A DNA stretch of 64,000 nucleotides from an uncultured Chloroflexia bacterium (GTDB taxonomy: Bacteria; Chloroflexota; Limnocylindria; Limnocylindrales; CSP1-4). The notes below the pieces were generated by a model. It made no database searches and was not told where the DNA came from. It was given only the letters and a program-made list of their open reading frames with translations. Location of the stretch: the NCBI GenBank assembly GCA_963833225.1, contig CAWHXD010000019.1, positions 736,001-800,000 of the forward strand, written 5' to 3'. How positions within the stretch are numbered: position 1 is the first letter of the stretch; each line of letters starts with the position of its first letter. Below, one piece after another: positions 1 through 64,000 of this stretch. The position numbers and the translations under genes are program-made.

Positions 1-153
1 GAGGGGTCGACCGGCCCACCGCCTCCGCGCGGGGCAGGGGAGCGGTGATCACGCCCTCGATGTCGCCTCGATTCCCGGTGGTCGGAACCCGTCGCCAGCG
101 CGCTGGCCGTGAGCGCGGTCACGGCATCCGCGGCGCCGCGGTGCCGTACCGGG

Positions 154-363
154 TCAGAGCGGGGGCAGCGCGAGCGGGATCCCGACGGCCCGGGCAATCC
201 CCAGCTCGATCAACCAGGCGAGGACCGTTGCGCCCACGGCGACGACGGCGACCAGGAACGCGATCGCGCCGCGCGCCTGCCGGACCCGGTGGGCTCGCCG
301 GGCCGCGGGCCCATCGACTTCCCAGAACGGATCCCGGCGGTGAAACAGCGAGCGATCGGCCAT
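154..363 (-). CDS. small membrane protein
   Basis: 69-aa ORF with one hydrophobic helix (AIAFLVAVVAVGATVLAWLI), GGAGG-like RBS upstream, GC hairpin at 121-147 downstream. Confidence 0.55.
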   Translation of the reverse strand: MADRSLFHRRDPFWEVDGPAARRAHRVRQARGAIAFLVAVVAVGATVLAWLIELGIARAVGIPLALPPL

Positions 364-571
364 GGCGATACCTCCAGCCCCCCGAGTGTGGTCCGATGGG
401 GTCGAGGGCGGGAGGGTGACCTTTGTCCGGTGACCCTGCCCCGCACCACACCGAACTCCACCCAGCCGCCGGCCGCCGCGGCGGGGTGTGCGCGATCGCG
501 GTGCGTGCTGTCACCGCGATCGAGCTGACGGCCAAGGCGCTGCGCGTCGCGCGGGCGAGCGAGCGGGCGGC

Positions 572-1168
572 TCAGCGTCGCGCGACGGCGTACCGGGCGA
601 CCGCGACCAGGGAGAGCAACCCGAGGCCCACCAGCCGCACGACGTCGCGCTGCTCGGCGATGAACAGCAGCGGGAACGTGCTGAGCCCGGCGACAGTTCC
701 CGCGATCCGCCCGTTGCGGCCCAGCACGTGGGCCGCAACGGCGACCGGGATGGCCAGCGTGAGGCTCACGGCCCCGGCCAGCGGCGCCAGGGCGACCAGG
801 ATGCCTGCCAGGGTTGCGACGCCGCGCCCGCCCGCCAGCCGTCCGAAGGCCGGCCAGCCCGCGCCGGCCAGGACGCCGACACCGGCGACCCAGCCCGTCC
901 ACCAGGTGAAGGTGACGATCCCGATCGCGACGGGCAGGATCCCTTTGGCGAGGTCTCCGGTCAGGGCCAGGACGCCCCACCCGGGTCCGGCCTGCCGCCA
1001 TACGTCCGCCGGGCCCGACGGGCCTTCGCCCTGTCGGGCGACGCCGACACCGCCGGCCCGTCCGACCCATGCAGCGAGCGGCAGCGATCCCACCAGGTAG
1101 CCGACGAGGAGCGACAGGACGGTGCGCAGCAGGTCCAGCGCCATCGTGAGCAGAGACGAATCGGACAC
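572..1168 (-). CDS. plsY: glycerol-3-phosphate acyltransferase PlsY
   Basis: GYLVGSLP, DLAKG and GGRGVAT motifs; multi-TM; start may be the ATG near 1144. Confidence 0.85.
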   Translation of the reverse strand: MSDSSLLTMALDLLRTVLSLLVGYLVGSLPLAAWVGRAGGVGVARQGEGPSGPADVWRQAGPGWGVLALTGDLAKGILPVAIGIVTFTWWTGWVAGVGVLAGAGWPAFGRLAGGRGVATLAGILVALAPLAGAVSLTLAIPVAVAAHVLGRNGRIAGTVAGLSTFPLLFIAEQRDVVRLVGLGLLSLVAVARYAVARR

Positions 1169-1249
1169 GGGCAGAATGATGCTGGATGCCGCGGAGGGGA
1201 ATCCAGCGGCGGGCGGTGCAGGGCGCCCGTCCCGGGTCGTTTCCCGGGC

Positions 1250-2260
1250 TCAGGCCTGCGGCGGCTCGACGTCCCGGAGTGCCGGGATCACGTGCCTCCC
1301 GTATAGCTCCAGCTGTTCCTCCTCGTTCCCGTTCATCAGGTACAGGTTGAACTGGTCCACGCCGGCCTCCGCGAGCGTCCTGAGACGCGCGATGTGCGCC
1401 TCCGGGCCGCCGATGAGGCAGAACCGGTCCACGATCTCGTCGGTCACGAACGAGGCGTTCGACGAGCCCACCTCGGCATGGTGGAGGTAGTCATAGCCCT
1501 CGCGGTCGTGGACGTAGGCGGTGAGCTCCTCGGGCAGGTCCTCGCGCGGGTACTTGTTCACGAGATCGACGACGTGGTTGCCGACGAGCGCCGGGAACCA
1601 GCGCGTCCGGTCCCGGCCGTCCGCGAGGTCACCCACGTGGGCCGGGGCGGCAGCCATGACCCGCACGGCGCCGGGGTCCCGGCCGGCGGCCGTCGCCGAT
1701 TCACGCACCTGGGACACGAACCACCGGATGAGGTCCGGGTCGCCGATCTGGAGCATGGCCCCATCCGCGATCCGGCCGGTGAGCTTGAGCGCCACCGGGC
1801 CGTAGCCCGCGATCCACACGGGCAGCGAGAACCCGGGGGTCCACGGCAGCTCGAGCATCGCGCCCTCGAACTCGATCCCGCGGCCCTCCACGAGCGCCCG
1901 GATCACGTGCACCGCCTGCTCGAGGTCCTTCATCGTGGTCGGACCCTTGCCCAGCACGCGCCGCGCGGAATCGCCCCGGCCGATGCCGAGATCCATGCGC
2001 CCGCCGGACAGCTCATTGAGCTCGGCGAGCAGGGAGGCCGTGACGGACGGCTCGCGGGTGGCCGGATTCGTGACGCAGGTCCCAAAGCGCATCGTGGTCG
2101 TTGCCTGCGCCATGAGGGTCAGGAGCGGGTAGGGATCCCGCCACAGGACGTGCGAGTCGAACAGCCACCCGTAGCTGAAGCCGGCCGCCTCCGCCTGCCG
2201 GGTGAGCGCGATCGTGCGCTCGATCGAGTGGTCGGGCTTGAGCGTGAACCCGAACTGCAT
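1250..2260 (-). CDS. LLM-class F420-dependent oxidoreductase (TIGR03842-like)
   Basis: FDSHVLW, GTCVTNPATR, GRGDSA motifs; AGGAGG RBS before ATG 2260. Confidence 0.85.
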   Translation of the reverse strand: MQFGFTLKPDHSIERTIALTRQAEAAGFSYGWLFDSHVLWRDPYPLLTLMAQATTTMRFGTCVTNPATREPSVTASLLAELNELSGGRMDLGIGRGDSARRVLGKGPTTMKDLEQAVHVIRALVEGRGIEFEGAMLELPWTPGFSLPVWIAGYGPVALKLTGRIADGAMLQIGDPDLIRWFVSQVRESATAAGRDPGAVRVMAAAPAHVGDLADGRDRTRWFPALVGNHVVDLVNKYPREDLPEELTAYVHDREGYDYLHHAEVGSSNASFVTDEIVDRFCLIGGPEAHIARLRTLAEAGVDQFNLYLMNGNEEEQLELYGRHVIPALRDVEPPQA

Positions 2261-2391
2261 TCCGTCTCCTCCTGTGGGGACCCGGGAGAATCGGGCGGCT
2301 CGGCTGTCCTCCTCCTTGACAGCCGAGCCGCGCGGGATCATACCGGACACGGTCGGGTCGGCAACCGTGCCGTTCGGCCCTGCCGGGAGGC

Positions 2392-3240
2392 CTAGGGCCG
2401 GATCAGGTCACCGTACTGGTCGGGCCGGCGGTCCCGGTAGAACTGCCAGGTCTGCCGGACCTCGGTGATCACGTCGAAGTCCATGTCGCGGATGATCAGC
2501 TCCTCGTCGTGGGGGCTGCCCACGGCGCCCACGAACTGGCCGCGTGGATCCACGAAGTAGCTCTGGCCGTAGAAGTCGTCCGGTCCGATCTCGGCCTCGA
2601 TGCCAACGCGGTTGATCGTGCCCACGAAGTAGCCGTTGGCGAGCGCGTGGCTGACCTGCTCGACCCGCCACAGGTACTCGGACAGGCCGCGGCTGGTCGC
2701 CGACGGGATCATCACCAGCTCGGCGCCGTTGAGGCCAAGGGCGCGGGCGCCCTCCGGGAAGTGGCGGTCGTAGCAGATGTAGACGCCGATCTTGCCCACG
2801 GCGGTCTGGAACACTGGGTACCCAAGGTTGCCGGGGCGGAAGTAGAACTTCTCCCAGAAGCCCTGGACGTGCGGGATGTGGGTCTTGCGGTACTTGCCGA
2901 GGTACGAGCCGTCGGCGTCGATCACGGCTGCGGTGTTGTAGTAGATGCCCGAGGTGGAATCCTCCTCGTACATCGGGACCACGAGGACCATGCCGGTCTG
3001 CTTGGCGAGGTCCTGCATCCGCTTCGTGGTCGGCCCGTCCGGGATCAGCTCGGTATAGCTGTAGTACTGCTTCTCCTGCACCTGGCAGAAGTACGGCCCG
3101 TAGAAGAGCTCCTGGAAGAGCATCACCTGCGCGCCCTGCTTGGCCGCCTCGTGGGCGTAGCCCTCGTGCTTCTGGATCATCGACTCCTTGTCGCCGGTCC
3201 AGGATGCCTGCAGCAGCGCGCCTCGGACGATACGGGGCAT
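2392..3240 (-). CDS. nitrilase-family beta-ureidopropionase / N-carbamoyl amidohydrolase
   Basis: E-K-C triad: QELF, YRKTHIP, ICYDRHFPE; WEKFYFRPG. Confidence 0.88.
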   Translation of the reverse strand: MPRIVRGALLQASWTGDKESMIQKHEGYAHEAAKQGAQVMLFQELFYGPYFCQVQEKQYYSYTELIPDGPTTKRMQDLAKQTGMVLVVPMYEEDSTSGIYYNTAAVIDADGSYLGKYRKTHIPHVQGFWEKFYFRPGNLGYPVFQTAVGKIGVYICYDRHFPEGARALGLNGAELVMIPSATSRGLSEYLWRVEQVSHALANGYFVGTINRVGIEAEIGPDDFYGQSYFVDPRGQFVGAVGSPHDEELIIRDMDFDVITEVRQTWQFYRDRRPDQYGDLIRP

Positions 3241-3414
3241 GAATGAGCCTCCTCGATACTCCCGCTTGCCGCCCGCTCGGACGGCTGCCACCGGCGTCAC
3301 CGCGGCGGCGAATGGTCGGAGCATACGCCGCTCGCCTCGGCGGTTCTGCCCCCGACGGCCCCTACGCCGTGGGCCGGAAGTCAACCCGGAGCGAAAAGCG
3401 ATGGGCCCGGCCTG

Positions 3415-4974
3415 TCAGTGGCAGGCGCCCGTGCCGCTGTCCGTGAAGGTGCGGCCGGCGATCGGGATGAACAGCCAGTCATACGAGCCGACCCGGAGCG
3501 TGAGGCGGAGCACGCCGTGGGTGTCGGCCTCGCGGACCTCGCTGTTGGCCCGGACCGCCGCGAACGGACGGAGCGGCGCCCCGCCCGTGCCAACCACGAA
3601 CTCGCGGATCCCGGACGCGGAGGCGACACCGGCCGGCGTCTGGGGCGCGAACCGCTCGTAGTCGTGGTCATGGCCGGTCAGGATCATGTCGGCGCCGTAT
3701 GCGTCGAGCGCCTGCCACAGCGGTCGCACGGCCGGGTCGCCGCCGTGCTGGCCGGAGGAGAACAGCGGCTCGTGCATCACCGCGGCCACGCACGCCCGCG
3801 GGTTGGCCGCGAGGTCGGCCCGGAGCCACTGCTCCTGCTCGGATCCCGCTCCGCAGCCCACCTCGGTGCAATTGGCGTTGAGCGTGTAGATCCGCCATGT
3901 GCCCAGGTCGTAGGCGTACCACCCCTTGCCCCGTTCGCCGGCCCGCGACCCGAAGTAGTCCCAGTAGGGCCGGGCGCCCGGGGTGTGGTACTCGTGGTTG
4001 CCGACGGCGGGGGAGGTGCGGAGCCGCCAGCGGCCCCAGGTGGGGTCGTAGCAGTCGCGGAACTGGGACGTCGTCCCGTCGGGGTAGGCGATGTCCCCGG
4101 CCGCGAATACCCGGCCCGGGATGGCGTCGAGCAGGTCCGCGGTGAGGTTGTCACCAGGATTGCCGCAGTAGGCGATGTCACCGGCGCCGACGAGGACCGG
4201 GTCGGCCGCCGGCGCGTCGCCCACGATGAACCCGTCGACGACCACGTTGGGGTGGCCGGCTGTCCCCTTGACACGGAGCGTGAGGGTGTGGTCGCCGGGT
4301 TCGGGCCAGGTCGCCACGTACAGCACGCGCCGGTAGGCCCTCGAGGTCGCGTACGTGCTCACGACTCCGCGGGACTCGCCGTCGAGGAAGACACGGGCGG
4401 ACCCGCCGGACCGGGAGGGACGCCCGATCCAGGCCACCTGGCTGCCGGTGAACGTGAATGACAGCTCGGCCCCGGCGGTTCGGCCACGCAGGGCCTGGTC
4501 CCCGAGGAGCTCCGGGGCGCTGATCGAGGTCCACGCGCCCGTGGTCGTCACCCCAGTCGCCTGTTCCGACTGCAGTGTCCAGTGCAGCGCCTCGCCGGAA
4601 GCCCATTCGCTCCAGTTGCCGGCCGCGTCCCTGGCGCGGACGCGGAACCGGGCGTCGTGGGGCGGCCGGACCGTGACGACGGCGTGGCGAGCGGTCCGCT
4701 TCGACAGGGTGACCGTTGCCCAGGAGCCGCCATCGATGCTCATCTGCAGCTTCACGCGCGCCACGCCGGTCCCGGCATCGGACGCGGTCCACGCGACCCG
4801 GACCGGAACGGCGGCCGCCCTCACGGTCTTGCCCGGAGCGGGGCTCGCGACCGGGGACGAGACGACGGGCGGCCGCGTGTCCCCGGCGGCGAGCGCGGGG
4901 CGGGGCCCGGTCGGGCCGACCAGGAGCGCCCCCGCGAGAACGAGGAGGAGCGCGGTGCGGATGATGCGGTGCAT
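3415..4974 (-). CDS. secreted metallophosphoesterase with N-terminal FN3/beta-sandwich domains
   Basis: signal peptide; GDIA, GNHEY, HEP, GHDHDYER calcineurin-like motifs; RVRARDAAGNWS FN3-like motif. Confidence 0.85.
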   Translation of the reverse strand: MHRIIRTALLLVLAGALLVGPTGPRPALAAGDTRPPVVSSPVASPAPGKTVRAAAVPVRVAWTASDAGTGVARVKLQMSIDGGSWATVTLSKRTARHAVVTVRPPHDARFRVRARDAAGNWSEWASGEALHWTLQSEQATGVTTTGAWTSISAPELLGDQALRGRTAGAELSFTFTGSQVAWIGRPSRSGGSARVFLDGESRGVVSTYATSRAYRRVLYVATWPEPGDHTLTLRVKGTAGHPNVVVDGFIVGDAPAADPVLVGAGDIAYCGNPGDNLTADLLDAIPGRVFAAGDIAYPDGTTSQFRDCYDPTWGRWRLRTSPAVGNHEYHTPGARPYWDYFGSRAGERGKGWYAYDLGTWRIYTLNANCTEVGCGAGSEQEQWLRADLAANPRACVAAVMHEPLFSSGQHGGDPAVRPLWQALDAYGADMILTGHDHDYERFAPQTPAGVASASGIREFVVGTGGAPLRPFAAVRANSEVREADTHGVLRLTLRVGSYDWLFIPIAGRTFTDSGTGACH

Positions 4975-5070
4975 GCCCAGAGCGTGCACCTCGGTTCCGG
5001 CGCACGTCATCCCCCGGATGGCCCGATTCTCCCGAAGGTCCCGATCCCTCCGAAGGTCCCGGCGCCCGCG

Positions 5071-5433
5071 TCAGGGCTCCTGCGCAAAGACCTCCGTGAA
5101 CGCGCGACAGTCGCCTCGCTCGTCGAACTCGAGCAGGAACACGTTGTGATAACGCCGGTCGCCTGTCTTGCCGGTGTACGTGCTGGTGCCCACCGCGACG
5201 GCACGCGAGCCGTCGACCGCGTACGGCGCGTACGCGCCGTCGTATGTGCCCGGGGCGTCCCGGTCCGCCATCCAGTCGTCCACGATGGCCGCCGCGCCGC
5301 GGAGCGGCTCGCCCCACGGGTAGTAGCGGTACTCGGCATCGTCGGCGAACAGCGCCCGGATGGCGTCCGGGTCGTACGTCCGCCACGCGTCCGTGTAGCG
5401 GTCCAGCCAGCGGGCGACATCGTCTCGGGTCAT
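5071..5433 (-). CDS. SnoaL/NTF2-like protein
   Basis: WLDRYTDAW..LFADDAEY pattern; GGAGG RBS. Confidence 0.8.
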   Translation of the reverse strand: MTRDDVARWLDRYTDAWRTYDPDAIRALFADDAEYRYYPWGEPLRGAAAIVDDWMADRDAPGTYDGAYAPYAVDGSRAVAVGTSTYTGKTGDRRYHNVFLLEFDERGDCRAFTEVFAQEP

Positions 5434-5465
5434 GTGGCGGTCCTCCGGTTGGGGCGAGGAATGGC

Positions 5466-5496
5466 GTAACCGATGTTACCCAGTTACCTAGTTACC
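5466..5496. promoter_or_regulatory. putative operator in divergent intergenic region
   Basis: GTAAC-N4-GTTAC palindrome plus GTTACC at 5475, 5483, 5491 (8-bp period). Confidence 0.45.
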
Positions 5497-5658
5497 GGCA
5501 GGCCCGGCAAACAGGCGATTCCACCCACCGTGACCCGGCCGTCTGGTCCGCCGCCGGGACCGCGCCCGTGTGTTGTAATGAGGCCCACGGCAGACCTCGC
5601 CGGCTTCCTTGGCCGACAGCAGCGGACGGCCCACCCGGGCCGCCCTGAACGGAGGATC

Positions 5659-6993
5659 ATGGGCATCAGCGCAGCGCCCGGCATGACCAGTGAGGAGATC
5701 GTCTCCCTCTCCCGCGAGCACACGATGTTCTCGTGGTCCGTCCAGGGCCAGATCGATCCGATCGCGATCGATCGCGCCTCGGGCGTCTACCTGTACACCC
5801 CCGAGGGCCGCCGGATCCTCGACTTCAACTCGCAGCTGATGTCGGTCAACATCGGGCACGGCGACCGCCGGGTGATCGACGCGATCAACGCGCAGGCGGA
5901 GAAGCTCCAGTTCGTCCAGCCGGCGTTCGCGACCGAGATCCGTGCCCGCCTCGGCCGGAAGCTGGCCGAGATCATGCCCGGCGACCTGAACAAGGTGTTC
6001 TTCACGCTCGGCGGCGCCGAGGCGGTGGAAAACGCGATCAAGCTCGCCCGCCACGTCACCGGCAAGCACAAGCTGCTTGCCCGGTACCGCGCTTATCACG
6101 GGGCTACGGCCGGGGCGATGACCCTGACCGGCGACTACCGCCGCTGGGCCAACGAGCCCGGCATCGTGGGTGTCGTGCGCTACCCGGATACCCATCGCTG
6201 GGGCGAGAAGGAGCCGCGCTCGGCGGCCGAGGCGCTCAACGGCCTCGAGGACGTGATCAAGTACGAGGGCGCCCAGACGATCGCGGCGGTCTTCCTCGAG
6301 ACCGTCGTCGGCACCAACGGCATCCTCATTCCGCCCGACGGGTACCTCAAGGGCGTCCGCGAGCTGTGCGACAAGTACGGGATCCTGATGGTCGCGGACG
6401 AGGTCATGGCGGGCTTCGGCCGCACCGGCCGCTGGTTTGCGGTGGACCACTGGGACGTCGTCCCGGACCTGATGACCATGGCCAAGGGCCTCACGTCGTC
6501 ATACCTGCCCTTGGGCGCGGTCGCCATGCGCGACCACATCTCCGAGGTCATGGACACGAAGATGTTCTTCGGCGGCCTGACGTACAGCAGCCACCCGGTC
6601 AGTCTCGCGGCGGCCCTGGCCACGATCGGCGTCTACGAGGAGGACGATCTCATCGGCAACGCTGCCCGGATGGGCAAGGTCATGCGTCGCCACCACGAGA
6701 CGCTGGCCGCGAAGCACCCGTCGGTCGGGGCGCACCGGAGCATCGGCCTGTTCGGCATCCTCGACCTCGTCAGGAGCCAGGACCCGTGGACCCCGATCAC
6801 GCCCTTCAACGGCACGAGCGACGAGATGAAGGCGATCGGCAAGTTCTTCCGTGAGCACGGCCTGTACGCGATGATCGCCAACAACTCGATCCACACCAAC
6901 CCACCCCTGTGCATCACCGAGGACCAGCTGGCGGAGGGCTTCGCGATCATCGACGCCGCGCTGGACATCGCCGACCAGGCGGTCACCGGCTAG
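5659..6993 (+). CDS. class III aminotransferase (beta-alanine/omega-amino acid type)
   Basis: YHG, ADEVMAGFGRTG, MAKGLTS PLP lysine, GLTYSSHP. Confidence 0.9.
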   Translation: MGISAAPGMTSEEIVSLSREHTMFSWSVQGQIDPIAIDRASGVYLYTPEGRRILDFNSQLMSVNIGHGDRRVIDAINAQAEKLQFVQPAFATEIRARLGRKLAEIMPGDLNKVFFTLGGAEAVENAIKLARHVTGKHKLLARYRAYHGATAGAMTLTGDYRRWANEPGIVGVVRYPDTHRWGEKEPRSAAEALNGLEDVIKYEGAQTIAAVFLETVVGTNGILIPPDGYLKGVRELCDKYGILMVADEVMAGFGRTGRWFAVDHWDVVPDLMTMAKGLTSSYLPLGAVAMRDHISEVMDTKMFFGGLTYSSHPVSLAAALATIGVYEEDDLIGNAARMGKVMRRHHETLAAKHPSVGAHRSIGLFGILDLVRSQDPWTPITPFNGTSDEMKAIGKFFREHGLYAMIANNSIHTNPPLCITEDQLAEGFAIIDAALDIADQAVTG

Positions 6994-6996
6994 GGC

Positions 6997-7815
6997 ATGG
7001 GCGAGGACCCGGCGGCCGGGGCGACGCCCGCCACGAGCCCCGCCGGGCTGATCGTCAGGATCCGCGGCCTTGACAAGGCGTTCACCGGCGGCGAGGGCGG
7101 GCCGCTGCTCGCCCTGGGGGCCGTGGACCTCGACATCGAGCCCGGGGCCTTCGTCTCGCTCATCGGGCCGTCGGGGTGTGGGAAGTCCACGCTCCTGCGC
7201 GTGATCGGGGACCTCGTCGCGCCCACGCGGGGCGAGGTCGCGATCAACGGCAAGCCGCCCGGGCGCGCTCGCCTGGACCGCGACTACGGGATGGTCTTCC
7301 AGGCGCCCGTCCTGTTCGACTGGCGCACGGTGGCCCAGAACGTCACGCTGCCGCTCGAGATCCTCCGCTGGCCGGCGGAGCGCCGGGAAGCCCGAGCCCG
7401 CGAGATGCTCGACCTCGTGGAGCTCGAGGGGTTCGCGTCGCATCGTCCCTACCAGCTGTCGGGCGGGATGCAGCAGCGGGTGGCGATCGCGCGGGCGCTC
7501 GCCTTCGAGCCGCGGATCCTGCTGATGGATGAGCCGTTCGGAGCGTTGGACGAGATGACCCGTGAGCGCCTCAACGACGAGGTGCTGCGGATCTGGTCAC
7601 GGACGGGGACCACCGTCGTGTTCGTGACCCACTCGATCCCGGAGGCCGTCTACCTCTCGACGCGGGTGGTGGTGATGGGTTCGCGGCCGGGTCGGATCAC
7701 GGGCGCCGTGGACATCGACCTGCCCCAGCCGCGTGGCGAGGCGACCCGGGAGTCGCCGCGGTTCTTCGAGCTGGTCAATGAGGTGCGTGAGCGCCTGCAC
7801 ACGGGGGCCAGCTGA
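6997..7815 (+). CDS. NitT/TauT-family ABC transporter ATP-binding protein
   Basis: [26 protein letters not shown]. Confidence 0.92.
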   Translation: MGEDPAAGATPATSPAGLIVRIRGLDKAFTGGEGGPLLALGAVDLDIEPGAFVSLIGPSGCGKSTLLRVIGDLVAPTRGEVAINGKPPGRARLDRDYGMVFQAPVLFDWRTVAQNVTLPLEILRWPAERREARAREMLDLVELEGFASHRPYQLSGGMQQRVAIARALAFEPRILLMDEPFGALDEMTRERLNDEVLRIWSRTGTTVVFVTHSIPEAVYLSTRVVVMGSRPGRITGAVDIDLPQPRGEATRESPRFFELVNEVRERLHTGAS

Positions 7816-7945
7816 CCTCGGCGCACGAGACCGGTCCTGGTCCGCGACTTGACGGATTCCCGGACTGGGTCGATGGTGGGGTCACAGTCGACTGCGCCGG
7901 TGTCCCGTCTGGTTCGTCCGTTGCGCGCGACAGATCGGACTCCCC

Positions 7946-8233
7946 ATGACCCGCAGATCGTTCCTGTCGCCCGAGGCGACCATCGTCGTGTCCTCCGACG
8001 GATATTTCGACGTCTACCCGCCGGTCGGCCGCACCAATGGCGACAAGCCGGCCTACCGTGGCCGGCTCAACGAGCTGGGGCCCGGGATCGGCGCCGCCGG
8101 CGACCGGCTTGCGGTCCGGCCGGACTCACCGATCCTCGCCGAGGCGGTCGCCAGCTGGTCGTCCGTCAACGGCGCCGCCGCCGTGGGCGGCGCGAGCGGC
8201 CGCGGTCGCGACGGGAACGAGGTGGCAGGCTGA
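7946..8233 (+). CDS. hypothetical protein
   Basis: 95-aa ORF with protein-like composition filling the gap. Confidence 0.5.
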   Translation: MTRRSFLSPEATIVVSSDGYFDVYPPVGRTNGDKPAYRGRLNELGPGIGAAGDRLAVRPDSPILAEAVASWSSVNGAAAVGGASGRGRDGNEVAG

Positions 8234-8258
8234 CCGACGCCGCAGGGACCCGGGCCGG

Positions 8259-9491
8259 CTACTTCACCTTGAGCTTGCTGATGGTGATCGTGCCGTTCGG
8301 GGCGGCGCCTCCGCCGCGGTCGATGACGACCGTCGCGGGGTATCCAAGCGCCTGGTCGTAGGTCACCGTCACCCGGCCGCCGCCGTCGATGATGGCCTCG
8401 ATCAGGTCGAACACGGCGTCGACCCGCGGGGCGACGAACGAGCCCTCGACGGCCGGTGCGCCCTTGGTGGGCTTGAGCTTGGCCACGTCGCCGTTGAGCG
8501 TGACGGTCCAGCCCCAGGAACCCCCCGGACCCTCGAAGCGCCAGCGGAACGTGTACCGCCTGGGGGCCGCGGTGGACCAGCGGCTGCGGGCCGCGGCGAG
8601 GGCCTCGTGCGCCCGCACCGCGTACAGGTCCGTGTAGTCGATCCGGATCCAGTAGGCGTCACCCTTCGCGGACGGCGAGGGGTCGATCGCGATCAGGGCG
8701 TCCAGCCCCGCCTCGTCCGCGGCGACGTCCACCCAGCCCCCGGCCGCCAGCACGCCCACTGCCGCTTCGACCGTGCCCTGGATCGTGGCCGCGTCGGGCG
8801 GCGCCGCCGAGCCCGCCGCACCATCCTCGGTCGCCACTGTCGTCTGCCCGTCCTCGTGGTGGACCCGGTAGGTCGTCGCGGTCGACGCGGTGTCGGCCGC
8901 GGTGAACCGGCTCCACGTGTACTCCCAGGTGGGGGAGCGGGGCGACTTCCATGCCTGGAGCAGGGCGTCGAGCTGATCGCGGGCACGCGAGGGGCCGGTC
9001 CGGTCGGCGGGGGTCGTGAGGTCCCGCACCTCGACGCTGGAGGCGCCGTCCGCGACATCCGGCGTCGACTGCTCCAGCCGGCTGACGTACCCGTAGCGCG
9101 TGTCGTAGGTGATCGTGACCTCGTTGCCCGACGTGGCCAGGGCGGCATCGGCGCGGTCGAGGATGGCGTCGATGGTCTGGTTCGGCCCGATCTCCGGCGG
9201 GTACGACCCGACCTCCGTCGCCTGGACCTCCGCACGACCGTCCATCTCGGTCACGTGGACGGTCGTCGTGGACATCCCGGACCACGTTTCGACCGTCGTG
9301 TAGGCGACGGTCCCCGGGCGCTGGCGCTCCCACACGCCGCGGCCCTCGGCGACCTCCTCCAGGCGCGGATCGGGGGTCGCGGACGGGGTGGCCGTCGGGG
9401 GCGGTGTCACGGTCTCGCTCCCGCAGGCCGCGACGAGCAGCCCGAGCACGGCCAGCCGCGCCCACACCCCCAACGTCCCTGCGATCGGCAT
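8259..9491 (-). CDS. lipoprotein with repeated DUF6174-like domains
   Basis: lipobox VAAC; three repeats of W..Y / T-I/V-D / YD..GY pattern. Confidence 0.7.
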   Translation of the reverse strand: MPIAGTLGVWARLAVLGLLVAACGSETVTPPPTATPSATPDPRLEEVAEGRGVWERQRPGTVAYTTVETWSGMSTTTVHVTEMDGRAEVQATEVGSYPPEIGPNQTIDAILDRADAALATSGNEVTITYDTRYGYVSRLEQSTPDVADGASSVEVRDLTTPADRTGPSRARDQLDALLQAWKSPRSPTWEYTWSRFTAADTASTATTYRVHHEDGQTTVATEDGAAGSAAPPDAATIQGTVEAAVGVLAAGGWVDVAADEAGLDALIAIDPSPSAKGDAYWIRIDYTDLYAVRAHEALAAARSRWSTAAPRRYTFRWRFEGPGGSWGWTVTLNGDVAKLKPTKGAPAVEGSFVAPRVDAVFDLIEAIIDGGGRVTVTYDQALGYPATVVIDRGGGAAPNGTITISKLKVK

Positions 9492-9618
9492 CTGCCCCCG
9501 TCCCCCTCTGATCCCCGGCGAGTCCCCAGTCTGCGCCGAATGATGGGCCGCCGACGATCGAGGTCAAGCCACCCGGTGGTCCTGGGAGTCCCGGCCCGCG
9601 ACGCGGTTCGCCGCGATG

Positions 9619-10815
9619 CTACTCGTACCGGAGCGCCGTGATCGGATCCAGGCGCGCGGCCTGGCGCGCGGGCCACACGCCGAAGATCACGCCCACGGCC
9701 AGCGAGAACGCCACCGCCAGCAGGATCGTGGTCAGGCTGATGTTGAGCCCCCAGCCGGCAAGGGCCCCGACCAGCCCGGACGCCGCCACGCCGAACGCGA
9801 TCCCGAGCACGCCGCCGGCCACCGACAGGACCAGGGCCTCGATCAGGAACTGGGCCATGATGTCGCGTCCGCGTGCCCCGATCGCCTTGCGGATCCCGAT
9901 CTCCCGCGTCCGCTCGCGGACCGAGACCAGCATGATGTTCATGATCCCGATGCCACCCACCAGCAGGCTGATCGACGCGATCCCGGCCAGGAGCAGGGAC
10001 AGGAAGCCGGTGATCGTCCCGAACGCGGACAGCAGCTGGGTCTGGTCGATGACGGTGAAGTCGTCCTCCTGACCCGCGACGATCCCGTGACGGACACGCA
10101 GCAGCTCCGTGATCTGGAACTTGACGAGCGGGATCTGGCTCGCACGCTGCGTCGAGACGGAGAGCGACCCGAGCGAGCTGCCGGTCACGAAGTAGTCGCG
10201 CATGGCCGTGAGCGGGATGAGGACCTGGTCGTCGAGGATGCCCTTGGGCTGGAGGATCCCGACCACCCGGAACGGGACCCCGCCGACGTTGATGGTGGAG
10301 CCGACCGTCGACTCCCCGACATGGAGGGCGTCGGCCGTGGCGGAGCCGATCACGGCCACCCGCAGCCCGGCCCGGTACTCGGCCTCGGACACGAACGAGC
10401 CGCGCTGGATCTCGTACGCGCGCACCGGCATGAACGACGGCGTGATCCCGGACACGGTGGTGGTCGTGTTCGAATCCCCGGCCACCACGACGGCCCGCGT
10501 GGACACCTGCGGAGCCACGTCCGCGACCCCCGCGATCCCGCGGATGGCCTCGGCGTCGGCAATGGTGAGGGTCTCGACCGACCCGGCCGCCCCGCGCACG
10601 AACCCGAAGGTGCTCGCGCCGGGGCTGATGCTGAGCAGGTTCGTCCCCAGGCCCTCGATGAGATTCGTGATCCCCGACGTGGCGCCCTGGGCAACCGAGA
10701 CCAGCGCGACGATGGAGCCCACGCCGATGATCACGCCCAGCATGGTCAGCAGGGCCCGCAGGCGGGCGGCGGCGAGCCGCGAGATGGCCAGCGGGACCAG
10801 CTCCGCCCAGTTCAT
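9619..10815 (-). CDS. MacB/FtsX-family ABC permease
   Basis: LTMLGVIIGV, VGGIGIMNIMLVSVRERTREIGIRKAIGA, LRYE end. Confidence 0.92.
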   Translation of the reverse strand: MNWAELVPLAISRLAAARLRALLTMLGVIIGVGSIVALVSVAQGATSGITNLIEGLGTNLLSISPGASTFGFVRGAAGSVETLTIADAEAIRGIAGVADVAPQVSTRAVVVAGDSNTTTTVSGITPSFMPVRAYEIQRGSFVSEAEYRAGLRVAVIGSATADALHVGESTVGSTINVGGVPFRVVGILQPKGILDDQVLIPLTAMRDYFVTGSSLGSLSVSTQRASQIPLVKFQITELLRVRHGIVAGQEDDFTVIDQTQLLSAFGTITGFLSLLLAGIASISLLVGGIGIMNIMLVSVRERTREIGIRKAIGARGRDIMAQFLIEALVLSVAGGVLGIAFGVAASGLVGALAGWGLNISLTTILLAVAFSLAVGVIFGVWPARQAARLDPITALRYE

Positions 10816-11531
10816 GCGGAGACCCTCCCGTCGCGCACGTGGACGCTGCGCCTTGCCGCGACCGCGACGTCGCTGTCGTGGGTGATGAGCACGATCGTGG
10901 TCCCGGCGTCGTTGAGCTCGTGCAGGAGCGCGAGCACGTCCGCACCCGACGCCGAGTCGAGGTTCCCCGTCGGTTCGTCGGCGAGGATGATCGTGGGCTC
11001 GGTCACCAGCGCCCGGGCGATCGCCACGCGCTGCTGCTGGCCGCCGGACAGCTCCGACGGCTCATGGGTCAGGCGGTCCTCGAGCCCCAGGCGGGCCAGG
11101 GAGTCATGGGCCCGCCGCATCCGTTCGGCCCGCCCGACGCCCGCGTACAGGAGCGGCATCGCCACGTTCTCGATGGCGGTCGTTCGTGGCAGCAGGTTGA
11201 ACGACTGGAACACGAACCCGATGGTGCGGTTCCGGACGCGCGCCAGCGCGTCGTCGGAGAGCGTGGCCACGTCGGTCCCCGCCAGCCGGTAGGTGCCCGC
11301 GGTGGGCCGGTCAAGGCACCCGAGCAGGTTCATCAGCGTCGACTTGCCCGATCCGGACGGTCCGACGATCGCGAGGAAGTCCCCGGGCACGACGTCCAGG
11401 TCCACGTCGACGAGCGCCCGGACCTCCAGCCGCCCCGAGCTGTACGTCTTGCCGATGCCACGCATCTCGATGACGGGCGCGGGGCCTTGCGGGATCACCG
11501 CCGGGTCGGGGGCGGTGGGGGATGCGGTCAA
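10812..11531 (-). CDS. MacB/LolD-type ABC ATP-binding protein
   Basis: [26 protein letters not shown]. Confidence 0.92.
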   Translation of the reverse strand: MTASPTAPDPAVIPQGPAPVIEMRGIGKTYSSGRLEVRALVDVDLDVVPGDFLAIVGPSGSGKSTLMNLLGCLDRPTAGTYRLAGTDVATLSDDALARVRNRTIGFVFQSFNLLPRTTAIENVAMPLLYAGVGRAERMRRAHDSLARLGLEDRLTHEPSELSGGQQQRVAIARALVTEPTIILADEPTGNLDSASGADVLALLHELNDAGTTIVLITHDSDVAVAARRSVHVRDGRVSA

Positions 11532-13009
11532 GGCTGGGTGCTCCCGGAGCCCGATCCGGTGCTGGTCCCTCCGCCGCCGGTCCCGGGGCCGGTCGGGAAT
11601 GTCGTGACCAGGTCCTTCGCGGTGGCCGTCCCGGTCACCACCACCGTGCCCGCGTCGATGCCGGACCGGATCTCCGCGAGCGACGCCGTGAGCAGGCCCA
11701 CCTCGACCGGCACGGTTCGCACGCGACCGGGGGCATCGAGCACCTGCACCGTGTAGGCGCCCGGCCCACCGCCGATGGCGGTCACCGGGACCGCCAGCAC
11801 GCCAAGCGCGCTCGCGGTCGTGATGTCCACGTCGGCCGTCATGCTCGGAGCCACGCCCTCGGGCGGGGTCTCGAGCGAGATCACGATGCCGTAGGACACG
11901 ACACCCGAGGCGCTCTTGGTGGCGCCCGCGAGATCCACGGAGTCCACGGTGCCGACCACCTTCAGGTCGAGCGCCGGCAGGGACACCTCCGCCGACTGGC
12001 CAACCCGCACCGAGGGCAGGTTGCTCTCGGTGATCGAGGCCGCCACCTCGACGGCGGTCCCACGAAGCAGCACCACCTGGCCCGAGACCGAGTCACCGGG
12101 TTCGATGGAGACCGATGAGATCACGCCGTCGATCGGCGCGGTCAGGGTCGCCAGGCTGAGCGTCTGTTGTGCGTCCGAGACAGCCGACTCGGCCTGCGCC
12201 ACGGCCGCCCGGTCTGCCGCTACCGCGGCAGCGGTGTCGACGTTGACGGCGCCGTCGTACGCGATCTCGGCCGATTGCACGCCCAGCTTCGCGGCGGCGA
12301 CCTGCCCCGATGCCTGCGTGTTCGCCGATGCGGCCTGGCGCTGTGCCGTGGCCAGCGCCCGCTTCGCCTGCTTGATGGCGGCGGTGTCGGCATCGATGAC
12401 CGACGCCAGCGCGCCGGCCGCGCGATCGTCCTTCCGGCGCTGCCTCGCGTCGGCGAGCGCCGTGGTGGCCTGCGACACGGCGAGCCGCCCCGACGCCTGC
12501 GTCTGGGCCAGCGTCTTCCGAGACTGGCTGAGCTGGCTCTTCGCCTGCTTGATCCCGAGGCGGGCCTTGGCCCTGGCCGTCTTCGTGACGGGCTTCTCGC
12601 TGGTCTTGAGCTTCGCCTCCGCGGCCGCGAGGTTCGCCTGGGCCACGGTGAGCGCGACCTCGGCATCCCCGGTGTCCGCGGTCGCGAGCACGTCGCCCGC
12701 CTTGACCTCCTGGCCGGCCGACACGTTCACGGTGGCGACCACCCACCGCGCAGCCGCCGACGTGCCGGCCGTGGACGCCGCCTTGGGCGAGCGCACCGGC
12801 TCCTGGCCGAACGCGAGCCCGTAGCTGTCCACGGGCTGCACGGACCCGCTGACCGACACGGTGTCACGGACGTCCGCCACGGACGCCGTCGCGGTGAGGT
12901 ACGTGACATCGGGCGTCTGGCCGCCGAGCGAGCCGCCGATGGTCGCGAGACCCACGATGGCAATGCCCACGACCACCACGCCGCCGATGGCGACCGCTCG
13001 CTTGTTCAT
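11528..13009 (-). CDS. efflux periplasmic adaptor (MacA/HlyD-like)
   Basis: N-terminal TM, VKAGDVLA and LTAPIDG lipoyl halves, long coiled coil. Confidence 0.88.
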   Translation of the reverse strand: MNKRAVAIGGVVVVGIAIVGLATIGGSLGGQTPDVTYLTATASVADVRDTVSVSGSVQPVDSYGLAFGQEPVRSPKAASTAGTSAAARWVVATVNVSAGQEVKAGDVLATADTGDAEVALTVAQANLAAAEAKLKTSEKPVTKTARAKARLGIKQAKSQLSQSRKTLAQTQASGRLAVSQATTALADARQRRKDDRAAGALASVIDADTAAIKQAKRALATAQRQAASANTQASGQVAAAKLGVQSAEIAYDGAVNVDTAAAVAADRAAVAQAESAVSDAQQTLSLATLTAPIDGVISSVSIEPGDSVSGQVVLLRGTAVEVAASITESNLPSVRVGQSAEVSLPALDLKVVGTVDSVDLAGATKSASGVVSYGIVISLETPPEGVAPSMTADVDITTASALGVLAVPVTAIGGGPGAYTVQVLDAPGRVRTVPVEVGLLTASLAEIRSGIDAGTVVVTGTATAKDLVTTFPTGPGTGGGGTSTGSGSGSTQP

Positions 13010-13518
13010 GACGCTGCGCTCCTCGATGCCCCGTGGCGCGCCACCGCGGGCGCCGGGGAGGTGATCGGAATGGCGGCCGCCAGGCGCGAGACCCCCCGGT
13101 CGAGAACAGCCAGGAAGCCGCGCACCGCCTCGAGATCCTCGTCATCGAGGACGCTCAGCAGGTCCCGGATCTGGCGGGCGTTGAAGTCCCGGAAGCGGTC
13201 GATCAGCGTTGATCCGGCAGGCGTGAGGCCCACGAACACCCGCCGCCGGTCCGACTCGGCCGCGCGGCGGGCGATCAGCCCGTGCTCCACCAGTCGATCC
13301 ACGATCCCGCTCACGGTCGGCAGCGTCACGCCCAGGCGGGCAACGAGCTCCGACATGTTGAGGTCGCCCGAGGCCAGGAGGTACAGCACCTTTGCCTGGG
13401 GCATCGTGATGTCGATCTCGAGGAACTCCGGCGAGTTCGCGTCCGCCATGCGGGCGAGGAGGATCTCGTATTCGCCAACGACCTTCTCGATGAGACCGGA
13501 GCGCTCCTGTGCGTTGAT
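13006..13518 (-). CDS. MarR-family regulator
   Basis: [23 protein letters not shown] wHTH; first ATG 13449, possible ATC start 13518. Confidence 0.88.
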   Translation of the reverse strand: MNAQERSGLIEKVVGEYEILLARMADANSPEFLEIDITMPQAKVLYLLASGDLNMSELVARLGVTLPTVSGIVDRLVEHGLIARRAAESDRRRVFVGLTPAGSTLIDRFRDFNARQIRDLLSVLDDEDLEAVRGFLAVLDRGVSRLAAAIPITSPAPAVARHGASRSAAS

Positions 13519-13609
13519 GCCGTTCCCCTTTGTGCCGCGTTGACAGTTAGTCTCAACCTAACCATTCGGTCAACACGATACACGTGTCGGGGGAAGGACG
13601 CCGCGACCC

Positions 13610-14116
13610 TCAGTGCCAGAGCTCGATCTGCGGCAGGCCGGCGATCCCGAGCGCCTCGTTGAGCTCGGCGCAGTGGGCGATGTCGTGGGTGAAGACCCGC
13701 TGGATCACGGAGCCACGGCTGCGAACCCAGGAGCCATCCCACTCCGGCTGGCGGATCTCCTCGCCAAGCATCTCCATCGTCCATCGGTCCAGGCACCCTT
13801 CGACGATGCGGAACGTCGAGTCGAGCGCCGCGACGAGGTCTCCGGCTCCCAGCACATGCTCGAGATCCTCGTCCCCGGGACAGCTGTACGCGGCATTGGT
13901 GAAGGGCGTGGTGTCCGCGCCGGGCTCACCCGCGAAGTCGCACAGCCAGAACACGCGCTGGCAGGCGAGGTGGCCCACCGTCGCCCACAACGGCCACCGC
14001 TCGGGCGACGGGCAGATCACCAGCTGCTCGTCGGTCATCGCGGCGACGACCTCGCGCAGGCTCCGGTTGACCTCCGGCCACAGGCTGTAGGCGGGGCGGA
14101 TCGTGGGGTCCGTCAC
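13610..14116 (-). CDS. DinB-family protein
   Basis: GHL...HDIAH motifs; GGAGG RBS before GTG 14116. Confidence 0.8.
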   Translation of the reverse strand: MTDPTIRPAYSLWPEVNRSLREVVAAMTDEQLVICPSPERWPLWATVGHLACQRVFWLCDFAGEPGADTTPFTNAAYSCPGDEDLEHVLGAGDLVAALDSTFRIVEGCLDRWTMEMLGEEIRQPEWDGSWVRSRGSVIQRVFTHDIAHCAELNEALGIAGLPQIELWH

Positions 14117-14129
14117 GTCATCCCTCCGA

Positions 14130-14711
14130 TCAGACGCGGTCCAGGAAGGCGAGCACCCGCCGGGTGAGCAGCGCGGTGGCCTTCGCGTCGTACGAGGGCA
14201 GCGAGCTGTCGGCGAAGTAATGCTGATCGCCCGGATAGAGGAAGAGCTCCGCGTCGTCGACGCTCGCGACGATCTCACGGGCGGCGTCCACGTCGCCCTC
14301 ACCCACGAAGATCGGGTCCGCGTCCATGCCGTGGATCTGGACCGGGACGCCGTCCGGCCAGGGCCCAAAGGCCCATTCGCCGCTGATCGGGATGCAGGAG
14401 TAGAACAGCAGCGCCCCGCGGGCCCCGGGCCGGGTCTGGGCGAGCTTCTGGGCGGCCATCTCGCCCAGCGAGAACCCGGCATACACGAGCCCGGCGGGGA
14501 GGTCGTCGGCGGTGCGGACCCCGCGCTCGAGGATGGCCTCGAACCCGACCTCCTTGGCGTGGGCCAGACCTTCGTCCAGCGTCGCGAAGGTTCGTCCGTC
14601 GTACAGGTCCGGTGTGTGCACCGTATGCCCGGCCGCGCGCAGCTCGTCGGCGAAGCCGCGGACGCCGAGGGTCAGACCCTGGGCGTGGTGGAAGAGCAGG
14701 ACCTCGGCCAT
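14130..14711 (-). CDS. dienelactone hydrolase family protein
   Basis: HHAQGLT, GFSLG nucleophile elbow, YPGDQHYF. Confidence 0.88.
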   Translation of the reverse strand: MAEVLLFHHAQGLTLGVRGFADELRAAGHTVHTPDLYDGRTFATLDEGLAHAKEVGFEAILERGVRTADDLPAGLVYAGFSLGEMAAQKLAQTRPGARGALLFYSCIPISGEWAFGPWPDGVPVQIHGMDADPIFVGEGDVDAAREIVASVDDAELFLYPGDQHYFADSSLPSYDAKATALLTRRVLAFLDRV

Positions 14712-14790
14712 GGGGCGCCTCCGTGTCGGGATCGTCGAGCCTGCTCGAAGCGTACCCCGACCTCACCCGCAACCGCGCCTGCGGCGATCG

Positions 14791-15249
14791 TCAAGAACGG
14801 TTGGCAGGTTGCCCCGCTGACGCGTTCCGACCGAGCCGCCACGCGGCGAGCGAGAAGACGGCTGCCGACAAGGATGCGACCGCAATCGCGAGGTCGCCCG
14901 ACCTTGATCCGTCATCGCCCGCCCGGGTGAACAGGGACGACACAGCGACGGCTGCGAGCAGGGTGCCGAGGGCCACCGAGCCAATTCCCGTGCCCAATGC
15001 CCATGGCCTGCGGAGGACCGCGACTGCCGCCAGAACGCAGGCGACGGCGAGCGGGGCGAAGAAGACGAACCCCGGCACGGCGACCGCAGCACTGGCGACC
15101 GCGATGAGTGCGGCGACGCCCCCGAGGACGAGCCACAGGACCGCCGCCCCGATCGCAGCAACCCCGTCTGCGCGGAGTCCGGGCTCGCTGGTCAAGTGGA
15201 AGTTGCTACCCACAAGTATCAGGATGCGAGCCGCACGCCGCCCCGTCAA
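14791..15249 (-). CDS. hypothetical membrane protein
   Basis: four hydrophobic segments; start uncertain. Confidence 0.5.
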   Translation of the reverse strand: MTGRRAARILILVGSNFHLTSEPGLRADGVAAIGAAVLWLVLGGVAALIAVASAAVAVPGFVFFAPLAVACVLAAVAVLRRPWALGTGIGSVALGTLLAAVAVSSLFTRAGDDGSRSGDLAIAVASLSAAVFSLAAWRLGRNASAGQPANRS

Positions 15250-15353
15250 CTCGAGGGACCTGCCAGCCGGGTATGGCGTGCAGGCGTGATCCCCTGTGTG
15301 TCATCGGCGCTTGGTCGGCCCGGCCTCCGACGCGAGCGGTCGTGCGCCGGACC

Positions 15354-15809
15354 CTACGGTGTCGGGCTCTCGGGGTTCGCCTCCGAGCCCCTCGGGGGCG
15401 CCTGGCCGAGCGCAAGGTAGTAGCGGCCGTCGCTCCAGCTCATCGGAACCCGGATCTCGTAGGTCGAGCCGTCCTCCCCAGCCGCGGTGACCGTGGCCAC
15501 GACGTAGCTGCCCTCGAACTCGTCGAGCCACATCGCTTGGACATCGTGCAGCCTCACGCCGCCATACCGCTCCAGGACCTGCACGATGTCGGCGCTCGCA
15601 TCGACCCTGGGGCTGACCATCGCTCTGATGGCCGCGCCGTCGCGACGCTCGAGCGCCCCGAGGTACTCCGCGACCATCACGTCCCGCGCCGTCTGACTTG
15701 AGGACGAGGGGGACGCCAGCGGCAGGAGCGAGCAGCCCGAAGGGACCGCCATCAGCAGGACGATCACGATGGCTGATCGCATCCGGGACCGTCGTCCAGT
15801 CGTGTCCAT
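15354..15809 (-). CDS. putative lipoprotein
   Basis: MRSAIVIVLLMAVPSGC signal; NTF2-like VAEYLGALERRD pattern. Confidence 0.6.
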   Translation of the reverse strand: MDTTGRRSRMRSAIVIVLLMAVPSGCSLLPLASPSSSSQTARDVMVAEYLGALERRDGAAIRAMVSPRVDASADIVQVLERYGGVRLHDVQAMWLDEFEGSYVVATVTAAGEDGSTYEIRVPMSWSDGRYYLALGQAPPRGSEANPESPTP

Positions 15810-15864
15810 GTGCCGAACGTACCTTGCGATGACTTCCTGCGGCAACCGGACAGGCGGGTGGCGG

Positions 15865-15912
15865 CGGAGCGGTGTGACGCCGGAGCGGTGTGGCGGCGGA
15901 GCGGTGTGGCGC
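15865..15912. repeat. 16-bp tandem repeat x3
   Basis: CGGAGCGGTGTGRCGS at 15865, 15881, 15897. Confidence 0.85.
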
Positions 15913-15949
15913 CGGCCGACCAGACGCCTGTACCGCACACGCCATCCCC

Positions 15950-15977
15950 CAACCGCGCCACCCAGTGCGGGAAGCCT
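15950..15977 (+). repeat. degenerate copy of the 28-bp terminal IR
   Basis: CAACCGCGCCACCCAGTGCGGGAAGCCT, 24/28 to the copy at 16882. Confidence 0.8.
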
Positions 15978-16190
15978 ACGCGGTCTTTCGGCGGATGGCC
16001 TCGTCGTTCGCCTCGAACTGGGCATCAACGGAACTGCGCTCCGACGCAGCAAGCCGGTCCAACGTCGGGCTCGCGGTGGAGAACCGCACCAACTCGCAGC
16101 CTCACGCGCTACACGCGTGAGGCCGCGTCGCACCGCGAAGTTCGTGTCCGTCATGTCCGGCGTGGAGGGGAAGAGTTGGAGGTCGTGGCC

Positions 16191-16820
16191 TTGAGGATGC
16201 CGGCGCTCATGGTTGCGGTCGCGATCGTCGCCGTGCTGGCGGCCGCGACGCCCGCACTCGCAGGTCCATGCCCGAACACGCCTTGCGGTCTCTCTTGGCA
16301 GCAGTTCAATGCGGCGAGCCCCTGGATCGCGCTCGCCCGCTACGAAGGCGTGCATGACGGTCGCGCGCAGTTCGCCGTCATCGACGTCCTCAAGGGACGC
16401 CCCCACCGCTGGGCGTCCTCCAAGGACGACGCCTGGCTGTTCGGGTTCTTCGGTCGTCACCAGCGGATCGGCTCACGATGGCTGCTCGCCGGCGAGCCCC
16501 ACGAGCTCATCTGGACCTTCAAGGTCAGGCCCGACGGAACCGTGGAGAATTCCGAGGAAGGCGAGGGGTTCTTCGACGACTACCCGTACACCCTCGCCGG
16601 GTGGTATCGCGCCCTCGGCGGCTCGCCGCCGGACACAGCGACGATCCCCCAGCAGCCGACCCGAGGAAACGAGACGCCGATTGCGTTCCTCGTCGCGGCC
16701 TCTATTGCGGGGTTCGCGCTCGCCCTTCGCCGACGCCGACCTGGTGGGCTGGCCTCGTCCCCGAGGACCGGCGTCCTCACGCGTATAGCGCAAAGGCTCC
16801 CAGCTCGCCTTGACGAGTGA
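16191..16820 (+). CDS. secreted protein with C-terminal membrane anchor
   Basis: signal peptide ending ALA; PPDTAT + TM + RRRR tail; GGAGG RBS. Confidence 0.7.
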   Translation: MRMPALMVAVAIVAVLAAATPALAGPCPNTPCGLSWQQFNAASPWIALARYEGVHDGRAQFAVIDVLKGRPHRWASSKDDAWLFGFFGRHQRIGSRWLLAGEPHELIWTFKVRPDGTVENSEEGEGFFDDYPYTLAGWYRALGGSPPDTATIPQQPTRGNETPIAFLVAASIAGFALALRRRRPGGLASSPRTGVLTRIAQRLPARLDE

Positions 16821-17105
16821 CCTTCGTTCAGATCCGAGGGATCAGGCAGCGTGTTCTGGTCCTGCCTCACAAGGCATCCTGCAACTGCGCCACCCAGTGT
16901 GTGAAACCTGTTGGTTATGGACCATGCCATCGGCAGGGCAGCATCGGCAGGACGTCTGGCACCTTGACCGTGAGGCGATCCCGCCGGACGATCGCATCAG
17001 GGACAAGGAGACGAGAAGCTTGGTGATCGCTGCGGAGTCAGGCCCTCAGCGGGGGCGCGCCGGGCGAGCCGTGGCCTGCGGGCCTCGCCCGAGTCTCGAC
17101 GCACC

Positions 17106-17603
17106 GTGAACATGAACATGCTCACGGTGTTCCTCACGTTCTTCGCCGTGGCCGGTCCGCCGGTCGTTGAGGCGATGCGCGCCAGACGACGGCTCGATGA
17201 CGCCCTCGTCGCTCGCGGGTCCCTGCCGCGTCACCCGGGGCGTGGGCTCCCGCCGGGAATGTCGATGTTGGAGGCACTTCGCCTGTTCGTCGTAACCTGG
17301 GGCCGTCAAGACACGATCCGCGTGGACTTGGCGATCGAGGACTTCGAGCGCAGCAAGCAGGCCGCGAAGCTGGGTCACGATCTGCCAGAGGGCCGGGCGG
17401 CAGGGAGATGGACGATCGCAGCGTTGCTGCTCTGGCTTCTCGGTCTGCCGCTTGTCTTGATGCTCCTGCCGACGGCGGACCGCGTCGTGAGCGTTGTTGT
17501 CCCCGCATTCGCCGTCATCCGGGTCCCGCTCGTCATCGCCGGCTGCTGGGCCGTCTGGCACGCGATCCGCGTGGCACGCTCGGCCGCGTCAGGCGGCTCC
17601 TGA
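17106..17603 (+). CDS. hypothetical membrane protein (passenger gene)
   Basis: 165 aa, three hydrophobic segments, inside the IRs. Confidence 0.6.
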   Translation: MNMNMLTVFLTFFAVAGPPVVEAMRARRRLDDALVARGSLPRHPGRGLPPGMSMLEALRLFVVTWGRQDTIRVDLAIEDFERSKQAAKLGHDLPEGRAAGRWTIAALLLWLLGLPLVLMLLPTADRVVSVVVPAFAVIRVPLVIAGCWAVWHAIRVARSAASGGS

Positions 17604-17619
17604 GACCAATGGCTCCCCC

Positions 17620-19473
17620 AAAGAACGGCAGGTCGAGCTCGTCGTCGGGCGCGATGACCGCCACCTTCGGGATCGTCTTCGGCCGCATCTTCTTGCAGTC
17701 GGGGCAGGCCGGCGTCCCGAACGGCACCTTGACCCGGGCGCGGGGCGACATGCGGTAGGGCTTGTGGCGCGGGTCGGCGCATGACCAGGTAACGGTCTTC
17801 GCGTAGGTCGCCTTGATTGTGAGCGGCGTCCGGGGCAGGTTCGCGTCGGCGTCCCACTCGGGGACGAGGTCAGGCCGGACGCCGGCGACACTCTCGGCGG
17901 CGGTCGTCCGCGCCGTCGAGCACCGCTCGCAGCGCGTCCGGCGCTTCGTGCGCTGACCAACCTCGGCCCTCCACTCGTGCTGGCAGCGGTGGCACAGCCA
18001 GCGAGCGTCGTAGTCGGAGCCGGCGGTGACGACGGCGATGTCGCGCTCGTTGCGCTCGAAGTCCCAGTCGCGGGCGATCTCGGGGTAGTCGGTGAGCATG
18101 GTGCCCGCGACGTCGGCCGAGATCGTGCGCTGGCCCGGCTTGAACCGGAACGTGAGCGGCGGGAAGCCCAGCCGCCGGCGCTCCTCGTTGTCCTCGACGA
18201 TCCGCCGCCAGACCGACTTCACCTTCGCGCCCGCGAGGTAGGCCGGCCGCGCCTCCTGGTCCCGGTCGCGCGCCGCGAGCAGCAGCCGCGACAGCGATCG
18301 GAGCTCGGTGGGATCGTCCTCGCCGGCTTCCCAGTCGGGATTCACGAACGCTGGACCGACCTCGCGGAGGTGTTCCTTGATGATCGCCGCGAACTCGGCC
18401 TCGCCAGCCTGGCCCGAAACTCCGAGGCGCGCATGAGGTTCAGGACCATCTGCAAGCGGCGGGCGTTGCGGAACCGGAACCGCCGGCGGTCGGTCAGCTT
18501 GGTGTCGATGAAGTCGAGCAGGCCCTCGGCCGGGCTGTTGTTCCGGGGATGGTCCTTGAACCCGGGCACGCGCAGCGCGATCTGCGCCCGGACGCGGTCG
18601 GTGTTCGCGCCCATCCACTCGATGATGTTCCCGCAGTCGTGCTCGTCGGCGAACGTGAGCAGCGCCTCCCAGTCGTCCTCGGAGAGGAACGCCCGCCCGA
18701 GCAGCGGCTTGATCTCCTCGTTCTCGGCCGGCCAGCCGTCCTTCGCAGCCCAGGCTTCGAGCGCGCGTTTCAAGTGGAACTCGCAGGCCACGAACGTGGC
18801 GTTCGGCCAGCGGAGCATCGCCGCCTGCTTGATCGCCTTCGCGCCGTCCGCGACGACCCACTCGACATCGCCCGGCAGCTCGCCGAGGAAGTCCGACCAG
18901 GACTCGCGCGTCTCATCGGGCGAGAGGTGCAGCCCCCACGCCCGGAGCGGCCGCTTGGGGTCGTCGCCGCCGACTGCCGCGAGCACTGCACCGGCGCGCT
19001 TGTTGGGGTCCCAGCGCTCGCCGTGATCCACCGCGTCGTAGGGGAACAGATGCAGCGGCAGCGAATCGAGGACCAGGATCTTGGGCCAGCGCTTGGGGCC
19101 GAGCTTCTCGTCGATGAGCTCGCCGAACAGGTCGATGTAGCGACCCGAGAGCCCGAAGGCGCGGCTGGCGTAGCGGAACCCGTGCTCGTCGGTCTCGTAG
19201 CGCTGGGCGTCGTAGCGGACCTTCTGGGCCGCCTTGCGGCCGGAGTCGCCCGACCCGATCAACGCGAGGACCTTGCCCATCTCGTTCGCGCTCGTGTCGA
19301 AGCCGACCGGCGTGAGCGGTCCCTGTGCCACGCCCGGCACCACGTCGCAGGCCGAGCAGGCCACGCCCAACGGGTGGCCGCTGCACGCCGGCCGTCGCGG
19401 CTCGGAGAACGTGTGCGGCTTGATCGCCGGGTCGTCCGGGACGCACTGGAACCGGGGCCGGCGGAAGGGCCGG
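17620..19473 (-). pseudogene. Mutator/IS256-superfamily DDE transposase, main part, with two zinc-ribbon (DUF4379-like) domains
   Basis: LVLDS, VVADG, CEFH, NNSPAEG; after a frameshift near 18415: YPEIARDWD..WLCHRCQHEW..RCERC and PDLVPEWD..WSC..CPDC; 3' end approximate. Confidence 0.8.
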
Positions 19474-19711
19474 GGTCAAGTCCCAGCACGTGGTGTCACA
19501 CCTCGCGCCTGATCAACTTGCCATGAGCAACGGCTGGCTCGCCTCCTCGGTCGTGGTGACGGCATCGATGGCCGCCATGGTCTCGGGCCGGAAGTAGCGC
19601 CGGCCGTCCTGCCACTCGTCGTCCTGCTCGGCGAGGATCATGCCGACGAGGCGCAGCACGGACGCCCGATTGGGGAAGATCCCGACGACCCCGGTCCGGC
19701 GCTTGAAGCTC

Positions 19712-20798
19712 TCATGTCAAGTCCCCGGTCCGTCGGGCGTCCCGGAGCATGGTTCGGTAGATCGCGTCGGAGAGGTGGCGCTTGAGGACGCGCATAGCCT
19801 CTCGACGAGTGTGGCCATGTGCGCGGGCCTGGTCGTGGATCTGGCGGGCGCGGGGTTCGTAGCGGAGCTGGATCATCGCGATGCGGTAGATGGCGGCGTT
19901 GAGGCGCCGGTTGCCGCCGCGGGAGAGGCGGTGCCGGACGGGCGCGTTCTCGCCCTCGCCCGAGCTGGCCGGGATCGGCGCGGTGCCGTTGAACCGGGCA
20001 AAGCCGGCCTCTGTGAAGCGTCGGATGTCGCCGACCTCGACGATGATCTCGGCCGCGGCGCGGGGCGCGATGCCGACGAGCTCGGTGAGCGTCGACTTCG
20101 TCTCACGCGACCAGGGTGGTGAGTTCGGCGGTGGCCGCCTTGTCCTGCTCGAGGACGTCGCGCAGCATCGCCACGCGGTGCTCGATCAGCCGCAGCCGCA
20201 GGGCGACCGTGGGGTCGGTGACGCCGGAGGTGTCGAGCCGACGCAGCGAGTTCACGCGAGCGCTCACCGTCTTCGCTGGCCGGAGCTGGGCGCGCAGGTC
20301 CTCGGGCAGGTCGTGCACGAGGGCGTCGAGCTCGCCGAGGAGCTGGACGCGGACCTTGGTGAGGGAAGTGCGGGCGTTGTGCCACAGGGCGATCCGGTCG
20401 CGGACCGAGTCCGGCGCCGCCGATACCGCGTGCTTGAACGCCCGAGCGAGACGAGGGTTCGTCTGCGTCTCCGCGGCGATCCGGTGTGAGTCGAGCCGGT
20501 CGGACTTGCCCTCGTGACGGCCGCGCTGGCGGGCCGTCGTCTTGTGCGGCGGCACGTCGCGAACATCGCATCCGGCCTCGACGAGGAACTCGGCCAGGTG
20601 CCGGCCGAGCCCGCTGGCGCCCTCGACGCCCCAGCGATCGGCCGGGCCGAGCCCGGCAGCCCACGCCAGGCCGGCGTCATGCCCTTCGCGCGTGTTCGGG
20701 AAGTGGGCGTGTCCGAGCTCGCCGCCGCGCGAGTCGAGCACGGTCGCCGTGAACGTCTTGCGGTGCGGGTCGACGCCGACGATGTTGGGTGCCGTCAT
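19712..20798 (-). CDS. IS110 DEDD recombinase (frameshift near 20105)
   Basis: VGVDPH, GVEG, GKSDRLD; C-terminal GTAPIPASSG and GGNRRLN in the shifted frame. Confidence 0.9.
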
Positions 20799-20819
20799 GT
20801 AGTCGCCTCCAGGGTTCTG

Positions 20820-21030
20820 ACCGTCGTGGGGGAGGGACCGCGCGACGACATCCCAGTCGAGGGATCGACGCTCTCATCAGGTCAGCACGGTCCTCGGGCG
20901 ACCGTGCCGGGGTCGACACTTCAAACGGAACACCGCCACCAAATCGAGGTGGCGCCGGAGATCTCCTTCGAGTCAGGCCTCGGCACGGTCACCCACCGTA
21001 CGGGCCGCCGTCGCGGTCCTTCCGGCAGGG
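20820..21030 (-). ncRNA. putative IS110 bridge RNA
   Basis: non-coding leader with stem-loops and segments matching target (AAGGAGATC, CGTTTGA) and donor (ATGAGAGCGTC); ends approximate. Confidence 0.75.
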
Positions 21031-22195
21031 ACCACTTCAACACCAGGATCTCCTTGTTGAGCCGCTCGAGCGGGTTCGTGCTGCGGATCTTCGCCCGGTG
21101 GGTCTCAGGGAAGCTGAAGTGGGCGAGGAGATCGGGCTCGGCGTCGGCGAGCAGCTCGGCGACCGCCGCGAACCGCGGCCGGAGGCCCTCGAGGACCGCG
21201 TCGACCTGGCTGCGGGCCGACCGCTCGTCGGGCTGCTCGAACACCAGCCGGATGGCACTCGCGACCATGCTCCGGGCACTCCGGGGCACGAGGTCCTGGG
21301 CGTTGCGGGTGAAGTGCACCCGGCACCGCTGCCAGGAGGCTCCGAGCAGCTGCTCCCGGATCGCCTTCACCAGTCCGGCGTGGTCGTCGCTGATCACCAG
21401 GCGGACGCCCCGGAGGCCCCGCTCGACACAGGCCGCGGATGAAGGCTGGCCAGGCTGAGCCCTCGTCGTGCCCGGGCGACAGCTCGACTGCCAGCACCCG
21501 GCGCTCGCCACTCATCGCGACCCCGACCGCGACCAGCGCCGCCATCGACACCACCCGACCTGCCTCACGCACCTTGAGGTACGTGGCGTCGAGCCACAGG
21601 TACGGGTACGCGGTGTCACCCAGCGGCCGGCTGCGGAACGCCTCGACCTCGGCGTCGAGCGCCGCGCAGATGCGGCTGACCTCGCTCTTGCTGATGCCCT
21701 CGATGCCCAGGGCGCGGACGAGGTCGTCGACACGCCTCGTGGACACGCCCGACACGTACGCCTCCTGGACCACGGCGAGCAGCGCGCGCTCGGCTCGTCG
21801 CCGCGGCTCCAGCAGGCTCGGGAAGTACGAGCCGTCGCGGACTCGTGGGATCGCGAGCTCGACGGTGCCCACGCGGGTGTCCCAGCGCCGATCGCGGTAC
21901 CCGTTGCGACGGGTGAGGCGGCGCTCCGGATCCCGCTCGCCATGGGGGAGGCCGGTGAGCTCGGTCACCTCGGCCTCCATCACCGCCTGGGCGAGCACCC
22001 GCACGCCCTCGCGCAGAAAATCCTGGTCGCCCTCGGCGATCGCCTTGCGCACCGTGTCCTAGCACGGCCATCCTGTCCTCGGCCATCTCGGTGTTCTCCG
22101 TGTCGTCGGTTGCTAGTCCAACGACGCGAGGATGACGCGGTGGCCGTTTCCGTTCACGGCCTCAGCGCTGTGACACCAAGTCTGGGGACATGACC

Positions 22196-22364
22196 AGGGC
22201 CGGGAGCCCCAGTCCGGGTTGCCGTGGATGCGGATGGCGCCCCGGTGACCCTCGTCGCAGGCGATCGGCCGGTTCGGGATGGCGAGCGGCGGCCGGCCGC
22301 CGATCCGGCGGGCAGGCGGCGGAACGAGCGCGAGAGGCGGCGGGAGCGGGAGCGCGACGGCCAT
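22196..22364 (-). pseudogene. N-terminus of the Mutator-like transposase
   Basis: MAVALP..CDEGH..GSRP joins in frame to FRRPRFQC..H..GVACSAC when IS256 and one TSD copy are removed. Confidence 0.8.
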
Positions 22365-22538
22365 CGGCCAGACCGTGGCAGATCCGCGTGCCACCTTCCA
22401 TGACACGGGAGACCCACCGGGCCTACTTCATAACGAGGAGGTTTCACACACTGGGTGGCGCAGTTGTACAGCCACTCAACTGCGCCACCGGGTGTGGGAA
22501 ACCCAGCACCGGTCGTACTCCGGCGGTGCGGGACTTGC

Positions 22539-22581
22539 ATAATAGGATTGACAACAAGGCAAAAGTTGCATAGTCTATTAT
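22539..22581 (+). promoter_or_regulatory. sigma70 promoter and operator of hipBA
   Basis: TTGACA 22548, 17-bp spacer, TAGTCT 22571; flanked by ATAATAG/CTATTAT inverted repeat. Confidence 0.7.
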
Positions 22582-22583
22582 CC

Positions 22584-22901
22584 ATGCCTAACCGGACGCT
22601 TCCTCCGTACCCGCGCTACACCAGGCTCGCCGCCGACCTCGGTGAGCGGATCCGCCTCGCCCGGCTGCGCCGCCGCATGACTGCGGACCAGATGGCCGAA
22701 CGGATGGGGGTGACCCGTGTCACCTTGCACCGGCTGGAGCAGGGCAATCTGTCTGTCGGCTTCGGGGTTCTCGTCCGAGCGCTCGGGGTACTCGGTCTGG
22801 AGGAGGACATCGCGGCGATCGCGGCCGACGACGAACTCGGCAGGCAGCTCGCTGATGCGGCGGTCAAGCCGACCTATCGGCCGAGAAGGAACGCGCCGTG
22901 A
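22584..22901 (+). CDS. XRE-family HTH antitoxin (HipB-like)
   Basis: LGERIRLARLRRRMT..MAERMGVTRVTLHRLEQG; GTGA overlap with hipA. Confidence 0.88.
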   Translation: MPNRTLPPYPRYTRLAADLGERIRLARLRRRMTADQMAERMGVTRVTLHRLEQGNLSVGFGVLVRALGVLGLEEDIAAIAADDELGRQLADAAVKPTYRPRRNAP

Positions 22902-24136
22902 CCAGCAGCGAACTCGACACGGTCTCCGTGGAACTCGACGCAGCAGAACTCGGTGGTCCACTGGCCATCGGCACCCTGCGACGAACGCGCGCCCCGGGTG
23001 GCTCGCTCGTCGGCTTCGCCTACAGTGACGACTGGCTCGCCCGGCGTGACGCGTTCACGATCGACCCCCTGCACGGGCTCTTTCCAGGTGACCAGTGGCC
23101 GCGCGACGGGAAGATTGACCGCATCTTCACCGACGCGGCAACCGATCGCTGGGGCCGGACCCTGCTTGCCAGGCGCGAGGCACACCTCGCGCGGACCGAG
23201 CGGCGGCCACGGCGGACCCTCGACGAATGGGACTACCTCCTCAGGATCTCCGACGTCTCCCGGATGGGTGCGCTGCGCTTCCGCACGCCCGGCGGTCCCT
23301 ACCTCGACGAGAACGACGGCGTGCCGCCGATGACGCGCCTGCCGGAGCTGCTCTCTGCCGCCCACGAGATCGAGCGCCCCCGCAGTGCGAATTGGGAGGC
23401 CGAGAGCCTGGCCCTCCTGCTCGCCCCGGGCAGTTCGTTGGGCGGTGCTCGACCGAAGGCAAGCTACGTGGACCCCGACGGGTCGCTCTGGATCGCGAAG
23501 TTTCCCTCGCGGACCGACCAGCGCGACATGGCCACATGCGAGTACGTGCTGAACGAGATCGCGGCTGCGGCCGGGATCGACGTGCCCGAGCATCGGCTCC
23601 TGAGCATCGGCGAGGGTCGCCATTCGTTCGCCGCAAAGCGATTCGACCGGACCCCATCAACCCGACGTCTCTATGCCTCGTCAATGACGCTCCTCTCGCG
23701 CCGCGACAGGGAGGAGGCGAGCTACCTCGACATCGCCCTCGCGATCGCGGACCACGGGGAGACTGGCGCGATCAACGACATGCTCGCGGAGATGTTCCGG
23801 CGCGTGGTGTTCAACGTCGCCGTCGCTCATCGCGATGACCATCTCCGCAACCACGGGTTCATCAGGACGCCCCGCGGCTGGCGGCTGGCGCCGGCGTTCG
23901 ATCTGAACCCGATGCCCGAGATCCCCGAGCATGCGCTCGCGATCGACGACGCCGATCACACCGGAGACCTTGACCTCGTGTCGAGCACGGCCGCGTTCTA
24001 CCGCCTGCCCGAGCAGCGGGCGTCCGCAGTCATCGACGAGGTCATGACGGCGGTCAAGGCGTGGAAGACGCCAGCCCGGAAGGTGGGGCTCGGCCCGGTC
24101 GAGATGGACACGATCGCCGAGGCGGTGGAACGGTGA
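22898..24136 (+). CDS. hipA: HipA-family kinase toxin
   Basis: GSSLGGARPK P-loop, WIAKFP, RFDR, DDHLRNHGF, LAPAFD. Confidence 0.93.
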   Translation: MTSSELDTVSVELDAAELGGPLAIGTLRRTRAPGGSLVGFAYSDDWLARRDAFTIDPLHGLFPGDQWPRDGKIDRIFTDAATDRWGRTLLARREAHLARTERRPRRTLDEWDYLLRISDVSRMGALRFRTPGGPYLDENDGVPPMTRLPELLSAAHEIERPRSANWEAESLALLLAPGSSLGGARPKASYVDPDGSLWIAKFPSRTDQRDMATCEYVLNEIAAAAGIDVPEHRLLSIGEGRHSFAAKRFDRTPSTRRLYASSMTLLSRRDREEASYLDIALAIADHGETGAINDMLAEMFRRVVFNVAVAHRDDHLRNHGFIRTPRGWRLAPAFDLNPMPEIPEHALAIDDADHTGDLDLVSSTAAFYRLPEQRASAVIDEVMTAVKAWKTPARKVGLGPVEMDTIAEAVER

Positions 24137-24254
24137 GACCGGCTTGCCAGCCGCCGTGCTCCTCGAGATGGCCACGGTCTCGCGCGATCGTTCGACATGG
24201 CGTCGATGCCGAGGTTTCCCACACCCGGTGGCGCAGTTGGGGCATCCCTCGCGC

Positions 24255-24284
24255 TTGACATGTGACTCGTTGGTCACCTATTGT
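24255..24284 (+). promoter_or_regulatory. sigma70 promoter with ArsR-type operator
   Basis: TTGACA-N18-TATTGT; GTGAC-N6-GTCAC palindrome in the spacer; ATG 7 nt after the -10. Confidence 0.7.
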
Positions 24285-24291
24285 CTCCGGC

Positions 24292-25086
24292 ATGGACGAC
24301 GAGGTGTTTCGCGCGCTGGCCGACGCCAGTCGCCGGACGCTGCTCGACCGGCTCTTCGAGCGCGATGGCCAGACGCTTGGAGAGCTGGAGGCCGCGCTGC
24401 CGGCGATGACCCGGTTCGGCGTGATGAAGCACCTCCGCGTCCTCGAGGCGGCGAACCTCGTGACCAGCCGCAAGGTCGGTCGGGAGCGCCACCACTACCT
24501 CAACCCCGTCCCCATCCGACGGGTCCACGACCGGTGGCTGGACCGCTACGCGATCCGTGCCGCCGACCTGCTCGACGACTTCAAGACCCTGCTGGAGATC
24601 GATCCGATGACGTCCCCCGACACTGCCGACACCGCCGCGACGGCCGCTGAGGCCGCTCCACGCCACGTCTTCGCCACGTTCATCCGCGCCACGCCCGAGG
24701 CGATCTGGCGCGCGCTCACCGAGTCCGACTTCACGACCCGCTACTGGTACGGCTCCACCGTCCACTCCGAGTGGACCGTCGGTGCTCCATGGGAGCTCCA
24801 CACGGCAAGCGGCGACCTCGGGATCACGGGCGAGGTGCTCGAGGCCGACCCGCCGCACCGGCTCGTTGTCAGCTACAAGCAGGCCTGGGGCGGGGGCGAC
24901 GAGCCGCTGTCGCGCGTCACGTTCGAGGTCGGGAGCGCGGGCCCGGGCGTCCAGAAGCTGACGGTGGTCCACGAGACCGAGCCCGGCACCTCGACCCAGA
25001 TCGCCGACGTCGCCGCCGGCTGGCCGTTCATCCTCGCGGGGCTCAAGACCCTGCTCGAGACCGGCGAGCCCATGGCGGCCGGCTGA
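24292..25086 (+). CDS. ArsR regulator-SRPBCC (AHSA1) fusion
   Basis: FRALADASRR..MKHLRVLEAANLV; IRATPEAIWRALT..GWPFILAGLKTLLETG. Confidence 0.9.
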   Translation: MDDEVFRALADASRRTLLDRLFERDGQTLGELEAALPAMTRFGVMKHLRVLEAANLVTSRKVGRERHHYLNPVPIRRVHDRWLDRYAIRAADLLDDFKTLLEIDPMTSPDTADTAATAAEAAPRHVFATFIRATPEAIWRALTESDFTTRYWYGSTVHSEWTVGAPWELHTASGDLGITGEVLEADPPHRLVVSYKQAWGGGDEPLSRVTFEVGSAGPGVQKLTVVHETEPGTSTQIADVAAGWPFILAGLKTLLETGEPMAAG

Positions 25087-25137
25087 CCACGCATTCGACC
25101 GACCACCCACCGCGACCGATACAGGAGGCACTCCCAA

Positions 25138-25590
25138 ATGACCGACATGAAGAAGCCCGCCAAGGCGTCCGAGGGATTCACCGCCGAGGAACGGGAGGCA
25201 ATGCAGGAGCGCGCCCGCGAGCTCAAGTCCACCAGGCGGGGCTCGAAAGGCGATCCCGCCGCCGACCTGGCCGACCTGCTCGCGAAGATCGCCGAGATGC
25301 CGGAGCCAGACCGCTCGATGGCGGAGCGCGTCCACGGCATCGTCCTGGCCGCCGCGCCAGAGCTCAGGCCGAAGACCTGGTACGGGATGCCGGCCTACTA
25401 CAAGGACGGCAAGTGCATCTGCTTCTTCCAGGCCGCCGCGAAGTTCAAGGTGCGCTACGCGACGTTCGGCTTGCAGCCCGACGCGAAGGTGGACGAAGGC
25501 TCGATGTGGCCGGTCGCCTACGCGCTGACCGAGCTGACCCCGGACGCGGAGGCCAGGATCACCGAGCTCGTCAAGAAGGCGATCGGCTGA
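25138..25590 (+). CDS. DUF1801-family protein
   Basis: WYGMPAY, CFFQ, RYATFG; AGGAGG RBS. Confidence 0.85.
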   Translation: MTDMKKPAKASEGFTAEEREAMQERARELKSTRRGSKGDPAADLADLLAKIAEMPEPDRSMAERVHGIVLAAAPELRPKTWYGMPAYYKDGKCICFFQAAAKFKVRYATFGLQPDAKVDEGSMWPVAYALTELTPDAEARITELVKKAIG

Positions 25591-25946
25591 GGTCGGACTG
25601 CCCCCGGCAGCGGCCGCCGCGGGGCCGCAGGGCCCCCCCGGAAGCCACGTGTCGGCGCGTCGTGTCTTGGCGGTCACGTCCGTGAGATGTCGATACGCAC
25701 CTTGTCGGCGGCGTCATGCGGCTGCCGGTCACGGGGCAGTCACCTGTGCCGCTTGCGGTGCGGCTACGCACCGAACGGCGAAGATCGTGCCTGACGCCGA
25801 GCGGGTGTAGCCATTCGTCAGGGTGGACGTGTCGGGCCACCACGCTACGGTCTCTGTTGGTGGAGGCGTAGACGACCAGTTGTGACAGGCAGCCTGTCAC
25901 GGTGGCGCCGCCCAAGGGCAACAGAACCGGAGATCGCCGAACCTCG

Positions 25947-27548
25947 ATGAAGAGCGGATCGCAGAACCTCGCCGCGTTCACCCCTGGAGCGCCCTTGAGT
26001 CGCGTCATCGCCCTCACGGCCGCAGTCGGCCTGTCACTCGTTCTCACCGTGTCGGCTTCGGCTGCCGGGCCGGGCGTCACCGTGGTCCGCGAGAGGGCCG
26101 TCAGCGCGGCCCCGACGAGCAGCTCGAGCCGAACTCGGGAGCCGATCGTCGCCGCTCATCCGACGGATCCGACCCGGATCGCGGTGACCTATCCGCGGGG
26201 CGACAAGAGCCCGTCGAATGTCATCGCCATCTCGCATGACAGCGGCAAGACGTTCAAGGCCGCGGCCGGCAATCCAGCGGGCGGCGGCAATCACCCGGCG
26301 ATTGCCTGGGGCAAAGGCCCGAAGGCCGGCTCTGCGCGGCTGTACTACATGGCCTTGACCACGTCGGGCGGGCGTTGCTGCGTCTTTGCCATCTCGCACA
26401 GTGACAATGAGGGGCGGACCTGGTCCGCACCGTTCATCGCCCGGGGCACAACGCCATGGTTCGGCGGCTTCCCTGACCTCACGACCGACGACAACCCGGA
26501 GAGCCCCAACTACGGGACGGTGTACGCCGCCTACAACTGGCCGGCCAACCCGAGCAAGGGGCCGGGCCTGCGGCTGCTGGCTTCATCCGATTACGGCCGC
26601 ACGTTCCACGGCATCGAGGTCCCGGTCGCCAAGCCCAAAGCCGGGTACGGCGATACCTGGCGGATCGACTACCGCGTCGAGGCCGCGCCGGATGGCTCCG
26701 CCTACGTCGCCTTCTACCAGCGTGACGTCCGGTCGTGGAATATCGCCAGTCCCTTCTCCTACGGCGGGCTTTCGAATGTCGGCCGGATCGGCTTCTCGGT
26801 CGCCCACTTCACCTATCATCGCTCCACCGGGAGGTTCTCTCTCGGGCCCACGGTGATGGCGGCGAAGCTGCCGAGGACGGCCTGGAACATCGGCAGCGGG
26901 TCGCCGGTCTCGGGACTGACGGATCCGATGTGGAACTTCGGGCTCGACGTCGACCCGGAGACCGGGGCCGTCTACCTCGCGGTCGGGATCGACGGTGGTG
27001 TCCGGGTCTACCGGAGTACCAACAAGGGCGCCACCTGGGCCTACAGCGCCCTGCCGGCGGCGCGACCCGTGGCCGGACGCAAACAGAAGACGTTCCACCC
27101 GAACGTCGTGGCCGGTGACGGCTTCGTGCTGGTCACCCTGCATACCATCGACCGATCCGGTTCCGGGCGAACGGTGGGCAACGACTACGCCGTCTCGTTC
27201 GACCACGGCAAGACATGGACTCGCCCGAAGGCCATCAGCCCGAGCCGCTGGAAGACCAGGTACTTCTCGTCGACCTACAACGGGGTCGGTCTCCGCGAGC
27301 GCGCGGTCCTCACCGCCGACGGGAAGCACGTGTTCTGGGCGTATGGCGACGGGCGCATGGGCCACTACGGGTTCAGTCGCATCTACGGCACGTCGCTATT
27401 GGTCACGAAGCCGACACCCTCGCCCGACCCGACACCCTCGCCCGACCCGACACCCTCGCCCGACCCGACACCCTCGCCCGACCCGACACCCTCGCCCGAC
27501 CCGACACCCTCGCCCGACCCGACACCCTCGCCATCACCGGCTGGATAG
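25947..27548 (+). CDS. secreted sialidase-like (BNR/Asp-box) beta-propeller protein
   Basis: five SxD/NxGxTW/F Asp boxes; signal peptide; Pro-rich tail. Confidence 0.82.
   Translation: MKSGSQNLAAFTPGAPLSRVIALTAAVGLSLVLTVSASAAGPGVTVVRERAVSAAPTSSSSRTREPIVAAHPTDPTRIAVTYPRGDKSPSNVIAISHDSGKTFKAAAGNPAGGGNHPAIAWGKGPKAGSARLYYMALTTSGGRCCVFAISHSDNEGRTWSAPFIARGTTPWFGGFPDLTTDDNPESPNYGTVYAAYNWPANPSKGPGLRLLASSDYGRTFHGIEVPVAKPKAGYGDTWRIDYRVEAAPDGSAYVAFYQRDVRSWNIASPFSYGGLSNVGRIGFSVAHFTYHRSTGRFSLGPTVMAAKLPRTAWNIGSGSPVSGLTDPMWNFGLDVDPETGAVYLAVGIDGGVRVYRSTNKGATWAYSALPAARPVAGRKQKTFHPNVVAGDGFVLVTLHTIDRSGSGRTVGNDYAVSFDHGKTWTRPKAISPSRWKTRYFSSTYNGVGLRERAVLTADGKHVFWAYGDGRMGHYGFSRIYGTSLLVTKPTPSPDPTPSPDPTPSPDPTPSPDPTPSPDPTPSPDPTPSPSPAG
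27411..27532 (+). repeat. 18-bp coding tandem repeat (PTPSPD x~7)
   Basis: CCGACACCCTCGCCCGAC exact copies. Confidence 0.95.
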
Positions 27549-27681
27549 CCAGCAACCCGAGCGAGCGCGACCGGCGCCGCTGGTGGTGAAGGTCAGATCG
27601 TTCGCCGACACATCGTTGCGGGGGTAGGTGAGGCGACCGCAATCGCCGACCTCGCCGACGCCCGCGCCCGCCAAGACGACA

Positions 27682-27713
27682 GAAGGCCGCCGTGGCGTGA
27701 CACGGCGGCCTTC
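27682..27713. terminator. GC hairpin between convergent genes
   Basis: GAAGGCCGCCGTG / CACGGCGGCCTTC 13-bp stem. Confidence 0.6.
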
Positions 27714-27768
27714 GGCCTATGACCATGGGCAGGGGGACTGCGGCCCTGGCCTCTGCCATGGACCAGGT

Positions 27769-28020
27769 TCATCTGGCGTGGCCGTCCCCGGCGGACTGCG
27801 CGGCTCGAGGAGGCGTGCGGTCCTGTGCGGCCGACTCCATCTTCGCCCGCAGCTGGACCGTCACCAGGTCGTACGTGATCCGGGCCCGGCCAAAGATCGG
27901 GTCGTGGAACATGACGCCAAACGTGGTGTTGACGCGCTCGGTCCCGATCACCCGCAGGTTGGCCGACTTGAGGGCGGCCTTGGCCTTGGAAACATCCTCT
28001 TCCAGCATCGTGCGCCACAC
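27769..28020 (-). CDS. small hypothetical protein
   Basis: 83-aa ORF with protein-like composition. Confidence 0.45.
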   Translation of the reverse strand: MWRTMLEEDVSKAKAALKSANLRVIGTERVNTTFGVMFHDPIFGRARITYDLVTVQLRAKMESAAQDRTPPRAAQSAGDGHAR

Positions 28021-28145
28021 GATGCGACGCGGGCAGGATCACGTCATTACGAGGCGTCATCGCGGTGGCGGGCAGTGCGAGCGGCTGCCGCCGCCAGATT
28101 GCTGCGACATCCCGTAACGGCTGGCTCCACGATGCGAGCGGCGTC

Positions 28146-28817
28146 TCACTTTCCAGAGGCCGCCGGCCTCGCGTCGCGGACCGGGATGTCGAGCCAGCCC
28201 TCCTGGACCGCGCGGACCGCCAGCTCGGTTCGGGAGCGGGTCGAGGTCCGCGTGAAGATCCGCCCCAGCGCGGATTCGACGCTCTTGGTGGTGATGCCCA
28301 GCGCGAGCCCGATCTCGTCGTTCGAGGAGCCGTCGGCCAGGAGCCGCACGATCTGGACATCGCGGCGGGTGAGGTCCACCGGCTCGCTGCCGAGCCTTCG
28401 CCGGTCGAACACGAGGCCGCCTGCGGCCGCCTGCCGCACCGCGCGCAGGAGGTCCTCGGTCGGGGCGCTCTTGCCGACGAACCCGGCCGCACCGAGACGG
28501 ATCGCGGAGTGGAGGTACTGCGGGTAGTCGTACGCGGTCAGGACGACGACGGCGGTCTTAGCCGCGAGCTCCTCGACGATGGCAAGCCCGTTCTCGTCGC
28601 CGAGGCGGACGTCGAGCAGCACGACATCGGGCGGGGGATCGCCGGCCAAGAGGGCGCGCGCCGCTTCGAGGTCTGCCGCGACACCCGCGACCGCGAGGTC
28701 GGGCTCGCGCGCGAGGAGCGCGGCGGTCCCGTCGCGGAAGACGGGATGATCGTCGACCACCACGATGCGGATCGTCGGAGCCGATCCGCCGGACATGGCG
28801 TCGGCACGCTCGGTCAC
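28146..28817 (-). CDS. NarL/LuxR-family response regulator
   Basis: VVDDHP, LLDVRL receiver; LTRRD..GSSNDEIG HTH. Confidence 0.9.
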   Translation of the reverse strand: MTERADAMSGGSAPTIRIVVVDDHPVFRDGTAALLAREPDLAVAGVAADLEAARALLAGDPPPDVVLLDVRLGDENGLAIVEELAAKTAVVVLTAYDYPQYLHSAIRLGAAGFVGKSAPTEDLLRAVRQAAAGGLVFDRRRLGSEPVDLTRRDVQIVRLLADGSSNDEIGLALGITTKSVESALGRIFTRTSTRSRTELAVRAVQEGWLDIPVRDARPAASGK

Positions 28818-30238
28818 GCCCTCGGTTCCTCCCACTCCAGCACAACGATCGTGCCTTGGCCCTCGCCGCGGCGCACCTCGAGGCTGGCCCCGATCTGCTC
28901 GGCGCGCTGCCCCATGCCGAGGATGCCCCGCCGCATGTCCTCCGGTGCCGAGAGGACGACGGGGGAGTCGAGCCCACGCCCATCGCCCGCGTCCTCGACC
29001 GTGAGCCGCAGGCGATCCGAGGCCGAGCGGCATCGAATGCGGACCGGCGGCCTGCCGTGGCGGACGGCGTTGCTCACGGCCTCCTGGGCGACGCGGAACG
29101 CGGCGAGCTCCACCGCGCGCGGTGCGCGCCCGTCGGCGGCCCAGTCGGCGGCGACGTCCAGGCCCGTCAGGCGCCTCACGCGCGCAGCCAGCCACTCGAC
29201 CGCCGGTCCCGCGCCCAGATCATCGAGGACCGGCAGCCGCAGGTCCCCGGACATCTCGCGGAGCTCGTCGGCGACGTCCCGGGCCAGCCGCGCGCCCTCG
29301 GCATCGTGGCGCGCCTCCAGGCTCCGGGCCAGGATGAGCAGGTCCTGGAGGGGCCCGTCGTGCAGGTCGGCCGCGAGACGCGCGCGCTCAGCCTCGCTCG
29401 CCGACAGGGCGAGGTCGCGCTGCGCAGCGGCGCGCGCCGAGATCGCGGCCAGGGGACGCACGGCCACCCGGAACGCGGCAAACACGGCCAGGGCCGCGAG
29501 CCCGACCAGCGGGAGCGCGTAGATCCACGGGACGAACAGCACGGACCCGGTGACGACGGGCCCGATGGCCACCACGAGCAGCGCCGCGTCCCCGAGGACC
29601 TCGCGAACCGGTCGGGCTCCCGGGGTCCGCCCGCGGCGCAGCAGGACGGTGAACGCCACGGCCGGCGGCCATGCCAGGACTGCGAGCACCATCAGCCGGG
29701 CAACCCACCCGGCGGCGGATGCGAACGCGGAGTCCGGTGCCGCCACTCGCCCCGCAACAGGCTCGGAGGAGCCGAATGGAAGGATGATCAGGAGAGCCGC
29801 GGCCAGGCCGATCGCGGGCACAGCGGCACGCGCGAGGTTGCCGCTGTCGCCGGGCGGGAGCCTCGCGATCGCGAGCACCATCGGGAGCGTCGCCGTGAGC
29901 AGGAACGCGCCTGCCATGCTCGTGAGGACGGGGGATTCGAGCGCGAGCACAGGCGCGAACAGCGGGTAGAGCGCGATCGGACCGACGAGCGCCGGGCACA
30001 CCCACGGGGCAACCGATGCGGGGAGCGGGTTCGGCCTCCTGAGCACCACGGCCGACCCGGCTGCCATGGTGATCGCGGTCCAGAGCACCGGGAGGCTGCT
30101 GCCGACCGGGGTCGGACCCGTCAGGAGGTACCCGGCGACGCCGACACCGAGGTACACGGCAGCAAGGAGCAGACCCGCGTCCACGCGGACGAGCGGGCCG
30201 GCCGTCGACGGGCGCGAGACCTCGGTCGCTGACGTCAT
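28814..30238 (-). CDS. membrane sensor histidine kinase (HisKA_3)
   Basis: LAADLHDGPLQ, QEAVSNAVRH; multi-TM N-terminus. Confidence 0.9.
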   Translation of the reverse strand: MTSATEVSRPSTAGPLVRVDAGLLLAAVYLGVGVAGYLLTGPTPVGSSLPVLWTAITMAAGSAVVLRRPNPLPASVAPWVCPALVGPIALYPLFAPVLALESPVLTSMAGAFLLTATLPMVLAIARLPPGDSGNLARAAVPAIGLAAALLIILPFGSSEPVAGRVAAPDSAFASAAGWVARLMVLAVLAWPPAVAFTVLLRRGRTPGARPVREVLGDAALLVVAIGPVVTGSVLFVPWIYALPLVGLAALAVFAAFRVAVRPLAAISARAAAQRDLALSASEAERARLAADLHDGPLQDLLILARSLEARHDAEGARLARDVADELREMSGDLRLPVLDDLGAGPAVEWLAARVRRLTGLDVAADWAADGRAPRAVELAAFRVAQEAVSNAVRHGRPPVRIRCRSASDRLRLTVEDAGDGRGLDSPVVLSAPEDMRRGILGMGQRAEQIGASLEVRRGEGQGTIVVLEWEEPRA

Positions 30239-30368
30239 CGGAGGTCACAGTAGCAGCGCGGCATGGGCTGGCGGCGAGTGAATCCCCTCGCGTGGCAGCG
30301 GGAGGCCACGACTGGTCACGCGGCAGCCCATCCGCCATGGTGGAGCCGTGCATGGAGGGACGCGGCCA

Positions 30369-31217
30369 GTGACCGAGACGGCGCTTGAGACCCGGGCCCT
30401 GACGAAGCGGTACCGGCGCGGCCGGGTGCAAGCCCTTGACAACGTCACCCTGGGCGTGCCGCGTGGCGCGTTCGTCGCCATGGTCGGGCCCAACGGCGCC
30501 GGCAAGTCCACTCTGATCCGCACCTTCCTTGGCTTCGAGCGCCCGACCGGCGGCAGCGCGCACGTCCTGGGCATCGACGTCCGCCGGGACACGCGGCGCG
30601 CGCTTGCGCAACTCGGCTACGTCGGCCAGGCGCCGGGGATCTACGCGGTGCTCACGGCGCGCCACCAGATCGAGGTGGCCGCCGAGCTGCGGCCGGGGTT
30701 CGACACCGACGGTGCGCTGCGGCGGCTGGCGGACGCCGGGATCCCGGACGATCGGCCGGCCGGCCAGCTCTCGGGTGGCCAGCAGGCCCAACTGGCCCTG
30801 ACGCTCGCCCTGGGCACGCGAGCGGCTGTGCTGCTCCTGGACGAGCCGCTCGCGAGCCTGGACCCGCTGGCCCGCCGGGAGTTCCTGGGCACGGTGGCTG
30901 TGGCAGTCGCAGGGGGGACCACCGTGCTCCTCTCGTCGCACATCGTGGGTGACCTGGACGAGGTGTGCGACCGGCTGATCGTGCTTGCGCCCGCGCGCGT
31001 CCAACTCGACGCCGAAATGTCATGGGCGCGCGCGCATCATCGGCTGATGCCGCTCGCGGACTCGGCCGGCATGGACGTGGTGGGCAGCTTCGCGAACCGG
31101 CGCGGCGTCCACACCGCGCTCGTGCGCACCGAGGATCCCGTAGCCGATCCCCCACGCCTGGACGACATCGTCCTCGGCTACCTGGCCGCCGGCCGCCGAC
31201 CGGGGGCCGCGGCATGA
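30369..31217 (+). CDS. ABC-2 type transporter ATP-binding protein
   Basis: GPNGAGKST, LSGGQ, LDEPLASLD. Confidence 0.9.
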   Translation: MTETALETRALTKRYRRGRVQALDNVTLGVPRGAFVAMVGPNGAGKSTLIRTFLGFERPTGGSAHVLGIDVRRDTRRALAQLGYVGQAPGIYAVLTARHQIEVAAELRPGFDTDGALRRLADAGIPDDRPAGQLSGGQQAQLALTLALGTRAAVLLLDEPLASLDPLARREFLGTVAVAVAGGTTVLLSSHIVGDLDEVCDRLIVLAPARVQLDAEMSWARAHHRLMPLADSAGMDVVGSFANRRGVHTALVRTEDPVADPPRLDDIVLGYLAAGRRPGAAA

Positions 31218-32209
31218 GCGCCCGCATCCGCGCCGGCCTGCGGCTCCAGCGGTTCGAGATCCTCGCCAGCTTCGCCGCGGGCCTCGTGCTGGCCGCGTCG
31301 GCACTCGTCGTCTGGTTCAGGCTGACCGGGCTGCATGTCGAGGGCGGGTGCTTCCCCACGTCTGCGGGCCTGGCCGGGCTCGCGCCGTGCACCTTGGGCG
31401 CGGGCCGCGAGGCGGCCATGAATGCCTTCAACGAGATCACCAGCTCGGACGCCAACTCGGTCATGCTGGCGATGGCGGTCCTGCCTCTGCTGATCGGCAT
31501 GGTGCTGGGCGTGGGCGTGGTCGCGCCGGAGATCGAGGGTGGAACCGCCCCCTCGGTCTGGGTGCTCGCCCGGTCGCGCGCGCGATGGCTGTGGGGCCGC
31601 ATGCTGCCGTCGCTGGTGGCCGCTACGGCGGTGCTCGCCCTGCTGGCCGTGGCGTCGCAGGTCCTGTGGCTGGCGCAAGAGCCGTACCTGCCGAACCCTT
31701 GGCTCAACTTCTTTGACGCCAGCCTCCACGGGCCGATCCTGGTCGCGAAGGGCCTGGCGGCCTATGGCGTGGCGCTGCTGGTGGGCGCCCTGCTCGGCCG
31801 CACGCTGCCGGCGGTGATCCTCGCCACGGCGGTGATCTGGATCGCGCTGGCTGGGACGGGCAACGTCGCCCGGAGTCTCTGGATGCAGGCCGAGGCGCCG
31901 AACCATGTCGTGGCCGCAAACCCGAATGGGGATGTGCTGGCGTTTCCCGGGGGCGACATCATGGGAGGCGGCTGGCTCACGAGCGACGGTCGGAAGGTCA
32001 CGGACGAGGAGGCATGGGGCATGGTCCCGCCAGGAGAGCCGGATCCCCTCGATTGGCTCGCCAGCCATCTTGGGAGCTACTACATCGGCGTCCCGGGCGA
32101 CCTGTTCCCGGCGTGGGACGCGGCGGAGACCGCGGGGTACGGAGCGGCCGGCATGCTGGCGGTCGGTGCGGCATTCCTGGCAGTGCGCAGGCGACGCCCC
32201 TACGCCTGA
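31214..32209 (+). CDS. ABC-2 type permease
   Basis: six TM, APEIEGGT..SRARW motif, ATGA coupling. Confidence 0.82.
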   Translation: MSARIRAGLRLQRFEILASFAAGLVLAASALVVWFRLTGLHVEGGCFPTSAGLAGLAPCTLGAGREAAMNAFNEITSSDANSVMLAMAVLPLLIGMVLGVGVVAPEIEGGTAPSVWVLARSRARWLWGRMLPSLVAATAVLALLAVASQVLWLAQEPYLPNPWLNFFDASLHGPILVAKGLAAYGVALLVGALLGRTLPAVILATAVIWIALAGTGNVARSLWMQAEAPNHVVAANPNGDVLAFPGGDIMGGGWLTSDGRKVTDEEAWGMVPPGEPDPLDWLASHLGSYYIGVPGDLFPAWDAAETAGYGAAGMLAVGAAFLAVRRRRPYA

Positions 32210-32532
32210 TCGCCGCAGGCGGGGCGCGGCGGCTGGTAGTGAAGGCCGAACCTTTCGCCTGTCGAGGTGCTTGATGGCGCCTCCAAGCGAACGGATTCGG
32301 GCTCCCACTGGGACGGGAAGTCCTTTCGCGCCGCTACCAACGCCGCATGGCAGAACGCCGGATGGAACGCAGCATCGGTGTGGCGAAGTTTCGCGGGGTA
32401 GGTGAGCGACTCGAGTAGCGCCCGCGCGGGGCGTGGCCAGGCTCGCCATGCTCCCCGGACGGTCCTGCACCAAGAGTCGGCGGCGGCTCGCGACGGCGAG
32501 TCTCACCCGCGTCCTCACAGCTCGCCGCGGGC

Positions 32533-32570
32533 TTGACAGAGACCCTGGGCGGTGTATCTTACATGGTAAG
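32533..32570 (+). promoter_or_regulatory. promoter with TetR-type operator
   Basis: TTGACA-N16-TATCTT overlapping CTTAC-ATG-GTAAG palindrome. Confidence 0.55.
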
Positions 32571-32623
32571 TCGTACGTTGTAAGGGCGCGCCGGTCGTCC
32601 CGCTGGCGGCCAGAGGAGTAGAG

Positions 32624-33325
32624 ATGGGAACGAACCCACCTGCGCAGCCCAACATCAACGGAGCGAGGGCCGTCGCGGCGGCTCTTGGCGTTTGCGTCGG
32701 CGTGTCCGGGCTGGATCACGGCCTCTTCGAAGCGCTCCAGGGCAACACGCCAACACCCGGGCTCATCGTCCAGGCAATCGGCCCTGCGCAGCGCATGTGG
32801 ATCCACGGCACGGAGGAGGCGTTCACGCTCGTTCCGAACTTCCTGCTGACGGGCCTCCTGGCCATGCTCGTCGGGTTGCTGACGATCTTCTGGTCGATCC
32901 GCTACCTCGACCGGCCGAACGGCAGCCGCATCCTCCTCCTGCTCGGCGGGCTGATGTTCCTGGTGGGTGGGGGGATCGGGATGCTCGTGTTCCTGCTGGC
33001 CGGCTGGTTGGCGGCGCGGCGCATCCGTCGGCCGCTCAGGTGGTTGCCCTCACGTCTACCGGCGACCGTGGGCAGGGCCCTCTCGCGGTCCTGGCCGGCG
33101 TCCGTCGTCGCGGGCCTTGCGCTGTACGCCTTCGCCCTCGAGGTCGCCATCGTCGGGTTCGTTCCTGGCGTATCTGATCCGGAACAGGCGCTCGCCATCT
33201 GCTGGCTCGCCCTGCTGGGCACGCTCGCCTCCATGGCGATTGCCCTCCTGGGCGCCTCTGTTGAGCCGTCCCCCGAGACGCAGGTCCAGCACGGGGTCCG
33301 AACCACGGTGGCGGGCTTGAGGTGA
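32624..33325 (+). CDS. membrane protein
   Basis: multi-TM, HGLFEALQG motif, GAGGAG RBS. Confidence 0.75.
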   Translation: MGTNPPAQPNINGARAVAAALGVCVGVSGLDHGLFEALQGNTPTPGLIVQAIGPAQRMWIHGTEEAFTLVPNFLLTGLLAMLVGLLTIFWSIRYLDRPNGSRILLLLGGLMFLVGGGIGMLVFLLAGWLAARRIRRPLRWLPSRLPATVGRALSRSWPASVVAGLALYAFALEVAIVGFVPGVSDPEQALAICWLALLGTLASMAIALLGASVEPSPETQVQHGVRTTVAGLR

Positions 33326-33900
33326 CGCGCCAGAGGCGGGAGCGGCCGCTGACCCGCGATGAGCTGCTGGACGCCGCGCTCGGGATCGTGGATTCGGAGG
33401 GCCTCGCCGCCCTGACGATGCGCCGGCTCGCAGCCGCCGTGGGGGTCGAGGCGATGTCGCTCTACTATCACGTGCCTCACAAGGAGGCGCTGCTCGACGG
33501 GGTCGTCGAGCGGATGCGCTCGGAGATGCGGCTCCCGGAGACGGCGCCCGATGACTGGGCCGATGCGCTGGAGGCCATCTTCGTCGAGTACCGGCGGGTC
33601 CTGGCGGCGCACCCCAACATGCTCCCCCTGGCGGCCCGCAGGACCAGCGGCACAGGAGCATCGGGCCTCGAGTATCTGATCGACCAGGGCGTCGTACCCG
33701 ACGACGCGGTGGAACTGTACCAGTCGCTGGTCGCCTTCACGATCGGTTACTCGGTGCTCAGCGCACCCCTGGTCGAGACGGCGTGGGCCGGCTTGCCGGA
33801 GGCGCTTGCCGAGCGGTTGGGCGAGTGGAGGGACACCACCTTCCGACGGACGCTGCGGATCGTCATGGATGGCTACCGGGCCGGGAAAGGAGAGATGTGA
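33322..33900 (+). CDS. TetR-family regulator
   Basis: LTMRRLAAAVGVEAMSLYYHV HTH. Confidence 0.92.
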   Translation: MTRQRRERPLTRDELLDAALGIVDSEGLAALTMRRLAAAVGVEAMSLYYHVPHKEALLDGVVERMRSEMRLPETAPDDWADALEAIFVEYRRVLAAHPNMLPLAARRTSGTGASGLEYLIDQGVVPDDAVELYQSLVAFTIGYSVLSAPLVETAWAGLPEALAERLGEWRDTTFRRTLRIVMDGYRAGKGEM

Positions 33901-34385
33901 TGGTGAAGACGATGGCCGGCACGCTGCCGTGGGCGGTGGTGCTGGCGGTGATCGGCGGGGCGATCTGGTGGCTGCTCTCACGGGACATGGTTGCCGGACG
34001 ATGGCTGCTCGCCGCCCTGTTCATCGGCCATGGGGTCGTCCACCTGCTGTTCGCCGTTCCCGCGCCCTCGGCAACCGACGGTGGCGCTCCGTGGCCGTTT
34101 GACATGAGCCAGTCGTGGGCGGCTGCGCGAGCCGGGCTCGATCTCGGCGTCGTCCGTGTCATCGGAGAGGTCCTGATCGCGGTCACCGTCGGCGCCTTCG
34201 CTCTGGCGGCGTTGGCGACGGTCGGCATCATCGTCCCGTCCGGGTCGTTGCAGCCGACCATCGCGCTCGGGGCCATCGCGTCGGCGGCGACGCTGGTCCT
34301 GTTCTTCGATCCCCAGCTGGTGCTCGGTCTTGGGATGGACGCGGTCCTGCTCTGGGTTGCGGTGACCCGGGCGTGGGTGCCCTGA
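33900..34385 (+). CDS. membrane protein
   Basis: five hydrophobic segments, HGVVH motif. Confidence 0.7.
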   Translation: MVKTMAGTLPWAVVLAVIGGAIWWLLSRDMVAGRWLLAALFIGHGVVHLLFAVPAPSATDGGAPWPFDMSQSWAAARAGLDLGVVRVIGEVLIAVTVGAFALAALATVGIIVPSGSLQPTIALGAIASAATLVLFFDPQLVLGLGMDAVLLWVAVTRAWVP

Positions 34386-34809
34386 GCGACCCAAGGAGGG
34401 CATTGATCCTACTCCTGCTCGTCGCGCGGATTCCTTTGCTCAGGTCGGCTCCAAGCTCTCCGCCATGAGCCTGCCCTCCGCCCGACCCCGATAGATCAGC
34501 TGCTCGGTCGTGAGGCTCACTGCGCTCGCAGGTCCGCCAGGTGGCGCGTCGCCGTGCTCGGCCGGACGCCCGCGCGAGCCGCCGCGGCGATTGAACCTCA
34601 CGGTGCTGATCAACGAGGAGATCGCGGTGCTCATCTCGGGCGCCCTCGCACCGGTGAGATAAGGGGGCCGCACTCACAGGAGACCTGCCCTCTCATCTGT
34701 GAGGCCCTTGCCCTGCCAGCGCGAGAAGCCGCCAGGGCATCCAGCCGTACTGCTTGAGATTCGCGACCGCTTCTGCATGGCGACCGAGAGGTTCGGTCCT
34801 CAAGGTCGC

Positions 34810-35580
34810 TCAGCTATCCAACCTGGGGAGACGTGGAGCCTCGGCTCGGCCCGCCTCATGGGGCGAAGCGCGCCGGAACACGAGGGCCGTGAGGATCCCC
34901 CCGGCGATGAGGGTGAGCCAGACGATGGAGATCACGATGATCTCAAACACGTACCCGCGATTGATCCCCTCCATCGCGAAGACGACGACGAGGGCGCCGA
35001 TCGACACGGCGAAGCTCGCGATGTAGAGCCAGTGAAGACTCCGCTCAAGCCGACTGGCCCCCACGAACACCCCGGCCACGCAGAGGAAGGCGAGACTCAT
35101 CAGCAGATAGCCAAGCTCCTCGAGTGCAATGAAGACGCCGTTCGGGTTGTACATCGTCAGCATCGCCCACCCATCGAGCTGCCCCTTCTCGAGGCTCGGC
35201 TGCATCACCGTCACCTGGATGTAGTAGGTGATGAGCAGGACAGCGGCGGCGATGACGCCAACGCACAGCGCGAGCAGGCTGTACGTCCTGCGGGCCGGGG
35301 GTGCGGACTCGTGGATCGCGACGAGGAGCGCCACGAAGAGCACCATCAGGACCATGGCCGGGTACATCCACAGGTAGTCCCCGGGCCACTGATCGACGAT
35401 GACCTGGCTCGTGAACGGGTACGGGACGGCATCCGGCAGCGCCGTGAGTGCCAGGGCGAAGGTCACTACGGTCAGCGCGGCAGTGACGAGGGCGATCCAA
35501 GAGCCAAATCGGCGGGCCGCCTCGGCCCTTGTCCCATCGACGGCCGCAGTCTCGTCCAATTCCACTCCGTACGCCTCCAT
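34810..35580 (-). CDS. multi-pass membrane protein (DUF4386-like)
   Basis: six TM segments; GGAGG RBS. Confidence 0.7.
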   Translation of the reverse strand: MEAYGVELDETAAVDGTRAEAARRFGSWIALVTAALTVVTFALALTALPDAVPYPFTSQVIVDQWPGDYLWMYPAMVLMVLFVALLVAIHESAPPARRTYSLLALCVGVIAAAVLLITYYIQVTVMQPSLEKGQLDGWAMLTMYNPNGVFIALEELGYLLMSLAFLCVAGVFVGASRLERSLHWLYIASFAVSIGALVVVFAMEGINRGYVFEIIVISIVWLTLIAGGILTALVFRRASPHEAGRAEAPRLPRLDS

Positions 35581-36029
35581 TCGAGCCTCCAGCAGTGGAC
35601 TTCCGCAATGCTCGACTCGAGGGAGATGACTCTCCAGTGCTCCCGAGCACTCCTGGCCTGACAAGCAGTCTGTCAACAGACGTTGCCCACGCACAAGGCC
35701 AGACCGGCCCCAACGGCCAGGGCCAGAGGCGATTGGCTGCCGACGGACTTTCAACTCAGCGGCCGTGACGACAGCGATGCAGCAGGTCCCCGACTCAGGT
35801 CTCGTCGGGTAGACGCGCAGGTCCTCCGTTTTCGGCACTACCCTCCGGCTCCGGCGGCCGCGGAGCGAGGATCCAGACGAGATGGTGGACCGACCAAGAA
35901 CGTGCGCCAGCGCGCGCTGGACCGATGATGGCGCGGAGGTCGTTCGAACCGGTGTCCGGGTCGACCGACAGGATCGTCCGATCAGCCAGGAACCGCGAGC
36001 CGGACCCGGCGCGCGCGGCGGGCGGTTGT

Positions 36030-36674
36030 CTAGGCGGTACCGCCCGTCCCGAACTGGCGGTCGCCCGCGTCGCCGAGGCCGGGCATGATGTACCCCTTGT
36101 CGTTGAGCTGGCGATCGAGCGCGGCCGTGTAGATGTCGACCTCCGGGTGGGCCTTGAGCACGGCCTCGACGCCCTCGGGTGCGGCGATCAGGTTGACGAG
36201 CTTGATCCGGACCGCGCCCCACTTCTTGAGGACCTCGATGGCGGCAGTGGCGGAGCCGCCGGTGGCGAGCATCGGGTCGAGGATCAGGCACAGGTCCACG
36301 GTGCTGGTGTTGGGCAGCTTGTTGTAGTACTCGACCGGGCGCAGCGTCCGCTCATCGCGGAACAGGCCGAGATGCCACACCTGCGCGGTGGGCATCAGCT
36401 CCAGGAACGCATCCACCATGCCCAGGCCGGCGCGGAGGATGGGAATGAAGCCGATGCGGTCGGCGAGCTCTCCACCCTGCATGACCTCGAGCGGTGTCGG
36501 GACGTCGATGGGCCGGATGTGGGCGTCGGCGAGGGCCTCGTAGCCCAGCAGCCACGACAGCTCGCGGACGACCTCGCGGAACTTCTTGGGCTCCGTCTGT
36601 TCGTTCCTCAGGATGCCCAGCTTGTGGCGGACGGCGGGGTGTTGCGACACGTGGAGGTTGGGCCAGTCAGCCAC
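36030..36674 (-). CDS. upp: uracil phosphoribosyltransferase
   Basis: [28 protein letters not shown]. Confidence 0.96.
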
Positions 36675-36799
36675 GGGGATCCCTCGCTTTGATCGGGGTT
36701 CGGGCGCCATGCACCCGGGCGGCACACTCCTGCCGGTCGAGGTCCAATCGTAACGCGCGGACGGGCCGCGCGGAGCCCGGCGCGCTATGCTCGCGATTC

Positions 36800-37934
36800 A
36801 TGGCCAGCCGAACACCAAGCCGCCCGTCCCGAACCGCTGCGCCGGCACGCGCCGCGCGCTGGAATGTGCCCCCGGTGCTCGTCCGACAGATCCGCAGCGG
36901 CGTCACCGAGTCCGTCCACCGCGGGCGACGCGGTCGAGGCCGACGCCGGCGGGCGCCTGCTCCATGCCCTGGGCGATCCGGACCGCGTCGTCAACCTCCG
37001 CTCCGCCGTCAAGCCGTTCGGGCTGGTGGCCTTGCTGCGGGCCGGCGGTCAGGCGGAGTTCGACCTCACCGCCGAAGAGCTCGCGGTCATGGTCTCGAGC
37101 CATTCCGGCGAGGATCTCCACGTCCGCACCCTGATGGGGTTGTATCGCCGGGCGGGCCTCGCCCAGGCCTCCCTGGCGTGCGGCACCGACGGCCCCCTCG
37201 ACACCCTGACCGCGGCTCGTCTGGCCCGGGATGGTGAGCGACCTGGCCCCTTCCGCCACATGTGCTCGGGCCAGCACACGGCTTTCCTGCTGCTGGCGAA
37301 GATGGGTGGCTGGGACGTCGACACCTACTGGCAGGAGGACCACCCGGCGCACATGGCCTACGTGGAGGCGGTCGCGGCCTGCTTCGGGGTGGCACCCTCC
37401 CGGCTCGTGACCAGCGTCGACGCCTGCGGCGTGGCGACGTTCGCGTTCCCGCTCCGGGAGATCGCCCGGGCCTTCGCGATGCTGGCCGGTCCGGAGTTGC
37501 TCCCGGCCGCGGACGCGCGGTCATCGGTCACCCGTCACCTGGTGACCGTCCGCGATGCCATGGTTGCCCATCCGGACCTCGTCGCCGGCACGCGTGAGCG
37601 GCTTGACTCATCACTGATGAAGGCGGCACCCGGCCGGCTCATCGCCAAGGGGGGCGCCGAGGGGCTGACCTGTGTGGGGATCCTGGCGGACGCCCGCGGC
37701 CCGGGCTCGGCACCATCCGGGTTTGCTCTCAAGATCGAAGATGGCGGTGGGCACGATCGCGCCGGCCACGCGGCCGCCGTCGAGGCGCTGGCCCAGATGG
37801 GCGTCCTCGAGGGCCAGGCGCTCAGGATGCTCGCCCGCTACCACCGCCCGCCGAGCCTCGACCCGCACGGCCGGACCGTGGCCGAGGCCATCCCGTCCTT
37901 CGAGCTCGCCCCGGTAGGCGAGCTCACCGGCTGA
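36800..37934 (+). CDS. L-asparaginase II (AnsA-type), frameshift near 36920
   Basis: RSGVTESVHRG then RSAVKP, SHSGE, CSGQH, AKGGAEG, KIEDG. Confidence 0.85.
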
Positions 37935-37977
37935 GACACGCAGGGACGGGCCATCACCGTCCCGCGGAGGCACCTCG

Positions 37978-38694
37978 ATGACGTTCCAGGGAGACCCGTA
38001 CCAGACGCTCGGCCTGGCACCCGGCGCCTCCCTCAACGAGATCAAGTCGGCGTACCGGCGACTGGCCAAGCAGTACCACCCCGATGCCGCGGGCGTGCGC
38101 GCCCTGGCACGGTTCCTGGCGATCCAGGCGGCGTACGAACGACTCGTCGACGGGGAGGGGCACCTGCGTCGGGCGGCCGACCGGTCGCCGGCCCACCCGT
38201 CGCCGGCCGCCACCGCGCGGCCACGCGCATCCCGCGATGCGTGGAGGGCGCGGCGCTCCGGGAGTGGCGCCAACGCGGGCCACCGGTCCACGGACGGCCA
38301 GCCGGCCGGTCGCGCCGCGGGTTCTCGGCCCCATCGGGGGGAAGGCCCGGCCGCGGGACCACGGTCCGAGGCGCGGACCAGGGCGGCCGGTGAGGAGCCC
38401 GAGCACGCGAGGCGAGGATCCCGAAAGGCCACCCCCGGCTCCACCACCTATGACGAGGCGACCGAGATCCCGCTCGATCCCCGGTGGGAGGGCGGCGCCT
38501 GGTACGGCCCGTCGTCGGGCACGTACTGGACGCTCAATCCCCGCGAGTACGCCGATCCTCGCAAGCATGGCCCGGAGTACCTGGCGCGCGCGCGGCGGGC
38601 AACGGCCGGCGCGGATCCGGCCGACGCGCCGCCGGACGAGAACCGGGCCGAATCGTCGCGCGCCGAGGGCGAGCCCACGGGTCGAGAGACGTAG
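37978..38694 (+). CDS. J-domain protein
   Basis: DPYQTLGL..AYRRLAKQYHPD. Confidence 0.88.
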   Translation: MTFQGDPYQTLGLAPGASLNEIKSAYRRLAKQYHPDAAGVRALARFLAIQAAYERLVDGEGHLRRAADRSPAHPSPAATARPRASRDAWRARRSGSGANAGHRSTDGQPAGRAAGSRPHRGEGPAAGPRSEARTRAAGEEPEHARRGSRKATPGSTTYDEATEIPLDPRWEGGAWYGPSSGTYWTLNPREYADPRKHGPEYLARARRATAGADPADAPPDENRAESSRAEGEPTGRET

Positions 38695-38703
38695 ACTTGC
38701 GGC

Positions 38704-39432
38704 ATGCGCCGGACCGAGAGCGATGACATCTCCGCGGCTGCCCAGGAGTATCTGCTCGCCCTGCGCGTGATGGGCTCGGACGGCCGTGTGGCGACCTCGG
38801 CGCAGCTGGGGCGACACGTCGGCGTCTCCACGCAGGCCGCAAGCGAGATGTGCCGCCGGCTCGCGTCGGACGGACTCCTGGAGCCGTCGACGGGTCGCGG
38901 GCTCGTCCTCACGGGCGCCGGGCGTGCGGCCGCGGATGCCATCTTCCGGCGCCATGCGCTCCTCGAGTGGCTGCTCACCTCGGTCGTCGGCCTGACATGG
39001 GCCGAGAGCGACGTGGAGGCCGCCCGGCTCCAGGGCGCCCTGTCACCACGGGTCGAGTCCAGGCTGGACGAGCTGCTCGGCCACCCGGAGACCTGCCCGC
39101 ACGGCAATCCCATCGACCTCGACGTCGCGCACCGCCGGCCGGCCGGGACCCCGCTCAGCGAGCTCGAATCCGGTACCCGGGCGACCGTCCTGCGGATCAC
39201 CGAGGAGGCCGAGGAGGACGCGGGGCTCCTGTCCTACCTGGAGGCGCGGGCGCTGACGCCCGGAGCGCACGTCACGATCCTGGCCCGCTCGGAATCGCTC
39301 GACAGCCTGACGCTCGACGGACCGCGCGGCCGGGCGACCTTGGGCCTCCGCCCGGCCGCCCTGATCCGGATGCTGCCCGGCGAGGCCGATCCCGCGCTGT
39401 TCCACAAGGTCCCGGCGCCGCTCGGCGCCTGA
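38704..39432 (+). CDS. DtxR/MntR metal-dependent regulator with FeoA domain
   Basis: QEYL, RRHALLE, CPHGNPI. Confidence 0.9.
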   Translation: MRRTESDDISAAAQEYLLALRVMGSDGRVATSAQLGRHVGVSTQAASEMCRRLASDGLLEPSTGRGLVLTGAGRAAADAIFRRHALLEWLLTSVVGLTWAESDVEAARLQGALSPRVESRLDELLGHPETCPHGNPIDLDVAHRRPAGTPLSELESGTRATVLRITEEAEEDAGLLSYLEARALTPGAHVTILARSESLDSLTLDGPRGRATLGLRPAALIRMLPGEADPALFHKVPAPLGA

Positions 39433-39491
39433 GCCGGCGCCGCGGAGCTCAGACCCAGGGTCCGGACCCGATGGCCCCCTACAATCGGGGC

Positions 39492-40988
39492 ATGCCCTCC
39501 GACATCCGTGTCCGCATCGCGCCCAGTCCGACCGGACCGCTTCACATCGGCACCGCGCGGACGGCGCTGTTCAACTACCTGGTTGCCCGCCATAGCGGCG
39601 GAACCTTCGTCCTCCGGCTCGAGGACACCGACGTTGCACGGAGCACGTCGGCGTTCGAGACGGACATCCTCGACGGGCTCCACTGGCTCGGGATCACCTG
39701 GGATGAGGGGCCCGGGGTGGGAGGCCTCGGCGAGGTCGGCCCGTACGCGCCCTACCGCCAGATGGCTCGCCTCGACGACTACGCCGCCGCGGCGCGGAGG
39801 CTGCTCGAGCAGGACCGCGCCTATCCGTGCTACTGCACGCCGGCCCAGCTGGAGGCGGACCGCAAGGCGCAGGAGGCCGCGAAGGTGCCGGTCGGCTATC
39901 TCGGGCGGTGCGCGTCGCTGACCGCGGAGGAGCGCGCTGAGCGGGAAGCGGACGGCCGCCGTGGAGCCCTGCGCTTCCGGGTCCACACCGGCGTGGTCGG
40001 CTGGGACGACCTCGTGCGTGGCCGGGTCGAGATCGACACCGCCAACCTCGGCGGCGACTTCGTGATCGTCCGTGCCGACGGCACGCCCGTCTACCACTTC
40101 ACCGTGGTGGTCGACGACATGTCGATGCGGATCAGCCACGTGATCCGGGGCGAGGACCACGTCAGCAACACGCCCAAGCACATCCTGCTGTTCGAGGCGC
40201 TCGGGTACCCGCTGCCGTTGTTCGCGCACCTGCCGCTCATCCTCAACCCCGACGGCACCAAGATGAGCAAGCGCAAGAGCCAGACCGCGGTCGCCGACTA
40301 CGTGGCCCAGGGCTTCCTGCGCGAGGCGCTCGTCAACTACTTCAGCTTCCTGGGCTGGTCGCCGGGAACCGAGGAGGACGTGCTCGCGATCGACGAGATC
40401 GTTGACCGCTTCGAGCTGGACAAGGTCCACAAGGGCGGCGCCCGCTTCGACCGGGAGCGGCTGGAGTGGCTCAACGGCCAGTGGATCCGGAGGCTGGACG
40501 ATGACGACCTCGTGGACCGGCTGCTGCCATTCCTCGAGGCGGCCTGCGTCGCGGGCCAGATCGACCGGGAGCCTTCCGCGGACGAGCTCCGGGCGCTGCT
40601 GCCGATCGTTCGCGAACGGATCTCGACCCTTGCCGCGATCGTCGACGTGGCGGGCTTCCTCTGGAAGCACGACCTTGGCCTTGATCCTGTGAAGCTCGTG
40701 CCCAAGCGCTGGGACGCGGCCACGACCCGCGAGGGCCTGGTCGCCGCCCGCGACGCACTCGCGGCGCACGATGCGGTGACCTGGGAGGCCGACGAGCTGG
40801 AGCCGCCGCTTCGCGCCCTTGCCGAGGGACGCGGCTGGAAGGCCGGCGACCTGTTCATGGCGGTCCGCGTGGCGACGACCGGCCAGGCGGCCACGCCGCC
40901 ACTGTTCGACACGCTGGTTGCCCTCGGGCGGGACCGGACGCTGGCCCGCCTCGACGACGCCGCCGCGGTGCTGGCAACGGGCCCGTGA
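39492..40988 (+). CDS. gltX: glutamate-tRNA ligase
   Basis: APSPTG..HIGT, RGEDH, KMSKR. Confidence 0.96.
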   Translation: MPSDIRVRIAPSPTGPLHIGTARTALFNYLVARHSGGTFVLRLEDTDVARSTSAFETDILDGLHWLGITWDEGPGVGGLGEVGPYAPYRQMARLDDYAAAARRLLEQDRAYPCYCTPAQLEADRKAQEAAKVPVGYLGRCASLTAEERAEREADGRRGALRFRVHTGVVGWDDLVRGRVEIDTANLGGDFVIVRADGTPVYHFTVVVDDMSMRISHVIRGEDHVSNTPKHILLFEALGYPLPLFAHLPLILNPDGTKMSKRKSQTAVADYVAQGFLREALVNYFSFLGWSPGTEEDVLAIDEIVDRFELDKVHKGGARFDRERLEWLNGQWIRRLDDDDLVDRLLPFLEAACVAGQIDREPSADELRALLPIVRERISTLAAIVDVAGFLWKHDLGLDPVKLVPKRWDAATTREGLVAARDALAAHDAVTWEADELEPPLRALAEGRGWKAGDLFMAVRVATTGQAATPPLFDTLVALGRDRTLARLDDAAAVLATGP

Positions 40989-41014
40989 ACAGGCATCGTC
41001 TGCCGCAACACCAT

Positions 41015-41042
41015 GTGAACAGGGCGTGAACACGCCGTTAAC
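41015..41042. promoter_or_regulatory. PHO-box-like direct repeats
   Basis: GTGAAC 41015, GTGAAC 41026, GTTAAC 41037 (11-bp period). Confidence 0.6.
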
Positions 41043-41067
41043 CACGACGCCGGACCATCGCAGGCAC

Positions 41068-41763
41068 ATGGCCCGCACGATCCTCGTCGTCGACGACGAG
41101 ACGACCCTCCGCGAGACCCTCGTCGAAGCGCTGGAGCTCGAGGGCTTCCGGGCGATCCCGGCCGCCGACGGCCGGGAAGCGCTGTCCCAGTTCCGGGCCA
41201 CCCATCCGGACCTGATCCTGCTCGACCTGATGCTTCCCGAGCTGTCCGGGGTCGAGGTCTGCCGGATCATCCGCGCCGAGTCGCCCGTGCCGATCATCAT
41301 GCTCACGGCGCGCGACGGCGAGGTGGACAAGGTGGTGGGCCTCGAGCTCGGCGCCGACGACTACGTCACCAAGCCATTCAGCATGCGCGAGCTGACGGCC
41401 CGCATCCGGGCGATCTTCCGACGAGCCGAGCCGGCGGGCATGACCGACGGGCCGGCCCCGCTCCTGGATCTCGGCCGGGTGCAGCTGGATCTCGCCGGTC
41501 ATCGCATCCTGCGCGACGGCGTGGCGGTTCCGCTCAAACCCAAGGCCTTTGAGCTGCTGTCCTTCCTGGTGCGGAACCCGGGCCAGGTCTTCACCCGGGA
41601 CCAGCTCCTGGAGAAGGTGTGGGGCTACGACTACGCGGGCGAGACGCGCACGGTCGACGTCCACGTGCACTGGCTGCGCTCAGAGCTGGAGGAGGACGCG
41701 GCCAGGCCGCAGCTCGTGCAGACGGTCCGCGGCGTGGGCTACGTGTTCCGGCGGCCCGCCTGA
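41068..41763 (+). CDS. OmpR/PhoB-family response regulator (RegX3/PhoP-like)
   Basis: LLDLMLP, GADDYVTKPF, RTVDVHV, TVRGVGY. Confidence 0.93.
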   Translation: MARTILVVDDETTLRETLVEALELEGFRAIPAADGREALSQFRATHPDLILLDLMLPELSGVEVCRIIRAESPVPIIMLTARDGEVDKVVGLELGADDYVTKPFSMRELTARIRAIFRRAEPAGMTDGPAPLLDLGRVQLDLAGHRILRDGVAVPLKPKAFELLSFLVRNPGQVFTRDQLLEKVWGYDYAGETRTVDVHVHWLRSELEEDAARPQLVQTVRGVGYVFRRPA

Positions 41764-41783
41764 GCGCGCGTCCCCACCTGGAC

Positions 41784-41854
41784 GCAGGGTCCCTCCCCGG
41801 AGCAGGGTCCCGCCCGACGCGACGGTCCCGCCCGACGCGACGGTCCCGCCCGAC
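41784..41854. repeat. 18-bp tandem repeat x~4
   Basis: GGTCCCGCCCGACGCGAC units at 41806, 41824, 41842, degenerate at 41788. Confidence 0.85.
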
Positions 41855-41917
41855 CATGGCCCTCCCGGGCCATGGCCCGAGGTTGCGACGCGTGGGACAC
41901 TGGTCGCCTGCGGAGGC

Positions 41918-44002
41918 ATGATGCAGGTCGAGCGCGAGACAGACGGACCGCCGCACGCCGCCCCGGTCACGGACCTGGGCCCGGTTCCGCGTGTGCCGCT
42001 CGGCACCCCCTCCCCGGTCACGTCCCCGGGCATCGGCGCGCCCGATGGCTCCGCGTTCCCGCCGATCGGCGACTACGCGTTCCTGTCCGACGGCGAGGTG
42101 ACCGCGCTGGTGGCGCCCAGCGGCACGGTCGAGTGGATGTGCCTGCCGCGGTTCGATTCGCCCAGCGTGTTCGGGGCGATCCTTGACCGCGACGCGGGCG
42201 GGTTCCGGCTCGGCCCGGCCGACGTGATGGTCCCGGCGGCCCGGCGCTACCTGCCGGGCACGATGGTGCTCGAGACGTCCTGGGAGACCGCCAGCGGCGG
42301 GTGGGTCATCATCCGTGATGTCCTGCTCATGGGTCCCTGGCACAACACGGAATCGCGCTCGAAGACCCACCGGCGGGCGCCAACGGACTACGACGCCGAA
42401 CACGTGTTGCTGCGCACCGTCCGGTGCGTCAACGGCGAGATGCAGCTGACCCTCGATTGCGAGCCGGTCTTCGACTACGGACAGTCGGCCGGCGAGTGGT
42501 CCTACACCGCGGAGGATTACCACCAGGTGGTCTGCCGTGGTCCCGACGGAGCGGAGCTCACCCTCACCAGCGACTTCCGGATGGGGCTCGAGGGGCCGCG
42601 GGCCATCGCCCGATCGCTGATCAAGGCGGGCGAGACGCGGTTCGTCGCGCTGTCCTGGGGTGAGGGCCGACCGCCGCGGACGGTCGACGAGAGCCAGGAG
42701 CGGCTCGTCTGGACGGCGCACCACTGGCAGCACTGGCTGGCCAGGGGACGCTTCCCAGATCACCCGTGGCGATCGCATCTCCAGCGCTCGGCGCTGACGC
42801 TCAAGGGCCTGGCCTACGCGCCGACCGGGGCGATCGTGGCCGCCGCGACGACCTCGCTGCCGGAGTCGCCCGGAGGCGAGCGGAACTGGGACTACCGCTA
42901 CAGCTGGGTCCGGGACTCCACGTTCGCGCTGTGGGGCCTGTACACGCTGGGCTTCGACTGGGAGGCGAACGACTTCTTCTACTTCCTTGCCGAGCTTGCC
43001 GGCACCGACGGCGGGGTCCAGGTCATGTACGGCATCGGGGGCGAGCGAGAGCTGCCGGAGCGGACGCTGGACCACCTCTCAGGTTACGACGGCGCCAAGC
43101 CGGTGCGCGTCGGGAATGCGGCCTACGAGCAGCGCCAGCACGACGTCTGGGGCGCGATCCTCGACTCGTTCTACCTCCACACCTCGTCCCGGGACCGGCT
43201 GGACGATCGGATGTGGACCATCCTCAGCCGGCTCGTGGAGGAAGCCATCGAGGAGTGGCGACTGCCGGATCGGGGCATCTGGGAGGTCCGCGGTGAGCCC
43301 CGGCACTTCACGTCGTCGAAGGTGATGTGCTGGGTCGCGGCGGACCGTGGCGTCCGCCTGGCCCGCCTCCGCGGGGATCTTGCGATTGCCGAGCGCTGGC
43401 AGGCGGCCGCGGACGAGATCAAGGCCGACGTGCTGGCCAACGGTCTGGATTCACGGGGTGTCTTCACCCAGCACTACGACACCACCGCACTCGATGCGTC
43501 CCTGCTGCTCCTCCCGCTGGTGCGCTTCCTCCCTGCCGACGACCCACGGATCCGGGACACGGTGCTTGCGATCGCGGACGAGCTGACCGAGGACGGGCTC
43601 GTCCTGCGCTACCGGACCGAGCACACCGACGATGGCCTGGCGGGCCGGGAGGGGAGCTTCACCATCTGCTCCTTCTGGCTCGTCTCGGCCCTCGTCCAGA
43701 TCGGCGAGGTCGACCGCGGCCGGCGCCTGTGCGAGCGCCTGCTGTCGCTGTCCAGCGCGCTGGGCCTGTACGGCGAGGAGATCGAGGCGGAGACGGGCCG
43801 GCACCTTGGCAACTTCCCGCAGGCGTTCACGCACCTCGCGCTGATCAACGCAGTCATGCACGTGATCGACGCCGAGGGCCGCCACCCGATGTCGGGGTTG
43901 CACGCCTCGCCGTCCTCTGATGCGCGACGGGGGCGAGCGACGGCCGCCTCGATGGGGCCGCGGACGGAGGACGACCTTCACGGCGAGCGCCGGCGCCCCT
44001 AG
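41918..44002 (+). CDS. glycoside hydrolase family 15 (trehalase/glucoamylase-like)
   Basis: TTSLPE, RNWDYRYSWVRD, GIWEVR, GNFPQAFTH. Confidence 0.93.
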   Translation: MMQVERETDGPPHAAPVTDLGPVPRVPLGTPSPVTSPGIGAPDGSAFPPIGDYAFLSDGEVTALVAPSGTVEWMCLPRFDSPSVFGAILDRDAGGFRLGPADVMVPAARRYLPGTMVLETSWETASGGWVIIRDVLLMGPWHNTESRSKTHRRAPTDYDAEHVLLRTVRCVNGEMQLTLDCEPVFDYGQSAGEWSYTAEDYHQVVCRGPDGAELTLTSDFRMGLEGPRAIARSLIKAGETRFVALSWGEGRPPRTVDESQERLVWTAHHWQHWLARGRFPDHPWRSHLQRSALTLKGLAYAPTGAIVAAATTSLPESPGGERNWDYRYSWVRDSTFALWGLYTLGFDWEANDFFYFLAELAGTDGGVQVMYGIGGERELPERTLDHLSGYDGAKPVRVGNAAYEQRQHDVWGAILDSFYLHTSSRDRLDDRMWTILSRLVEEAIEEWRLPDRGIWEVRGEPRHFTSSKVMCWVAADRGVRLARLRGDLAIAERWQAAADEIKADVLANGLDSRGVFTQHYDTTALDASLLLLPLVRFLPADDPRIRDTVLAIADELTEDGLVLRYRTEHTDDGLAGREGSFTICSFWLVSALVQIGEVDRGRRLCERLLSLSSALGLYGEEIEAETGRHLGNFPQAFTHLALINAVMHVIDAEGRHPMSGLHASPSSDARRGRATAASMGPRTEDDLHGERRRP

Positions 44003-44610
44003 CTCTTGGCGAGGATCCGCTCCATGACCTCGGCCGCGTCCTCGGCCGCGTCGATCGTCTCCTCGAGGCTCTTGATCAGGTCGCGCTGCTTGATCACGTC
44101 CAGGGGATCATTGCCGGCCTCGAACAGGCGGCCGATCGCGGCTCGTGACAGCCCGTCCGCCTCGTGCTCGAGATCATGGATCAGCTCCAGGTGCGGCCCG
44201 ATTCCCTTGCCCCGCTCCAGCTTCGAGAGCGCCTCGAGCAGCTGGACGGCCTGGCCGGCGAGGATCCCGACCATGTGGCGCGCCTCCTCGGACGGGTGGC
44301 CGATCTTGTAGATCAGGAAGGTCTCCGCCGTCGCCTGGATCCCGTCGAGCACGTCGTCGAGGTGGATGGTCAGCTCGTGGATGTCCTCGCGATCGAAGGG
44401 CGTGATGAACGACCGCTCGAGGCGGACCCCGATCTCGGTGTCGATGGCATCGCCGGCCTTCTCGAGGGCCTGGATCTCGGCCACCCGCTCATCGAGGCGA
44501 TCGTAGGTCGCGACCATCGACTCCAGGCGGCGGGCTGCCTCGAGGATCGTCTGGCCGTCCTTGATGAACAGCTCGAAGAACTTCTCGTCGCGCGGGATCA
44601 GGCGGACCAT
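43999..44610 (-). CDS. DUF47 phosphate transport regulator
   Basis: FITPFDREDI, EHEAD; downstream of pit. Confidence 0.9.
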   Translation of the reverse strand: MVRLIPRDEKFFELFIKDGQTILEAARRLESMVATYDRLDERVAEIQALEKAGDAIDTEIGVRLERSFITPFDREDIHELTIHLDDVLDGIQATAETFLIYKIGHPSEEARHMVGILAGQAVQLLEALSKLERGKGIGPHLELIHDLEHEADGLSRAAIGRLFEAGNDPLDVIKQRDLIKSLEETIDAAEDAAEVMERILAKS

Positions 44611-44662
44611 GGCAGGCCTCCGGTGGCGGGCGTTTGGGGGAGGGCGTTCGGGTTGGAGCGGC

Positions 44663-45655
44663 TCATCGGAGACCGATGGCGTTGAGGATCAGCCAGGCCC
44701 CGGCGCCGACGATCCCGGCGGCGGGGATGGTGAGCACCCAGGCGATCAGGATCCCGCGGGCAACGCCCCAGCGGACGCCGCGCAGACCACGGCTCGAGCC
44801 GACGCCCATGATGGCGCTTGAGATCACGTGCGTGGTCGACACCGGCATGCCGAAGTGCGCGGCCACCTGGATGACGGTGCCCGCGGTGGCCTCGGCGGCG
44901 AAGCCATGGATGGGCTCGAGCTGCACGACCCGCTGGCCCATCGTGTGCATGATCCGCCAGCCGCCGACGGCCGTTCCCAGCGAGATCGCGGTCGCGGAGA
45001 TCACGATGACCCAGACGGGGACATCGATGCTGGGGATCACGCCCGCTGAGAACAGCGCGAGGGTGATGATGCCCATCGTCTTCTGCGCATCGTTGGAGCC
45101 GTGCGCCAGCGCCATCCACGCGGCCGAGAACACCTGGAGGATGCGGAACGCACGCCCCAGCGGCTTGCGCGCGAACCCTCGGAACGTCCAGGTGAGGATC
45201 ACCATCAGCACGAGGGCGCCGATGAAGCCAAGGACGGGAGAGCTGACCAGGGGCACGATCACCTTGTTGTAGATGCCGTCGAGCTTGAGCGACCCGGCCC
45301 CACCGGCGACAAGCGTGGCGCCGAGCAGCCCGCCGATCAGGCCGTGGCTGGACGAGCTGGGCAGCCCCAGCCACCAGGTCAGGAGGTTCCACGCGATCGC
45401 ACCCAACAGGGCCGCGGCGACCACGGTCTGCGTCGTCGTCTGCTCATCCACCAGGCCGCCGCCGATGGTCTTGGCGACGGCCGTGCCGAGGAAGGCGCCG
45501 ATGAAGTTGAACGCCGCGGCCATGAGCAGCGCGTGCTGGGGGCGCAGGGCCCGGGTCGCCACGGACGTCGCGATCGCGTTCGCCGTGTCATGGAAGCCGT
45601 TGATGTAGTCGAACGCCACGGCCAGCGCGATGACGGCGAACAGGAACAGCGTCAT
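44663..45655 (-). CDS. pit: PiT inorganic phosphate transporter
   Basis: NGFHDTANAIAT, HGSNDAQK, PVSTTH. Confidence 0.93.
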   Translation of the reverse strand: MTLFLFAVIALAVAFDYINGFHDTANAIATSVATRALRPQHALLMAAAFNFIGAFLGTAVAKTIGGGLVDEQTTTQTVVAAALLGAIAWNLLTWWLGLPSSSSHGLIGGLLGATLVAGGAGSLKLDGIYNKVIVPLVSSPVLGFIGALVLMVILTWTFRGFARKPLGRAFRILQVFSAAWMALAHGSNDAQKTMGIITLALFSAGVIPSIDVPVWVIVISATAISLGTAVGGWRIMHTMGQRVVQLEPIHGFAAEATAGTVIQVAAHFGMPVSTTHVISSAIMGVGSSRGLRGVRWGVARGILIAWVLTIPAAGIVGAGAWLILNAIGLR

Positions 45656-45829
45656 GTTCTGAATGAGAGCGTCCCTCCGCATCGCCAGGGGTTCGGGATG
45701 GCGACGAACGTAGGATACCGGTGGGCAATCTCCGGGTTGATGCCGTGTCAGCACCAGGGGTGGCAAGGGCCGCGGGCCGATCGGCGTCCTTCCCGGCTCG
45801 TGAAGCGGCCGACCGGTAGACTGCGCGCC

Positions 45830-47548
45830 ATGCGCCTCTCCCACCTGTTCTTCACGACGCTCCGCGACGATCCCTCCGAGGCGGAGATGCCGTCCCATCG
45901 CCTGCTGCTGCGGGCGGGCTACGTGCGCCAGCTGGGCGCCGGCATCTACTCGCTGCTGCCGCTCGGGTTCCGGGCCAACCAGCGAGTGGAGCAGGTGATC
46001 CGCGAGGAGCTCAACGCGATCGGCGGCCAGGAGATGGAGATGCCGGTCGTCCACCCGGCGGACCTGTGGCGCGAGTCAGGCCGCTACGACGCGATCGGTC
46101 CGGAGATGGCCCGGTTCAAGGACCGCGGCGAGCGGGACATGGTGCTCGCGATGACGCACGAGGAGGTGGTCGCCGACCTGCTCCGCGACATCGTCAAGAG
46201 CTACCGCCAGCTGCCGATGATCATCTACCACTTCCAGACCAAGTTCCGCGACGAGCCCCGGTCCCGCGGCGGCCTGGTCCGCGTCCGCGAGTTCGTGATG
46301 AAGGACTCGTACAGCTGCGACCGTGACGAGGCGGGCCTCGACGTGGCGTACTGGGCGCACCACCGCGCCTACACGCGAATCTTCGAGCGGCTGGGTCTGC
46401 GGGCCATCCCGGTCAGCTCCGACGTCGGGATGATGGGTGGCAGCCTGGCCCATGAGTTCATGTCGCTCAATCCCGCGGGCGAGGACGTGCTGGTCCTGTG
46501 CGAGACCTGCGACTACGCCTCCAACCGGCAGATCGCCCCAACGATTGCCGATGCGCCCGCCGCCGAGGCGCTCCTGCCGCTCGAGGAGGTGCACACCCCG
46601 GACGCGACGACCATTGACGCGCTCGCGGCCTTCCTCGACATCCCCACCAGCCGGACGGCCAAGGCGGTGTTCATGGTGACCGGTGATGGCCGGTTCATCG
46701 TGGCCATCGTCCGTGGTGACTACGACCTCAACGAGACCAAGCTGGTGAACGCGCTCAAGGCCACCGGCGGGCTTCGGCCGGCCCAGGTCGAGGAGATCCT
46801 CGCCCGGGGCATGCAGGCCGGCTACGGCTCGCCGGTCGGTGCCCGCGACGCGGTCGTCGTGGTGGACGATCTGGTGGCGAAGAGTCCCAACCTGGTCGCC
46901 GGTGCGAACAAGGTCGGCTACCACCTGCGCAACACCAACGTCGGCCGCGATTACACGCCGGACGTGATCGCCGACATCGCCAGCGTCCGCGAGGGCGACC
47001 GCTGCCCCAACGGCGACGGGACCGTGATCCTGCGGAACGGGATCGAGATCGGGAACATCTTCAAGCTCGGGACGAAGTACACGGAGGCCCTTGGGGCCCT
47101 CTACCTGGGCGAGGACGGCGAGCGGCACCCGATCGTCATGGGCTCCTACGGGATCGGCCTCGGGCGCAACGTCGCCTGCATCGTCGAGGACCACCACGAC
47201 GAGAGGGGCATCAAGTGGCCGGCCGAGGTGGCGCCGTATCCCGCGCACCTCGTGGCCCTCGGCGCCAACAAGGACCCGCGGGTGACCGAGACCGCCGAGC
47301 GGCTCCACCAGCTGGCCGCGGACGCCGGGCCGGCCCACGAGATCCTGTACGACGACCGCGACGAGTCCCCGGGCGTCAAGTTCGCCGACGCTGACATGCT
47401 GGGCATGCCCTGGATCCTCACGGTCAGCCCCCGCTCGCTCGAGGCAGGGGGGATCGAGGTCAAGAACCGCGAGACCGGCGAGAAGGTCGTGCGCCCGATG
47501 GAGGACGTCGAGGCGTTCCTCGTCGGCAGGTCCGCGACGCCGGTCTGA
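45830..47548 (+). CDS. proS: proline-tRNA ligase
   Basis: SHRLLLRAG, KFRDEPR, REFVMKD, GSYGIG; editing insertion. Confidence 0.96.
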   Translation: MRLSHLFFTTLRDDPSEAEMPSHRLLLRAGYVRQLGAGIYSLLPLGFRANQRVEQVIREELNAIGGQEMEMPVVHPADLWRESGRYDAIGPEMARFKDRGERDMVLAMTHEEVVADLLRDIVKSYRQLPMIIYHFQTKFRDEPRSRGGLVRVREFVMKDSYSCDRDEAGLDVAYWAHHRAYTRIFERLGLRAIPVSSDVGMMGGSLAHEFMSLNPAGEDVLVLCETCDYASNRQIAPTIADAPAAEALLPLEEVHTPDATTIDALAAFLDIPTSRTAKAVFMVTGDGRFIVAIVRGDYDLNETKLVNALKATGGLRPAQVEEILARGMQAGYGSPVGARDAVVVVDDLVAKSPNLVAGANKVGYHLRNTNVGRDYTPDVIADIASVREGDRCPNGDGTVILRNGIEIGNIFKLGTKYTEALGALYLGEDGERHPIVMGSYGIGLGRNVACIVEDHHDERGIKWPAEVAPYPAHLVALGANKDPRVTETAERLHQLAADAGPAHEILYDDRDESPGVKFADADMLGMPWILTVSPRSLEAGGIEVKNRETGEKVVRPMEDVEAFLVGRSATPV

Positions 47549-47567
47549 CCAGGACGGATCCCGGCCG

Positions 47568-48683
47568 ATGCCCGGCCAGCTGGTTCCTGACGACGACCTC
47601 TATGCGCGGCTCGAGGTTGCGGTGGAGGCCTCGCCGGAGGCCATCGAGCTTGCCTGGCGGGCGCTGCTCAAGCGCCACCATCCCGATATCGCGGGCAGCG
47701 GCGAGGCCGCGCTCGACCGGGCCAAGCGGATCAACGTCGCCCATGACTGGCTGAGCGACCCGGACCTGCGTGCCCGCTACGACGAGGTGCGCCTTGGCCT
47801 GGGCGTGGCTCCCGGCGCCCGGGTTCGTCGATCCGGCTACCGGCCGAGGGTGTCGCGGGCGCCCTGGGCGCGCCAGGCAGGCTCACGGGCGACCGCGCGC
47901 GCCGGCGCTCGCGCGACCACCCGAACGGATTTGGTTCGCGGCGAGCCGGCGCAGCGGCTCGCGCGGTTCCTCGACCGGGTCGCCCGGCTCACCCCGGACG
48001 AGCTGGACCGGATGGCCGCCGCGGAGCCGCCGCCCATCGCCTTCCTCGCGACCGTCCGCCGTTTCCTCACCCCGGACGCGATGGGCTCGTTCTCGGCCGT
48101 CGAGGCCGAGCTCGCGCGTCGCGTGCCGCCCGGGCGGTGGGCGGAGATCGGCCTGCGCGAGGGGTTGCTGGGCGTGGCCGCGGAGCTGGCGCTGACGCCG
48201 TTCCTCGACGACATGCTCGCGGATCCGTTCCGGAGCCGGGCGCGCGAGCGCCTGCTGCGCGCCTGGGACGCGTCGCTGGACCAGCCGCGGTACGGCCCAA
48301 ATGGCGACGGGGTGGTCGCCGTCCGGGACCGGGCCGTCATGCTGACCCGCGAGGAGCTTGCCGCGTTCCTCCGCGCATCGCAGGGAATCGCCGGCGACGA
48401 CCGCCCGTGGCCCGAGGCGCTGGACCCGGACCAGGATGAGGCCCTCCGAATCTCGGCGCTCCTCGCGGCGCGCGACGTGGCGGCCGCGGTGCCCACCGAT
48501 GGCCTGCCACCCGCGGTGGCCACGCGATCGCGGCGGCTGGCGGCGCGCGTCGGTCACCTGACCGCCCTCCAGCACGCGTTCCCGCCGGCGATCTTCGCGG
48601 CGCTCGTCGCGCCCTGGACGGAGGCAACCGGGACCACGCCCCGGGGGCCCGCCCGGGACCCGGGAATCCGGCGCACCCGGTGA
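47568..48683 (+). CDS. J-domain protein with unknown helical C-terminus
   Basis: DLYARLEV..KRHHPD..INVAHDWLSDP..RARYD. Confidence 0.85.
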   Translation: MPGQLVPDDDLYARLEVAVEASPEAIELAWRALLKRHHPDIAGSGEAALDRAKRINVAHDWLSDPDLRARYDEVRLGLGVAPGARVRRSGYRPRVSRAPWARQAGSRATARAGARATTRTDLVRGEPAQRLARFLDRVARLTPDELDRMAAAEPPPIAFLATVRRFLTPDAMGSFSAVEAELARRVPPGRWAEIGLREGLLGVAAELALTPFLDDMLADPFRSRARERLLRAWDASLDQPRYGPNGDGVVAVRDRAVMLTREELAAFLRASQGIAGDDRPWPEALDPDQDEALRISALLAARDVAAAVPTDGLPPAVATRSRRLAARVGHLTALQHAFPPAIFAALVAPWTEATGTTPRGPARDPGIRRTR

Positions 48684-48719
48684 TCGCGCGAGCGGCGGCG
48701 CGGCCCGGCGCCGTATGCA

Positions 48720-49886
48720 ATGCTGGCCGTGATGGAACTGCTGCTCCTCATCGCGGTGATCGGCCTCGCGCTGGCGCTGGCTGCCGCGCTCCTGGTGATG
48801 CGCCGGCGCGCCGACGAGATCGACCGGTTCGTGGCCGCGGGGGCCGCGGAACCGGGGCCGGCAACCGAACATGACCCGGGCCCTGACCGCGACGATCTCC
48901 TCCCCGTCGGGCTGTTGCGGGTTGCCTCGAATCGCCGGATCGGCTATGCCAACGAGCGGGCCCAGGCGTTCCTGGGCGCCTCGCGGCCGCTGCCCGGGCG
49001 GAGCGTGATGGAGGCGTTCCTTGATGCGAGGCTGGAGGCGGCCCTGGACGCCATGCCGCCCGGGGGCACCGCGACCCTCGAGCATCGAACCGGCGGCCGC
49101 GAGCCGCGCATCCTGGTCGTTCGCGCCCGCCGCGCCGAAGAGGATGAGCTGGTGATCGTCCTCGAGGACGTGACCGAGCTGCGACGCCTCCAGCAGATCC
49201 GCACCGAGTTCATCGACAACCTGGGCCACGAGCTGCGGACCCCGCTCTCGACCGTCACGCTGCTGGCGGAGACGCTCGCCCGTGAGGCTGTGACCGCCGA
49301 GGTTCCCCCCAAGATGCGCGAGCGGATCGCCCGGATCGAGGTGGAGACCGGTCACCTCGCCCAGATGGTCAACGAGATGCTGGACCTTGCCCGCATCGAG
49401 GGAGGCAGCCAGCTGAGGCTCGACGACGAGGTGGACCTGGCCGCGCTCGCCTCGACCTCGACCGAGCGCCTCAGGCTGTTCGCCGAGCGCGGCGGGGTGA
49501 CGCTCGTGACCGACACCGAGCCGGATCTGCCGCTGATCCGCGGCGACGAGGCACGCCTGGGCCAGGTCCTCGTGAACCTCGTCCACAACGCCGTCAAGTT
49601 CAGCCCCGACGGCGGCGAGGCCCGGGTCATGGTCCGCCGGGACGGCGATGCGATCACCATCTCCGTCATCGACCACGGCATCGGCATCAAGCGGGTGGAC
49701 CAGGATCGGATCTTCGAGCGGTTCTACAAGGCAGATCGGGCCCGTGTCCGTGGTGGCGGCACCGGCCTTGGCCTGGCGATTGCCCGCCACGTGGTCGAGG
49801 GCCACGGCGGGTCGATCGCCGTGGATTCGGACGAGGGCGTGGGTTCCACCTTCACTGTCACCCTCCCTCTGGCCCTGCCGGCCTGA
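48720..49886 (+). CDS. sensor histidine kinase (PhoR/SenX3-like)
   Basis: HELRTPL, NLVHNAVKF, FERFYK, GTGLGL. Confidence 0.92.
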   Translation: MLAVMELLLLIAVIGLALALAAALLVMRRRADEIDRFVAAGAAEPGPATEHDPGPDRDDLLPVGLLRVASNRRIGYANERAQAFLGASRPLPGRSVMEAFLDARLEAALDAMPPGGTATLEHRTGGREPRILVVRARRAEEDELVIVLEDVTELRRLQQIRTEFIDNLGHELRTPLSTVTLLAETLAREAVTAEVPPKMRERIARIEVETGHLAQMVNEMLDLARIEGGSQLRLDDEVDLAALASTSTERLRLFAERGGVTLVTDTEPDLPLIRGDEARLGQVLVNLVHNAVKFSPDGGEARVMVRRDGDAITISVIDHGIGIKRVDQDRIFERFYKADRARVRGGGTGLGLAIARHVVEGHGGSIAVDSDEGVGSTFTVTLPLALPA

Positions 49887-49916
49887 TCGGGATCAACCCA
49901 GCCAAGAGGAGTCCCG

Positions 49917-51398
49917 TTGGACCCTTTGCTCGTCGCCACGCTCAATATCCTGAATCTTGCCGACCGCTGGGAGGAGCGTCTCCCGCTCCTGCTGGCGGAC
50001 ATGGCGGCGCTCCAGCCGGACCTGATCGGCCTGCAGGAGGTCGTCTATCCGATGCAGCAGGACCGGCTGCTGGGTGCGGCCGGCGAAGCCCGGTACGAGG
50101 CGGTCCGAGGCTGGGCCGGGCGACCCGAGTACGGCAACAGCATGCTCGTGAAGGCGCCCCTCGTCGCTGGCGATGTCGACCGCCTCGACCTTGGGACCAC
50201 ACGCGCGGCCCACCGTGTGCGGATCACCCTGCCCAGTGGCGCTCGCCTCGTGTTCGCTGTCGCCCACCTCCACAACAAGCCCGACGAACGGGATGTGGGC
50301 CTGGCCCAGGTGAACGCCCTGACGGCATGGCTCGGCGCCTCGCCTGAGCACGACGCGATCATCGTGGTGGGCGACTTCAACGCGGGTCCGAGGCACCGCG
50401 TGTACGCGGAGATGGTCGAGGCGGGATTCACGTCTGCCCATATGGCCGCCAAGGGGGCGGAGCCGCTGCTGACGTGGCCGTCGGGCCTCCAGGCACCGGC
50501 AATGGATGCCGACGGCGAGCCGGAGTGCCTGGATTACATCTGGGTCCGGGGCGCGGTCACGGTGGAGGACGCGCGCCTGACATTCAACCGGCCCGCCGCC
50601 GGCGACCCGACCCTGTATCCGTCGGACCACTTCGGGGTCGCTGCCCATGTCCGGGTCGGGGTCGAGGACGAGTTCCGGGGTCGGGCTCCTGAGTATGCGG
50701 TCACGGTGGCGGAGCGGCTGCTGCCCGCCACCCAGGCCCACCCAATGCGACTGGCCCATCGCGGTGACTGGCGCGTGGCACCCGAGAACACGCTGGCGGC
50801 CCTGCAGGCCGCGGTGCGGATTCCGGCCTGCGACGGGGTGGAGTTCGACGTCCGCCTGAGCGCCGACGGCGTCCCGGTGCTCATCCACGACGAGACGCTC
50901 GGCCGGGTCCAGGAACGGGCCGACCGGGTCGACGCGCTGTCGGCGGAACAGCTCGGCGAGCTCGGCGTGCCCACCCTGGCGGCGTCGATGGCCGCCCTGC
51001 CCAAGCGCGCGTTCCTCAACGTGGAGCTGAAAGGCAACGAGCACGGGGACGCGACCGCCGATGTGCTGCGGGCCGCCCGCGGTGACAACGGGGAGCGGGC
51101 GGTCATCTCGTCCTTCCAGCCATCCACGCTCGCTGACATGGCGCTCCGGCTTCCCGGCTGGAAGCGGTGGCTCACCACGTGGACCCTGGCGCCGGCCACG
51201 ATCGACTTCGCCATCGAGCTGGGACTCCAGGGGCTCTCGGTCCATTGGGGTGCCGTGACGCCCGCCACGATCGGTCCCGCGCGCGCCGCCGGGCTCGAGG
51301 TGATGGCCTGGACGGTGCGCCGCCGGACCACGTTTGACCGGCTGGCCAGCCAGGGCGTGTTCGCGTGCTGTGTCGAGGGGACCGCGCTCGACGGGTAG
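49917..51398 (+). CDS. EEP phosphatase/nuclease fused to glycerophosphodiester phosphodiesterase
   Basis: LQEV, GDFN, LDYI, SDH then AHRG, PENTL, EFDV, HD. Confidence 0.85.
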   Translation: MDPLLVATLNILNLADRWEERLPLLLADMAALQPDLIGLQEVVYPMQQDRLLGAAGEARYEAVRGWAGRPEYGNSMLVKAPLVAGDVDRLDLGTTRAAHRVRITLPSGARLVFAVAHLHNKPDERDVGLAQVNALTAWLGASPEHDAIIVVGDFNAGPRHRVYAEMVEAGFTSAHMAAKGAEPLLTWPSGLQAPAMDADGEPECLDYIWVRGAVTVEDARLTFNRPAAGDPTLYPSDHFGVAAHVRVGVEDEFRGRAPEYAVTVAERLLPATQAHPMRLAHRGDWRVAPENTLAALQAAVRIPACDGVEFDVRLSADGVPVLIHDETLGRVQERADRVDALSAEQLGELGVPTLAASMAALPKRAFLNVELKGNEHGDATADVLRAARGDNGERAVISSFQPSTLADMALRLPGWKRWLTTWTLAPATIDFAIELGLQGLSVHWGAVTPATIGPARAAGLEVMAWTVRRRTTFDRLASQGVFACCVEGTALDG

Positions 51399-51403
51399 CC
51401 GGA

Positions 51404-52436
51404 TCAGCCCACGGTTGGCGGCATCGGGGCACTGTCCCCGAGGATCAGCCGCGTCGGGACGACAATCGAACGCGCCGGGCTCCCGGCGTCGGCGTCGAGC
51501 GAGGCCAGCAGCTCGTTGACGGCCATCTTGCCGATCTCCTGGAGCGGCTGGAAGGCAGTGGTCAGCGAGGGGGTGAACTCGGCGGCCTCGGGCAGCCCGT
51601 CGAAGCCGGTCATCGCGAGCTGGTCGGGGATCCGGATGCCGCGGGCGTTGGCCACGTGGAGGGCGCCCAGGGCCATCTGGTCCGAGGCCGCGAACAGGGC
51701 ATCGATCGTGGGATCGGCCTCGAGGATCCGGGAGAACGCGTCCGTGCCACTTGCCGACGACCAGTCGCCGGCCTCCATCGGCCCGGGCTCGAGACCGGCC
51801 TCGGAGACCGCAAGCAGCCAGCCGTCACGCCGGTCCCGCGCCTCGCGCCATTCGAGCGGACCCGCGAGATGGGCGACGCGCCGCCGGCCGAGGGCGATCA
51901 GGTGACGGGTCATCTCGGCTGCCGCCGCGACATTGTCGATCCCGATCGAGGTGAACCGCTCGGACGGCGCCGCCTTGAGGAACACCACCGGCGGCGTCGA
52001 CACCGGCAGCTGCTCCTGAAGGTGTCGGATGTTCGGCGCCCATCTGGGGCGGCGCGAAGATGATGCCCTCCACCCGGTGGGCGACGAAGAAGTTGACCAT
52101 GGGCACGATGTCGGGGACGTCGAAGCCGGCCAGCTCCTTGAGGATGATCGAGTAGCCGGCAGCCTCGGAGGCCTGCGCCATGCCGTTCACCGTCTGCGCG
52201 ACGCCGTAGTACTTGAGGCCGGCGACGATGACACCCAGCATCCGCGAGCGGCGCTGGACCAGGCTGCGGGCGACCGCGCTGGGCTGGAAGCCGTGCTCCG
52301 CGATGGCGGCCTCGATCGTGCGCCGCGTCTCGGGGGACACGTCGGGCCGCCTGTTGATCACCCGGGAGACGGTCTGCGTGGAGACCCCCGTCATGCGGGC
52401 GATCTCCTTGATCGTGACCCGGTGCTGCTGGGACAA
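51404..52436 (-). CDS. LacI-family regulator (frameshift near 52030)
   Basis: TIKEIARMTGVSTQTVSRVIN; SDQMALG, GFDG, PSLTT. Confidence 0.88.
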
Positions 52437-52504
52437 GGCTTGCGACTCTCCTGCGCAGGCTGCCCGGGTTCTCGGCGGTTTCAGCCTTGCGGCCATATGG
52501 TAGC

Positions 52505-52528
52505 GTGAACGATAACGGGAACGATAAC
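52505..52528. promoter_or_regulatory. putative LacI-type operator for the ara operon
   Basis: tandem G(T/G)GAACGATAAC x2 between divergent lacI and araB. Confidence 0.55.
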
Positions 52529-52568
52529 GGTCGTCCCTGATGTTGTCACCCAGCATGATGAGAGACAC

Positions 52569-54276
52569 GTGAGCAGGTACGCAATCGGCGTTGACTTCGG
52601 CTCCGAATCGGGCCGCGCGGTCGTGGTCGACGTGGCCGACGGGCGGCAGCTGGCAACGGCCGTCTGGCCCTACAGCCACGGCGTGATCGATGACGCGGCT
52701 GCCCCTCCCGGACCGTGACGTTCCGTTGCCGCCCGACTGGGCGCTCCAGGACCCTGAGGACTACCTCCGCGTGTTCCGCGAGACCGTGCCCCAGGCGATG
52801 CGTGAAGCCGGGGTGGATCCGGCCGACGTCATCGGGCTGGGCATCGACTTCACGGCCTGCACGATGATGCCGACGCTCGCCGACGGCACGCCGCTCGCGG
52901 CGCTGCCGGACCTGCGCGCCAACCCGCATGCCTGGGTCAAGCTCTGGAAGCACCATGCCGCCCAGCCCGAGGCGGACCGGATCAACGAGACGGCCGAGTC
53001 CACCGGCCAGGGATGGCTGACGCGCTATGGCGGCAAGATCAGCTCCGAGTGGTTCTTCTCCAAGGCCCTCCAGATCCTCGACGAGGCGCCCGAGATCTAC
53101 GCGCGCGCGGACCGCCTGATCGAGGCGGCGGACTGGGTGGTCTGGCGCCTCACCGGGGTCGAGACCCGCAACCCCACGACCGCCGGCTACAAGGCCCTGT
53201 GGTCCAAGCGCGAGGGCTTCCCCGACCCGTCCTACTTCGAAGCGCTTGACCCGCGCCTGGCGGATGTCGTCGATGCCAAGATGTCGCGCGCCATCGCGCA
53301 GACGGGCGATCGTGCCGGCGGCCTCACGCCCGAGGCGGCCGCCTGGACCGGGCTCCCCGTCGGCACCGCCGTCGCCGTCGCCAACGTCGACGCCCACGTC
53401 GCCGTCCCGGCCGCCACGGTCACCGAGCCCGGCCGCATGGTCATGATCATGGGCACCAGCACGTGCCACATGGTGCTGGGCGAGGAGGAGCACCTCGTCC
53501 CGGGCATCTGCGGGTACGTCGAGGACGGGATCATCCCCGGCTACTTCGGCTACGAGGCCGGGCAGAGCTGCGTCGGCGACCACTTCGCGTGGTTCACCGA
53601 GCACGCCGTGCCCGAGCGATACCAGGTCGAGGCGCGCACGCGCGGCATCGACATCCACGCGCTCCTCCAGGAACAGGCCGGGCTCCTCGCACCCGGGGAG
53701 TCCGGCCTGCTCGCCCTCGACTGGTGGAACGGCAACCGTTCCGTCCTGGTGGACGCCGAGCTTGGCGGCCTGCTGGTCGGAGCCACCCTGGCCACGACCG
53801 CGCCCGAGATCTACCGGGCCCTGATCGAGGCGACGGCGTACGGGACACGCGTGATCATGGAGGCGCTCGAGGCGAACGGGGTTCCAGTCAACGAGGTGAT
53901 CGCGGCGGGCGGCCTCGCCGACAAGAGCCCGCTGATCATGCAGATCTACGCGGACGTCACCGGCCGGCCGTTCCGGCTCTCCGCGTCCGATCAGACGCCC
54001 GCCCTGGGGTCCGCGATGTTCGGTGCGGTGGCCGCGGGCGCCGAGGCCGGCGGTCATGCGTCGATCGAGGACGCCGCGCACGCGATGGCCCGGCTCAAGG
54101 ACCACACCTACGAGCCGGACCCGGCCGCAACGGCCATCTACGACGTCCTGTACCGCGAGTACGTCCGCCTCCACGACTACTTCGGACGCGGGGAGAACGA
54201 CGTGATGAAGACGCTTCGCGGGCTGCGGGCCCGGGCGAAGACGGAGCCATCGACGCCGGCCGGGGCACCTTCATGA
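52569..54276 (+). CDS. araB: ribulokinase (frameshift near 52690)
   Basis: [31 protein letters not shown]. Confidence 0.92.
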
Positions 54277-54993
54277 CCGGCTCCGCCATGGACCTGGCCC
54301 AGCTCCGCGACGAGGTCTGGCACGCGAACCAGGAGCTGGTCCGGGCCGGACCGTCACGCTCTCGTTTGGCAACGCGAGCGGCGGTGGACCGCGATCGGGG
54401 CGTGATGGTCATCAAGCCAAGCGGCGTCCCCTACGACGAGATCCGCCCGGAATCCCTGGTCGTGGTGTCGCTTGCGGATGGCGCCGTGATCGCGGGCGAC
54501 CTCCGCCCGTCATCGGACACGCCGACGCATCTCGCGCTGTACGGGCGCTACCCGGAGATCGGCGGCGTGGTCCACACGCATTCAACCGAGGCAACCGCGT
54601 GGGCGCAGGCCCTGCGCTCGATCCCGGCCCTGGGCACGACCCACGCGGATCACTTCCACGGGCCGGTGCCCGTCAGCCGGCCGCTCACCCGCTCGGAGAT
54701 CGACGGCGACGAGGGGCTCGAGACGGCAACGTCATGGTCGAGAGCTCGAAACGGCGGGTTTCGAGGCGCTCGAGATGCCTGCCGTGATCGTCGCGTCCCA
54801 CGGCCCGTTCACCTGGGGCGGCAGCGCGACCACCGCGGTCCAGAGCGCCGTTGCCCTCGAGGCCGTGGCGGCGATGGCCGCTCGGACCCTCGCCCTCTCG
54901 CCGCAGGTCGGGCCGCTTGACCCGGTGCTGCTCGAGCGGCACTACCAGCGCAAGCACGGCGCGACCGCGTACTACGGACAACGCCGACCGTAG
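54273..54993 (+). CDS. araD: L-ribulose-5-phosphate 4-epimerase (several frameshifts)
   Basis: IKPSGV, PSSDTPTH, HTHS, GTTHADHF, KHGATAYYGQ. Confidence 0.9.
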
Positions 54994-55053
54994 TGGCCGT
55001 TGTCTGCGGTCCGTGGACGGGGGCTCGCTGTGACCCCCGACAGGAGGAATCGA

Positions 55054-56559
55054 ATGCTCAACCTTGCGGCGTCCGAGGTCTGGTTCGTGACCGGCAGCCA
55101 GCACCTGTACGGTCCCGAGACGCTGGCGACCGTCGCCGAGCATTCGCGCGCCATCGCATCCGCGCTGGACGAAGCGCCGGCGATTCCGGTCCGGGTGGTG
55201 CTCAAGCCCGTCCTCACGGGTTCCGACGCCATTCGCCAGCTGGTCGCGGAGGCCAACGCCGACCCGGCCTGTGTCGGGCTGGTCACCTGGATGCACACCT
55301 TCAGCCCGGCCAAGATGTGGATCGCCGGCCTCGATCTGCTCGCCAAGCCCTTCCTCCACCTGCATACCCAGTTCAACCGCGAGATCCCGTGGGCCGACAT
55401 CGACATGGACTTCATGAACCTGAACCAGGCCGCCCACGGCGACCGGGAGTTCGGGTTCATCGCGGCCCGGCTGCGCATCGATCGCAAGGTCGTGGTCGGC
55501 CACTGGGGCGACGCCGACGTCCAGGAGCAGATCGGCACCTGGACCCGCGCCGCCTGCGCCAAGGCCGACTGGCAGCACGGCAGGATCGCGCGCTTCGGCG
55601 ACAACATGCGCGATGTGGCCGTCACCGAGGGCGACAAGGTCGAGGCCCAGCGCCGGCTCGGGTTCAGCGTCAACACCTGGGGTGTTGGCGACCTGGTCAA
55701 GGTGGTGAACGAGGCCTCCGACGCCGAGGTCGATCAGCTGATCGCGACGTATCTCGAGGAATACGACGTCGTTCCCGAGCTGCGACCCGGCGGCGATCGC
55801 GCCGGGAGCCTGCGCGACGGGGCCCGGATCGAGCTCGGCCTGCGGCGCTTCCTCACCGACGGTGGCTTCACCGCGTTCACCGACACCTTCGAGGACCTGC
55901 ACGGCCTCAAGCAGCTTCCCGGCCTCGCCGTCCAGCGCCTGATGGCGGACGGCTACGGCTTCGGTGCGGAAGGGGACTGGAAGACCAGCGCGATGGTCCG
56001 CGCGATGAAGGTGATGTCGGCCGGGCTGCCCGGCGGCACGTCGTTCATGGAGGACTACACCTACCACCTGACGGGCGACGACGACCTGATCCTCGGCGCC
56101 CACATGCTCGAGGTCTGCCCCTCCATCGCGGGCGGCCGTCCGCGGCTGGAGATCCACCCCCTGTCCATCGGCGGCAAGGAGGACCCGGTGCGGCTCGTAT
56201 TCGATGCCCACCCGGGGGCGGCCGTGGCCGCCTGCATCACCGACATGGGGCAGCGCTTCCGCATGCTGGCGACCGTTGTCGACGTCGTGCCCGTGGAGCA
56301 GCCCCTCCCGAAGCTCCCGGTCGCCCGCGCCGTCTGGCGCCCGCGGCCCGACCTCCGGACCGGCGCCGCGGCGTGGATCTACGCCGGAGGCTCTCACCAC
56401 ACCAGCCTCGGTTTCGGCGTGACCAGGGAACACCTGCGGGACTTCGCCGCCATGTCCGGGGTCGAGTACCTGGTCATCGATGAGGAGACCACCCTCGACG
56501 GGTTCCGCGACCAGCTCCGGTGGAACGATCTCTACTGGCTGCTTGCCAAGGGCCTTTGA
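55054..56559 (+). CDS. araA: L-arabinose isomerase
   Basis: [35 protein letters not shown]. Confidence 0.96.
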
Positions 56560-56652
56560 GGGCCCGTCGAGCGCACAGCAGGCCACCGTTACCGTTCACG
56601 GGAACGACAACGGTAGGGCATCCACCCGGCATCGGCCGTGGAGCACCCCTGG

Positions 56653-57633
56653 TCACCGGGGGGTCGGATCGACCTCGCCGCTCAAGTCCGCCACCGTGCT
56701 CCAGAGCGCCTGCCGCGCAGCACGGTCGAGGCGTGTCGCGGGCACCCGGTCGAAGGGGCGCGGGCGCCGGTCGAGGAACAGCCGCCCTGTTGTTGCCCTG
56801 CCATCCGGCGCGGCCGCCAGCCACAGCAGCGTGTCCACGCCCTCGGCGGCGGTGCGCAGCCGGTCACCCAGGCGCCCCCGGAACCCGGGCAGGGAGGCCG
56901 CCAGGCCCGGCGTGTCGGCCCAGCCCGGGTGCATCGCGTTGACGGACACGCCCTGCCCGCGCAGGCGTCGCGCCCACTCCCGGACGAGCGCGACCTGCGC
57001 CCGCTTGGCGCGGGCGTACGCGAGCGCACCGGCGTAGGCCCCGCGCTCATACGCGAGGTCGTCGAGGGGCAGCGACTGCGTGTACATGCCACCCGAGGTC
57101 ACCGCCACGATCCGGGGATCGGGACTGGCCAGGAGGCGCGGCAGGAGCCGGGACACCAGGACGAACGGTCCGAGCACCATGGTCGCGAAGGTGCGCTCGT
57201 GACCCTCCGGCGTGAGCTCCCGGTCCGGATACATCGCGCCGGCGTTGTCGACGATGACGTCGATCCGCGTCTCGGAGGCGAGGATTCGGTCGGCAGCCGA
57301 CCGAACCGATGCCAGCGATGACAGGTCGGCGACGCTCGTGACGATCGCCGGGTTTCCCGTCATGCCCACCAGGTCGGCCCGGACGGCCTCGAGACGCGCC
57401 GGGTCCCGACCGACCAGGACGAGCCGGGCGCCCATGCGTGCCATGGACTCCGCGGTCTCCCGGCCAAGGCCGGACGTGGGGCCCGTGAGGACCACGGTCC
57501 GGCCGGCCAGCGACCACGCGGCCGGGTCCTCCCAGGCGAACAGGCGCCGGCGAACCGCGTAGCCGGTACGGGTGAACGACGGCACGACCAGCAGCTCCAG
57601 CAGCCCGTCGACAAGGACATTGAGGTTGATCAC
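56653..57633 (-). CDS. short-chain dehydrogenase/reductase
   Basis: TGPTSGLG, NAG, YARAK, HPGWADT. Confidence 0.9.
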   Translation of the reverse strand: MINLNVLVDGLLELLVVPSFTRTGYAVRRRLFAWEDPAAWSLAGRTVVLTGPTSGLGRETAESMARMGARLVLVGRDPARLEAVRADLVGMTGNPAIVTSVADLSSLASVRSAADRILASETRIDVIVDNAGAMYPDRELTPEGHERTFATMVLGPFVLVSRLLPRLLASPDPRIVAVTSGGMYTQSLPLDDLAYERGAYAGALAYARAKRAQVALVREWARRLRGQGVSVNAMHPGWADTPGLAASLPGFRGRLGDRLRTAAEGVDTLLWLAAAPDGRATTGRLFLDRRPRPFDRVPATRLDRAARQALWSTVADLSGEVDPTPR

Positions 57634-57727
57634 GCCTCCTATTCGCAGCCGGGACCCGTCCGGATCGCCATCTCGTGCGAAGAGGAGGCATAGGGTCCCC
57701 GAGCCGGACCCCGGAGACCAACCCGAC

Positions 57728-58186
57728 ATGACACGACTGCACGAGATCATCGAGACTGCGCTGCCCATCGAGGACGCGTTCGCGTTCATCGCGGACTTCG
57801 CGAACTCGCGGCACTGGGACCCGGGTGTCGCGACGTCCGAGCGGATCGACGCGGGCCCGGTGGAGCTGGGAGCGCGATACCGTCTGGGCGTGCGGACGCG
57901 CGGCCGCGTGGCACCGATGGAGTACCGGATCACGACGCTGGAGGCCCCGCGGCGCGTGGTGCTCACCGGCGAGGGATCGAACGTGTTTGCCGTTGACGAG
58001 ATCCGGTTCGAGCCTACCGGCAACGGCACCCGGATCGACTACACGGCCGACATCCGCCTCGGCGGCTGGATGCGGCTCGTCCAGCCGTTCGCAGGCGGCG
58101 CGTTCGAGAAGCTCGCGAAGGACGCAGTCGGGGGCATGCAGCGCGCGCTCGACGAGCGGGCCGCGGCCGGCGGCACGGTTCGATGA
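57728..58186 (+). CDS. SRPBCC/polyketide cyclase family protein
   Basis: [15 protein letters not shown]. Confidence 0.85.
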
Positions 58187-59462
58187 AGATCGCCGTCATC
58201 GGCGCGGGCGTCAGCGGCCTGTCCGCGACCTGGGCGCTCAACCGCGAGGGCCACCAGGTCACCCTGTTCGAGGGGGAGGGGACACCCGGCGGTCATGTCG
58301 CCACCATTGCCGTCGACTCGCCGTCGGGCCCCGTCAACGTGGACACCGGGTTCATCGTCTACAACGAGCCCACCTACCCGCACCTCGTGGAGCTGTTCGC
58401 GGAGCTCGGCGTGGAGACGCAGCCGAGCGACATGTCGTTCGCGTCTGTCTGCCGGGCGTGCGACGTCGAATTCGGGTCTCGCGGGGCGGCCGGGTTCTTC
58501 GCCCAGCGCGAGCTCGCGGTCCGGCCCTCGCACCTGCGCATGTTCCCGGACATCCTCCGCTTCTACCGGGACGCGCGAGCCATCCTCGACGGCGACACGC
58601 CCACGGGCATGACGCTCGGCGAATACCTCGCCGACCGAGGGTTTGGAGCCGGCTTCCGCGATCACTTCCTCGTGCCCATCACCGCGGCGGTGTGGTCCAC
58701 CGCTCCCGGCCGGACGTGCCGAGTACCCGGCTGACTATCCTGCTGCGGTTCCTCGACAACCACGGCCTGATCGGCGTCGGGAAAGCTCGCACCCTTGGCG
58801 GACAGTCACGGGTGGCTCACGCACGTATGTCGATCGGCTCCTGGCGGCTCTTCCCGCCCACGCCCTCCGGTCGGGCGACCCGGTGGCCGCCGTCATCCGC
58901 GGCGGGGCCGGACCGGTCGTGCGCAACCCGCGGCGGCACGACCGACCGCTTCGACGCGGTCGTGATGGCGACTCATGCCGACGACACGTTGTCGCTGCTG
59001 GCCGACGCGGACCCCGGTGAGCACGCCGCACTCGGCGGGTTCGAGTACAACCGCAACCAGGTGGTGCTGCACACGGATCCGCGGGTCATGCCCCGGCGGC
59101 CTGCCGCCTGGGCCTCCTGGAACGTGGACCAGGCCGCCTGCAACCCGCCGGGAGGGGCCGTCACCATGACCTACCACATGAACCGGCTGCAGGCGCTCCC
59201 GGGTCCAACCCAGTACTTCACGTCGGTCAACCCCGGCAACCTCGTCCGCGACGAGCACGTCATCGTCGCCCGCGAGTTCAGCCACCCCCTGTACACGCAG
59301 CGGTTCCTCGAGTCGCAGGCCGCCGTGGGCCGCCTGCAGGGGCACCGGGACACGTACTACGCCGGGGCGCATCTCGGCTGGGGCTTCCACGAGGATGGCT
59401 GCCGGTCCGGCATGGCCGTGGCCGGGATGCTGCCCGCGGATATCGGGGAGCGTGTGGCATGA
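58183..59462 (+). CDS. FAD-dependent oxidoreductase (amine oxidase-like; frameshifts 58720-58930)
   Basis: [26 protein letters not shown]. Confidence 0.88.
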
Positions 59463-60268
59463 GGTCCCACCTCCTCGAGGGCAAGGTCGCTCACCGGCGG
59501 TCGACGCCTGCCAAGTGGGCCATGGAGCACGACGTCTTCTCCTTCGCCCTCGACCTGTCCGAGCTCGACGAGGTGGACGCGTCCCTGCGCCTCGTGAGCC
59601 GGAACCGGCGCAACGTGCTCGGGTTCCGCGATGCGGACCACTGGCCCGAGCCGGCGGCGGACCTGCGGAGGACGGTCCTCGACCACCTCCGGGCGGAGGG
59701 CGAGGACCCCACCGGCTGGCGGATCACGCTGGTGACCAACCTGCGGGTCTTCGGCTACGTGTTCAATCCCGCCAGCTTCTACCTCTGCCGCGACGCCACC
59801 GGTGCGCTCCGCGTCGTGATCATCGAGGTCCACAACACGCACCTGGAGCGGCACCTGTACACCCTTCGCGCCCGGTCCGCCGATGGACCGTTCGTGTCGG
59901 GGATGGACAAGGACTTCTACGTCTCGCCGTTCATCGACATGGAGGGCCGGTACACGGTGCACGTCGCCGACAGGGCAACCAGCCTGCGGATCGCGATCAA
60001 CGAGCGGCAGGGCGACACGCCCGTGCTGTCCACCAGCCTGGTGCTCGCGCGGCGGGTGCTATCGGACAGATCGCTGGTCAGGATGCTGCTGCGCCACCCG
60101 TTGATGACCCATCGTACGATGGCCCTGATCCACGTCCACGCCCTGAGGCTGTGGACCCTTGGGATCCGGTTCCAGCGTCATGGTGTTGCGGTTCGGGAAC
60201 ACACCGCAACACGCATCGCGAGCGCCGGCGGCACGCCGGCCACGCCTCACGGAGAGCTCGTCCGATGA
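59459..60268 (+). CDS. DUF1365 protein
   Basis: GYVFNPASFY, EVHNT, KDFYVSPF. Confidence 0.9.
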   Translation: MRSHLLEGKVAHRRSTPAKWAMEHDVFSFALDLSELDEVDASLRLVSRNRRNVLGFRDADHWPEPAADLRRTVLDHLRAEGEDPTGWRITLVTNLRVFGYVFNPASFYLCRDATGALRVVIIEVHNTHLERHLYTLRARSADGPFVSGMDKDFYVSPFIDMEGRYTVHVADRATSLRIAINERQGDTPVLSTSLVLARRVLSDRSLVRMLLRHPLMTHRTMALIHVHALRLWTLGIRFQRHGVAVREHTATRIASAGGTPATPHGELVR

Positions 60269-61509
60269 ACCTGCCGGCCCCGACTCGTCGCCTGACCTCC
60301 GTGTCCGGACGCGCCATGACGTCGATGGCGGAACGGATCGGGATGGCGGCCGCGTCACGCATCCGGGTCGGATGCCTGGCGGTCGTCATGCCCGATGGCC
60401 GGAGGCGCCTGTTCGGTGACACCGCGTCCTCCCGCCGGGCGGAGATCCGGATCCACGACATGGATGCGGCCGTCCGGATCCTGCTCCACGGTGAGACCGG
60501 CGCCGGCGAGGCGTACATGGACGGGCAATGGTCCTCGCCCGATCTCGAGGCGCTGATCGAGCTCGCCGCGCTCAACCGCTCCGCCCTCGCGCTGACCAAC
60601 GGGTGGTGGCGGGTTCCCCTCCAGCTCCCGCGCGTGGTCGCGCACCGGGCCCGGCGCAACAGCCGGGCTCGGGCCCGGCAGAACATCTCGGCCCACTACG
60701 ACCTGGGCAACGACTTCTACCGCCTGTTCCTGGACGAGACGATGACGTACTCGTGCGCTGTCTTCGAAGCGCCTGGCCAGGCGCTCGCCGATGCCCAGCG
60801 CGCCAAGTACCGGCGCATCGCCGAGGGCGCCGGCCTGACCGCGGGCATGCACGTCCTGGAGATCGGGTCGGGATGGGGCGGCTTCGCGCTGTATGCGGCG
60901 GGCGAGCTGGGCTGCCGCGTGACGTCAATCACGATCTCCCGGGAGCAGCACGCGCTGGCCCGCGAGCGAGTCCGGGCGGCCGGCCTCGGGCACCTCGTCG
61001 ACATCGAGCTTCGGGACTACCGGGACATCAGCGGCACCTATGACGCCATCGTGTCGATCGAGATGCTCGAGGCCGTCGGCGCCGAGTACTACGAGACCTA
61101 CTTCGCGGCGGTGGACCGCGCGCTCAAACCGGGCGGGCGGTTCAGCCTCCAGGTCATCACCTTCCCGGACGCGGCCTACGAGAGCCAGCGCCGGGGTGCC
61201 AACTGGATCCAGACCCACATCTTTCCGGGCGGCCTGTGTCCCTCGCTGGCGGTCATCGAGCGGTCGCTCCACGGGACGCGCCTCCTCCTCCGCGACGCCT
61301 CCGACATCGGGCCCCACTACGCCACCACGCTTCGAGCCTGGCGGACGCGCTTCATGGCCAACCTCACGGAGATCCGGGCCCAGGGCTTCGACGACCGGTT
61401 CATCCGGACCTGGGAGTACTACCTGGCGCTCTCCGAGGCAGGCTTCGCGACCGGCCTCACGCAGGACCACCAGATCGTGATGGAGCGGTCGCGCGGCATC
61501 GAGGCCTGA
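60265..61509 (+). CDS. cfa: cyclopropane-fatty-acyl-phospholipid synthase family methyltransferase
   Basis: AHYDLGNDF, YSCA, EIGSGWG, IFPGG, WEYYL. Confidence 0.92.
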   Translation: MNLPAPTRRLTSVSGRAMTSMAERIGMAAASRIRVGCLAVVMPDGRRRLFGDTASSRRAEIRIHDMDAAVRILLHGETGAGEAYMDGQWSSPDLEALIELAALNRSALALTNGWWRVPLQLPRVVAHRARRNSRARARQNISAHYDLGNDFYRLFLDETMTYSCAVFEAPGQALADAQRAKYRRIAEGAGLTAGMHVLEIGSGWGGFALYAAGELGCRVTSITISREQHALARERVRAAGLGHLVDIELRDYRDISGTYDAIVSIEMLEAVGAEYYETYFAAVDRALKPGGRFSLQVITFPDAAYESQRRGANWIQTHIFPGGLCPSLAVIERSLHGTRLLLRDASDIGPHYATTLRAWRTRFMANLTEIRAQGFDDRFIRTWEYYLALSEAGFATGLTQDHQIVMERSRGIEA

Positions 61510-61549
61510 TCCGGTTCCGGCGTCGGGCGGCCAGCGGACGGCCGGCCGG

Positions 61550-61598
61550 CGCGGACGACCGGGTCGACGCGGACGACCGGGTCGACGCGGACTACCGG
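61550..61598. repeat. 18-bp tandem repeat x~3
   Basis: CGCGGACGACCGGGTCGA between convergent genes. Confidence 0.8.
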
Positions 61599-62075
61599 CC
61601 GGCGAGCAGCTCCGGCGGCACCAGGTAGCGGAGCACGCCGCGACCGCTGCCCAGGCGGCCTTCGAAGTCCACCCGCGCCAGGGCGCCCTTGCGCATCGGG
61701 ACCACCGCCATGCCGAGGAGCTCGCCGAGCAGGGACGAGAACTCGGGGTCGTGGCCGACGAGGCATGGACGCGCCGCCGGTCCGGCGGCGGCCAGGATCT
61801 CACCGACCACCTCCGCGTCCAGCGAGCCCGCCAGCCGGCGATCCTCCACGACCGGGACGTTGAGCACGGCACCGACGATCCCGGCGGTCTCTGCCGCGCG
61901 CACCTTGGGCGAGGTGATCATCAGGTCGGGTGCCTCGTCCAGGCCGCGCGAGCAGCTGCCCGATGCGCTCCGACTGCCGGCGACCCTTGTCGGAGAGGGG
62001 GCGCAGCGCGTCATCGCGGGTCCAGCGGCCGGAGTCACCGGCGTGGGCATGGCGGAGGAGGAGCAGGGTGGTCAT
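61592..62075 (-). CDS. sixA: SixA-type phosphohistidine phosphatase (frameshift near 61948)
   Basis: LLRHAHA, RPLSDKG, TSPKVRA, VGHDP. Confidence 0.85.
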
Positions 62076-62109
62076 GTGGGGGTCACGCTCGCAGGCGCCG
62101 GTGCCAGCG

Positions 62110-62874
62110 TCAAGGGTTGAGGTCCTCGACCTCGCCGGATGACAGGAACACGATGTCCTCCGCGATGTTGGTCACCCGGTCGCCGATCCGCTCCAGGTAG
62201 TGGGAGGCGAACAGGATCCGCGTGCCCGGATCCACGTTGGCCGGGTCCTCGCGCATCAGGACCAGGACCTCGTCAAAGATCCGGTGGTACAGGCTGTCGA
62301 CATCGTCGTCGAGGGCGGCGACCTCGCGGGCCGCATGCTCGTCCACGTCCACCAGGGCGCGGATGATGCCCCCCACCAGGTCGGCGACCCGACCGCCGAG
62401 CTCCGGCAGCAGCACGTAGTCCTTGAGCGGCGCGAACGGCGCCAGCTTGCGGGCCTGCTTGGCCACCGAGCCCGCGTGGTCGCCCATCCGCTCGAGCTCG
62501 TAGCTCACGTGGTCCAGCGTGAGCAGGTAGCGCAGGTCGCGCGCGACCGGGTTCTGGGTCGCGATCACCGCCGCGATCATCGCGGTCGCCTTCCGCTGCT
62601 GCTCGTTGATGGCGCTGTCCGCCTTGATGACGTCGAGGGCGGCCTCCGCATCGTGCGCGACGAGCGCGCCGATCGCAGCGTGAATCTGGGCCTCCACCTG
62701 GGAGCCCATCCGGAGCACGTCGTCCTTGATCTCGGCGATCTCGCGGTCGTACGTGGTCCGCATGGGATGCCGTGGCTCGGTCGAGAGGGGTGCGGTTCCG
62801 GCCCGGGCCGCCTCCGCGAGCGCGGCGACCTCGTCCTCGATGCTGGAGCCCGTGAGGCTGTCGTTCTCGGTCAT
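62110..62874 (-). CDS. phoU: phosphate signalling protein PhoU
   Basis: PVARDLR, LERMGDH, LERIGDRVTNIAE. Confidence 0.94.
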   Translation of the reverse strand: MTENDSLTGSSIEDEVAALAEAARAGTAPLSTEPRHPMRTTYDREIAEIKDDVLRMGSQVEAQIHAAIGALVAHDAEAALDVIKADSAINEQQRKATAMIAAVIATQNPVARDLRYLLTLDHVSYELERMGDHAGSVAKQARKLAPFAPLKDYVLLPELGGRVADLVGGIIRALVDVDEHAAREVAALDDDVDSLYHRIFDEVLVLMREDPANVDPGTRILFASHYLERIGDRVTNIAEDIVFLSSGEVEDLNP

Positions 62875-62888
62875 CGTCCGCCCTCCTC

Positions 62889-63800
62889 TCAGCCAAACCG
62901 GCCGGAGACGTAGTCCTCGGTCAGCTGGTTGGCCGGGTTGGTGAAGATCGTCGTGGTGACGCCCATCTCGACCAGGTAGCCGGCCCGATCGTCGCCCATG
63001 TTGAAGAATGCCGTCTGATCGCTGACACGAGCGGCCTGCTGCATATTGTGGGTCACGATCACGATCGTGTAGTTGGCCCGCAGCTCCGCCATCAGCTCCT
63101 CGATCCGCAGCGTCGCGACCGGATCGAGCGCCGACGCTGGCTCGTCCATCAGCAGCACGGCGGGATCCACGGCCAGGGCCCGGGCGATGCACAAGCGCTG
63201 CTGCTGGCCGCCGGAGAGCGATGTCCCGGGCTGCTTGAGCTTGTCCTTCACCTCGTCCCACAGGGCGGCGGAGCGCAGGCACCGCTCGACCGTCTCGTCG
63301 AGCACGGCGCGCGAATGGCGCCCGGTCAGCCGCAGGCCCGCCACGACGTTGTCGTAGATCGACATGGTGGGGAACGGGTTCGGACGCTGGAACACCATGC
63401 CGATGGCCCGCCGCAGCTGCACCGGATCCACGTCCGGCGCGTAGAGGTCGGTGCCGTCGAGCCGCAGGTGGCCCTCGATGTGCGCCCCGGGGACCAGCTC
63501 GTGCATCCGGTTCATGGACCGCAGGAAGGTGCTCTTGCCGCAGCCGGACGGGCCGATGATCGCGGTGATCGCGTGCGGCCGGATCGTCATCGACACGTCG
63601 CGGACGGCGCGGAAGGTGCCGTAGAACGCGGACAGGCCCTCGACCTCGATCCGCCCGGATGTCGCTTCGGCGGCCTCCGTGGCCGGCGTCTCGGGCGGTG
63701 CGGCACCACTGACCGCCGGATGCCCGGGAGCCGGGGTGGCCCCGGACTGGGAGCCCCGGGTGGCCCCGGACTCGGGGCCGTGGGGGGTGGTCACATTCAC
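62889..63800 (-). CDS. pstB: phosphate ABC ATP-binding protein
   Basis: [35 protein letters not shown]. Confidence 0.95.
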
Positions 63801-63813
63801 GATCTTGGCTCCC

Positions 63814-64000
63814 TCAACCGGCACGGCGGCCCCAGGTGCGGAATCGCACCAGGACGTTGATGACGAGGACGAATGCCAGCAGGAGGAATGCCGCGCCCCA
63901 GGCCTGCTGGTTGAGGGCCTCGTACGGTTGCCTGGCATTGACGTAGATGAAGATGGGGAGGGCGTCCATCGGGCGCCCGAAGTCGCCGACGTTGACGAGC
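63814..64000 (-). CDS. pstA: phosphate ABC permease PstA, 3' end (partial)
   Basis: [26 protein letters not shown] directly upstream of pstB. Confidence 0.85.

Follow-up and report, generated by a model that had tools for sequence, protein, structure and literature searches.

The segment 16882-22466 of the window (the whole 64,000-nucleotide stretch of DNA that was analysed) is, with a probability of roughly 80%, a dead copy of an IS-like transposon group that is found mainly in Limnocylindria-type Chloroflexota, is named by neither Pfam nor NCBIfam, and has a fixed TTGACA target; its movement and history are what we infer. The first-pass annotation had proposed a possibly undescribed family, and Pfam and NCBIfam do lack a name for it, while the catalytic core has turned out to be IS256-like (hhalign 96%; Foldseek match to ISCth4). 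The element and its contents are as follows:

16882..22466, minus strand: element A, a decayed zinc-ribbon Mutator-type transposon (inverted repeats; homology to the intact L003 and L005)
16882..16909, plus strand: terminal inverted repeat of A on the transposase 3' side, CAACTGCGCC..., 28 nt, perfect
22439..22466, minus strand: terminal inverted repeat of A on the transposase 5' side, 28 nt, perfect
19474..22195, minus strand: nested IS256-like element in A (inverted repeats, 8-bp duplication, Pfam)
19706..21035, limits approximate, minus strand: IS110-like element inside the IS256-like element (PF01548; break in the IS256 homology)
17106..17603, plus strand: passenger ORF, 165 aa, hydrophobic, convergent with the transposase gene

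The perfect 28-bp repeats and their GTTATG extension, both described earlier, are read in the sequence: past the 28 nt the two arms differ over 4 nt and then both carry GTTATG, which lies at 16914-16919 on the 3' side. The arms found by repeat detection are 47 nt long (85% identity), and the chance expectation for the 27-mer of the end is 0 (100 shuffles). The passenger ORF has no match in Pfam or NCBIfam and is not kept in related elements.

Element A now spans 5585 bp; taking out the nested insertion together with its duplication (AGGGCCGG, 8 bp, at 19466-19473 and 22196-22203) reduces it to 2855 bp. The transposase of this IS256-like insertion is itself frameshifted, with pieces at 21105-22052, 20921-21511 and 19513-19716 and with Pfam Transposase_mut on two ORF pieces (6e-65 and 1e-38), and the IS110-like gene within it is the ORF 20103-20798 (PF01548 at 1e-16). 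By codon arithmetic, the excision of 19474-22203 (2730 nt) fuses 22204 to 19473 in frame, and the reconstructed junction, ..GSRP joined to FRRPRF.., matches ..KSRPFRRPRF.. in the intact homologue P0001, which bears out the claim that removing the insertion and one duplication restores an in-frame gene from 22364 in an element of about 2.86 kb. The parts of this gene are:

22204..22364, minus strand: N-terminal 54 codons of the transposase, start ATG 22364
18420..19473, minus strand: catalytic core, frame -3
18420..18429, minus strand: frameshift site between the catalytic and C-terminal parts (tblastn)
17623..18429, minus strand: C-terminal third, frame -2, with a long helix, two DUF4379 ribbons and an acidic ..DDELDLPF tail
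about 17914-18078 and about 17686-17868, minus strand: the two DUF4379 zinc ribbons

The frameshift that had been suspected near 18415 is present in the assembled sequence, given that tblastn with P0001 aligns residues 65-406 to 19445-18420 (frame -3) and residues 403-670 to 18429-17623 (frame -2), while P0013, a relative with 86-94% identity to the window to each side of the site in this comparison, reads through it. The window transposase is also devoid of a natural stop, and its frame continues to 17536. The DDE codons, which were mapped through the ungapped tblastn match and then checked against the sequence, are intact (D 19065-19067, D 18846-18848, E 18525-18527), and the CxxH lies at 18774-18785.

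In the family alignment, D191 and D264 are invariant, and conservation reaches at least 90% at E371, C65, H75, C94, C97 and H288. The conserved CEFH motif (C285 invariant in alignment A3, H288 at least 90%) starts 21 residues after D264, and the 107 residues from D264 to E371 include helices at 267-354 in the AF2 model (pLDDT 81). The window core matches Pfam Transposase_mut (PF00872) weakly and over part of the model only (23.7 bits, 2.7e-5), as does P0001 (23.3 bits, gathering score 21), and this model is found at E<=1e-3 in 23 of 86 family members; the match of the core to Pfam MULE stands at 3.7e-4. DUF4379 (PF14311; gathering score 24.5) is recovered from the window piece at 78.2 bits (5e-22) in two stretches, and from P0001 at 79.5 bits. 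The N-terminal Cys/His finger, the Mutator signature and the two DUF4379 repeats described at first sight are all confirmed. A Foldseek search, which had been suggested at the outset, gives ISCth4 chains as the best PDB matches (E 2.4e-9, TM 0.51-0.55), and the C-terminus resembles DUF4379 proteins of trypanosome mitoribosomes (PDB 6yxx_E2, 3.7e-14). By its sequence and modelled fold, the protein has a DDE core of the IS256/Mutator fold, preceded by an N-terminal Cys/His finger region and followed by a long helix and two DUF4379 treble-clef ribbons. In the closest clade, the last residues (..DDLPF) look like those of the host's own SSB.

A search for intact, fused homologues flanked by inverted repeats and duplications was successful. 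P0001 is one such protein (670 aa, 77% identical, with PF14311), and PF14311 occurs in the same ORF in 42 of 47 close matches and in 41 of 86 longer representatives of the family; the representative library contains 427 clusters at E<=1e-3. Given that the ribbons belong to the same ORF and that the homologues are flanked by inverted repeats, the zinc-ribbon part is not a separate gene, nor are the homologues unflanked. Intact members are 2.2-3.2 kb long, with near-perfect terminal inverted repeats of 26-30 nt whose first base is C, and carry a single transposase gene (600-670 aa). The stretch from its stop codon to the element end often contains one or two unrelated passenger genes; in the position of the window's passenger, other elements have DUF2975 with HTH_26, HEAT_2 or DUF4279.

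The hosts are almost all Limnocylindria-type Chloroflexota MAGs, from soil Chloroflexota, with single loci labelled Thermoanaerobaculales, Acidimicrobiales and beta proteobacterium, and these assignments may partly be binning errors, since nearly all of the records are MAGs. The spread is patchy, with the group present in 10 of 61 relatives and, at E<=1e-60, in 11 of 401 genomes from the class (the unpublished G346 among the 11), and in the window's own genome the TTGACA clade consists of this dead copy only and the tRNA clade, described below, of one member. The sole name found for the homologues is "zinc-ribbon domain-containing protein", and the Pfam and NCBIfam models name no such group.

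As far as the insertion sites can tell, the group inserts at a fixed place, with TTGACA, a sigma-70-type -35 box, 14 nt past the tip, and leaves the promoter intact. The genome loci numbered 26; those dropped before the count were 12 without a convincing end pair and two (L009, L010) without flanks. In the 14 elements with both flanks, the target duplication of 8-9 bp is perfect in 10, has one mismatch in two and is absent in two. An outward-facing TTGACA lies 14-15 nt from the tip in 13 of these 14 bounded elements (14 nt at 12 ends, 15 nt at two) and at no other offset up to 60 nt, against a background rate of 1.2e-4 per position (binomial P ~3e-40). The promoter is on the transposase 5' side in nine cases and on the other side in five, with L024 counted twice, and all 14 hexamers are the exact consensus.

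Many insertion sequences carry outward -35 boxes within their ends, and the commonest end type here has a TTGACG inside the repeat (CCGTCCTTGACGCACAAG), so that the hexamer might be thought to belong to the element as an outward promoter rather than to the target. This reading has hardly any chance of being correct, given that the hexamer lies beyond the target duplication and on one side only, that the 14-nt spacers between tip and hexamer are unrelated to each other in sequence, and that orthologous promoters without an element have TTGACA (L163) or TTGACG (L165, L166) at the same place. Orthologous promoters have, moreover, been struck independently in the window, L004 and L030, by elements of three different end types.

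In the window, the targeted promoter adjoins not element A itself but a second, transposase-less element:

22477..24240, plus strand: element B, a transposase-less cassette with variant ends (end comparison, Pfam)
22584-22901, plus strand: XRE-type HTH gene of B (HTH_31, 43.8 bits)
22898-24136, plus strand: HipA-like kinase gene of B (PF07804, HipA_C, 160.6 bits)
22467..22476: A-B spacer, 10 nt, TACAGCCACT
16873..16880: left copy of the target duplication of composite A+B, GGCATCCT
24241-24248: right copy of this duplication, GGCATCCC
24255..24294, plus strand: targeted promoter, with TTGACA at 24255-24260, an 18-nt spacer and TATTGT at 24279-24284
16862..16873: putative relic of an older element tip, CTGCCTCACAAG (weak; also at the orthologous promoter of L164)

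The TTGACA begins 14 nt from the tip of B (24240), and the promoter precedes ATG 24292 of a gene with HTH_20 and AHSA1 domains; a 445-bp gene-less pair of element ends lies at the same promoter in L162. The ends of B are identical to those of A at 24 of 27 positions, and its own two arms at 27 of 27. Its HTH and HipA genes overlap by 4 nt and form a predicted HipBA toxin-antitoxin module, whose relatives elsewhere (about 70% DNA identity) are without B-type ends, and B itself was found once only, within the composite. Neither A alone nor B alone has matching flanks, whereas the outer flanks of the pair do match, which suggests that the window copy moved as a composite with the neighbouring hipBA cassette that shares its end type; against this, the duplication is imperfect (7/8). 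The A-B spacer is as long as a target duplication with one or two further, ambiguous bases from the tip, and in L019 a new element is likewise followed by an 8-nt duplication and then by an old tip, so the junction would be a spacer of duplication length rather than a circle junction.

Given that IS256 and ISCth4 provide the best profile and fold matches, copy-out/paste-in through a circle is the pathway to be expected by analogy, its steps being drawn from the sequence and from IS256-family biochemistry as described in passages of PMC7780238 and PMC3942029. In the history of the window copy, insertions that recurred at one promoter would first have placed A beside B with a spacer of duplication length, after which the two, as one composite, would have jumped to the promoter ahead of the HTH_20-AHSA1 gene. 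The IS256-like element would then have entered A, and the IS110-like element the IS256-like one, and A would have gained its frameshift and lost its stop codon.

The first-pass annotation had also supposed that the ribbons help to select targets, and here the sharp TTGACA rule, the different behaviour of ribbon-less relatives and the recurrence of the 14-nt distance in the tRNA clade speak in its favour, while the link is a correlation over three clades and does not reach the ribbon domain itself. The tRNA clade is a ribbon-bearing sister clade that inserts at tRNA 3' ends with the T-arm 14 nt away; L146 adjoins tRNA-Arg, and GGATTCGAACC begins 14 nt from the tip in L146 and L177. Among 40 ribbon-less elements (70 ends), none has TTGACA within 30 nt, and CTAG stands at offset 5-8 in 34 of the 70 ends, as a symmetric target next to the cut. 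The odds are about even that the C-terminal ribbon module, positioned at a set distance from the active site, reads the hexamer directly from the DNA. The link is weak, because the three clades are not independent and because L151 (TTGACA target, yet one diverged ribbon without a Pfam score) and L146 (two good ribbons, target other than TTGACA) fit it poorly.

A fuller version of this idea, in which a single-protein "ruler and reader" transposase cuts and joins with its IS256-type core while the helix and tandem ribbons read a DNA word 14 bp off that varies by clade (TTGACA; the tRNA T-arm), is tentative and on the unlikely side; if true, it would make target choice modular and in principle exchangeable. 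On the same tentative reading, the SSB-like tail of the closest clade could recruit SSB-binding proteins of replication or repair for copy-out. A serious possibility, though one that falls short of probable, is that the element is a long divergent IS256 member whose ribbons are a lineage decoration (for instance for end binding, multimerisation or regulation), with the TTGACA rule set by the N-terminal finger region, by the inter-domain segment, or through an interaction with RNA polymerase or sigma factor bound at the promoter. L151 and L146 suit such a member, as does the fact that other branches have their promoter-targeting signature in the N-terminal part, where the segment between the N-terminal domains has been proposed as the target determinant in TnGBS and ISKra4 (passages of PMC3942029). 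On the other hand, ribbon-less relatives do not follow the TTGACA rule, and all 14 hexamers are exact TTGACA although two of three unoccupied orthologous promoters have TTGACG; direct base reading therefore fits better than recognition of the promoter as such.

The same divergent-member account draws on the core, which is IS256-like in profile and in fold: against an alignment of IS256 transposases (10 ORFs, 391-435 aa), alignment A3 of the group reaches 96% in hhalign (E 4e-9, 253 columns), and the D, D, CxxH and E of the two alignments coincide (LDS/LDA, VADG/SDxH, SNxxAE/TNPxER). All 36 close members match NCBIfam IS256 (NF033543; best E 1.3e-9), with IS1249 as the second-best model (best E 2.7e-8), and every IS256 match stays below the cut-off. 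The scores tell against full membership, since IS256 (cut-off 150) gives as little as 26 bits for the window core and 22 for P0001, and IS1249 (cut-off 300) about 20; the Pfam and NCBIfam models searched thus give the group no name. ISKra4 (NF033572, cut-off 205) yields nothing in the window pieces or the 36 relatives.

Among known systems, the nearest is the IS256 family (p-MULT 1; ISCth4 TnpA, PDB 6xg8/6xgx), with which the group shares the RNase-H-fold DDE core, the helical insert, the CxxH, inverted repeats starting with C and 8-9-bp duplications, at 14% identity between ISCth4 and the group transposase. IS256 elements usually have about 400 aa and about 1.3 kb, whereas the group has 600-670 aa, 2.2-3.2 kb, passenger genes, an extra N-terminal Cys/His region and the C-terminal helix with two ribbons, a size and architecture outside those usual for the family in ISfinder and also unlike those of its IS1249 group. 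Passages of Guerillot et al. 2014 (PMC3942029) list as hallmarks a DDE triad aligning with that of IS256, a helical insert of 99-138 aa from the second D to E, a C/D(2)H motif that follows the second D by 11-19 aa, inverted repeats 18-39 bp long whose terminal base is C, 8-9-bp direct repeats, and a circular intermediate whose ends lie 6-10 bp apart. The triad, the insert (107 residues), the ends and the direct repeats of the group agree with this; its CEFH starts 21 residues after the second D, farther than the 11-19 given. The same passages report no positional promoter signal for IS256 elements, a lack of preference from which the strict target of the group departs, and which weighs further against plain IS256 membership. 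Whether to rank the group as a family of its own is a matter of taste.

DUF4379 also occurs twice, as the same treble-clef zinc ribbon, in mS66 and mt-SAF33 of trypanosome mitoribosomes, which are ribosomal or assembly proteins, whereas in the group it is fused to a transposase; among the DUF4379 papers listed (five of seven), no title or abstract opening concerned a transposase. Element B resembles mobile insertion cassettes and non-autonomous derivatives (MIC, MITE) in that its passenger genes are framed by ends of the kind found in an autonomous element and no transposase is present, and differs from them in having no duplication of its own.

In its habit, the group is closest to ISKra4 (p-MULT 4) and TnGBS/ISLre2 (p-MULT 3), Mutator-superfamily elements with 8-9-bp duplications that insert a fixed short distance upstream of the sigma-A -35 box. 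According to sections of PMC3942029, this distance is 15-17 for TnGBS and 13-17 across the survey, ISKra2, 4, 5 and 6 are among the promoter-targeting elements, and Chloroflexi are among the phyla with p-MULT 4. Element A could on these grounds be assigned to the ISKra4 group, which also has near-perfect ends and the promoter on either side (here nine against five), but this is a likeness of behaviour rather than membership and the assignment is very improbable: hhalign with 10 ISKra4-type transposases of the same phylum gives 3.8%, against 96% for IS256, and the ISKra4 model finds two other places in the window's genome (147 bits) and nothing at element A. The accessory domains of ISKra4 and TnGBS/ISLre2 also differ from those of the group, whose distance is 14 nt. 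Given this shared habit without profile relatedness, the group represents the same habit on another branch, closer to IS256, and promoter targeting, previously known in TnGBS/ISLre2 and ISKra4 elements, is new for the IS256 side.

The zinc-ribbon Mutator-type transposons to which the decayed window copy belongs (element A, 16882-22466, minus strand) are inserted at a fixed distance from a TTGACA hexamer. Close relatives of the transposase are encoded at 26 loci in species-representative genomes, and convincing end pairs were found at 14 of these, from which L009 and L010, which reach the contig edge, were dropped together with the remaining 12 loci; the retained loci, the further locus L151 and the composite of the window make up the 14 elements with two flanks. 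In 13 of the 14, an outward TTGACA follows the tip, at a distance of 14 nt for 12 ends and of 15 nt for 2 ends, and none occurs at other offsets within 60 nt of the tips. Against a background of 1.2e-4 per position in the loci, the binomial P is approximately 3e-40, a value uncorrected for relatedness, the sites themselves being different. The hexamer is separated from the tip by the target duplication, and the 14-nt spacers have unrelated sequences, from which it follows that TTGACA is a feature of the target. It lies on the 5' side of the transposase nine times and on the other side five times (L024 being counted on both).

The bounded elements measure 2.2-3.2 kb and have several end types, all with C as the tip base and a TGCG four to five bases inward. 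Their duplications are perfect in ten cases (8-9 bp), have one mismatch in two, and are missing in two. At one locus, L024, the word TTGACAGGTCG stands 14 nt from both tips and there is no target duplication, a pattern which would be expected if two copies, each at its own promoter, had recombined.

The promoter targeted in the window is the following:

24255-24260: TTGACA, followed by 18 nt, TATTGT, and then the ATG of a gene coding for an HTH_20-AHSA1 protein
24255-24294: the whole promoter, with TTGACA, a palindrome (TGTGAC..GTCAC), and a -10 box near the start codon

The orthologous promoter has been struck independently in L004 and L030 by two other end types, and the HTH_20-AHSA1 promoter is a repeated landing site, with three independent full insertions of different end types. 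In nine further orthologous promoters from the genus, clear ends stand at the same distance in two (L170 and L162) and possible relics in four (L164, L169, L167, and L168), while three are empty, one of them with TTGACA and two with TTGACG. About 445 bp upstream of the promoter in L162, there is also a 445-bp stretch bounded by two CTTGTGCG-type ends, which is too small for a transposase and therefore looks like a miniature non-autonomous derivative.

Element A and its neighbor, the transposase-less cassette B, are composed of the following parts:

22364-22204, minus strand: N-terminal 54 codons of the transposase, first of three pieces of one gene
19474-22195: IS256-like element, the first break in this gene, with an 8-bp duplication, AGGGCCGG
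19473-18420, minus strand (frame -3): catalytic part of the transposase, second piece
18420-18429, minus strand: frameshift, the second break
18429-17623, minus strand (frame -2): C-terminal part of the transposase, third piece
17106-17603: ORF165, in the cargo slot of A
22477-24240: element B with its ends, starting ten bases beyond the right end of A

The inverted repeats of A are perfect over 28 nt (CAACTGCGCC...GAAACCT), after which four bases differ and GTTATG is common to both; the 27-mer of these ends had 0 matches across 100 shuffles. On the pieces of A, Pfam returned two DUF4379 ribbons and a weak match to the Mutator family. The first-pass annotation was right in every detail checked. 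It had proposed that removing the IS256-like element and one duplication would restore the frame, and the excision (2730 nt) indeed leaves an in-frame element of 2855 bp with a junction (GSRP joined to FRRPRF) that agrees with the KSRPFRRPRF of an intact relative, while the frameshift that it had placed near 18415 was located at 18420-18429. The natural stop after ..DLPF is absent in A, and the frame continues for 29 codons. In a search for reads over the frameshift, no public run held more than 9% of the words sampled from 17900-19400, and no contig from four runs, placed at 85% likeness, spanned 18420. The insert at 19474-22195 is itself part of a three-deep nesting, in which an IS110-like element lies within the IS256-like element within the zinc-ribbon transposon, and both of the inner transposase genes are frameshifted too. 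The window copy derives from a real element and is itself dead and without functional consequence. Intact homologues with the same fused layout, for which a search had been proposed as a check, exist; one of them, P0001, is a protein of 670 aa with 77% identity to the catalytic piece of the window, and the end type of the window is present in L003 (protein 87% identical) and L005. No further copy of the clade of A was found in its own genome.

Element B has no transposase, and its XRE-type HTH gene overlaps a HipA-like kinase gene by 4 nt. Its own arms are identical at 27/27 positions and match the ends of A at 24/27, and its tip lies 14 nt from TTGACA. Long hipBA matches occur in seven of 151 family genomes (67-71% DNA identity), none with B-type ends, and it is by these ends alone that B appears to be mobile. 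The flanks of A alone and of B alone do not match, and the outer flanks of the pair match at 7/8 positions (GGCATCCT / GGCATCCC). A candidate reading in which B arrived more recently, at the promoter where it now stands, was dropped, as its own flanks are unmatched. The simplest reading would be a shared move, in which A and B first came to stand a duplication length apart at an earlier promoter and may then have moved jointly through the outer end of A and the outer end of B. In L019, a new element and its 8-nt duplication stand directly before what is left of the tip of an older element, an arrangement to be expected where one spot, set by a promoter, is hit again and again. The duplication of the composite was judged only from the window and the orthologous promoters, because, in the nine relatives where its right flank was found, the left flank of the window is not next to it.

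Relatives of the transposase come nearly all from contigs of metagenome-assembled genomes, and the hosts of the 26 loci are almost all such genomes labelled Chloroflexia, Chloroflexota or Limnocylindria. The distribution of the group is patchy, with matches in 10/61 relatives (9/36 within the genus and 0/24 in a small-genome sister family), in 11/401 genomes at E<=1e-60 in a class-level search (one of the 11 unpublished), and in 11/401 genomes in a phylum-level search with a broad profile, ten of these inside the class. A full scan of cluster representatives gave 427 clusters at E<=1e-3, whose lengths group at about 400 aa or at about 600-830 aa; in 86 of the longer representatives, DUF4379 is present in 41, MULE in 27, and Transposase_mut in 23 (domain matches at E<=1e-3), and the ribbon family (PF14311) is found in 42/47 matches of P0001. 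D191 and D264 are invariant, and conservation is at least 90% at E371, at H288, and at four N-terminal residues (C65, H75, C94, and C97). A tblastn search of a plasmid collection with P0001 gave a single record, annotated as a zinc-ribbon protein and matching in the ribbon region only. In seven NCBI clusters checked for names, one member was named ("zinc-ribbon domain-containing protein"), and among the DUF4379 papers listed, judged by title or abstract start, none was on transposases.

The ribbon-less relatives (about 410 aa) were found at 80 metagenome loci, 63 with an end pair, in elements of 1.35-1.45 kb. Forty of these have distinct sites, and TTGACA is absent within 30 nt in all of them (70 flank ends), while CTAG stands at offset 5-8 in 34 of the 70 ends. 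The short duplication of the ribbon-less elements has CTAG on both sides, which makes for a symmetric target (CTAG-N6-CTAG type). These elements (L066-L145, on soil metagenome contigs) have poly-C tips (CCCCCC..ACGCATCTC..). A second ribbon-bearing clade, with two DUF4379 ribbons and the ends CCCTGTTGTATCTG, is represented by L146 (in the window's own genome, on contig C19 outside the window) and L177. Its insertions are found at tRNA-gene 3' ends, L146 adjoining a tRNA-Arg; the T-arm word GGATTCGAACC begins 14 nt from the tip in both. The 8-nt duplication of this clade covers the acceptor end, and L146 has an open 703-aa frame. L151, with 29% identity to P0001, obeys the TTGACA rule and has one ribbon, so diverged that Pfam misses it.

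By these sites, the long forms go by an asymmetric word 14 nt away, unlike the short forms, which fits a reader arm made up of a 43-residue helix (447-489 in the AlphaFold model) followed by the ribbons. That the ribbons help select targets, as the first-pass annotation had suggested, is partly supported by the sharp 14-nt rule and by the short forms that do without it, and the evidence is a correlation over three clades; about even odds are given to the ribbons as readers of the target. The choice of TTGACA could also be set by an N-terminal determinant or a host factor.

The region between the transposase stop and the element end varies from one element to another and holds convergent genes, for example:

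L005, 4391-5196, minus strand: DUF2975 membrane protein and HTH_26 regulator, in an intact element with the end type of the window
L009: HEAT repeats
L019: DUF4279

Other elements have small hydrophobic or secreted proteins in this slot, and ORF165 of A has no known family and no relative among the gathered loci. The natural C-terminus of the transposase is ..DDELDLPF in the window (17623-17646), ..VEDDLPF in P0001, and ..EEDDDIPF in the related protein P0136, with P0116 as a further case. An acidic run with an (L/V)(P)F end is found in 6/36 aligned close members (e.g., VEDDLPF and EDELF), and the tails of two short-form relatives are GADDLPF and EEDDDIPF. These tails resemble the C-terminal tip of the SSB of the window genome (L171, 1318-1935, minus strand), which ends in ..DDLDDLPF. 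SSB tails of this type are protein-docking sites, and, by analogy, it may be guessed that the transposase tail recruits host replication proteins. Among the matches listed in a literature search on transposases and SSB tails, no title dealt with a transposase tail.

The transposases of the group fall below the cut-off of the NCBIfam IS models (22-26 bits against 150 for IS256, and about 20 against 300 for IS1249) and have no match to the ISKra4 and ISLre2 models, with the same outcome for the relatives of about 400 aa; the ISKra4 model does find other elements in the window genome, and does not find A. The best structural match of the P0001 model (pLDDT 81) is the transposase of ISCth4, a solved IS256-family enzyme whose fold it shares (E 2.4e-9, TM 0.51-0.55, 14% identity), and the C-terminus is matched by DUF4379 proteins of trypanosome mitoribosomes. 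In profile-profile alignment, the group matched ten IS256 transposases from its phylum at a probability of 96%, the D, D, CxxH, and E positions coinciding, whereas that to ten ISKra4-type transposases gave 3.8%. Taken together, the weak NCBIfam scores, the fold match, and the profile match mark the core as an IS256-like Mutator enzyme of an outlying kind. Of the p-MULT features set out by Guerillot et al. 2014 (PMC3942029), the group has the DDE triad aligned with that of IS256, the helical insert (107 residues from the second D to E), the inverted repeats with a terminal C, and the 8-9-bp duplications; CxxH is conserved too, at 21 residues past the second D rather than 11-19. Kinship to IS256 would imply copy-out/paste-in transposition (PMC7780238).

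The rule accounts for the stacks of ends and relics that precede promoters in these soil Chloroflexota, and shows how composites carrying a toxin-antitoxin cassette can arise from repeated strikes at one promoter. A one-protein transposase that lands at a fixed distance from a six-base word and leaves the gene unharmed is of practical interest. The group is a variant of the IS256/Mutator kind, unnamed in the NCBIfam IS models searched, and is set apart by a new layout of domains and by the exactness with which it targets a promoter box. According to Guerillot et al. (PMC3942029), the TnGBS/ISLre2 and ISKra4 lineages insert 13-17 bp upstream of sigma-A -35 boxes, and no such promoter insertion was found for IS256 elements; the promoter-seeking habit now appears in a branch nearer to IS256. 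Compared with TnGBS/ISLre2 and ISKra4, the zinc-ribbon group offers a candidate domain for the promoter reader, a much sharper rule (an exact hexamer at exactly 14 nt), and natural comparison sets in the ribbon-less elements with their symmetric CTAG and in the ribbon-bearing clade aimed at tRNA ends, so that the means by which a DDE transposase locates a promoter can be put to a direct test.

Follow-up and report, generated by a model that had tools for sequence, protein, structure and literature searches.

On its minus strand, the 64,000-nucleotide stretch of DNA that was analysed (hereafter the window) carries two nested insertion sequences, an IS110-family element inside an IS256-family element, and the locus raises the question of what brought the inner element to this particular place in its host. 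We propose that the answer lies in the non-coding left end of the inner element, which is very probably the bridge RNA gene of an IS110-family (IS110-subgroup) element nested in the IS256-family element.

The anatomy of the nested pair can be read directly (Table 1). A Transposase_mut (PF00872) gene lying between 33-nt terminal inverted repeats marks the host as an IS256-family element. This gene is in three pieces that match profile positions 18-219, 219-345 and 346-378; the two 5' pieces (18-219 and 219-345) are in two frames, and comparison with the intact relative L003 places single extra bases near 22063 and 21448. The flanks of the IS110 element encode LNKEI and KRRT of the PF00872 protein, the profile being split at 345/346, and the transposase gene is interrupted between I and K of ...ERLNKEI/KRR (the slash marks the insertion here and below). 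The left junction reads ...CAACAAGGAGA-TC/CTGGTGTT, at 21047/21046, and the right junction ...ATGAGAGCT-TC/AAGCG, at 19705/19704. The TC core is found at both ends of the IS110 element, which is without terminal inverted repeats and without any duplication beyond TC, and which measures 1342 bp when one TC core is added to the 1340 bp of 21046-19707. Its right end is very short, with the recombinase stop codon falling inside the left donor (LD). Contigs from RNA libraries that span empty IS256 sites jump over precisely 1342 nt in three of four runs, with two ambiguous letters. This exact skip confirms the boundaries of the element, not its transcription.

Table 1. Features of the nested IS110/IS256 locus, with positions in the window, listed from the left end of the host element
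Feature	Coordinates	Strand	Remarks
IS256-family left terminal inverted repeat	22169..22201	-	33 nt, 79% complementary to 19468-19500
IS256-family transposase gene, 5' part, ending ...ERLNKEI	21047..22086	-	PF00872, decayed
Left target (LT) AAGGAGA	21049..21055	-	identical in 20 further loci
Core dinucleotide TC, left copy	21047..21048	-	TC at both junctions; empty-site contigs
IS110-family element proper	19707..21046	-	1340 bp; 1342 bp with one core copy
Possible -10 TGAAGT of circular-form promoter	21034..21039	-	putative; 17 nt from the -35
5' stem-loop of bridge RNA	21005..21016	-	helix 2; 4 of 4 pairs changed on both sides in some sequence
Target-binding module	20896..20993	-	outer stem 20993-20970 with 20919-20896; encloses guides and hairpin
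Left target guide (LTG) AAGGAGAUC	20960..20968	-	same sense as LT plus core, 9/9
Hairpin capping target loop	20931..20957	-	folds in 23 of 23 distinct variants; stem sequences differ
Right target guide (RTG) CGUUUGA	20921..20927	-	pairs with TCAAGCG via one G-U
Donor-binding module	20835..20893	-	outer stem 20893-20881 with 20846-20835
Left donor guide (LDG) AUGAGAGCGUC	20867..20877	-	10/11 to LD plus core
Candidate right donor guide (RDG) CUGGGA	20851..20856	-	putative; would pair with core plus right donor (RD) TCCTGG via two G-U
Recombinase, N-terminal DEDD part	20103..20798	-	PF01548, E 9.6e-17; ends at premature TGA
Recombinase, C-terminal part, +1 frame	19712..20101	-	PF02371 (19715-20101), E 5.8e-16; stop TGA 19714-19712
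Possible -35 TTGACA of junction promoter	19715..19720	-	putative
Left donor (LD) ATGAGAGCT, element's right end	19707..19715	-	
Core TC, right copy	19705..19706	-	
Right target (RT) AAGCG	19700..19704	-	
IS256-family transposase gene, 3' part (KRRTGVVGIFPN... to stop)	19513..19704	-	PF00872 profile 346-378
IS256-family right terminal inverted repeat	19468..19500	-	pairs with the 22169-22201 repeat

At the sequence level the inner element has the features of the IS110 subgroup, except that the reading frame is not intact in the window copy. Alignment with intact relatives shows that one extra base near 20105-20107 breaks the recombinase frame, and this base (20105/20107) is absent from the relatives' contigs found in RNA libraries. 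Relatives such as L048, with a recombinase of 361 aa, are intact, and the L048 protein has matches among solved bridge recombinases, to ISCro4 (9t56, E 1.3e-9) and IS621 (8wt6, E 1.6e-8). The residues D10, E59, D100 and D103 are invariant across 12 relatives, and the SSGEG stretch of the PF02371 domain, the serine of which we take to be the catalytic serine, aligns with ESGSS of ISCro4. Among annotated plasmids, a protein search turned up 82 records. None of them reaches 60% identity (27.5-37.9% among the 25 listed), and they supplied neither a named relative nor an annotated context. The window's genome also holds other PF01548 matches, C7 and C8, in frames of 420 aa. Judged from its sequence, the window copy is probably an inactive relic, given the recombinase frameshift, its being the only copy and the lack of an empty target; the three single-base insertions in about 2.7 kb could reflect real decay or equally assembly errors.

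The non-coding left end, or leader, spans 248 nt (21046-20799) upstream of the recombinase gene. A long non-coding region in this position is given for the IS110 subgroup, and a downstream one for IS1111, in PMC11187229. The leader has a folding energy of -126.9 kcal/mol (z = -3.9), with none of 200 shuffles as good, and RNAalifold on 27 leaders produced a 5' stem-loop, a long stem bearing the target loop, and a second stem with a small hairpin that bears the donor loop. The first-pass annotation of this DNA had named the fold of the leader and its covariation across homologues as a check on its reading, and the structure is indeed conserved: 96.8% of cells were paired over the 42 pairs of the consensus on these 27 leaders, as against 29-41% when the partners were slid, 13 pairs had changed on both sides (compensatory) as against 2-5 with slid partners, and none of 500 shuffles attained any of five structure measures. 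The outer stem of the target module (helix 3, 20 pairs) has 96.8% of cells paired, and in that of the donor module (helix 4) 5 of the 12 pairs have changed on both sides. The GCCACC/GGTGGC hairpin described in the first-pass annotation is present in the capping hairpin of the target loop, which aligns poorly because its sequence differs among copies. Rfam gave no match at E<=1 over 19500-22200, where Rfam 15 may hold no bridge-RNA model.

Three guide strings had been pointed out on the minus strand, AAGGAGATC, CGTTTGA and ATGAGAGCGTC, and all are located as claimed. AAGGAGATC repeats the left target plus core exactly, and the pairing of CGTTTGA with TCAAGCG includes one G-U. The IS621-type layout that had been read from them, as defined in PMC11208160, is also borne out, with the LTG 5' and the RTG 3' of the hairpin in the target loop, followed by the donor loop. 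For the donor guide ATGAGAGCGTC the 10/11 match to the right end stands, whereas its last letters, GTC, fall in a hairpin stem when the RNA is folded alone. A right donor guide had not been assigned; CUGGGA is now a candidate. It is invariant, and the element starts TC-CCAG, TC-CCGG and TC-CTGG could all pair with it, using 0 to 2 G-U pairs. Since the candidate never varies, it is uninformative on co-variation. The pattern C[CT][GA]GTG served to find element starts and thereby in part fixes the three RD variants; alignments anchored on the ATG show the same three.

Short matches in a G+C-rich leader might arise by chance, and AAGGAG is a word of the Shine-Dalgarno kind, the other matches being short. 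As a control, every 14-nt site elsewhere in the window (125,194 sites) was taken as a pseudo-target. A 9/9 match to the leader was found for 471 of these, which is the point in favour of chance, but when a 7-nt pairing (G-U allowed) 15-60 nt downstream was also required, 22 of the 125,194 were left, and the real site passes both. The strings moreover lie on opposite sides of a conserved hairpin within a conserved stem, and the same arrangement occurs in dozens of loci. We therefore give hardly any credence to a chance resemblance, and take the strings to be guides of a bridge RNA.

If the leader guides insertion, its relatives should be instructive, and the sites of other copies had been put forward as the test of the first reading. 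The window's genome has a single copy of the IS110 element. The 70 genomes of the genus yielded fragments besides one full-length copy (91%) and one 92% match over query bases 1-1033. Fourteen loci came from species-representative genomes, the MAGs concerned being labelled Chloroflexota/Limnocylindrales, Ilumatobacter, Acidimicrobiales and Actinomycetales, and metagenomes supplied 32 more. The set studied, consisting of the window, L005 and L047-L092, contains 48 loci, 43 of them with at least one readable flank. Among these 43, the element lies in an IS256 gene at ...NKEI/KRR in 35 (for three of the 35, the protein match stops short of the junction at one side or at both) and at the equivalent site of ISL3 transposase genes in four. 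One locus, L084, is mixed (left flank ISL3, right flank IS256), and three are elsewhere, namely L056 and L075, at one and the same site, where a class II aldolase gene has its stop codon, and L067, without a match. In L057 the element splits PF01610 at profile position 220/221, LNNLI/KRIKR, the corresponding position behind the ISL3 catalytic region. The proportion at the same IS256 codons, and the presence of changed guides at changed sequences (see below), support the original suggestion of an RNA-guided element that parasitises another IS family.

It could be argued that there was a single ancient insertion, after which descent or IS256 transposition multiplied the nested pair, so that the match between guide and site is a relic and not a sign of ongoing targeting. 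Mobilisation in trans is conceivable, since both IS256 inverted repeats persist around the pair, and the identities of element and flank do correlate, weakly (r = 0.41, 595 pairs). However, the elements are 80-95% alike while the flanking IS256 genes diverge, their proteins being 45-100% identical to the reference over long open alignments (L052: 200 aa, 49%). The 35 non-duplicate loci with a right junction form 595 pairs, and in only one of them does right-flank identity reach at least 95%, whereas 35 pairs combine at least 90% identity over the element's final 300 nt with flanks that are at most 70% alike. A tight recombinase clade comprising L051, L052, L053 and L066 (support 99/97) likewise occupies very different IS256 genes, 46-81% identical to the reference, in a tree of 30 rows from which the loci without the full N-terminal part were left out, as was L090, in which a wrong start offset had produced stops. 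Since this tree is rooted only at its midpoint, we make no claim as to which way targets were switched. Sequence change may be quicker in the disrupted IS256 remnants than in the element, and the apparent independence of the insertions may therefore be inflated. Together with the variant guides at variant sites, these observations make a single insertion very unlikely in our judgement, and we interpret the loci as many separate insertions of guided elements.

The guides themselves vary with the sites. The LTG equals LT plus core at 9/9 in 21 of 27 distinct loci, and since 20 of these 21 share one guide, the informative cases are the variants; most copies having one guide and one target, they lend little independent support to the pairing. 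In L056, guide and site both read CGAAAGAGATC, 11/11, beside a host gene. GGTC is common to guide and site in L077, as is GAAATC in L082. The guides of L057, L084 and L092 are of the form AA(T/A/G)TTTATC and are found at ISL3 sites reading AAC(T/C)TGATC, with a match of only 6-7 of 9 (7/9 in L057 and 6/9 in L084), and L079 (8/9) and L060 (7/9) have the guide AAAGAGATC yet IS256 sites. On the right side, the RTG CGCTTGA was found only with AAGCG (17 of 17 loci), whereas CGTTTGA was found with AAGCG (8 loci), AAACG (3) and AGTCG (1), and AAACG only with CGTTTGA. At the donor side, a ATAAGAGC guide is matched by a ATAAGAGC end in L057 and L084, not in L090, and none of 28 rows with the ATGAGAGC guide has a ATAAGAGC end. 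The donor position adjoining the core is mismatched in almost all copies, with G in the guide and T in the end. The loop sequences thus co-vary with targets and ends in L056, L077, L082, L057 and L084 and through the C/U rule of the RTG; this co-variation is carried by some six variant loci, not all of which match perfectly.

These variants also bear on the view that the recombinase protein itself reads the site, the leader being a regulatory 5' UTR that holds similar strings by accident. The lack of an Rfam match would be in keeping with this view, but guides change with targets and ends only at the positions that pairing predicts, with the RTG following the G-U logic as well; compensatory changes are seen in the stems, and the recombinase is homologous to solved bridge recombinases. 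Recognition by the protein is therefore extremely unlikely to account for the site, and we retain a guiding RNA as the explanation.

The site itself is unusual. The 14-nt target spells K-E-I-K-R within N-K-E-I-K-R-R, adjoining the IS256 catalytic E. The active-site glutamate of the ISCth4 transposase is E348 (PMC7780238). In an alignment with the solved ISCth4 transposase, the E of NP(L/Q)ERLN falls opposite that of TNTIESLN, and the uninterrupted relative L097 aligns with ISCth4 (6xg8) at E 6.5e-32, the E of PQERLN again lying opposite that of TIESLN. The aligned residue has chain index 351, which we relate to E348 of PMC7780238 by a probable offset of three residues. This alignment places the insertion between E+6 and E+7, and in this respect the description of the target as lying just after the catalytic E holds. 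Insertion at the K-E-I-K-R codons removes the last 63 or so residues of the transposase. The 14-mer AAGGAGATCAAGCG occurs 27 times in 16 of the 70 genus genomes, as against no occurrence of its reversed control, and is nearly exclusive to IS256, with 26 of the 27 occurrences in IS256-type genes at ...NKEIKRR. No empty 14-mer target was present in the window's genome, the assembly of which is 86% complete. One intact PF00872 gene (C6) is found in that genome, reading RELRRR at the target position. Since the target consists of the codons that follow the IS256 catalytic E, the clade inserts in IS256 copies of many kinds and hosts, and dozens of related elements from soil bacteria do the same.

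Transcription of the leader, its binding by the recombinase and catalysis are steps that we infer by analogy. IS621 has a promoter that is rebuilt across the joined ends of the circular form (PMC11208160); on this precedent, transcription of the left end from the excised circle would give an RNA of about 200 nt. In the integrated form, a promoter and terminator scan of 19600-21200 found none. When the ends are joined, a perfect -35 (TTGACA) and a weak -10 (TGAAGT) come to stand 17 nt apart, as possible elements of a junction promoter. TTGACAT[GA]AGAGC is at the right end of all listed rows with a right junction, the string having also served as the search anchor. No sequencing run contained half of the query words, and six RNA runs contained 5-6%, the contigs being those of relatives. 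In four metatranscriptome runs these contigs cover parts of the element and leader, in libraries that can hold DNA. Two contigs of 146 and 147 nt from X18, covering 20833-20978, were considered as RNA ends and rejected, since they share the same endpoints and are probably the two branches of one assembly bubble.

The DEDD recombinase would bind the left-end RNA, whose target loop would pair with AAGGAGA-TC on the bottom strand and with TC-AAGCG on the top strand, and whose donor loop would pair with the joined element ends, ATGAGAGCT-TC-CYRG. Recombination at the TC core would then give insertion without duplication.

Much of this scheme is shared with IS621 of Escherichia coli, which likewise has a DEDD plus PF02371 recombinase and a non-coding left end upstream of the gene (PMC11208160). 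The order of a 5' stem-loop, a target loop and a donor loop is the same, as are an LTG in the sense of the left half plus core and an RTG complementary to the right half. Both have a 2-nt core and insert without a scar, to judge in the window element from its sequence. The two differ in several respects. The protein match to IS621 is distant (phmmer E 1.6e-8) and confined to the C-terminal half; the core is CT in IS621 and TC in the window element; the RTG is 4 nt in the IS621 analysis (PMC11208160) and 7 nt here; and the IS621 RNA is 177 nt, compared with a leader of about 248 nt. Whereas the IS621 target is a REP-type repeat, the target here is a coding motif of another IS. ISCro4 (9t56) is the best match among solved structures (E 1.3e-9), with the DEDD region and C-terminal domain both aligning, and the similarity is remote.

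A fixed target inside another mobile element is also known from a member of the IS1111 subgroup, which belongs to the same wider IS110/IS1111 group. That member differs in having its RNA downstream of the gene and subterminal repeats, and its target is a non-coding transposon end, in contrast to the active-site coding sequence of a transposase. Targets in the wider group include Tn21 ends and integron attC sites, which are non-coding, according to PMC11187229. ISPa11, ISPpu9, ISPpu10 and ISKpn4, members with REP or attC targets (PMC11187229 and other published abstracts), resemble the present element in using landing sites that are multicopy, conserved and dispensable. Those sites are host repeats or integron sites and often structured DNA, whereas here the repeat consists of the codons of another IS family. 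Our literature search found no report of an IS110 element aimed at IS256 genes, although such a target may be listed in the supplementary target tables of the founding papers, and none of an IS110 element aimed at the catalytic-motif codons of a transposase. In an IS table published for Mycolicibacterium hassiacum (PMC10832570), IS110 and IS256 entries lie at distances of 842 or 1463 bp in four cases, and from this spacing the habit of targeting IS256 may be wider.

The IS256 and ISL3 sites share the core, the right half and the opening AA of the 9-nt LT plus core, and differ at three positions of the left half. The right half is AAGCG in L084, with its ISL3 left flank, and AAACG in L057 and L074. 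Because the sites are so similar, a few guide mutations could suffice for a change of host IS family; L057, L084 and L092 lie in ISL3. A further reading, tentative and somewhat doubtful at present, is that the clade is a dedicated hyperparasite of DDE insertion sequences, with a guide aimed at the N-x-x-I-K-R codons that follow the catalytic E in both IS256 and ISL3. If this is true, each insertion would kill the host transposase and spare its inverted repeats, and the nested pair could move in trans.

In mechanism the element is an ordinary IS110 element, and what is unusual is its specialised class of target. Since the mechanism is that of a textbook IS110 bridge-RNA element, there is no new biochemistry, and the interest is in its natural history. 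The RNA-guided recombinase here lands where the coding sequence of another transposon family is most conserved, at an IS256 site that has many copies, that the host can do without and that travels between phyla. The loci make up a natural series of guide variants with matching sites, in IS256, in ISL3 and at one stop-codon site of a host gene, which shows both retargeting in the wild and the mismatches that are tolerated. The clade further suggests that insertion sequences police each other, and, if the hyperparasitic habit is real, IS256 expansions across Chloroflexota and Actinomycetota could meet a natural brake in it.

The IS110-family element nested in the IS256-family element of the window has relatives in other genomes and metagenomes that differ in their flanks and in their completeness. 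In the metagenome contig L084 the IS110 element (689-2020) is flanked on the left by an ISL3 transposase, 47% identical to that of locus L057, and on the right by the C-terminus of an IS256 transposase (56%). L084 looks like either a recombinant of a pair of nested copies or the outcome of an event in which the match was only half complete. In locus L091 (2211-2235) the right end of the element (its last 13 letters) and the core run straight into the start of a complete left end. This end-to-end arrangement sits within an ISL3-like gene, and the left target guide of L091 (AAAAGGATC) mismatches the flank there. It could be what is left of elements once joined in tandem or at a donor junction.

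Three further copies have lost part of the leader of the predicted bridge RNA. Unrelated sequence has taken the place of the leader portion 5' of the right target guide in L068 and L088, and of the portion 5' of the left target guide in L069, with the right junction in IS256 retained where it is visible among these leader-replaced copies (L068, L069). All three are 5'-truncated elements. At L006 (G030:C51, 1376-1462) there is a lone fragment of ~87 nt with 89% identity to only the stretch running from the right target guide through the donor loop. Since no recombinase gene lies near the fragment within the locus, it is a relic of a related element. Other multi-copy IS110-family elements occur in the genus genomes G080 (4 places) and G090 (5 places), and these are ~70% identical to the window element across only ~130-190 nt of the C-terminal domain.

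The IS256 target is also found in incomplete genes. In L100 and L101 (genus genomes G008 and G005, respectively) the 14-mer target is intact and the IS256 C-terminus beyond it is normal, but the upstream sequence is non-IS256, starting just before ERLNKEI. Both are truncated IS256 remnants with a break near the target.

Within the window, the three single-base insertions listed in the table span ~2 kb of the ~2.7-kb nested pair, and in L003, one of the compared loci, the recombinase is frameshifted at a different place. These represent either decay of both elements or indel errors in these long-contig assemblies. On one side, the region of the 342-aa frame adjoining the IS256 end may represent another Mutator-type element, a highly divergent one. 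On the other side, two copies of the four-copy repeat are arranged as a palindrome whose halves lie 10 nt apart, ~220 nt beyond the IS256 end, and the repeat is a REP-like element. The HTH_31 gene overlaps the start of the HipA_C kinase gene, and the two make up a HipBA-type toxin-antitoxin pair directly adjoining the nested insertion sequences.

Features in and around the nested pair (window coordinates)
Feature	Position	Strand	Detail
Repeat, ~27-47 nt, CAACTGCGCCACC..GTGTG.GAAACC	16882-16928, 22420-22466, 22477-22503, 24213-24249		four copies
DUF4379 treble-clef zinc-finger protein	17533-18861		after the 342-aa frame
342-aa frame adjoining IS256 end	18342-19370	-	matches to Transposase_mut/MULE, both weak (E 2e-5, 3e-4)
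Single-base insertions relative to relatives	22063, 21448, 20106		n=3
HTH (HTH_31) gene and HipA_C-domain kinase gene	22455-24136	+	HipA_C E 5.4e-47

Follow-up and report, generated by a model that had tools for sequence, protein, structure and literature searches.

The 64 000-nucleotide stretch of DNA analysed here (the window) most probably carries, at positions 22477-24239, a mobile insertion cassette (MIC) of an undescribed, promoter-targeting Mutator-like lineage from the Chloroflexota, with a hipBA operon as its cargo. The anatomy of the unit, its family, the boundaries of the insertion, the empty sites and the purifying selection acting on hipA are direct observations. The scenario that they suggest, built on sequence comparison, is as follows. 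Transposition in the family would be ensured by a distant Mutator-superfamily DDE protein of about 663 amino acids, ending with two C-terminal DUF4379 zinc fingers. This enzyme would create 8-9-bp target duplications, inserting its substrates 13-15 nt upstream of sigma-70-type -35 boxes. Three forms of the family exist: autonomous elements, elements with passenger genes, and transposase-less cassettes of one or two genes. In the window, a dead copy of the parent element and the hipBA cassette (together 16882-24239), their repeats 10 nt apart, would have inserted as one piece at the promoter of an ArsR/AHSA1 gene.

A cassette that holds only hipBA

A preliminary description of this DNA proposed that the unit was bounded by its own variant of an inverted repeat, three positions away from that of its neighbour. 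This proved exact. The 27-nt sequence CAACTGCGCCACCGGGTGTGGGAAACC is present at 22477-22503 (+) and 24213-24239 (-), with 0 mismatches between the arms, and this pair (IR-C/IR-D) differs at 3 positions from the neighbour's pair (16882-16908 + and 22440-22466 -), the arms of which are again mutually identical. The repeat has 0 matches in any of 100 dinucleotide shuffles, while the whole assembly (20 contigs, 3.89 Mb) holds 5 copies with at most 6 mismatches, all within 15950-24239 of the window. The cassette comprises:

22477..22503, + strand: IR-C, left terminal inverted repeat, complementary 27/27 to 24213-24239
22537..22583, + strand: conserved AT-rich promoter/operator-like region, from the sequence and the alignment of cassette copies
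22584..22901, + strand: hipB-like gene for an HTH antitoxin/repressor, 105 aa (Pfam HTH_31, E 1.3e-10)
22898..24136, + strand: hipA-like gene for a Ser/Thr kinase toxin, 412 aa (HipA_C, E 5.4e-47)
24213..24239, - strand: IR-D, right terminal inverted repeat, facing the target promoter

That the unit contains only a promoter, an HTH antitoxin and a HipA kinase, as had been claimed, is borne out: hipB and hipA are its sole coding signals and sole Pfam matches (no other ORF in 22477-24239 has either coding-type GC3 or a Pfam match), and the region upstream of them is promoter-like. The latter is conserved in the three aligned cassette copies (3/3). It combines a -35 box, TTGACA (22548-22553), a spacing of 17 nt and a -10-like TAGTCT (22571-22576), a 9/12 fit to the consensus at which a strict promoter scanner made no call. 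The hipB ATG lies 7 nt past the -10-like box, so that the messenger may be leaderless. The hipB stop and the GTG start of hipA overlap by 4 nt (GTGA). Non-coding margins are short, 80 nt from the left repeat to the hipB ATG and 76 nt from the hipA stop to the right repeat, and no remnant of a transposase is present between the repeats and the operon. In short, as in an MIC, there are passenger genes only and no transposase inside.

HipBA of Escherichia coli is a type II toxin-antitoxin system. Like such systems, the operon has a gene for a HipA_C kinase domain, in which both the catalytic motif HRDDHxRN and the metal-binding motif DL are present, and an adjacent upstream HTH gene that overlaps it translationally; unlike them, its HipA resembles solved or curated members only distantly. 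The motifs HRDDHLRNHG and PAFDL align to HipT, and the match to Legionella HipT (PDB 8ezr) is one of sequence, at E 5.8e-8. The protein scores 36 bits on the YjjJ model, against a cut-off of 401, and its 178 N-terminal residues have no Pfam match. HipB scores 33.6 bits on the NCBIfam couple_hipB model, under the model's cut-off. PADLOC, applied to HipB, HipA and four other cargo proteins, returned weak, non-specific HTH-type matches and one weak kinase-type match, which speak neither for nor against a part in defence. Purifying selection acts on hipA: over its 412 codons, dN/dS is 0.16-0.17 in all three pairwise comparisons of cassette copies, with dS between 0.24 and 0.34. hipBA would work as a toxin-antitoxin pair, a reading to which this selection lends its only indirect support.

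The element that owns the repeats

To the left of the cassette lies an element that is its dead parent. The relevant features are:

15950..15976, + strand: IR-A, a solo third left-type repeat with 5 mismatches to IR-C
16882..22466, - strand: dead parent element; its two arms, IR-B (16882-16908) and IR-E (22440-22466), are identical 27/27
17109-17603, + strand: small membrane-protein ORF inside the parent element
22310-22173, 19445-18420 and 18429-17653, - strand: pieces of the parent's MULE+DUF4379 transposase (aa 19-64, 64-405 and 402-660)
19474..22195, - strand: IS256-type element nested in the transposase gene of the parent and bounded by different repeats, of about 27 nt
22467..22476: 10-nt spacer between IR-E and IR-C, t ACAGCCAC t, with a geometry of 1+8+1 nt

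The identity of the parent enzyme comes from L019, a 2617-bp element in another genome. Its repeat arms match at 26/27 positions, the direct repeat around it is perfect over 9 bp, and its ORF of 663 aa is intact. Its product carries two DUF4379 zinc fingers at the C-terminus (Pfam, E 3.7e-20), and a Mutator-type DDE domain recognized both by Transposase_mut (28.1 bits, cut-off 21) and by MULE (E 1.7e-4). The transposase pieces of the window are 65-79% identical to this protein and are interrupted by the nested IS256-type element. A 27-mer of the CAACTGCGCCACCGGGTGTGGGAAACC type (0-3 mismatches) bounds both L019 and the broken copy of the window, and the cassette thus shares the repeats of its presumed parent. 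We infer that the transposase acts in trans on the ends of the cassette.

The family transposase is remote from curated groups. It has no match to the NCBIfam ISKra4 model NF033572, present in the library, even at E 10; it reaches BLASTP E 0.099 against the ISKra4-like protein of this very genome, and 25 bits on the curated IS256 model, for which the cut-off is 150. Among its 28 database homologues, six go under the name 'hypothetical protein' in a source and 22 are nameless. The DUF4379, hipA/cassette and ISKra4 literature searched gave, in the text available, no description of a DUF4379-bearing transposase or of such a hipBA cassette.

The preliminary description had the cassette mobilized in trans by the Mutator-like transposase, and the strong Mutator-family gene of the neighbour is not the one that goes with these repeats. 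That gene (PF00872, 22052-20921) is part of the 2.7-kb nested IS256-type element, and we rejected it as the mobilizing enzyme because this element has different repeats and its own perfect 8-bp duplication (AGGGCCGG, at 19466-19473 and 22196-22203), and is multi-copy in the genus. Its first piece scores 169.7 bits on the IS256 transposase model (cut-off 150), and an IS110-type insert in turn interrupts the nested element at about 19707-21046. The owner of the repeats is Mutator-like too, albeit a distant member of the superfamily and a different protein, MULE plus DUF4379, broken in the window and intact in L019.

The assembly is 86% complete, and a search of it for a cognate transposase in intact form yielded only a relative with 25% identity and different repeats; the hipBA cassette is accordingly probably immobile at present. 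IR-A, absent from the preliminary description, has an outer flank resembling that of IR-B, a likeness for which the present scenario does not account. A hidden right-hand partner was sought for it with relaxed patterns; 15977-16881 holds none, nor any ORF of coding-type composition.

A single insertion at the ArsR/AHSA1 promoter

What was inserted is a composite of 7358 bp, 16882-24239, made of the dead parent and the hipBA cassette. Its surroundings are:

16862-16873: native flank preceding the left duplication, CTGCCTCACAAG, 12 nt
16873..16880: left target duplication of the composite, GGCATCCT
24241..24248: right target duplication of the composite, GGCATCCC
24255..24284, + strand: target promoter, TTGACA-18 nt-TATTGT
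24292 to 25086: ArsR-HTH/AHSA1 gene downstream of the target promoter (ATG at 24292)

The direct repeat scores 7/8 around the composite and at best 4/9 around 22477-24239; neither the parent element nor the cassette has, by these scores, a duplication of its own. The -35 box of the target promoter starts 15 nt past IR-D. A relative, G014, displays the empty site, CTGCCTCACAAG-CGGCTATCCCGTGC-TTGACA, where the window has CTGCCTCACAAGGCATCCTG before IR-B and GGGCATCCCTCGCGCTTGACA after IR-D. Homology to G014 ends to the left of the 12-nt native flank, and the region between conserved flanks varies in length, from a 1.5-kb gap in G006 to about 7 kb in G014 and 10.7 kb in the window. We rejected a model in which the two units inserted at this site one after the other, the cassette beside the element or the reverse, since the spacer ACAGCCAC agrees with GGCATCCY, the outer duplication, at 3/8 positions and neither unit alone has a duplication. 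The abutted IR-E/IR-C junction would be older than the insertion, and may have arisen either from two successive promoter-targeted insertions sharing an 8-bp duplication, or as the junction of a circle.

Sister units and promoter targeting

Whether other cargo lies between such repeats was a natural check on the idea of a cassette, and it does, in several sister cassettes from other genomes: DUF2975+HTH, SnoaL, DUF4760 or lipoprotein-like genes. Nine two-ended units make up the sister set. Five of the nine have perfect 8-9-bp direct repeats (L009, L011, L047, L016 and L019), the first three of them being transposase-less cassettes:

L009: SnoaL cassette, 530 bp, direct repeat 8/8
L011: DUF4760 cassette, 882 bp, direct repeat 8/8
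L047: lipoprotein-like cassette, 1370 bp, direct repeat 8/8

Imperfect direct repeats flank two more (L008, 7/9; L006, 6/9), and none was found around the remaining two (L013 and L020), the right repeats of which are weak. Of 37 distinct repeat ends, 12 have an exact TTGACA at 13-15 nt on their outer side. In every unit with a direct repeat of at least 6/9 (7/7) it is found beyond exactly one end, as it is beyond IR-D. The family shares with the ISKra4 group (p-MULT 4) a constant spacing between the insertion and the sigmaA -35 box downstream of it, and repeats within 18-39 bp with a terminal C, associated with direct repeats of 8-9 bp.

Other copies of hipBA

The same unit is met at a different site in another species, G043, where a hipBA copy (88.4% identity in DNA, 90% in HipA) sits upstream of lexA, a place that is contiguous, hence empty, in the window's own genome (G000). 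Homology begins at the left repeat, from its second base. The right repeat is not confidently recognizable there: alignments fit a decayed repeat as well as native intergenic DNA, and no duplication can be defined, so that relocation could have used another route. Whether close hipBA homologues elsewhere have the same repeats had been named as a check, and G043 keeps the left one. Near more distant homologues no repeat was found in the loci of 11 relatives, in 7 loci extracted with longer flanks (two of these coincide with places among the 11), at L073, or in 9 class-level loci; their identity is 54-70%, within an overall range of 32-73% that takes in two weaker matches, G012 (32%) and a fragment in G010 (48%, residues 4-180). 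At E <= 1e-20, hipA homologues occur in 7 of the genus's 24 other genomes and in none of 16 from the order's second family; at E <= 1e-120 they occur in 10 of 401 genomes of the class, the window's own included. A hipBA cassette standing alone with a target duplication around it was not found. Neither synteny of a repeat-less hipBA among relatives nor a lack of other repeat-bounded cassettes, both named at the outset as fatal to the idea, is what we see, because other cargo occurs between the repeats and the G043 copy keeps its left repeat at another locus.

A further copy, L072, is 89.6% identical, lies at the same ArsR promoter and retains 13 nt of the right repeat, at its outer end. It has the right junction of the window but decayed repeats, which makes it possible that the insertion at this promoter is old. 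An old insertion fits oddly with the 27/27 identity of the arms in the window, given the hipA dS of 0.24-0.34. In L072, DUF2975-HTH and hipBA stand in tandem. This invites a bolder reading, possible and rather doubtful, in which the MULE+DUF4379 transposase would shuttle one- and two-gene cassettes that dock at a set position upstream of host promoters and stack into arrays with repeat-8 bp-repeat junctions. The same promoter would be hit repeatedly, and the resulting arrays could move on as larger composites; the process would amount to an integron-like capture and stacking of genes in which a DDE transposase takes the place of the integrase. The IR-E/IR-C junction of the window and the L072 tandem would be two such arrays, with toxin-antitoxin, membrane, lipoprotein-like and small enzyme-fold genes as cargo.

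Alternative explanations

The unit might never have moved. A resident chromosomal hipBA could have been flanked by two insertions of the element, the bodies of which were later deleted so that two solo ends remained. This would account for the lack of a target duplication around 22477-24239 (4/9), for the repeat-less hipA homologues scattered through the genus and class, and for the two arms being the same sequence variant, as expected from one end used twice. We nevertheless hold it unlikely. The empty site of G014 shows that hipBA arrived inside the 16882-24239 insertion; in G043, homology sets in precisely at the left repeat, and the locus, a different one, is empty in G000; nothing of a transposase is left in the 80 and 76 nt that separate repeats and operon; and sister cassettes with perfect duplications show that the family moves such units.

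A slightly less probable account has hipBA moved by homologous or illegitimate recombination and horizontal transfer at a variable hot spot, the repeats being passive hitch-hikers. The variable region between conserved flanks of G006, G014 and the window is of the kind expected there, one or both repeats have decayed in the G043 and L072 copies, and homology with G014 stops left of the 12-nt native flank. Against this, a 7/8 duplication at the -35 distance preferred by the family is a signature of transposition and not of recombination, and the G043 homology begins at the second base of the repeat. It is very improbable, finally, that the 27-nt repeats are no transposon ends for this unit and serve in regulation instead, as a palindrome or as a site bound by a protein such as HipB or another with an HTH. 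They are perfect and near the operon, and an HTH protein is encoded in the cassette; yet the same sequence bounds, in other species, a transposase element and unrelated cargo with target duplications, and a conserved AT-rich operator-like region is found elsewhere, at 22537-22583.

Relation to known mobile elements

MIC231, derived from IS231 in the Bacillus cereus group, is a mobile insertion cassette. As here, MICs consist of one or more passenger genes framed by the terminal repeats of a known element, with no transposase inside; an autonomous cognate element is found elsewhere, and movement in trans is presumed. Their parents are mostly of the IS4 or Tn3 type, whereas the present one belongs to the Mutator superfamily, targets promoters and has hipBA as cargo. 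Unlike MICs, the copy of hipBA described here has no duplication of its own and lies in a composite with a dead parent. Tn3-derived MICs carry effector genes in Xanthomonas, according to the available text of PMC4337579, and the qnrD and qnrS2 cassettes are given as MIC examples in that of PMC3913671 and PMC5444012.

The TnGBS/ISLre2/ISKra4 elements share with our family a distant MULE/IS256-like DDE domain together with the repeat, direct-repeat and targeting traits. According to the available text of PMC3942029 (Guerillot et al., 2014), their repeats are near-perfect, 18-39 bp long and have C as first base, and their direct repeats measure 8-9 bp. The same text has them insert upstream of the -35 boxes of sigmaA promoters at a constant distance of 13-17 nt, and gives them circle junctions of 6-10 bp, which the 10-nt IR-E/IR-C spacer resembles, and passenger genes in some members; that text does not describe transposase-less cassettes for them. 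The transposase of the present family differs in being longer (about 663 aa) and in its two C-terminal DUF4379 zinc fingers.

As to the cargo, there are precedents for DDE transposons with a type II toxin-antitoxin pair among their passenger genes. Tn3-family transposons carry such pairs, with a proposed stabilizing role (Lima-Mendez et al., 10.1101/848275), and the DDE transposon Tn4662a carries tad-ata (PMC4133298). In the available text of the former source, at least six pairs are reported and the toxins are headed ParE, PIN_3, Gp49, PIN and HEPN, not HipA. The Tn3-family pairs lie inside an autonomous transposon, beside res and the resolvase gene, whereas hipBA is the sole content of a non-autonomous cassette.

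Significance

Transposase-less cassettes carrying real genes have seldom been documented, and chiefly with parents of the IS4 or Tn3 type. The present family adds a whole set of them, from uncultured Chloroflexota and from a Mutator-like lineage. The hipBA cassette by itself is a modest addition; the family behind it is more interesting. With its fixed insertion distance upstream of promoters, this lineage may account for the shuffling of single genes into regulatory hot spots, of which the promoters of ArsR/AHSA1 and lexA are the examples met in this work. The lineage would also offer a concrete system in which to consider how gene cassettes are mobilized in trans, what benefit a toxin-antitoxin pair brings to a non-autonomous element, and what role C-terminal DUF4379 zinc fingers may have in promoter targeting.

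A hipBA cassette between perfect repeats

The 27-mer CAACTGCGCCACCGGGTGTGGGAAACC is found at 22477-22503 (+) and 24213-24239 (-), without a single mismatch between the two copies. A variant differing at three positions, again identical in both arms, delimits the neighbouring element (16882-16908, +, and 22440-22466, -), and a fifth, solo copy of the left type lies at 15950-15976. These five copies, all within 15950-24239, are the only ones in the whole assembly (20 contigs, 3.89 Mb, about 71% G+C; scan with 6 mismatches allowed), and none of 100 shuffled sequences gave a match. The preliminary description had proposed a unit at 22477-24239, bounded by its own repeat variant and holding only a promoter, an HTH antitoxin and a HipA kinase. 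Both boundaries and content stand, since between the perfect pair we find:

22548-22576, TTGACA-17 nt-TAGTCT in an AT-rich promoter-like region
22584-22901, hipB, 105 aa (Pfam HTH_31, E 1.3e-10)
22898-24136, hipA, 412 aa (HipA_C, E 5.4e-47), with a GTGA overlap with hipB

A strict promoter scanner makes no call at 22548-22576; in the alignment of three cassette copies this region is the most conserved non-coding stretch. The hipA gene is under purifying selection (each of the three pairs of copies gives a dN/dS of 0.16-0.17 across 412 codons, with dS 0.24-0.34), and the catalytic motifs HRDDHLRNHG and PAFDL of its product align by sequence match to the solved HipT. PADLOC returned nothing specific for defence among the cassette proteins.

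The element that owns the repeats

Mobilisation in trans had been attributed to the Mutator-like transposase. For the strong "Mutator" gene of the neighbour this attribution falls: the gene is inside a nested 2.7-kb insertion (19474-22195), so that it comes with an intruder and does not encode the enzyme of the 27-nt repeats. The intruder is of IS256 type (its first piece scores 169.7 bits with NCBIfam IS256); it has repeats of its own, is flanked by a perfect 8-bp duplication, AGGGCCGG, and is in turn interrupted by an IS110-type element at about 19707-21046. Across the genus it occurs in multiple copies, and its uninterrupted form is multi-copy in several genomes. The same nested structure exists at 86% identity in another species (L054, G024:C8), and the pair may travel as a single unit.

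A degenerate form of the repeat, searched in one genome for each of 185,579 species, gave 18 loci, 16 of them in MAGs labelled Chloroflexota, Chloroflexia, Limnocylindria or Anaerolineaceae; the remaining two, which have 5-6 mismatches and lack a partner repeat, are outliers. Among the loci, L019 is a complete element of 2617 bp, with arms matching at 26/27 positions and a perfect 9-bp direct repeat. Its single intact ORF encodes a protein of 663 aa with two DUF4379 treble-clef zinc fingers (E 3.7e-20) and a Mutator-family DDE domain that is weak, yet above threshold (28.1 bits, cut-off 21; MULE, E 1.7e-4). In the window, tblastn with this protein gives three minus-strand pieces:

22310-22173 (-), transposase residues 19-64
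19445-18420 (-), transposase residues 64-405
18429-17653 (-), transposase residues 402-660

The gap between the first two is the nested insertion. Because its transposase is thus in pieces, the neighbour (16882-22466) is a dead copy of an L019-type element. No intact cognate transposase was found by tblastn in the window's 86%-complete assembly, where the only intact relative (C19:145437-148449) is 25% identical and has different, 24-nt repeats. This relative, which adjoins an apparent tRNA 3' end, comprises a 710-aa ORF, the one with 25% identity to the family transposase, and a 233-aa ORF between perfect repeats, ATCCCTGTTGTATCTGCGTTGGAA, with a perfect 8-bp duplication, TGGCGCGC.

What inserted in the window

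A 16-kb region was compared against the genus as a whole (70 genomes). Two of these genomes, G006 and G014, preserve both flanks, the left as far as about 13592 and the right from 24250 onward, linked to each other across a variable interval. Upstream of the orthologous ArsR/AHSA1 promoter, G014 reads CTGCCTCACAAG-CGGCTATCCCGTGC-TTGACA. The left junction in the window has the same 12-mer, followed directly by GGCATCCT-g and the left arm of the dead element, while the right junction has the right repeat of the cassette followed by g-GGCATCCC-TCGCGC-TTGACA. Set against this empty site, the junctions make the inserted piece 16882-24239 (7358 bp), that is, the dead element and the cassette together. 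This composite is flanked by an 8-bp duplication (7/8 match) and lies 15 nt before the -35 box; taken singly, the cassette (4/9) and the dead element (4/8) have no duplication of their own.

A 10-nt spacer, t-ACAGCCAC-t, separates the inner repeats, with the 1+8+1 geometry expected for two elements with one common 8-bp duplication. As this 8-mer is unlike the present duplication, the inner junction must be older than the arrival at the present site. It might have arisen at an earlier site, by one promoter-targeted insertion following another, or, alternatively, as a circle-type junction, followed by movement by the outer ends.

The outer flank of the solo repeat (17 nt) resembles that of the dead element's left arm (80% over 45 nt, 15933-15977 versus 16865-16909), and the 8-mer GCCATCCC beside it is also similar to the target duplication. 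No partner repeat and no clear ORF occur in the 900 bp between the two. The solo copy may be a duplicated junction, or what is left of an earlier insertion at this hot spot. Just upstream of it (15858-15915) are three overlapping copies of a GTGGCGGCGGAGCGGT-like repeat of 16-nt period.

Other copies of hipBA

HipA homologues are patchily distributed. With a threshold of E <= 1e-20, 7 of the 24 other genus members searched have one and none of 16 genomes of the second family in the order does; at E <= 1e-120 the figure is 10 of 401 genomes of the class, the window's own included. Distant hipA homologues (54-73% identity, and two weaker rows) have no repeat nearby in the loci scanned. In a class-level relative (G244), two hipA-region copies at 96.5-98.5% identity (L082 on C2, L085 on C4) lie within a duplication longer than the fetched loci.

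Two copies are close. In G043, a sequence 88.4% identical to 22478-24146 (HipA, 90%) begins at the left repeat, retained with one indel and one substitution, and stands immediately before the lexA promoter, whose palindrome is SOS-box-like by our reading. Since 16 nt separate the flanks of this site in the genome of the window (C5:55694/55711), the G043 cassette is an insertion. Downstream of hipBA (L065, 5240-5300), lexA has TTGACA, the CGAACGTACGTTC palindrome and TATAGT, which places the cassette right at a putative SOS-regulated promoter. The other copy, metagenome contig L072, matches the cassette at 89.6% and has the window's ArsR/AHSA1 right flank, with a DUF2975-HTH pair immediately upstream of hipBA. 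Checked for the same repeats, as the preliminary description had suggested, these copies have the left one in G043 and only the outer 13 nt of the right one in L072; the G043 right repeat is not confidently recognisable in the alignment and the L072 left repeat is decayed. The arms in the window are identical at 27/27 positions, as against decayed arms in these sister copies of similar age, and none of the hipBA copies examined stands alone with a duplication of its own.

Sister cassettes and promoter targeting

The proposed check for other cargo between such repeats is positive: transposase-less units hold different genes between the same repeats.

Sister units of the family
L006, 930 bp, DUF2975 membrane protein and HTH_26 regulator, transposase-less
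L009, 530 bp, SnoaL-like, direct repeat 8/8, transposase-less
L011, 882 bp, DUF4760, direct repeat 8/8, transposase-less
L008, 580 bp, lipoprotein-like ORF, direct repeat 7/9, transposase-less
L047 (G083), 1370 bp, lipoprotein-like ORF, direct repeat 8/8, transposase-less
L016, 2947 bp, broken transposase and DUF2975-HTH pair, direct repeat 9/9; an element with passengers

The commonest cargo beside the repeats is the DUF2975 membrane protein with a 71-aa HTH_26 regulator (L005-L007, L010, L012, L014, L016, L022, L038, L040, L042, L043, L045, L072); the pair adjoins a repeat in 15 of 36 loci scanned, a count in which several loci are probably the same place counted twice (for example L005/L043 and L016/L017).

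Of nine two-ended units in other genomes, each scored for its best direct repeat, five have perfect 8-9-bp repeats (L009, L011, L016, L019, L047), two have imperfect ones (L008, 7/9; L006, 6/9), and L013 and L020, both with weak right repeats, have none. An exact TTGACA stands 13-15 nt outward of 12 of 37 distinct repeat ends, for a chance that we estimate at the order of 1e-4 per end at this base composition, and beyond exactly one end in all seven units whose direct repeats reach 6/9 or better. By our reading of the flanks, at least nine different promoters are targeted. The ArsR-HTH/AHSA1 type (24255-24284 in the window), with TTGACA, a gtgact...ggtcac palindrome and a TATTGT-like -10, is an insertion hot spot. 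In other species (L008, L011, L046) different cassettes of the family, lipoprotein-like and DUF4760, are at this promoter type.

A lineage among Mutator-like elements

In these repeat and targeting traits the family is like the prokaryotic Mutator-like elements for which Guerillot et al. 2014 (PMC3942029) give 18-39-bp repeats with a terminal C, 8-9-bp direct repeats and 6-10-bp circle junctions. There, TnGBS and related ISs target sites 15-17 nt upstream of sigmaA promoters; ISLre2 and ISKra4 are only named as targeting promoter-upstream sites, and a 13-17 bp window is given for the TEs marked in figure 2. Judged by sequence, the family transposase is not a member of the ISKra4 or IS256 family: it has no match to the ISKra4 model NF033572 even at E 10, scores 25 bits against the IS256 model (cut-off 150) and gives E 0.099 in BLASTP with the window genome's own ISKra4-like protein. 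Two ISKra4-like transposase genes (G000:C6:148829-149986 and C7:31422-32579) score an identical 147 bits, below the 205-bit cut-off, and are probably two copies of another element. A collection of 5.8 billion proteins holds 28 homologues of the family transposase, six named 'hypothetical protein' at source and 22 without a name.

The literature already has transposase-less mobile cassettes of such a kind (PMC4133298), toxin-antitoxin passengers on Tn3 transposons (10.1101/848275) and promoter-targeting Mutator-like elements (PMC3942029). No title or abstract opening among those listed describes a DUF4379-bearing transposase or a hipBA cassette like this one. The best description of the hipBA unit is that of a mobile insertion cassette, belonging to an undescribed lineage of Mutator-like elements that targets promoters; the interest lies chiefly in the family of cassettes and in its targeting.
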